From Candidatus Diapherotrites archaeon CG10_big_fil_rev_8_21_14_0_10_31_34 (GTDB lineage Archaea; Iainarchaeota; Iainarchaeia; Iainarchaeales; 1-14-0-10-31-34), in contig PFAI01000017.1 of the NCBI GenBank assembly GCA_002763225.1, forward strand, positions 9,155 through 31,599: DNA of 22,445 bases, in the 5' to 3' direction. The notes beneath the pieces were generated by a model that ran no database searches, had not been told where the DNA came from, and was given only the letters and a program-made list of their open reading frames with translations. The position numbers and the translations under genes were made by a program. Of this stretch, positions 1 through 22,445 are shown piece after piece (position 1 is the first letter of the stretch; each line of letters starts with the position of its first letter).

Positions 1-192
1 TATTCCTTCTGTTCCTTTTGCTTCAACTACTATTGCAATTTTTATTGCTTCTAATCCAAAAGCAATTGGTTCTCTTTTAATGTCTTTTAATTCGCCTAAA
101 TCTTTTATTTTTTCTTTTATTGCGTTTTCTACTTTGTCTGTTTTTTCTATTCCTTCTGGAGAAATTTTGTAAATTAAAACCATTTTGCCCAT
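1..192 (-). CDS. ef1b: Translation elongation factor 1-beta (partial, runs off the window start)
   Basis: Manual translation: MGKMVLIYKISPEGIEKTDKVENAIKEKIKDLGELKDIKREPIAFGLEAIKIAIVVEAKGTEGI. Has the aEF-1beta signature EPIAFGL. GGTGA RBS at 197-201. Lies downstream of the Zn-ribbon gene, the usual archaeal arrangement. Not in the ORF track. Confidence 0.93.
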   Translation of the reverse strand, partial: MGKMVLIYKISPEGIEKTDKVENAIKEKIKDLGELKDIKREPIAFGLEAIKIAIVVEAKGTEGI

Positions 193-210
193 TTTATCAC
201 CTTAAAAATT

Positions 211-366
211 TTATGGGCCGATAAACCCGCATTCTTCGCATTTGTATTCTTTTGTAGTGCTTTTACAGTGATCACATCTGATTATTTTTGTTTTCCCGCA
301 TTTAGGGCAAGGAAATTCAGTGAAATCAAAGTTCACTTCTTTATTGCATGAACTGCATATTTTCAT
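211..366 (-). CDS. Small Zn-ribbon protein, HVO_2753/DUF1610 family (51 aa)
   Basis: Manual translation: MKICSSCNKEVNFDFTEFPCPKCGKTKIIRCDHCKSTTKEYKCEECGFIGP. Four CxxC motifs and a C-terminal CGFxGP. GAGGGG RBS upstream. Conserved position upstream of ef1b. Confidence 0.92.
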   Translation of the reverse strand: MKICSSCNKEVNFDFTEFPCPKCGKTKIIRCDHCKSTTKEYKCEECGFIGP

Positions 367-443
367 TTTTAACCCCTCAAATAATTCAATCTGACTTTAA
401 ATTTATATAATCAGTATTACATAATTATTCCTGTAGTATTAAC

Positions 444-451
444 TTTAAAAA
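444..451 (+). promoter_or_regulatory. Putative TATA box for the tRNA-Arg gene
   Basis: TTTAAAAA about 43 nt upstream of the mature tRNA 5' end, in the divergent intergenic region. Confidence 0.45.
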
Positions 452-468
452 GCTTTAAGGCTTTCTTT

Positions 469-491
469 GTGCTTAAACGGCGAAACGTTTA
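469..491 (+). repeat. Dispersed hairpin motif, copy 1 (GTGCTTAAACG-GCGAAA-CGTTTA)
   Basis: 469-490 matches the reverse complement of 17819-17840 at 21/22 nt. Stem TAAACG/CGTTTA with loop GCGAAA. Confidence 0.85.
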
Positions 492-493
492 TT

Positions 494-567
494 GGACTCG
501 TGGCGCAACTGGATAGCGCAGCCCGCTTCGGACGGGCAGGTTGGGGGTTCGAATCCCTCCGAGTTCA
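494..567 (+). tRNA. tRNA-Arg(UCG), intronless, CCA not encoded
   Basis: Cloverleaf: acceptor GGACTCG/CGAGTTC plus A73, D-stem GCGC/GCGC with the A20 Arg identity base, anticodon stem GCCCG/CGGGC with loop CT-TCG-GA, T-arm GGGGG-TTCGAAT-CCCTC. Confidence 0.97.
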
Positions 568-1176
568 TTTTTTCAGTTTTATTCTCCTTAATTTTTTTAA
601 TGCTTTGTTTGCAGTTTCTTTGTCAATTCCGTGTTCTTCATCTTCTTTTGTTTCCCTGTAATACCTTGCTATTGTATTTGGGTGTAATTTTATGATTGGT
701 GCTATTTCAGAAAAACGCATATTCATTTTATCGTGCATTCTTATTATTTCTTGTATTTGGGGTTTGGTTACTTTAACTCTTTTTCCGCCTGATGCTTTTT
801 TTTGTCTGGGTATTATTCCTTTAGCGTAATTTAATGTTGTTGTGCTGTCTCTTCCTTGTATTGCTTGATTTATTTTTCTTATCATTACTTCGGTTGTTCT
901 TTCTTTTTTTACTATTTGTATGATTGGTTTTTTTGTGTTAATTATTTGGTTTGCTATATCAATTATTTTGTCAGTATGCATTTTTGCTGATACTTCTTTT
1001 AATCTTCTTACATTCCATGCATAAAGCATTCTTTTTTTTTCTTCAGGAATTTTTAGTCTTTCTTCAAATTCTTCTATTCCAATTGCAAGCTTAAAATTTC
1101 TTTTAGGGAAATTCTTGTGTATTCTCATTATATTAAATATATTCCTTGTTGTTGGTCTGAAAGCTTTTTCAGGCAT
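565..1176 (-). CDS. Basic hypothetical protein with a C-terminal helix-turn-helix
   Basis: 203 aa, K/R-rich. TKPQIQEIIRMHDKMNMRFSEIAPIIKLHPNTIARY fits an HTH pattern. Starts 1 nt after the cca stop, with a GAGGGG RBS inside the end of cca. Confidence 0.7.
   Translation of the reverse strand: MPEKAFRPTTRNIFNIMRIHKNFPKRNFKLAIGIEEFEERLKIPEEKKRMLYAWNVRRLKEVSAKMHTDKIIDIANQIINTKKPIIQIVKKERTTEVMIRKINQAIQGRDSTTTLNYAKGIIPRQKKASGGKRVKVTKPQIQEIIRMHDKMNMRFSEIAPIIKLHPNTIARYYRETKEDEEHGIDKETANKALKKLRRIKLKK
568..573 (+). terminator. Oligo-T tract directly after the tRNA (archaeal-type terminator)
   Basis: T6 immediately follows the discriminator base. It is also the Lys codons of the antisense ORF. Confidence 0.35.
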
Positions 1177-1177
1177 T

Positions 1178-2557
1178 TCATTCCCCTCTAATTAAATTCT
1201 TGATGAGGAATTCCTTTATTTCTTTTTCTTTGTAGATTTTCATTACATTTTTTCCTGAATAAATTTCGTGTTTTTTTTTCAGCTGTTTTACAAGGAATTT
1301 TTCTGGATTAACTTTAATTTGTTTTTCAATGAATTCTTTTACAGCTGTTTCTGCTTTAATATGCGGTCTTTTGACTTTTGCATGATAATTTCTTCCGATT
1401 TTTTTTGCTTTTTTGCCGTGTTTTTCTATGAATTTTTTTACATGTTCTGTCATTTTAACCGGGGGACCTTTAACCATTTTTTCTTTTTCTAATATTCTTT
1501 CTTTTACTTCAACCAATACCAACATTTTTTTTTGTTCATCTGACCAGAATTTTCCTTTTAAAAAAGTAAAATCATTTTTCTTTAATTCTTTTTCAAGTTT
1601 ATTCAAAAAGTTTCTTAATTGACCATAAGTTACATCTTCATGGATTTTTTCATATGGTGCTGTAATTATAACTAAATTTCTTTTCTGAATTTTTTTCTTG
1701 AATTCTGTTTTACTTAAAATTTTAACTGGTTTTGGATAAAAGAAATTAATTGAAGGGTTTTTAGAGAATTCTTTTGCTTTTTTCTTGAATTTTTCAAATG
1801 TTTCTTTTGATACTGCTGCAGCAACATTTCTTCTGTCATCTGTTGGGTCCAGAAAAATTAACGGAACATTAAATTTTTTTGCCAGTTCTTTTTCTTGTTT
1901 TTTTGAAATTTTTTCTGTTAAAGAAAGGGTTTTTCCGTGTTTCCAGTCAGATGCTTTTTTTAGTGTGTTTTCAAAATTTGAGTATTTTAAAACCAATAAT
2001 TCGGTTAAATACCCTGAAAAGCCCTGTGTTTTTAGTTCTGCACCATAGCATTTAATTCCTTTCAGGAACTTTTTTAGCAGACGTATTTCGTTTCTTTGTT
2101 TGTCTTTTATTTTTTCCTGAATAAAGTTTGTGTGGAATGGTGTTCTGTCAACTGATGAAAGCATTTCTTTTGTTGAATCAATTTTGTATGCCGGAATCAA
2201 TTCAATTTTGTGTCCTTCAATTTCTGTTTTAACATAAGGGTGTTCTCCGAAATCGATTTCCCAGTTTTTTCCAGAAATCTTTTTTGCTATTTTTAATCCT
2301 TCTTTTACAAATTCTTTTCTGTCAAGTTTTTTGTCAAATAAAATAAATACATCTATATCTTTGTCTCCTTTCAAGTGGGTGTTTCTTGAAAGCGAGCCGG
2401 CAAGCAATGCCTGAATGTGTTTTCCTTTGTATTTATTTATTTTTTTAATTATTTTTTCAGCTATTTCTTTTTCTTTTTTTATTTCTTCTTTGCTTGGAGT
2501 AACCTTTTCAAGCACTTTTTCTTTTATTTTAGCTGTTTTTGTTTTTTTGTTTGTCAT
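1178..2557 (-). CDS. cca: CCA-adding enzyme (archaeal class I tRNA nucleotidyltransferase)
   Basis: Motifs GSLSRNTHLKGDKDIDVF, EHPYV, SSVDRTPFH, GFSGYLTELL and DPTDDRRNVAAAVS; 459 aa. Confidence 0.96.
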   Translation of the reverse strand: MTNKKTKTAKIKEKVLEKVTPSKEEIKKEKEIAEKIIKKINKYKGKHIQALLAGSLSRNTHLKGDKDIDVFILFDKKLDRKEFVKEGLKIAKKISGKNWEIDFGEHPYVKTEIEGHKIELIPAYKIDSTKEMLSSVDRTPFHTNFIQEKIKDKQRNEIRLLKKFLKGIKCYGAELKTQGFSGYLTELLVLKYSNFENTLKKASDWKHGKTLSLTEKISKKQEKELAKKFNVPLIFLDPTDDRRNVAAAVSKETFEKFKKKAKEFSKNPSINFFYPKPVKILSKTEFKKKIQKRNLVIITAPYEKIHEDVTYGQLRNFLNKLEKELKKNDFTFLKGKFWSDEQKKMLVLVEVKERILEKEKMVKGPPVKMTEHVKKFIEKHGKKAKKIGRNYHAKVKRPHIKAETAVKEFIEKQIKVNPEKFLVKQLKKKHEIYSGKNVMKIYKEKEIKEFLIKNLIRGE

Positions 2558-2618
2558 GCAAACCCTTAAATATTATGTTTATTTATTTAATATAGTTGTC
2601 ATTTTTTGGGGTTTTTTT

Positions 2619-4229
2619 ATGGGCGAAATCGAGGAATTGGATTTAATCGGAAAAAAAGAAGTAAAAGAGGAAGAGCAAATCACGGTTAAAAGAAAAGATT
2701 TGAATTTAGTTGAAGAATATGATTCTGTTGAAATCTTTGAAGATTATCCTAATTATTATTATTTTATTAAGAAACCTGTTTTGTCTGATAAAGAAAAATT
2801 ATTTGGAAGTGTTTTGCAGAACGTTATTTTAAGGAAAGCTTCTATTCCAGAGCTTTCATCTAAATTAGGTTTATCCAAGGATTTTTTGAATGAATTGAAT
2901 TCTGAGGTAATCCATGAAATTGAAAAACTTAATTTATTGCATGCTTTGCCTGACGCAGAATCTTTTGATGCAATAAATAATTCTTTTTTGAAATTAACTA
3001 AAAAGCATTTGGATTTTATTGTTCATCCGGAAGAATTAACTCGTTTTGTTTTGGATAAATCAATTGGTTATGGTTTTTTGTCTCCTTTAATGAAAGATGA
3101 CTGGCTGGAAGAAATAATGGTTAACGGCTATAATAAACCTGTTTTTGTTTTTCACAGGCGTTATGCAATGTGTGAAACAAATATTATGATTAGGAAAGAC
3201 GGTTTTCTTCCAAGATTATTGTATAGGGTAGCCAGAACTGTTAACAGGGAATTAAATGAATCTCTTCCTTTATTGGATGCAAGGCTTCCTGATGGTTCAA
3301 GAGCTAATGCTACTTCTCCTTATGCTACTCCTTTTGGTCCAAGCCTTACAATCAGAAAGTTTTCCAGAACTCCGTTAAGTGTAATTAATTTAATTAATAA
3401 TGGAACAATGACTTCTGATTTAGTTGCTTTTTTGTGGACTATGGTTGAAGGATTTGGAATTGAACCAATGAATTTGATTGTTACTGGAGGAAGTGGTACA
3501 GGAAAAACTTCTACTTTAAGCGCTTTATCTGTTTTTGTGAGAAGAGAAGACAGAATTCTTACAATTGAAGACACCCCTGAAATTCATTTGGGTTCAAGAC
3601 AAAACTGGATTCAGATGGAAGCAAGGCCTGCTATTTCCGGCATACCAGAACTTTCAATGGATGACTTATTAAAAAATGCTTTGAGAATGCGTCCAGACAG
3701 ACTTATTGTAGGTGAAGTCAGAGGCCCTGAAGCCCAGACATTATTTACTGCAATGGATACAGGGCATTCAGGTTGCATGGGCACAGTTCATTCTAATAAT
3801 GGAAAAGAATTGTTAACCAGATTAAAGAGTGCTCCAATGAATGTTCCTGATATAATGCTTCCATTGCTTGACTTAATTATTGTGCAGTATAGAATGCATG
3901 CTCCTGGAAAAGGAATTATCAGAAGAGTTGTTCAGATGAGTGAAGTAAGCAGAATGGATGACCAAGTATTATTAGGGGATTTGTTTTTATGGAAAAAAGA
4001 AGAAGATTTAATTCAAAGAACTTCAACTCCTTCTCATATAATTGAAAAGCTTGCTGATGCTGCTGCAAGAACTAAAAAAGATGTAATGAAAGAAATTAAA
4101 GTAAGAGAAAGAATTATTGAATGGATGTCTTTAAGCGGAATTCACGGCAATGAAGACGTTGAAAACATGGTTCAAAAATATTATTATAATCCGACTGAAG
4201 TATTAGAACAGGTTTCAGAAGAATTATAA
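2619..4229 (+). CDS. Type II/IV secretion or type IV pilus assembly ATPase (CpaF/VirB11/ArlI-like)
   Basis: LEEIMVNG, DARLPDGSR, Walker A GGSGTGKT, TIED, ALRMRPDRLIVGEVRG, His box GH...TVH. Start set at ATG 2619 because the extension from 2415 overlaps cca in antisense. Confidence 0.93.
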   Translation: MGEIEELDLIGKKEVKEEEQITVKRKDLNLVEEYDSVEIFEDYPNYYYFIKKPVLSDKEKLFGSVLQNVILRKASIPELSSKLGLSKDFLNELNSEVIHEIEKLNLLHALPDAESFDAINNSFLKLTKKHLDFIVHPEELTRFVLDKSIGYGFLSPLMKDDWLEEIMVNGYNKPVFVFHRRYAMCETNIMIRKDGFLPRLLYRVARTVNRELNESLPLLDARLPDGSRANATSPYATPFGPSLTIRKFSRTPLSVINLINNGTMTSDLVAFLWTMVEGFGIEPMNLIVTGGSGTGKTSTLSALSVFVRREDRILTIEDTPEIHLGSRQNWIQMEARPAISGIPELSMDDLLKNALRMRPDRLIVGEVRGPEAQTLFTAMDTGHSGCMGTVHSNNGKELLTRLKSAPMNVPDIMLPLLDLIIVQYRMHAPGKGIIRRVVQMSEVSRMDDQVLLGDLFLWKKEEDLIQRTSTPSHIIEKLADAAARTKKDVMKEIKVRERIIEWMSLSGIHGNEDVENMVQKYYYNPTEVLEQVSEEL

Positions 4230-4258
4230 CTCAATTAAATTTTTTTTGTTTAATTAAA

Positions 4259-4855
4259 TCACTTTAATTCTTTTCTCACATTTTTTTCAAATTCTTTTAA
4301 TTGATTATAGTTTTTTTCCAGTTTTTGGTTTGCTTTTTCTAAAGTTTTTTTCAGGTATTCTTCTTCTAATAATATTTTTCCTTTTATTTTTACAGGAAAA
4401 GACATTGTTTGGGTTCCTATTAATTCTATAATAAATTTTCCTTCTTCTGCAACCATTATTCCTGCTCTCCTGATTCCGGTTTTTCTTGTAATTTTAAGGA
4501 TTTTTTTTGCGTTTTCCAGCGAGTTTGTTCCTAAATGAAGGATAAATGAATCTAACTTAAACCATAATTCTTCTTCATTTTGTTTTCTTTTTATTTCTGT
4601 TATCAGTTCTTTTAATTTTACTTTTCTGTGCCATTTTGAATGAAATGCTGCTTCTTTTTTGTTTCCGTCTTTTGCCAGGTCAAGTAATACAATTCTTCCT
4701 GAACAACTGCTTGAAGTAAAATAATTTTTTGTTTCTGCAATATAACTGCATAATGAAATCATTTGTTTATCTGCTTTTTTTTCTTCTACTGCTTTAAAGA
4801 AAGTTTTTTTGTGTCTTTCTTTTATCATTTTAAATCTTGTTTCTGCTTTATTCAT
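4259..4855 (-). CDS. taw3: tRNA wyosine-derivative methyltransferase Taw3/TYW3
   Basis: Signature YFTSSSCSGRI, KWH, FILH, AGI and IIEL motifs; 198 aa. Confidence 0.9.
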   Translation of the reverse strand: MNKAETRFKMIKERHKKTFFKAVEEKKADKQMISLCSYIAETKNYFTSSSCSGRIVLLDLAKDGNKKEAAFHSKWHRKVKLKELITEIKRKQNEEELWFKLDSFILHLGTNSLENAKKILKITRKTGIRRAGIMVAEEGKFIIELIGTQTMSFPVKIKGKILLEEEYLKKTLEKANQKLEKNYNQLKEFEKNVRKELK

Positions 4856-5496
4856 AAACTAATCCTTTCCGTTTTTTTTGTTTTTGAATCAATTAAACAC
4901 ATTTTTCCTTCTTTTACTGCCCCGGGATTAACACAAAAAGTTTTGTTTATTGTTTCTTCCCCTAATCCTTCATGACAGTGACCTGAAACATTTATTTCAG
5001 GGAAAAATTCTTCAATTATTCGCCTTACTGATTCTGAACCAATTGCTTTTCCATAAAAATTTTTATCCAAAGAAGAGTTTTTTGGAGGTGAATGAGTTAA
5101 TAAAAAAACTTTTTCTTTTTCTTCTTTAATCAGTTCCTTTAATTTTTCATAAACTTCTTTTTCTGTCAAAACTGTGTCTCCAATGCAGTTTGTTGCTCCT
5201 CCTAAACCAATAAAAGTGAATTCTCCGAATTTTTCTTTTTTTCCGTGCAATGAAATTTTTTCTTTTTCCAGATAATTTGTTACTTTTTTTGAATCTAAAT
5301 TCCCTGGAACTGCAAGAATTTTTTTATTCATTTTTTTCACTATATCCAGAACTTCTTTTGTTTGAATTTCTCCTCCAAAGTTGGTTAAGTCTCCTGCAAT
5401 CAAAATTAACTCTATTTCTTTGCCTTTTGCCTTTTCCATCAGCTTTTCCAGATTCTCTTTTCTTGAGTGAATATCGCTTAAAACCAGTATTTTCAT
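4852..5496 (-). CDS. Calcineurin-like metallophosphoesterase
   Basis: Motifs SDIH, AGDL, PGNLD, THSPP, GHCHE, VNPG. ATGA overlap with taw3. Confidence 0.9.
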   Translation of the reverse strand: MKILVLSDIHSRKENLEKLMEKAKGKEIELILIAGDLTNFGGEIQTKEVLDIVKKMNKKILAVPGNLDSKKVTNYLEKEKISLHGKKEKFGEFTFIGLGGATNCIGDTVLTEKEVYEKLKELIKEEKEKVFLLTHSPPKNSSLDKNFYGKAIGSESVRRIIEEFFPEINVSGHCHEGLGEETINKTFCVNPGAVKEGKMCLIDSKTKKTERISL

Positions 5497-5543
5497 AAAT
5501 ATCTCTTTTTATTTCTTTCAGGATAAGTATTATTTGAAGGATT

Positions 5544-6308
5544 ATGCTTAATAAGTTTTTATTGATTTTATTCACTTTTCTTTTTCTGGTTTCATTTACT
5601 TCAGCAATTAAAGTTGTTTCTCCTGTTGAAGCAGAATTTACCGGAAATACAATTGAATTAGGAAAGATTTCCCCTGGTCAAAGCTTTGAATTAATTATTT
5701 TTGATGAAAGGTTTACTGATTTGGAAGTTAAAGGGCAATTCAGTGAATGGAGTGAAGAATCAGTTTTTGAAGGAAAAAACATTTCAATTAAATTAAATGT
5801 TCCTTTAGATGCTTCTCTTGGTACAAAAAAAATTTCTTTTAATGCATTTAATTCTGTTTCAGGTTTAACTGAATCATTTGATGTTTTAATTAAAGTTGAA
5901 AAAGATTTATGGTCTGTTAATATTTCTGATTTAGATAAAGAAGCTAAAGTGAATTCTCAGGCAGAATATTTTTTGACTTTTTCCAATGAATCAATCGGAG
6001 AACAAAAAATTTCTTTGTCTTCTGATTTGCCGTCTTTTTGGTTTAAAGAACAGTCTTTTACAGTTAAACCTAAATCAATTCTGAAAGAATCAGTTTTTGT
6101 TAATCCAAAGTATTATGGCAGAAGAGAATTTAATTTTTTGTTTAAATCATCTTTTTCAGGAGAAGAAAAAAAATTTAATTCAAAATTGTCAGTTGAGTCT
6201 TCTCTTTTAAGCAAATATTCTGCTCCATTGTATGGTTTTCCTTTTTTTACTCTTAATTTGTTTCCTTATTTTTTAGTTGAATCTTTTGTCGGATTTTTTC
6301 TGGAATAA
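5544..6308 (+). CDS. Secreted or membrane-anchored hypothetical protein, beta-rich (Ig-like)
   Basis: N-terminal signal peptide (MLNKFLLILFTFLFLVSFTSA), alternating beta-strand patterns, hydrophobic C-terminus. Confidence 0.7.
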   Translation: MLNKFLLILFTFLFLVSFTSAIKVVSPVEAEFTGNTIELGKISPGQSFELIIFDERFTDLEVKGQFSEWSEESVFEGKNISIKLNVPLDASLGTKKISFNAFNSVSGLTESFDVLIKVEKDLWSVNISDLDKEAKVNSQAEYFLTFSNESIGEQKISLSSDLPSFWFKEQSFTVKPKSILKESVFVNPKYYGRREFNFLFKSSFSGEEKKFNSKLSVESSLLSKYSAPLYGFPFFTLNLFPYFLVESFVGFFLE

Positions 6309-6325
6309 TTAAATAAATAACATTT

Positions 6326-7882
6326 ATGACTTTGAAAAAATTTTCTCAGGAAATAATTAGCTTAATTTTGTCAGATAAAATTTCTTCCAAAAAACAGCTT
6401 AATTCATTTAAATTAAAGCTTGCAAAAAAATATTCTTTGAAAGATTTTCCGTCTAATCCTGCTATTCTTTCTTTTGCAAAAAACAAAAAGCCTGAATTAG
6501 TTAAACTTCTTTTAATTAAGCCTGTGCGTTCTTTATCAGGAATTGTTTCTGTTGCAATAATGCCAAAACCTTTGCCTTGTCCAGGAAAATGTATTTATTG
6601 CCCTAGCTCTTTGGTTGATGTTAAAACTCCTAAAAGTTATACCGGAAGAGAACCAACCACTATGCGGGCAATAGCAAATGATTTTGATGCAGTAAAACAA
6701 ATCAGAAACAGAATTGACCAGTTAAAAAGAAACGGCCATTCAACCCAAAAAATTGAATTAATTATTATGGGAGGCACATTTCTTTCTGCTTCTTTTAAAT
6801 GCCAAAAACAGTTTATGCTTGACTGCTTTAATGCAGTAAACAAAACCAAAAGTTTTTCTCTGGAAAAAGCAATAGATAAAGCACAATTCTCTGAAAACAG
6901 ATTTATTGGAATTACTTTTGAAACAAGGCCTGATTTTTGCGGGAAAAAAGAAATTAATCACATGCTTGAATTTGGCGGAACAAGAGTTGAATTAGGAGTT
7001 CAAACTTTAAATGATGAAATATACAAAAAAATTAACAGAAATCATTCTGTTCAGGATGTAATTAATTCAACTTCTTTATTGAGAGACAGTTCATTTAAGT
7101 TTGCTTATCATTTAATGCCTGGCCTGCCTTATTCAACTCCAAAAGAAGATTTAAGGGTTTTCAAAAAAACTTTTTCTGATCCTGATTTTAAGCCTGATAT
7201 GCTGAAAATTTATCCTTGTCTTGTAATCAAAAACACTGAATTACATGATTTGTGGAAAAAAGGAGATTACACTCCTTATTCTTCAAAGCAGGCTGCAAAA
7301 CTAATTGCTAAAATGAAGTCTTTTGTTCCAAAATACACCAGAATAATGAGAATTCAAAGAGACATTCCTTCAACTGTTGTTTCTGCAGGAGTAAAACACA
7401 CTAACTTGCGCCAGTTAATTGAAAAAGAAATGGAAAAACATGACTGGAAATGCAATTGCATCAGATGCAGGGAAATAGGAAGAACCATTGAATCAAACCA
7501 AGAACCAAAAATAGAAGTTTTAGAGTATTCTGCTTCAAAAGGAAAAGAATTTTTTATTTCTCTGGAAACCAAAAATTCTTTGTATGGTTTTTGCAGAATG
7601 CGTTTTCCTTTTAATCCATTTAGAAAAGAAATTACTTCTAAAACTGCTTTAATCAGAGAGCTTCATATTTATTCCAAATCTTTACCTTTAAATAATTCTC
7701 CAAAAGAAAACGAGTTCCAGCACAAGGGTTTTGGAAAAAAGTTAATGCAGAAAGCAGAAGAAATTGCTTTGGAAAATTCTTTTAATAAAATAAATGTTAT
7801 TTCCGGAATTGGTGCAAGAGAATATTACTGGAATTTGGGGTTTAAAAATGATGGAGTTTATGTTTCTAAAAAGCTAAACTAG
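6326..7882 (+). CDS. elp3: tRNA uridine(34) acetyltransferase Elp3 (radical SAM plus GNAT/KAT)
   Basis: RSLSGI, CPGKCIYCP, PKSYTGREP, KIELIIMGGTF, ETRPD, RVELGVQ, KIYP, RIQRDIP, CIRCRE, IRELH, QHKGFG, VISGIGAREYY. Confidence 0.97.
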   Translation: MTLKKFSQEIISLILSDKISSKKQLNSFKLKLAKKYSLKDFPSNPAILSFAKNKKPELVKLLLIKPVRSLSGIVSVAIMPKPLPCPGKCIYCPSSLVDVKTPKSYTGREPTTMRAIANDFDAVKQIRNRIDQLKRNGHSTQKIELIIMGGTFLSASFKCQKQFMLDCFNAVNKTKSFSLEKAIDKAQFSENRFIGITFETRPDFCGKKEINHMLEFGGTRVELGVQTLNDEIYKKINRNHSVQDVINSTSLLRDSSFKFAYHLMPGLPYSTPKEDLRVFKKTFSDPDFKPDMLKIYPCLVIKNTELHDLWKKGDYTPYSSKQAAKLIAKMKSFVPKYTRIMRIQRDIPSTVVSAGVKHTNLRQLIEKEMEKHDWKCNCIRCREIGRTIESNQEPKIEVLEYSASKGKEFFISLETKNSLYGFCRMRFPFNPFRKEITSKTALIRELHIYSKSLPLNNSPKENEFQHKGFGKKLMQKAEEIALENSFNKINVISGIGAREYYWNLGFKNDGVYVSKKLN

Positions 7883-7921
7883 CCTATTTTATTTTCTTTC
7901 TTTCTATTTTATTTGATTTAA

Positions 7922-8284
7922 ATGATTGAATTACTGTTATTTTTGTTGTTATTGATTTCTCTTGGGGCAATATATTTTCTTTATTCAAAATATGCTAAAT
8001 TAAAAGAAGACTTAAATGAACTTTCTTTTTCAAAGAAATCCCAGAGCGTTAAATACGGTAAATTAACTGAACAATGGATTCCTTTGTCTAATGATTTTCC
8101 TTTTGATCCTTTTTCTTTTCATTTTTTAGGCAATCCAATTGACGGAATAGTTTTTTCTGAAGACAAAATTGTTTTTTGTGAATTCAAGTCAAATAAATCT
8201 TTTTTGTCTCAAAAACAAAAAAAAATAAAAGAATTAATTTTGAATAAAAAAGTTGAATGGTTTGAGTTTCATTTAAAGGATTAA
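7922..8284 (+). CDS. Holliday junction resolvase-like endonuclease (Endonuc_Holl type) with N-terminal TM helix
   Basis: N-terminal hydrophobic helix, then GKLTEQWIP, FLGNPIDGIVF, FCEFKS, LSQKQKKIK, which form a PD-(D/E)xK core. Confidence 0.82.
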   Translation: MIELLLFLLLLISLGAIYFLYSKYAKLKEDLNELSFSKKSQSVKYGKLTEQWIPLSNDFPFDPFSFHFLGNPIDGIVFSEDKIVFCEFKSNKSFLSQKQKKIKELILNKKVEWFEFHLKD

Positions 8285-8976
8285 CTAAATCTGTGTGCAA
8301 GTTTCATTAATTTTATTCCCGGAGAAAAACCAACAAAACCAATTAATGCTCCTATTACCACTACTACTCTCATTAAAACTGTTTCAATTCCTGTTGTTCC
8401 AATCAAATCAAGATATCCTCCGATAAAAAATAATCCCATTGAAATCGCAACTGAATTAAACTGAATAAAAGTGCTTGTTTTTCTTGCCCTAAATGCAAGT
8501 AATGCAAGCAATGCAACCATTACAAAAGAAAAATATCCTGAGTATTGTGTTGCAAGCAATGCTTCATTGCTTTGAATAATATATTTTAGTGTCCACTCCA
8601 TTAATGGCCCGACATATGATGCTGTCGCATTAAAATAAATGTAAATTAAGCCGGTGATTGCTGAAATTCCAGGTAAAATCCAGATTGTTTTTCCTTTTAA
8701 TGATGTGGCGCTTAAAAACAATGAAATTGAAACAAAAGGAATGACTGCTAAAATTATTGCTAAAGTAAAAAATAATTTTGAAAAATAAACTGAATTAAAT
8801 ATTCCGCTTAAATCTGTTAATGCTACAAAAAAGTATATTCCTGTTGCGCCCAACCAAAAAGTTCCAAACGCTAAATTCAGTAAATTTCCTTTGTTTGGCT
8901 TAATTTTTTTTACAAGCAATAAACTGATTACCACAATAAATAAATCTATTATTACGCTTGAAATTAATGTAATCAT
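8281..8976 (-). CDS. Polytopic membrane protein (about 7 TM), sensor-domain-like, function unknown
   Basis: 231 aa with about seven hydrophobic segments and no soluble domain. ATGA overlap with the upstream gene. Confidence 0.7.
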   Translation of the reverse strand: MITLISSVIIDLFIVVISLLLVKKIKPNKGNLLNLAFGTFWLGATGIYFFVALTDLSGIFNSVYFSKLFFTLAIILAVIPFVSISLFLSATSLKGKTIWILPGISAITGLIYIYFNATASYVGPLMEWTLKYIIQSNEALLATQYSGYFSFVMVALLALLAFRARKTSTFIQFNSVAISMGLFFIGGYLDLIGTTGIETVLMRVVVVIGALIGFVGFSPGIKLMKLAHRFS

Positions 8977-9353
8977 TCTTTTCCATCTTCAAAAAATTCT
9001 TCTGTTTGGTTTTGCATTTTTTCTTTAACTAAACTCATAAAATCACTTTCTTTGTATAATTCCTCTAAATACATTGAAGCTCTGGCAAAACAAAATGCTG
9101 ACAAAATTATGAAAAAATAAAAAAAGTAGTCAAGCAGCTCTCCTTTGACAAACCCGGTTACCTCTAAAAGAAAGTGCATTACAAGGTTTACTGCAAGCAA
9201 AAAAACTCCAGTTGAAAGCCATTTAAAAAATTTATTCAAATTGCTTTCAGCAAAACTTCTTTTTGTTTTCCAGATCCAGTAAGAAGAAATAACTATTAAT
9301 AACATTGAAATAGTTAAAAAAAGAAAATGCAGATCACTTATAGGCAAAACCAA
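8973..9353 (-). CDS. Small membrane protein (3 TM, acidic C-terminal tail)
   Basis: 126 aa, TTG start preceded by GAGTGA, three hydrophobic segments. Confidence 0.65.
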   Translation of the reverse strand: MVLPISDLHFLFLTISMLLIVISSYWIWKTKRSFAESNLNKFFKWLSTGVFLLAVNLVMHFLLEVTGFVKGELLDYFFYFFIILSAFCFARASMYLEELYKESDFMSLVKEKMQNQTEEFFEDGKE

Positions 9354-9400
9354 TTAAATCACTCAAATATTACGCTTTTTTTGTTTTAATACTTTTTCTT

Positions 9401-10438
9401 TTAGTCTCTAAACCTTAAAACAGCAATTATTCCCCCAAAACCGTTTAAGTATTCGCCTGCTTCGTGTTCAGAAGAAAATAATAATATTTTTCCTTTAAAT
9501 GATTCAACTTTTTCCATTAATTCCTGTATTTTTTCTCTGTCTGAAAAAAATTTTTTGTCTGAAACAATTAATTCTTCTACTGCCCCTTTTTCTGCTGCCT
9601 CTGAAATTTCTTTTAAACCATATTCTACCATTGAATTATCTTTTCTGGCTTCTTTCATTATTTCTTCCATTTTCTTGTTTTCTTTTATCAGCATGCTTTC
9701 CTGTAAAAATTTTTCTATTAACCCTTCTTTAACTAATTCATTTAATCCGGTTTTTCCCACTGAATTACTGCTTTCAAATACTGCGTTTAATTTAATGTTT
9801 TTGTTTGCTAAAAATTTTTGTAAATCATTTTTTGTAAATCCCGGCCCTGCAACCAAAATCATTGTTTTTTTTTCTTCCTGTATTTTTTTTATTATTTCTT
9901 CAAAGTACTTGTTTTCTTTTCCTTTTTCTTCTTTGAATCTTTTTCCTTGTTTTCCTGATTTAATTACTGCCTTGACTTTTAATCCTTTTTCGCTTGCTTC
10001 TGCTATTGTTGCTTCTTCGTCATCTAATACAACTAAAAGTAATTGATTTCTTCCAGAGCTTTTAACTGCTTTTTCTATTATATCAATCTGAAATTGTTTT
10101 ATTTTATTTTTTTTGATTTTGATTTTGTCTTTTAATCCGAATTCAATTGAATGGAATGCATTTGCTTCAAAGAATTCTATTGGTTTCATGGCTTTCATTT
10201 TTCCTGAAACCCTTAACTGCTGGTAATTTTCATGAAACTCTATTTTGTCTGCTTCTAATTCAACCCATATAATCATTTTTTGTGCTTTTCTTCCTTCTTC
10301 TCCTTTAATTTTTCTTTCAGAAGTTCCACTAACTAAATCCCCTTTTTCCAGTACTCTTTCCAAATACCATAAGTCATCTAGGCTTTCAGGGATAAGTTCC
10401 AGAAAATTGTTTTTTAAATCTATTTTAAGTTTTTTCAT
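9401..10438 (-). CDS. pelA: Ribosome rescue factor Pelota
   Basis: PESLDDLWYL, GDLV, LRVSG, HSI, VAGPGFTK, VEYGLKEI, GAVEELIVSD, SSEHEAGEYLNGFGGIIAVLRF. Confidence 0.96.
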   Translation of the reverse strand: MKKLKIDLKNNFLELIPESLDDLWYLERVLEKGDLVSGTSERKIKGEEGRKAQKMIIWVELEADKIEFHENYQQLRVSGKMKAMKPIEFFEANAFHSIEFGLKDKIKIKKNKIKQFQIDIIEKAVKSSGRNQLLLVVLDDEEATIAEASEKGLKVKAVIKSGKQGKRFKEEKGKENKYFEEIIKKIQEEKKTMILVAGPGFTKNDLQKFLANKNIKLNAVFESSNSVGKTGLNELVKEGLIEKFLQESMLIKENKKMEEIMKEARKDNSMVEYGLKEISEAAEKGAVEELIVSDKKFFSDREKIQELMEKVESFKGKILLFSSEHEAGEYLNGFGGIIAVLRFRD

Positions 10439-10473
10439 TAAAGATTTTTGTTTAAACTGTTTTTTAATTGTTT

Positions 10474-10599
10474 TTAATTCTCTTTTTTTTCTTTTTGTTT
10501 TTTTTCATGTTTTTTTATTTGTTTTTCCTTTTTTCTTCTTTTGAGTTTCTTTTTTTTTCTTTTGAATTTCCGTTTTATCCTTTTGTTTTTGTTTTTCAT
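10474..10599 (-). other. Candidate polybasic upstream ORF (41 aa) ahead of pelota
   Basis: ATG 10599 to TAA 10474 gives MKNKNKRIKRKFKRKKKKLKRRKKEKQIKKHEKKQKEKKEN (26/41 K+R). May be a chance ORF in A-rich DNA. Confidence 0.3.
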
Positions 10600-10642
10600 T
10601 CTTTTGAATTTCTTTTTAATTCTTTTTAATTCTAGTCTTATT
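10538..10642. repeat. Degenerate 21-nt tandem repeat (about 5 units) in the pelota-ABCE1 spacer
   Basis: Units start at 10538 (CTTTTGAGTTTC), 10559 (CTTTTGAATTTC), 10580 (CTTTTGTTTTTG), 10601 (CTTTTGAATTTC) and 10622 (CTTTTTAATTCT). Confidence 0.6.
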
Positions 10643-12412
10643 ATGGCTTTAAAGAAAAGAATTGCTGTATTGGATTATGATAAATGTCATCCAATAGAAT
10701 GTGGGAATTTTTTGTGCATCAGAATGTGTCCTGTAAACAGAACCAAAAAAGAATGCATTATTGAAAACGAAAAAAATTTTCCTGAAATTTCTGAAGAATT
10801 ATGTATTGGCTGCCAGATTTGCGTGGTTAAATGTCCTTTTGATGCAATTTCAATTATTAACAAGCCTGCTGAACTTGATTTTCCAATTCATCAGTTTTCA
10901 AAAAATTCTTTTAGATTATACAACCTGCCTTATCCAAAGAATTCAGCTGTTGTCGGTTTAATTGGAAAAAATGGAATAGGAAAATCAACTGTTTTAAAGA
11001 TTCTTTCAAATGAATTGACGCCTAATTTAGGAAATTTTGATGAAACTCCTTCAATAGATAAAGTACTTGAAAAATTTAAGGGAAAACAGTTAATGAATTT
11101 TTTTAATTCAGCAAAAAAAGATTCAAAACTTTCTTTTAAGCCTCAGAGAATTGAATTAATCCCAAAAAAAGCCAAAGGCAAAGTTTTAGATTTACTGAAA
11201 AAAATTGATGAAAGAAATAAATTAAATGAATTAATTGAATTGCTTGATTTAAAAGAAATTTTGAATAAAGAAATCAAAACTCTTTCCGGCGGAGAACTTC
11301 AAAGAATTGCTATTGCTGCTACTGCATTAAAGCAGGCAGACTATTATTTTTTTGATGAACCTTCTTCTTTTCTGGACATCAAACAAAGATTAAACATGGC
11401 TAAAGTAATTAATTCTTTAGCTGAATCAAATAAAAGCGTTTTAATTGTTGAACACGATTTAGCTGTATTAGATTATTTAAGCGAGTACATCCATGTTTTT
11501 TATGGTTCTCCCGGCGTTTATGGAGTAGTCAGTTCAGTTAAAAGTTCCAGAAATGGAATAAATGAATTTTTAAACGGCTATTTAAAAGATGAAAACCTTA
11601 AATTTCGAAGCAAAGAATTAAGTTTTGAAGTAAAGCCGCCTCAAAAAAGCAGGAAGACATCAATTTTCTTTTCTTATCCTTTTCTTGAAAAAAAGTTTCC
11701 TGGTTTTAGCTTAAAAATTGAAGAAGGAAATTTAAGGCAAGGGGAAGTAATTGGAATTGTTGGTGGAAATGCTTTAGGTAAAACAACTTTTGTCAGAATG
11801 CTTGCAGGGGAAATAAAACCAGATAACACTAAACTGGATTTTAAACTGAAAATTTCTTTTAAATCACAGCAGTTGAATTCAGAGAAAAAAACTGTCAGAG
11901 AATTATTTTCTCTGCCTGAAATAAACAAAGATATATTTAATTCTGAATTCAGAAAAAAGCTTTCTTTGGATTCTTTAATGGATTCAGATTTAAGTAATTT
12001 AAGCGGAGGAGAACTGCAAAAAGTTGCAGTAGCTTTTTGTTTAAGCAAAGAAGCAGACCTTTATTTATTGGATGAACCTTCTGCGTTTATTGATGTTGAA
12101 GACAGGTTAAAAATTGCTGAAGCAATCAGAAGCATCATAGAAAAAAAAGGCAAAACAGCTTTAATTGTTGACCATGATGTATTGTTTATTGATTATATTT
12201 CTGACAGGCTGATTGTATTTGAAGGAATTACTTCTGTTTCAGGAAAATCTTTTGCTCCGCAGGAAATGCATTCTGGAATGAATTTTTTCCTTAAAGAAAT
12301 GTCAGTTACTTTCAGGAGAGACCCTGAAACCGGAAGACCCAGAGCAAACAAACTGAATTCAATTAAAGATAAAGAACAAAAACAAAAAGGAGAATATTAT
12401 TATTCAGTTTAA
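10643..12412 (+). CDS. rli1: Ribosome recycling ATPase ABCE1/RLI1
   Basis: N-terminal 2x[4Fe-4S] motifs (CHPIECGNFLCIRMCP; CIGCQICVVKCP), two NBDs (GKNGIGKS, LSGGELQ, DEPS; GGNALGKT, LSGGELQ, DEPS), C-terminal TFRRDPETGRPRANK. Start at ATG 10643; the upstream extension in the ORF track is low-complexity. Confidence 0.97.
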   Translation: MALKKRIAVLDYDKCHPIECGNFLCIRMCPVNRTKKECIIENEKNFPEISEELCIGCQICVVKCPFDAISIINKPAELDFPIHQFSKNSFRLYNLPYPKNSAVVGLIGKNGIGKSTVLKILSNELTPNLGNFDETPSIDKVLEKFKGKQLMNFFNSAKKDSKLSFKPQRIELIPKKAKGKVLDLLKKIDERNKLNELIELLDLKEILNKEIKTLSGGELQRIAIAATALKQADYYFFDEPSSFLDIKQRLNMAKVINSLAESNKSVLIVEHDLAVLDYLSEYIHVFYGSPGVYGVVSSVKSSRNGINEFLNGYLKDENLKFRSKELSFEVKPPQKSRKTSIFFSYPFLEKKFPGFSLKIEEGNLRQGEVIGIVGGNALGKTTFVRMLAGEIKPDNTKLDFKLKISFKSQQLNSEKKTVRELFSLPEINKDIFNSEFRKKLSLDSLMDSDLSNLSGGELQKVAVAFCLSKEADLYLLDEPSAFIDVEDRLKIAEAIRSIIEKKGKTALIVDHDVLFIDYISDRLIVFEGITSVSGKSFAPQEMHSGMNFFLKEMSVTFRRDPETGRPRANKLNSIKDKEQKQKGEYYYSV

Positions 12413-12703
12413 TTTTGTTCCACTAAAATTTATGGCATCACTTTTAATTTGTTTTTTTATTTCATCTTCTTCTGTTGCTGTTTCATCTTTTTTTATTTCT
12501 GTTTTATTTTCTTTTATTATTGTTTCATCTTTTAATTCAAGTTTTCCTGCATTATTTTCATTTAGCTGAATTGCTTTTCCTTCTCCAATTGGAATTAAAT
12601 CAGAGTTTTTCTGGCTTTCAATAAAGTTTCCAAAAGCAATAACTATCATTGCAACTGCAAAAATTGAGGCAATGGTAATTCCAATTCTTGTTTTTTCTTT
12701 CAT
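12404..12703 (-). CDS. Small protein with N-terminal TM anchor or signal, function unknown
   Basis: 99 aa, basic N-terminus, one hydrophobic helix, charged tail. Confidence 0.6.
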   Translation of the reverse strand: MKEKTRIGITIASIFAVAMIVIAFGNFIESQKNSDLIPIGEGKAIQLNENNAGKLELKDETIIKENKTEIKKDETATEEDEIKKQIKSDAINFSGTKLN

Positions 12704-12805
12704 TAAAGAATTCTCTTTTGATATTATTAATTTGTTTTTCTTTTTGTTAGCTTTTTCCCTAACAATCCAATAAAATTAAATAGGTTGTTTTCAAAGAATA
12801 GTATT

Positions 12806-14200
12806 ATGTGCTCTGTTTCTGGTGTGATTTCAAAAAACAATGAAGATGTATTTAATCATTTAATGGAATTATTGTTTGATTTAAAGCACAGAGGAAATGC
12901 TTTTTTTGGGGTTTCAGTTCAAGGCAAAACAATTCATTCTAAAACCATTTTTTCTTTGAGAAACAATTTTATTAAGGGTTCAATTGGTTTGGCTCATTCT
13001 TTAAGGCCTGTCAGGGGATTTCATGTTCAGCCGATTGATTTTTCTGATGGAACAATAATTTTTAACGGAGAAATATATAACTTTTTTGAGTTTTCTGATT
13101 CAGAATCTGATTCTCTTTTTATTAAAGAGTTTTTTGAAAGAGAGTTAAAAAATAATTCAATTGAAAAAGCAGTTAACAAATTTATGAATAACGCTAATGG
13201 CGAATATTCTATTGCAATTTACTTTAAAAAAAAGATTTATGTTTTCAGAGACTTGTTTGGAATAAAGCCTGTTTGGTTTGGAGAAAATGATTCTTTTATT
13301 GCTTTTTCTTCTGAACCAAAACCATTAAAGAAAATGAATATTAATTATCCTTTGCCTTTGCTTCCAGGAAATTTATTAATTCTTTCTCAGAAAGGAATTG
13401 AAATAAAAAAAGTTTTTTCTTTTGATGAAATGAAAAAAAAGTGCATTAAAAAAGCTTCTTTTTTGGATTTAAAAAAATCTTTTTTTGAATCAGTTTTTTT
13501 GAGAACAAGAAACACAGATAAAGCTGCAGTGCTTTTTTCCGGAGGCGTTGATTCAACTGTTATTGCTAAAGCTGTTTCTTCAATGATTCCTGAAACTGAA
13601 TTGTTTTCTGTTGGAATGCAGGATTCTCATGACCTGAATTCTGCGGCAAGGGCTTCAGATGAATTAGGTTTAAAGCTTCACACCAGAGTATTGGAAAAAG
13701 ATGAATTAAAGGATTTATCTCTTAAATGTCTTTCCTTGCTTTCTTTTTTTGATGAAATGCAGTTGCATTTAGCTGTTCCGGAATATGCAGTATGTGAATT
13801 AGTGAAAAAAAAAGGTTTTTCAACTATTTTTTCCGGGCAGGGTTCAGATGAAATTTTTGGGGGTTATCATTCTTACACTAAATTTTCTTTAAATAAAGTT
13901 CAGAATGAAATCTGGCATTCAATTTTTAATTTATGGAGCAGAAACCTTTACAGAGAAGATTTAATTTCAATGAATTTTTATTTAGAGCACAGAATTCCTT
14001 TTTTAGACAAAGATTTAATCTGCACTTCAATGAGAATTCCGGTTAACCAAAAAATTTTTAGTTCAAAAGACAATTTAAGAAAAAGAGTTTTAAGAAAGCT
14101 TGCCTTAGATTTAGGGATTTCAGAGGAAATTGCTTTAAAGCCAAAAAAAGCTTTGCAGTATGGTTCTGGAGTTTCAAAACACATTTCAAAGTTTTTTTAA
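12806..14200 (+). CDS. asnB: Asparagine synthetase B-like glutamine amidotransferase
   Basis: Starts MCSVSG (Ntn catalytic Cys2); HRG, FNGEIYNF, RDLFGIKP, FSGGVDS, SGQGSDEIFGGY, RIPFLD, KKALQYGSG. Confidence 0.9.
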   Translation: MCSVSGVISKNNEDVFNHLMELLFDLKHRGNAFFGVSVQGKTIHSKTIFSLRNNFIKGSIGLAHSLRPVRGFHVQPIDFSDGTIIFNGEIYNFFEFSDSESDSLFIKEFFERELKNNSIEKAVNKFMNNANGEYSIAIYFKKKIYVFRDLFGIKPVWFGENDSFIAFSSEPKPLKKMNINYPLPLLPGNLLILSQKGIEIKKVFSFDEMKKKCIKKASFLDLKKSFFESVFLRTRNTDKAAVLFSGGVDSTVIAKAVSSMIPETELFSVGMQDSHDLNSAARASDELGLKLHTRVLEKDELKDLSLKCLSLLSFFDEMQLHLAVPEYAVCELVKKKGFSTIFSGQGSDEIFGGYHSYTKFSLNKVQNEIWHSIFNLWSRNLYREDLISMNFYLEHRIPFLDKDLICTSMRIPVNQKIFSSKDNLRKRVLRKLALDLGISEEIALKPKKALQYGSGVSKHISKFF

Positions 14201-14215
14201 GGAAAGTAATTAACA

Positions 14216-14806
14216 TTACCCGTAATGGACATTGCTGTAATTTACGTCCATTAAATTTGAATCCAAATCCAATACAAACAAATTACAGTCATTTGTTATA
14301 CTATTAAAATTTGCATCAATTCTTTTTTGGAATAAAACGTTTTTGTCAAATGAAGCCAGTGAATTCAAATCAATTCCTATTTCAATATGATGCTGGCACA
14401 TTAAATCAAAATAAACATTTACATCAAACACGCTTCTTTCTCCTACTGAATGAGGTTGTCTGTCAACAATTTTTTTCATTACAATATTCGCACTCTTTAA
14501 ATTTCTTATTTGGCAGTTTGAATTCAGTTCTGATACAGTATTCAAATCATAGCTTATAATATTTGAGTCATTGAATGCTACTCCGATTGTTAAGCATTTT
14601 GCAGAAAAAGCCGAGTCAATTATTGCATCTGAAGTGGATTTATCTAATACCATTCTTGCATTCTGCCATTGTTTTATTGTATAATTAAAGCTTTCTTTTT
14701 GTGGAATTAATGCCTGGCTTTTATTGAATGAATTAACAGTAAATAATGCTGTAGATAAAACCAGCAAAACTATTACTCCAATCAAAACACTGTAAAATCC
14801 TTTCAT
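14216..14806 (-). CDS. Class III signal peptide (pilin-like) protein
   Basis: MKG|FYSVLIGVIVLLVLS. ATG 14806 overlaps the upstream stop (ATGA). Confidence 0.65.
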   Translation of the reverse strand: MKGFYSVLIGVIVLLVLSTALFTVNSFNKSQALIPQKESFNYTIKQWQNARMVLDKSTSDAIIDSAFSAKCLTIGVAFNDSNIISYDLNTVSELNSNCQIRNLKSANIVMKKIVDRQPHSVGERSVFDVNVYFDLMCQHHIEIGIDLNSLASFDKNVLFQKRIDANFNSITNDCNLFVLDLDSNLMDVNYSNVHYG

Positions 14807-15141
14807 CTTAAACTCCTTTTTCCCATGCAATATTTTTTTTCAATTACTCCGCCTCTGCCAAAAACTGTCTGATAATCTTTGTTGTAATCATATAAACTAA
14901 AGCATTCAGCGTAATCAAAATTATTAAAATCTACATTGGTTGACTTTAATCCGCTGTCTTCTGCATCTTTTCCTAAATAAAACCCTGTCATTGCCTGATT
15001 TGGAAGCTCTTGTTTTATGAATGAAATGTTTGCTTCGCTTCCTTCTTCAATTGAATAAGGGAAAGTTAATATCAGTGTGCAAATCATTACTGTTGCTAAT
15101 CCAATTAATGCATCAGTGCTGAAAATAAATCCTTTAGTCAT
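14803..15141 (-). CDS. Class III signal peptide (pilin-like) protein
   Basis: MTKG|FIFSTDALIGLATVMICTLIL. 8-nt overlap with the upstream gene. Confidence 0.75.
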   Translation of the reverse strand: MTKGFIFSTDALIGLATVMICTLILTFPYSIEEGSEANISFIKQELPNQAMTGFYLGKDAEDSGLKSTNVDFNNFDYAECFSLYDYNKDYQTVFGRGGVIEKKYCMGKRSLR

Positions 15142-15793
15142 TTTTCCACACCATAAACTTTATTGTTGCAGGATAAAGATTGCAGTGTATTCCATCTGGA
15201 CCGTAAACTCTGCATTGCTCGAATTCGTTTTTGTCTACTGTTAAAGTTTTCCCAGTAGTTCCATTTACTTTGTTGTGGAACACTACATTCAAATCTATTG
15301 CATAAACATTTTTTGCTAAAGCCGGAGGAGAAATTTCACAGTCTGAAAGTAATGCTGCATTTAAAGTTGGAATAACTTTTCCTCCTGTTACTTTAATAAA
15401 ACAAGAATAATTTTCAGGCAAACCCAAAAATTCTTTTAACACTGGTTTAAATGTTCTATGTAAATTTCCGTATTTGTCCCAGGTTTTGCATGCTGTTTCG
15501 CTTCCCCCGCATGCAGTGTATGGTGCAGTAAAGTTAAAGTCAGGCAAACAATTACTCATATAAGATAAAACCGTATTCTGGTCTCTGAAATCAACTAATT
15601 CGCAAACTAATTTTGGGCTGTTAACTAAATTGTTTGCTGCAGTTTTTCCCATTATTTGAGTGTCGTCTTTTAGTTCTTTGTCTTTAAAATTATAGTTTTC
15701 TATTTCACTTAACTGCAGTACTAATCCTACAGCCAGCACCAGTAAAACCAATGACATAATGAAATCCAATGAAATTATTTGTCCTTTTTTCAT
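15134..15793 (-). CDS. Class III signal peptide (pilin-like) protein, Cys-rich
   Basis: MKKG|QIISLDFIMSLVLLVLAVG. ATG 15793 overlaps the upstream stop (ATGA). Eight Cys in the extracellular part. Confidence 0.78.
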   Translation of the reverse strand: MKKGQIISLDFIMSLVLLVLAVGLVLQLSEIENYNFKDKELKDDTQIMGKTAANNLVNSPKLVCELVDFRDQNTVLSYMSNCLPDFNFTAPYTACGGSETACKTWDKYGNLHRTFKPVLKEFLGLPENYSCFIKVTGGKVIPTLNAALLSDCEISPPALAKNVYAIDLNVVFHNKVNGTTGKTLTVDKNEFEQCRVYGPDGIHCNLYPATIKFMVWKND

Positions 15794-16239
15794 GTTTCTC
15801 CCCAATTATCCCTGTTTGCATCAATCATCTGGCCGCAAATATAATTTAAGTCTGTTTTAAACAAAAAATTAAAGTTAATGTCTTTTTTTACTGCAACTTC
15901 ATTTAAGCCAATTGATTTATAACTGATTTTCATATAGGTATTTGGAGAATTACTTCTGTGCAAAGTGATATTGCAGTCTTGTTTTCCTCTTTTTTGCGGG
16001 TCAATTATAAACGGGATTCTATAATTTATATTAAAATTGCTGTCTCTGTTTTCATCAAATATTTTGGTTTGGTTAATTAATTCAGTTAAATCGTTTAAAA
16101 TATTTTGTTCTTGGGCTCTTATCCCTGTTGTTCTTTCTGACTGGCTTAATTCCTGAGTAAAAGTAGCAAACACTTGGGCTAAAAGAATTACTACAATTAC
16201 AGTAAACATTAAATCCAGACTAATTTGACCTTTTTTCAT
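15790..16239 (-). CDS. Class III signal peptide (pilin-like) protein
   Basis: MKKG|QISLDLMFTVIVVILLAQVF. Confidence 0.8.
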   Translation of the reverse strand: MKKGQISLDLMFTVIVVILLAQVFATFTQELSQSERTTGIRAQEQNILNDLTELINQTKIFDENRDSNFNINYRIPFIIDPQKRGKQDCNITLHRSNSPNTYMKISYKSIGLNEVAVKKDINFNFLFKTDLNYICGQMIDANRDNWGET

Positions 16240-16253
16240 TCAGATAAAAATAG

Positions 16254-16273
16254 AGTTTAATAATATTTAAACT
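16254..16273 (-). promoter_or_regulatory. Putative TATA box (TTTAAATA, 16264-16271, minus strand) within an inverted repeat
   Basis: AGTTTAA-N6-TTAAACT palindrome. The TATA ends 24 nt upstream of the first pilin ATG, consistent with a leaderless transcript. Confidence 0.5.
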
Positions 16274-16281
16274 TAGCGAAA

Positions 16282-17787
16282 TCAGTCAATCAGGCTTTTT
16301 CCAGTCATTTCTTTTGGTTTTTTTATTTCAAGCAGTTCAAGCATTGTTGGCGCAACATCAATTAATTCTGCTTCTTTTTTTAACTTTGCTTTTTTTAGTT
16401 TTTCTTCGTTTGAAATTAAAATAAACGGAACTTTATTTGTTGTATGTGCAGGGCATTTTTTTCCGTTTTCATAAAACATTTGTTCTGCGTTTCCATGATC
16501 AGAAATAATTATTACTGCCCCTTTTTTTTCCAGCACTGATTCAACTATTCCCCCTATGCAGTTATCAACTGTCTGAATTGCTTTTACTACTGCATCAATT
16601 TTTCCTGAATGGCCCACTAAATCAGCATTAGCAAAGTTTACAATAATTACATCAAACTTGTTTTTTTCTATTTCCTCTAAAACTTTTTCTTTTACTTCTA
16701 TTGCACTCATCTCAGGTTTTAAATCATATGAAGGCACTTTAGGAGAATTAACTAAAATTCTTTCTTCGCTTTTATTTGGTTTTTCTTCCTGGCTGTTAAA
16801 AAAGAAAGTTACATGAGCATATTTTTCTGTTTCTGCAACCCTTAACTGTTTTAAACCATTTTCTGCTAAAACTTTTCCTAAATTGTTTTTCACTTTTGTT
16901 TGTTCAAAAGCTATTTTTGCTTTAATGTTTTTGTCATATCTTGTCATGCAGACAAAATTTACTTTTGGTGCATTAAACTTTTTTTCAGTAAAACATTTAG
17001 TTAACTGTCTGCTCCTGTCAGACCTGAAATTAAAGAAAATTACTGCATCATTTTTTTCAATTAATCCTTTTTCGTTCAACAAAATTGGTTTAACATAATA
17101 GTCTGTTTCTTCTCCTCTTTTATATGCATTTTCTATTGCCTGTAAAACATTGTTTTCCTTGAATCCTTTTCCTTTTGTTAAAAGCCTTAATGCCTGTTCT
17201 GTTCTATCCCAGTTATTGTCTCTGTCCATTGAATAATATCTTCCAATCATTGAAGCAATTTCTCCCACGCCAATTTCTTTAATTTTTTCCTGCAGTTTTT
17301 TCAGGTATTTTCCTGCTGACCTTTCAGGGACATCTCTTCCATCCAAAAAACAGTGAACAAAAACTTTTTTTGCATTCACTTTTTTTGCCATTTCCAGTAA
17401 TGCATTCAAATGCCTTGTGGTTGAGTGAACTCCTTCATCTGATAATAATCCCATTAAATGAATTTTTTTTCCTTGTTTTTTTGCTTTTTTCATTGCTTCT
17501 AGTAAAACTTTATTTTCAAAAAAACTTCCTTTTTTTATTTCATTATTTATCAGCATTAACGGCTGGAATACAATTCTTCCTGCTCCGATATGTAAATGTC
17601 CTACTTCAGAGTTTCCTTGTGTTTTTTCTGGCAGTCCAACGTTTTTTCCAGAGCACTTTAATTCTGTGTGAGGAAATTCTTTCAGATAATTCAAAAAGTT
17701 TTTTGGCTGAGCTAAATAAACTGCATTTCCTGTTGTTTTTTCTGATATTCCCCATCCATCCATTATAATTAAAGTCAATGGCTTCAT
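16282..17787 (-). CDS. gpmI: 2,3-bisphosphoglycerate-independent phosphoglycerate mutase (bacterial type)
   Basis: MKPLTLIIMDGWG, GNSEVGH, FLDGRD, GRYYSMDRD, FNFRSDR, AETEKYAHVTFFF, NADLVGH, SDHGNAE, AHTT. An alternative in-frame start lies at 17898. Confidence 0.96.
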   Translation of the reverse strand: MKPLTLIIMDGWGISEKTTGNAVYLAQPKNFLNYLKEFPHTELKCSGKNVGLPEKTQGNSEVGHLHIGAGRIVFQPLMLINNEIKKGSFFENKVLLEAMKKAKKQGKKIHLMGLLSDEGVHSTTRHLNALLEMAKKVNAKKVFVHCFLDGRDVPERSAGKYLKKLQEKIKEIGVGEIASMIGRYYSMDRDNNWDRTEQALRLLTKGKGFKENNVLQAIENAYKRGEETDYYVKPILLNEKGLIEKNDAVIFFNFRSDRSRQLTKCFTEKKFNAPKVNFVCMTRYDKNIKAKIAFEQTKVKNNLGKVLAENGLKQLRVAETEKYAHVTFFFNSQEEKPNKSEERILVNSPKVPSYDLKPEMSAIEVKEKVLEEIEKNKFDVIIVNFANADLVGHSGKIDAVVKAIQTVDNCIGGIVESVLEKKGAVIIISDHGNAEQMFYENGKKCPAHTTNKVPFILISNEEKLKKAKLKKEAELIDVAPTMLELLEIKKPKEMTGKSLID

Positions 17788-17789
17788 TT

Positions 17790-17880
17790 TACTACCCGCT
17801 TCCGTGCGGGTGTAACGCAAACGTTTCGCCGTTTGAGCACGATGTAGTATCTTCGCTTTGCTCAGCCCTGCTTTCCTGCT
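17790..17880 (-). other. GC-rich multi-hairpin element (structured RNA leader or REP-like element) containing hairpin motif copy 2
   Basis: 49/90 G+C over 17791-17880 in very AT-rich surroundings. Stems at 17835-17863 (GAGCA..CGA/TCG-TGCTC), 17818-17835 (CAAACG-GCGAAA-CGTTTG) and 17794-17811 (ACCCGC-ACGGAA-GCGGGT). Confidence 0.7.
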
Positions 17881-17894
17881 TTTCCTTTTTTTTT

Positions 17895-18260
17895 TCATCT
17901 GACTACCTCTATTTCTGTTTCTTTTCCTTTTCTGTCAAATCCTTTTAGGTTGTCTAAATTAAATGGCCAGCAAATTATTAAGTGTATTTCGCCTAAAGCA
18001 GAAAAAACTTTTAGGTCTCCTTGAGAGGGATTATTGTTGTTGCTTGGATGAGAGTGAATTGTTCCAACAATGCTTTTGTCAAATGGAATCAAATCTGTTC
18101 TGATTGAAGAAAAGTTTTTTCCGTACACTGCTGGAAAAATCACTAATTCAGTTATTTCGTTTTCTTTATTCCTTCCCAGCATTGAAATGAATTCATCTGG
18201 ATAAACGCTTTTTGCTGCCAAAGTAATTGATTCAATTACCTGTTCTTTTATCTTAATCAT
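17895..18260 (-). CDS. JAMM/MPN+ (Mov34) metalloprotease-domain protein
   Basis: Glu in YPDEF plus HSH-x7-S-x2-D (HSHPSNNNNPSQGD). ATG 18260 overlaps the flippase stop by 8 nt. Confidence 0.9.
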   Translation of the reverse strand: MIKIKEQVIESITLAAKSVYPDEFISMLGRNKENEITELVIFPAVYGKNFSSIRTDLIPFDKSIVGTIHSHPSNNNNPSQGDLKVFSALGEIHLIICWPFNLDNLKGFDRKGKETEIEVVR

Positions 18261-19506
18261 TGCTTTTCTCACTTTTCTTTTTTAAGAACACTATTCTAAA
18301 AACATTTATCCCACAAATTATTGACCCGACAAAAAAACTAATGCCTGTTGCTATTGAAGCTCCTTTTATTCCAATCACAGGGATTAACAAAAAATTTAGA
18401 ATTACTGAAACAACCAAAACAATGACTGAGATTAATGCTGTTTCTTTTTCTTTGTTCATTGCTATTAAAACCACACAGAAAATGTAAAACAAAGAAACAA
18501 ATATTGAGCTGATTGCAAGCCAAAACAAAGATTCAGAGGCTAAAATAAACTCATTTCCGAAAAAAATTTTAAGGATTTGTTTGCTAAAAAGAGATAGAAT
18601 AATGGATAGGGGTAAAATAAAAATTATAAAATATTTTAATGATTTTTTAAGATGCATTTTTAACTCATTTTTTTTATTGTTTGAAAAAGATTCAGAAATG
18701 ATAGGAAATAATGCACCAGCAAGTGCCATAGTTAAATAATAAGGAAGTCTGCTTGTTTGTAGTGCAGCATTATATAATCCTGTCAAACCGTTTTCTATTA
18801 GTAATGCTTTTACTGAGAACAAACCAAAAGTGAAAGCACTTTCAAACAAAAAACTAAATACAGTTATAGGAATTGCTAATTTTAATATTTTTAAGTATTC
18901 AAAAGATTTTTTTGCTTTATTTTTTTCAGATAAATAAGCCCCCATTACAATTGCTGCAAGTGGAGCTAATGCAAATCCAATTATTGCTCCAAAAAGTGAA
19001 AACCCTGACAAAACCAAAAATATTATTGTAGCAAATTTTGTAATAGAATAGGAAATGGTTACAAGAGATTGTTTGTTATACTTCTGCAACCCATTAAAGT
19101 ACCCTAAAAAAACAGGATAAAGAAAGAAAATTGGGATCATAATAGAACTTATTTTTATATAGAGAGCAATTGAAGAATCATTTAATCCTATTGCAATTAA
19201 ATCAGCGCAAAGATAATAAACTATGAAAACAAGAACCCCAATAAATAAATTTAATTTAATTCCACTTTTTTTAATTGATTCTGCATTATTCTTTTTTTGG
19301 GATATTAATAGGCTTATTGCACCTTGGCTTCCACTAATAAAAAGTATGGATATTAATGAAACCAAAGAAATAGTTATTGCATAGATTCCATAATTTGCTG
19401 CCCCAAGAGTTTTGGCCAAGAAAATGTTTACTCCATAACCAGAAAGCATGTAAACAATGTTAGCTATAAAAAGCGAAAACGTTCCAAATAAAAGAATTCT
19501 TTTCAT
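18253..19506 (-). CDS. Oligosaccharide/polysaccharide flippase (Wzx/PST, MOP superfamily)
   Basis: About 12 TM; LAKTLGAANYGIY, GLYNAA, FPIIS, LNFLLIPVIGIKGASIAT. Start likely MKRILL at 19506 (alternative 19554). Confidence 0.9.
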   Translation of the reverse strand: MKRILLFGTFSLFIANIVYMLSGYGVNIFLAKTLGAANYGIYAITISLVSLISILFISGSQGAISLLISQKKNNAESIKKSGIKLNLFIGVLVFIVYYLCADLIAIGLNDSSIALYIKISSIMIPIFFLYPVFLGYFNGLQKYNKQSLVTISYSITKFATIIFLVLSGFSLFGAIIGFALAPLAAIVMGAYLSEKNKAKKSFEYLKILKLAIPITVFSFLFESAFTFGLFSVKALLIENGLTGLYNAALQTSRLPYYLTMALAGALFPIISESFSNNKKNELKMHLKKSLKYFIIFILPLSIILSLFSKQILKIFFGNEFILASESLFWLAISSIFVSLFYIFCVVLIAMNKEKETALISVIVLVVSVILNFLLIPVIGIKGASIATGISFFVGSIICGINVFRIVFLKKKSEKSND

Positions 19507-19578
19507 ATATTTATTAATAAAAATGGGAAAACAAATAAAATTTGATCTAATCATGCCTTAACCCGCATTTAAAGGGAG

Positions 19579-20388
19579 TTGGATTTGTTGATTAAAAACT
19601 CAGTTAATAAACTTGGACAAATTGTTTCAATTTTTAAGTTATTTAAGAACTGGCATTTAATTATGCGATTTTTTTTGGGTGCCAATTCAAAAGACAAAAT
19701 TAAATGCGTTTTGAGGAATGACTTGGTTTTTGGTATAAGAAACAATAAAGTTGATTTAGTTGTTTTGATGGAATGCTTATTGCCCAAATCATACACTAAT
19801 TATAAGAAAATTAATCAAGAGGATATCGTAATTGATATTGGTGCGAACATAGGGGCATTTTCGGTTTATTCAGGTTCAATTGCCAAAAAAGGAAAAATTT
19901 ATTGTTTTGAACCAGAAAAAGAAAATTTTAATTTACTTAAAGAAAACATTAAACTGAATGGTTTGTCTAATATTAAAGCATTTAATCTTGCTGTAGGAAG
20001 TAAAGAGGAAATAAATCAGCTTTTTTTATCTGAAAGCAGTAGTGAACACAGTGTCTGCTTTCCTGCAAAGGCAACAGGAAAATCTGTTTCAGTTAACTTT
20101 ATCTCTCTTGAAAAAATATTTAATGATAACTGCCTTAGCTATTGTGATTTCATGAAAATTGATTGTGAGGGTTGTGAATATGATGTTTTATTTTCTGCCC
20201 CAAAGAAAATTTTAGAAAAAATAAAATATATTGCATTAGAATTTCATGATTTTAAAGAAAGTTACAGGTACCTTGAATTAAAGGAACACTTAGAAAAAAA
20301 TGGCTTTAAGGTAATACTTTCACTTCACAAAGAGCTTTATGTAAAGCCTTTTTATAAATTAGGGATAATTTATGCTGAAAGAAAATAA
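19579..20388 (+). CDS. FkbM-family SAM-dependent methyltransferase
   Basis: VIDIGANIGAFS, CFEP, MKIDCEGCEY, LEFH. TTG start; 19585 or 19588 fit the GGGAG RBS spacing better. Confidence 0.92.
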   Translation: MDLLIKNSVNKLGQIVSIFKLFKNWHLIMRFFLGANSKDKIKCVLRNDLVFGIRNNKVDLVVLMECLLPKSYTNYKKINQEDIVIDIGANIGAFSVYSGSIAKKGKIYCFEPEKENFNLLKENIKLNGLSNIKAFNLAVGSKEEINQLFLSESSSEHSVCFPAKATGKSVSVNFISLEKIFNDNCLSYCDFMKIDCEGCEYDVLFSAPKKILEKIKYIALEFHDFKESYRYLELKEHLEKNGFKVILSLHKELYVKPFYKLGIIYAERK

Positions 20389-21250
20389 ACTTGATTTTAG
20401 TGTGGTGATTCCGGCCAAAAATGCAGAAAAGACTATTGAGAGATGTATAACTTGTTTGTTGAATCAAAGTTACCCAAAAAAGAAATATGAAATAATAATA
20501 GTTGACAATAATTCTACAGATAATACTGTAAAAAAAACAAAAAATTTTCAAGTTAAAGTTTTTTTAAATAAGAAAAAAGGGGCAGGAGCCACAAGAAATT
20601 TAGGGGTAAAAAAAGCTAAAGGAAAAATAATTGCTTTTATTGACAGTGACCGGTTTGCTGAAAAAAATTGGCTGGAAGAAGCTAAACTTTTTTTTGAAAC
20701 AAATCAAAATGTAAATGTTGCCGCAGGAAAAATTGTTTTAGATAATTATTCCCTTATAAAAAAAGCAATATTTTTAGCAAAAATGGATCAAGAGTTTTTT
20801 ATAGAAAATGGTTTTGCAGCCACCTGCAACATGTTTATTAAAAAGAAAACATTCAATAGACTTGGGGGATTTGATGAGAGACTTTTTATTACAAATGAAG
20901 ATGTTGAATTTGGGGAAAGGGCTAAAGCGTTCGGGGAAGAAATTATTTTACTAGAAAAAGCCATTGTTAGCTATAACCCTCGTCCCATTTGGAAATATTT
21001 TAAAAATGAATTCAGAAGAGGGCGAGCAATATCTCATTTGCTTTTTCTTAAAAAGAAAGGATTGGGTTATGACTTTCCAAAGGTGCATAAGACATTTAAT
21101 CTTGTTAAAACAGTTTTGTTTCACAGGAAATATAATTTTTTTGAGTTATTATTTTTTTTGATTATAAACGGAACAGGCAAGCTTATTTGTATTTTTGGCA
21201 AATTATCTGAAGACTGTTGTTTATTAATGGACTACAAAAAAAAGAATTGA
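20372..21250 (+). CDS. Glycosyltransferase family 2
   Basis: SVVIPAKN, IIVDNNSTD, RNLG, AFIDSD, GGFDE, EDVEF. Confidence 0.92.
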   Translation: MLKENKLDFSVVIPAKNAEKTIERCITCLLNQSYPKKKYEIIIVDNNSTDNTVKKTKNFQVKVFLNKKKGAGATRNLGVKKAKGKIIAFIDSDRFAEKNWLEEAKLFFETNQNVNVAAGKIVLDNYSLIKKAIFLAKMDQEFFIENGFAATCNMFIKKKTFNRLGGFDERLFITNEDVEFGERAKAFGEEIILLEKAIVSYNPRPIWKYFKNEFRRGRAISHLLFLKKKGLGYDFPKVHKTFNLVKTVLFHRKYNFFELLFFLIINGTGKLICIFGKLSEDCCLLMDYKKKN

Positions 21251-21269
21251 GTTTGTGATTTCACTTAAC

Positions 21270-22340
21270 TTATATTGACTTATAAACATCCAGATATCTT
21301 TTTATGATTTTGCCCCAAGACAAGTTTTGTTTTGTGTAATTTTTGGCGTCATTGCCTAGTTTTTCCCTTTTTTCTTTATTTTCAAGTAAATCAATAATAA
21401 TTTTTTGATATTCTTCTGAATTTCTTTCTTCTACAAGAATTCCGTTTTTTCCATTTTGAATTGCGTTTTTTATCCCTTCAATATTTGATGCAACAATAGA
21501 CAAACCATATGAAGCAGCTTCTATTGCTACAATTCCAAAGCCTTCTATATCCCCTTCAACCCTTATATTTGGCATTACAAATATGTCAGAGCAAGCAAAA
21601 ATCTCTTCCAAAAACTTGTTTTCTACTTCGCTCAACAAAAAAACATTTTCTCCAAGTTTTTTTTCTTTTATTACTTTTTTTATTTCTTTTTCCATAATCC
21701 CTTTTCCAACAATCAAGTAAACCAAATTATTGTGTTTTTTTAAGATTGTCGGAAAAACTTCTGATAAAAACCAGTGGAATCCTTTTCTTTTAACCAACCT
21801 CCCAACAGAGAGCAAAATTTCGTTTCTCTCTAGATCAACTCCTATTTTTTCTTTCAATATACTTTTATTACATTCAATTTTTTCTTTTTTTTCAACTCCT
21901 ATTGGAATAAATACGCATTTATTTTTTGGGATCCCTCTTTTTTCGCATTCTTCTATTACTTTATTGCTTATGCAAATTATTTTATCATATTTTTTCATGA
22001 AAAAAGGCATTATTTTCTGATAAAAAAAATTTGGGAAAGTTACATCTAATCCATGCAAAGTTAAAACAATCGGAAAACCTTTTACTTTTTTTATTATTAA
22101 ACCTAAAGGACTTAACAATCCATCACCCATATGAATAATGCATTTTTCTTTTTCAAAAAAAATTTTTATTAGTGCATAAAAAACAAAAAAAGGCAAAAAG
22201 ATCTGTGGTTTTTTCAATGCAATTATTTCGCTTTTATTTGTTTTTGAAATTCTTGTAGTAACTTCATAACTAAGTTTTTCCATTCCGCCAATTGATGGCG
22301 GGTATTTTCTGGTAATGAAAACAATTTTCATTTTTTTCAC
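21270..22340 (-). CDS. Glycosyltransferase family 4 (GT-B)
   Basis: YPPSIGGME, TLHG, SVGRLVKRKG, EGFGIVAIEA (E-x7-E). GTG start overlaps the upstream stop. Confidence 0.93.
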   Translation of the reverse strand: MKKMKIVFITRKYPPSIGGMEKLSYEVTTRISKTNKSEIIALKKPQIFLPFFVFYALIKIFFEKEKCIIHMGDGLLSPLGLIIKKVKGFPIVLTLHGLDVTFPNFFYQKIMPFFMKKYDKIICISNKVIEECEKRGIPKNKCVFIPIGVEKKEKIECNKSILKEKIGVDLERNEILLSVGRLVKRKGFHWFLSEVFPTILKKHNNLVYLIVGKGIMEKEIKKVIKEKKLGENVFLLSEVENKFLEEIFACSDIFVMPNIRVEGDIEGFGIVAIEAASYGLSIVASNIEGIKNAIQNGKNGILVEERNSEEYQKIIIDLLENKEKREKLGNDAKNYTKQNLSWGKIIKRYLDVYKSI

Positions 22341-22445
22341 TTTTTCATGTCTGCCAGAAAACCAAACAAAATTATTTGCAGTCCTGTTACAATTAAAATC
22401 ATTGTTAAAATCATTAAAGCAATATGTCCTTCAATTCCTGAACTA
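22337..22445 (-). CDS. C-terminal TM end of a probable membrane-anchored GT2 (polyprenol-phosphate glycosyltransferase-like), partial
   Basis: Manual translation ...SSGIEGHIALMILTMILIVTGLQIILFGFLADMKK*. Resembles the GxQxxxFGxLAD tail of DPM1/GtrB-like GT2s. GTGA overlap with the GT4 gene. Confidence 0.6.
   Translation of the reverse strand, partial: SSGIEGHIALMILTMILIVTGLQIILFGFLADMKK

Follow-up and report, generated by a model that had tools for sequence, protein, structure and literature searches.

In bacteria, small palindromic repeats have been described in detail. The Rickettsia palindromic elements are tolerated in frame inside protein genes or at the start of protein genes, and they are not known to abut tRNA ends. 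Single-strand transposition of the IS200/IS605 type is not known to make target duplications. The REP and REPIN units with a GTAG tag are described together with RAYT transposases and BIME mosaics in the accessible parts of two papers (PMC2817692, PMC3116915). The CGTC-tagged REP superfamily of bacteria has an unpaired terminal tag CGTC (or TGTC/CCTC), an 8–9 bp stem starting with A/T pairs, a loop of 4–5 nt and a CCA-like 3' tail (Di Nocera, De Gregorio and Rocco, 2013, PMC3733652). According to the available passages of that paper, the hosts belong to five bacterial phyla and archaea appear in the reference list only, RPE-4 and RPE-6 are equated with CGTC families, RPE-1 lies inside a gene, and adjacency to tRNA gene ends is not reported.

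In this study, we analysed a 22-nt hairpin motif that occurs twice in the window (the whole stretch of DNA under analysis, 22,445 nucleotides). The 22-mer is the commonest subfamily of a wider family in which the CGT tag is unpaired, the 6-bp stem varies and the loop reads RCGRAA. The unit consists of a 5' unpaired tag (consensus AYCGTKMY; CGTGCTY in the 22-mer subfamily), a 6-bp stem which is free in sequence and paired, and an RCGRAA hexaloop (GCGAAA in the 22-mer). We consider that the 22-mer represents the commonest subfamily of a small non-autonomous mobile hairpin of REP/BIME-like kind, and that both window copies are passengers, not signals. The probability that we give to this explanation as a whole is about 0.7. 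The best reading of the family is that of an archaeal mobile hairpin of REP/BIME-like kind which carries a tag and is associated with tRNA genes strictly end-on.

As far as the accessible text of PMC3733652 goes, the CGTC-tagged REP superfamily is the described kind that the archaeal family most resembles. In both, the unit is a short palindrome of which one end carries an unpaired tag beginning with CGT, the stems are heterogeneous within one family, units also occur within genes, and the repeats flank no dedicated transposase gene. The two differ in that the fourth base of the archaeal tag is T or G in 34 of 41 hairpins and C in 2 of 41, two more bases are unpaired, the stem has 6 bp instead of 8–9, and the loop is the 6-nt RCGRAA instead of 4–5 nt. 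The archaeal family has no CCA-like tail, and its conservation stops right after the stem. The archaeal host, the habit of standing at tRNA ends and the long target duplications are further differences from the superfamily as described in those passages.

The family also shares with GTAG REP/REPIN units, so far as the parts of those papers at hand describe them, the high-copy extragenic hairpin, the conserved 5' tag and the lineage-specific families, and with BIMEs the mosaic arrays in which different palindromic units stand in both orientations with short linkers. However, the archaeal tags (AYCGTKMY; CGTGCTY) are not GTAG, five of the six genomes of the genus have no Y1_Tnp gene, and the Y1_Tnp genes of the sixth are unlinked to the motif. 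Thus, membership in the GTAG REP/REPIN-RAYT system fails on the tag and on the transposase. Membership among MITEs was also rejected, because there are no terminal inverted repeats and the duplications of 14, 18, 20 and 22 nt have not one fixed length. Some of the archaeal insertions carry target duplications of 14–22 nt, which transposition of the IS200/IS605 type is not known to make. The 37-codon in-frame insertion at gpmI recalls the Rickettsia palindromic elements, from which the archaeal hairpin differs in sequence, size and host. No description of an archaeal tagged-hairpin family, or of any such family against tRNA gene ends, was found by full-text searches of the literature, subscription-only papers aside.

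The two copies in the window

The features of the window are listed in Table 1. Copy 1 (GTGCTTAAACGGCGAAACGTTT, 469–490 of the plus strand) and copy 2 (GTGCTCAAACGGCGAAACGTTT, 17819–17840 of the minus strand) were recovered at the same coordinates as in the earlier note, with the 21 of 22 matching positions reported there. When the window was dinucleotide-shuffled, 0 of 100 shuffles gave any match at three or fewer mismatches. The sole difference between the copies is T474 versus C17835, and it is offset by A491 versus G17818. Because the change is compensated, each window hairpin has a 6-bp stem around GCGAAA. The compensated mismatch at the stem-closing pair, the invariant loop and the sense orientation of both copies relative to the downstream gene, all of which had been pointed out from the letters of the window, hold. 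The distance between copy 1 and the tRNA-Arg gene had been given as 2–3 nt; it is 2 nt, since the hairpin ends at 491 and the tRNA match of Rfam begins at 494. At the window, the tRNA boundary of ARAGORN is about 1 nt wider than that of Rfam.

Table 1. Coordinates of the hairpins, the insertion and the neighbouring genes in the window
Feature	Position	Strand	Details
Small neighbour hairpin AAAGCT/GGCTTT	449..464	+	Fold; congeners without the insertion
Tagged hairpin, copy 1	463..491	+	Degenerate head TTCTTTGTGCTT; stem 474-479/486-491; loop GCGAAA 480-485
tRNA-Arg(TCG) gene	494..567	+	Rfam RF00005, 61.9 bits; ARAGORN 493-568
gpmI (cofactor-independent phosphoglycerate mutase)	16282..17787	-	ATG conserved in congeners; Pfam iPGM_N and Metalloenzyme
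111-nt mosaic hairpin insertion with flanking 14-nt direct repeats	17783..17907	-	Repeat search; congener alignment
Second hairpin of the wider tagged family	17794..17817	-	CGTTAC + ACCCGC + ACGGAA + GCGGGT; G000:C24:26948-26971; fold
Tagged hairpin, copy 2	17818..17846	-	Head TACATCGTGCT; stem 17835-17830/17823-17818; loop 17829-17824
Prok-JAB gene, upstream of gpmI	17895..18272	-	Stop overlaps ATG 17898, ATGA arrangement

The covariance model R1 of the wider family (see below) scores copy 1 at 32.1 bits (G000:C24:9619-9647, where G000 is the genome under study) and copy 2 at 38.2 bits (G000:C24:26970-26998). The folding energy of the segment 440–495 is modest (-9.3 kcal/mol, z = -0.68), and the structural evidence at the window hairpin is the covariation, not the folding energy. 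A TTTATATA box is located at 402-409, upstream of copy 1, and copy 1 is probably part of the leader of pre-tRNA-Arg. According to the comparison with the congeners, the 5' arm of the small neighbour hairpin is pre-existing flank and its 3' arm lies within an insertion of about 35 nt. The pairing AAAGC/GCTTT at copy 1 suggested that hairpin stems are copied from the flanking target; this idea was not borne out at the filled/empty site L027/C46.

Copy 2 ends 30 nt upstream of the conserved gpmI ATG (17787), and the second hairpin of the wider family is directly downstream of it. Copy 2 also lies within an ORF that is open in frame from the upstream ATG 17898. It belongs either to the 5' region of gpmI or to an N-terminal extension of 37 residues. 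The genes near the two copies are archaeal in type (aEF-1-beta fragment, Prok-JAB protein, iPGM).

Distribution and pairing of the core motif

The genome G000 comprises 1,044,951 bases in 65 contigs (81% complete, 30.8% G+C). The 16-nt core AAACGGCGAAACGTTT has 16 copies in it, of which 13 are exact and 3 have one mismatch, and the reversed control pattern of the 16-mer has 0 occurrences. The core is present in all five congeners (G001–G005, 1–12 copies each), is not found in 3/3 other genera of the family, and gives 1–3 matches at one mismatch or fewer in each of three more distant genomes. In a search of 185,579 species genomes, the exact 22-mer was found in 24 stretches of six MAGs, each of which is labelled as a DPANN-type archaeon; viral contigs gave 0 matches. 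A 23-mer version matched 59 metagenome stretches, which represent 46 distinct copies. The genome-wide pattern search proposed in the earlier note thus brought many more copies than the two of the window.

For the analysis of pairing, 46 distinct in-genus copies were gathered by the 16-mer alone, so the closing pair is outside the selection. In these copies, conservation begins 12 nt upstream (TGCNTCGTGCTY) and extends to the base just after CGTTT, and the next position is at background. The closing pair is a Watson-Crick pair in 41 of the 46 copies (C-G 23, T-A 16, G-C 1, A-T 1). With shuffled 3' partners, the mean was 20.1 Watson-Crick pairs and the maximum 33, and 0 of 10,000 shuffles reached 41. 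Among the 46 distinct metagenome copies, the closing pair is Watson-Crick in 45. As repeat copies share ancestry, these pair counts are counts of sequences, not of independent events. The number of genomic copies, the presence in all congeners and the closing pair bear out the suggestion of a dispersed element selected for its structure.

The wider family

Sites in G000 were selected by the CGT tag at the right distance and the RCGRAA loop only, and 47 sites were obtained. All six stem positions are paired in 31 of them, five in 8 and four in 4. The mirror-pattern control gave 42 sites, none with more than three of six pairs. The 41 perfect hairpins in G000 have 21 different stems, and the stem is exactly 6 bp in 34 of them. 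Their loops are GCGAAA (18), ACGGAA (11), ACGAAA (7) and GCGGAA (5), and the CGT of the tag is kept in 35–39 of the 41.

The model R1 was built from 62 members and applied to 41 genomes with a cut-off of E <= 0.01. It gave 42 matches in G000 and 37, 7, 31, 28 and 16 in the five congeners. Of the 35 more distant genomes, 6 gave 1–7 matches and 29 gave none, so that 12 of the 41 genomes are positive overall. The distant matches which were inspected are genuine tagged hairpins, several of them against or inside tRNA genes. The R1 alignment (A1) is 97.6% paired, a value which is circular because the rows were picked for one stem mismatch or fewer, and it was not used as evidence; the non-circular support for pairing is the closing pair of the 46 copies and the test on 47 sites.

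The units are found singly, as in the case of copy 1, or as the terminal module of 75–125-nt mosaics of other small hairpins, as in the case of copy 2. Within the arrays, hairpins of one class are found in either orientation (loops TTTAT/ATAAA and TGAAA/TTTCA). Near-identical composites of four hairpins, about 100 nt long, are present at two loci of G004. Therefore, whole mosaics move as units.

Polarity at tRNA genes

A tRNA gene is located on the CGTTT side in 25 of the 46 in-genus copies. Sixteen of these are at tRNA 5' ends in the sense orientation, and nine are at tRNA 3' ends in the antisense orientation. The distance to the ARAGORN boundary is within -2 to +1 nt in 23 of the 25, and the other two stand at 30 and 50 nt, behind another hairpin. 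On the tag side, a tRNA within 60 nt was found in 0 of the 46 copies. Among the 16 copies of G000, 8 have a tRNA on the CGTTT side, and the 39 tRNA calls have oriented flanks that amount to about 0.25% of the sequence. For the wider family in G000, 10 of 41 members abut a tRNA by the 3' end and 0 by the 5' side, and 2 of 41 are inside tRNA intron calls. The studied core copies lie outside the mature tRNA, at tRNA ends and protein-gene junctions, not at bulge-helix-bulge splice sites. The same polarity was observed in the 18 of 46 metagenome copies that abut called tRNAs. Together with the pair counts, which show that the stem is kept paired, these results demonstrate that the unit turns its 3' end to the outer end of a tRNA gene, at the 5' as well as at the 3' end of the gene.

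Of the 16 family members located in tandem intergenic spacers, 12 have the antisense and 4 the sense orientation relative to the genes; 6 members are in convergent spacers and 5 in divergent ones. These counts of ORF context use crude ORF calls, and most of the cases 'inside ORF' are ORFs running through tRNA genes or hairpin arrays. The orientation is thus mixed, both at tRNA genes and in tandem spacers, and by the criterion set in the earlier note a DNA repeat is favoured over an RNA leader.

ARAGORN called tRNAs with long introns of 21–254 nt on many contigs of G000, and one implausible call with 2,878 nt. The number of genes called by ARAGORN in G000 was 26 or 39, depending on the linear/circular setting.

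Filled and empty sites

The site in front of tRNA-Arg(TCG) was compared among the congeners. In G001, G002 and G005, a conserved CTGTAGTATTA...TTTAAAA block is followed by the tRNA after 4–7 nt, and a hairpin is absent. In G003, another short sequence is inserted. The leader in G004 (L055, G004:C4, ~1945-2066) contains a 125-nt array of about five hairpins, in which the core is inverted and distal to the tRNA. G000 has about 35 extra nt, including copy 1.

At the gpmI junction of G001–G004, the JAB stop overlaps the gpmI start in a single junction with no spacer or insert. In G005 (L047, G005:C8, ~1880-1985), about 115 nt of unrelated AT-rich sequence are inserted at the junction, and hairpin modules are absent from them; the JAB/gpmI junction was hit independently. 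The gpmI copy is missing in 5/5 congeners. In the window, the flanking repeats 17894-17907 and 17783-17796 are identical at 12 of 14 positions with a spacing of 111, and they correspond to the duplicated junction between the JAB stop and the gpmI start. The insert consists of at least three hairpin modules including copy 2. Its 111 nt are 37 codons, in frame and free of stops, so the gpmI ORF runs from the old coupled ATG 17898. The extended ORF has 538 aa, the predicted 37-residue N-terminal extension is very basic, and the Pfam Metalloenzyme match begins at residue 39. An 8-nt tandem duplication (AAAGCAGG twice, minus strand) is present at 17867-17882 in the A-rich left part of the insertion.

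In the reverse comparison, G000 has no core at 7/7 aligned sites where a congener has one, and three of these sites hold other hairpin modules. Judged from the alignments, both window copies are recent, lineage-specific insertions, and for neither tRNA-Arg nor gpmI does the 22-mer represent a conserved leader or regulatory motif. The same alignments indicate that copies come and go between congeneric species.

Flanking repeats were also found at other loci. At L039, an 18-nt perfect duplication of a unique target flanks the insertion, again at a gene junction. At G000:C13:9735-9905, a hairpin array abuts the intact tRNA-Ile(GAT) gene, and the final 22 nt of this gene are perfectly duplicated beyond the array; the duplication needs caution because a 9-N assembly gap lies within the array. 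A 75-nt element of two hairpins with the same design, located in a distant genome of the order (L117, G017:C2, ~1425-1550), is flanked by a perfect 20-nt direct repeat, GGACACTTTATTGAAAATGG. As read from such repeats, some insertions duplicate 14–22 nt of the target. A systematic direct-repeat search found no exact flanking repeat of 10 nt or longer in 42 of the 46 copies, and since the arrays are repetitive, long repeats were also found at some control offsets. Inverted repeats of 8 nt or longer were absent from the 111-nt insert, from copy 1 and from the surroundings of both, and the core is at one end only of the mosaic elements.

Searches for enzymes and RNA families

Searches of G000, at its 81% completeness, gave 0 matches for Y1_Tnp (PF01797; RAYT/IS200 TnpA) and 0 matches each for the TnpB zinc-ribbon, Cas1 and RVT_1. 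Y1_Tnp was also not found in G001, G002, G003 and G005. G004 alone in the genus has four IS200-like Y1_Tnp ORFs (L059-L062; contigs C29, C123, C100 and C30), two of which are cut off at contig ends, and no core motif was found within about 1.5 kb of these ORFs. Over 41 genomes, Y1_Tnp showed no link with the hairpin (3 of 12 genomes with the hairpin, 6 of 29 without). The HUH/RAYT transposase flanked by copies, for which the earlier note had proposed to look, did not turn up.

At the gathering score of Rfam, only the tRNA was matched. At E up to 1, nothing was matched at copy 2, and copy 1 gave two sub-threshold matches to bacterial sRNAs with 15–18 bits. In the earlier note the hairpin had not been recognised as a known family, and no Rfam family matches it. 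A conserved pre-tRNA leader or known RNA family was rejected as a candidate on three grounds: the copies are missing at the orthologous sites of congeners, the orientation is mixed, and Rfam gives no match.

The archaeal RNase P RNA is encoded in G000. Its match (G000:C47:1688-2071) is 384 nt long versus a model of 288 positions, and it may carry insertions.

Mechanism and alternative explanations

A possible course of insertion can be outlined. The unit may be recognised as a single-stranded DNA hairpin by a putative trans-acting enzyme, which would insert it next to another stable stem of the same strand, on the 5' side of the foot of that stem. A tRNA gene would fold as a cloverleaf on either strand, and because of this the mirror-image polarity at tRNA 5' and 3' ends, as well as the growth of hairpin arrays, would be expected. 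The tRNA flanks would be tolerated sites, because RNase P and tRNase Z would trim the attached sequence. If the hairpin were a sequence-specific RNA signal, its presence in one sense at tRNA 5' ends and in the other at 3' ends would be unexpected, and placement at the DNA level 5' of a folded stem would fit exactly. We tentatively extend this to a structure-homing mobile hairpin of DPANN archaea without the known small-repeat transposases, in which a tagged ssDNA hairpin of 6 bp and 6 nt would be inserted at the cloverleaf foot on an exposed strand, widely staggered cuts of 14–22 nt would duplicate the target, and repeated rounds would build arrays and perhaps long tRNA introns. We consider this extended version clearly less likely than not.

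The hairpin might instead serve the host as an RNA element. It would then be part of the transcribed leaders and trailers of pre-tRNAs and of the 5' regions of mRNAs, and selection would keep it as a signal for processing, stability or protein binding. The unit of 22–29 nt is letter-perfect across species and the flanking genes are merely 71–85% identical. The core also stands before tRNA-Gly(TCC) in G001, G004, G005 and a seventh MAG, where the 22-mer is intact and the neighbour modules differ. Such conservation and retention would fit a host function as well as ongoing spread. The closing pair covaries, and the position of copy 1 downstream of the TTTATATA box would place it in a leader. Against these points, the orthologous tRNA-Arg and gpmI sites of the congeners are without the element, nine of the 25 tRNA-adjacent copies would give the complementary RNA, and the copies in tandem spacers are mostly antisense to the genes (12/16). 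In the one-mismatch stems (n = 12), A:C occurs 7 times, G:T 2 times and others 3 times, so that there is no preference for sense-strand wobble; the wobble test for the functional strand is not significant. There is no sign that sense RNA is the selected form; if anything it is the complement, and the numbers are small. Since RNase P RNA is present, no substitute processing signal is needed, and no Rfam family emerges even at the relaxed threshold. We consider the RNA element unlikely. Among the three options offered in the earlier note, the REP-like non-autonomous repeat thus gives the best fit, and the pre-tRNA leader or shared 5' signal finds no support as a general role, given the empty sites in the congeners and the antisense copies.

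The palindromic half-sites AAACG/CGTTT with a fixed 6-bp spacer could also be bound as double-stranded DNA by a dimeric protein, for instance a factor that acts at tRNA genes as a boundary or as a regulator, and mirror polarity around tRNA genes is natural at the DNA level. A reader of half-sites would conserve the arms; here the arms vary (21 stems) and the spacer/loop and the one-sided tag are conserved, which is the reverse. As the compensated changes indicate pairing within one strand and the sites are gained and lost between congeners, we regard such a site as quite improbable. Still less probable are scars or attachment sites of integrating elements that target tRNAs. The copies near tRNAs and the 22-nt duplication of the tRNA-Ile 3' part spanning one array are in favour of them. 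However, the inserts are merely about 35–125 nt long, tRNA 5' ends are commoner than 3' ends (16 versus 9), the flanking repeats differ at every site, and viral contigs gave no match. A chance match or an assembly artefact is hardly credible in view of the shuffled windows, none of which gave a match. Dozens of copies are carried by six other, independent assemblies, and copy 2 with identical flanks is found in an independent metagenome contig (L121), which may share the sample of the window.

Implications

According to the reading as a mobile REP/BIME-like hairpin, ORFs such as the 538-aa gpmI may have extensions derived from repeats, which is a warning for annotation. The hairpin is also a practical marker of genome turnover among closely related uncultured archaea. 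The strict end-on polarity at both tRNA ends provides a handle for finding a new mode of moving DNA, and the absent genes for Y1, TnpB, Cas1 and reverse transcriptase, together with the long and variable target duplications, provide further handles on it. The hairpin family bears on the origin of the unusually long tRNA leaders and introns of DPANN archaea.
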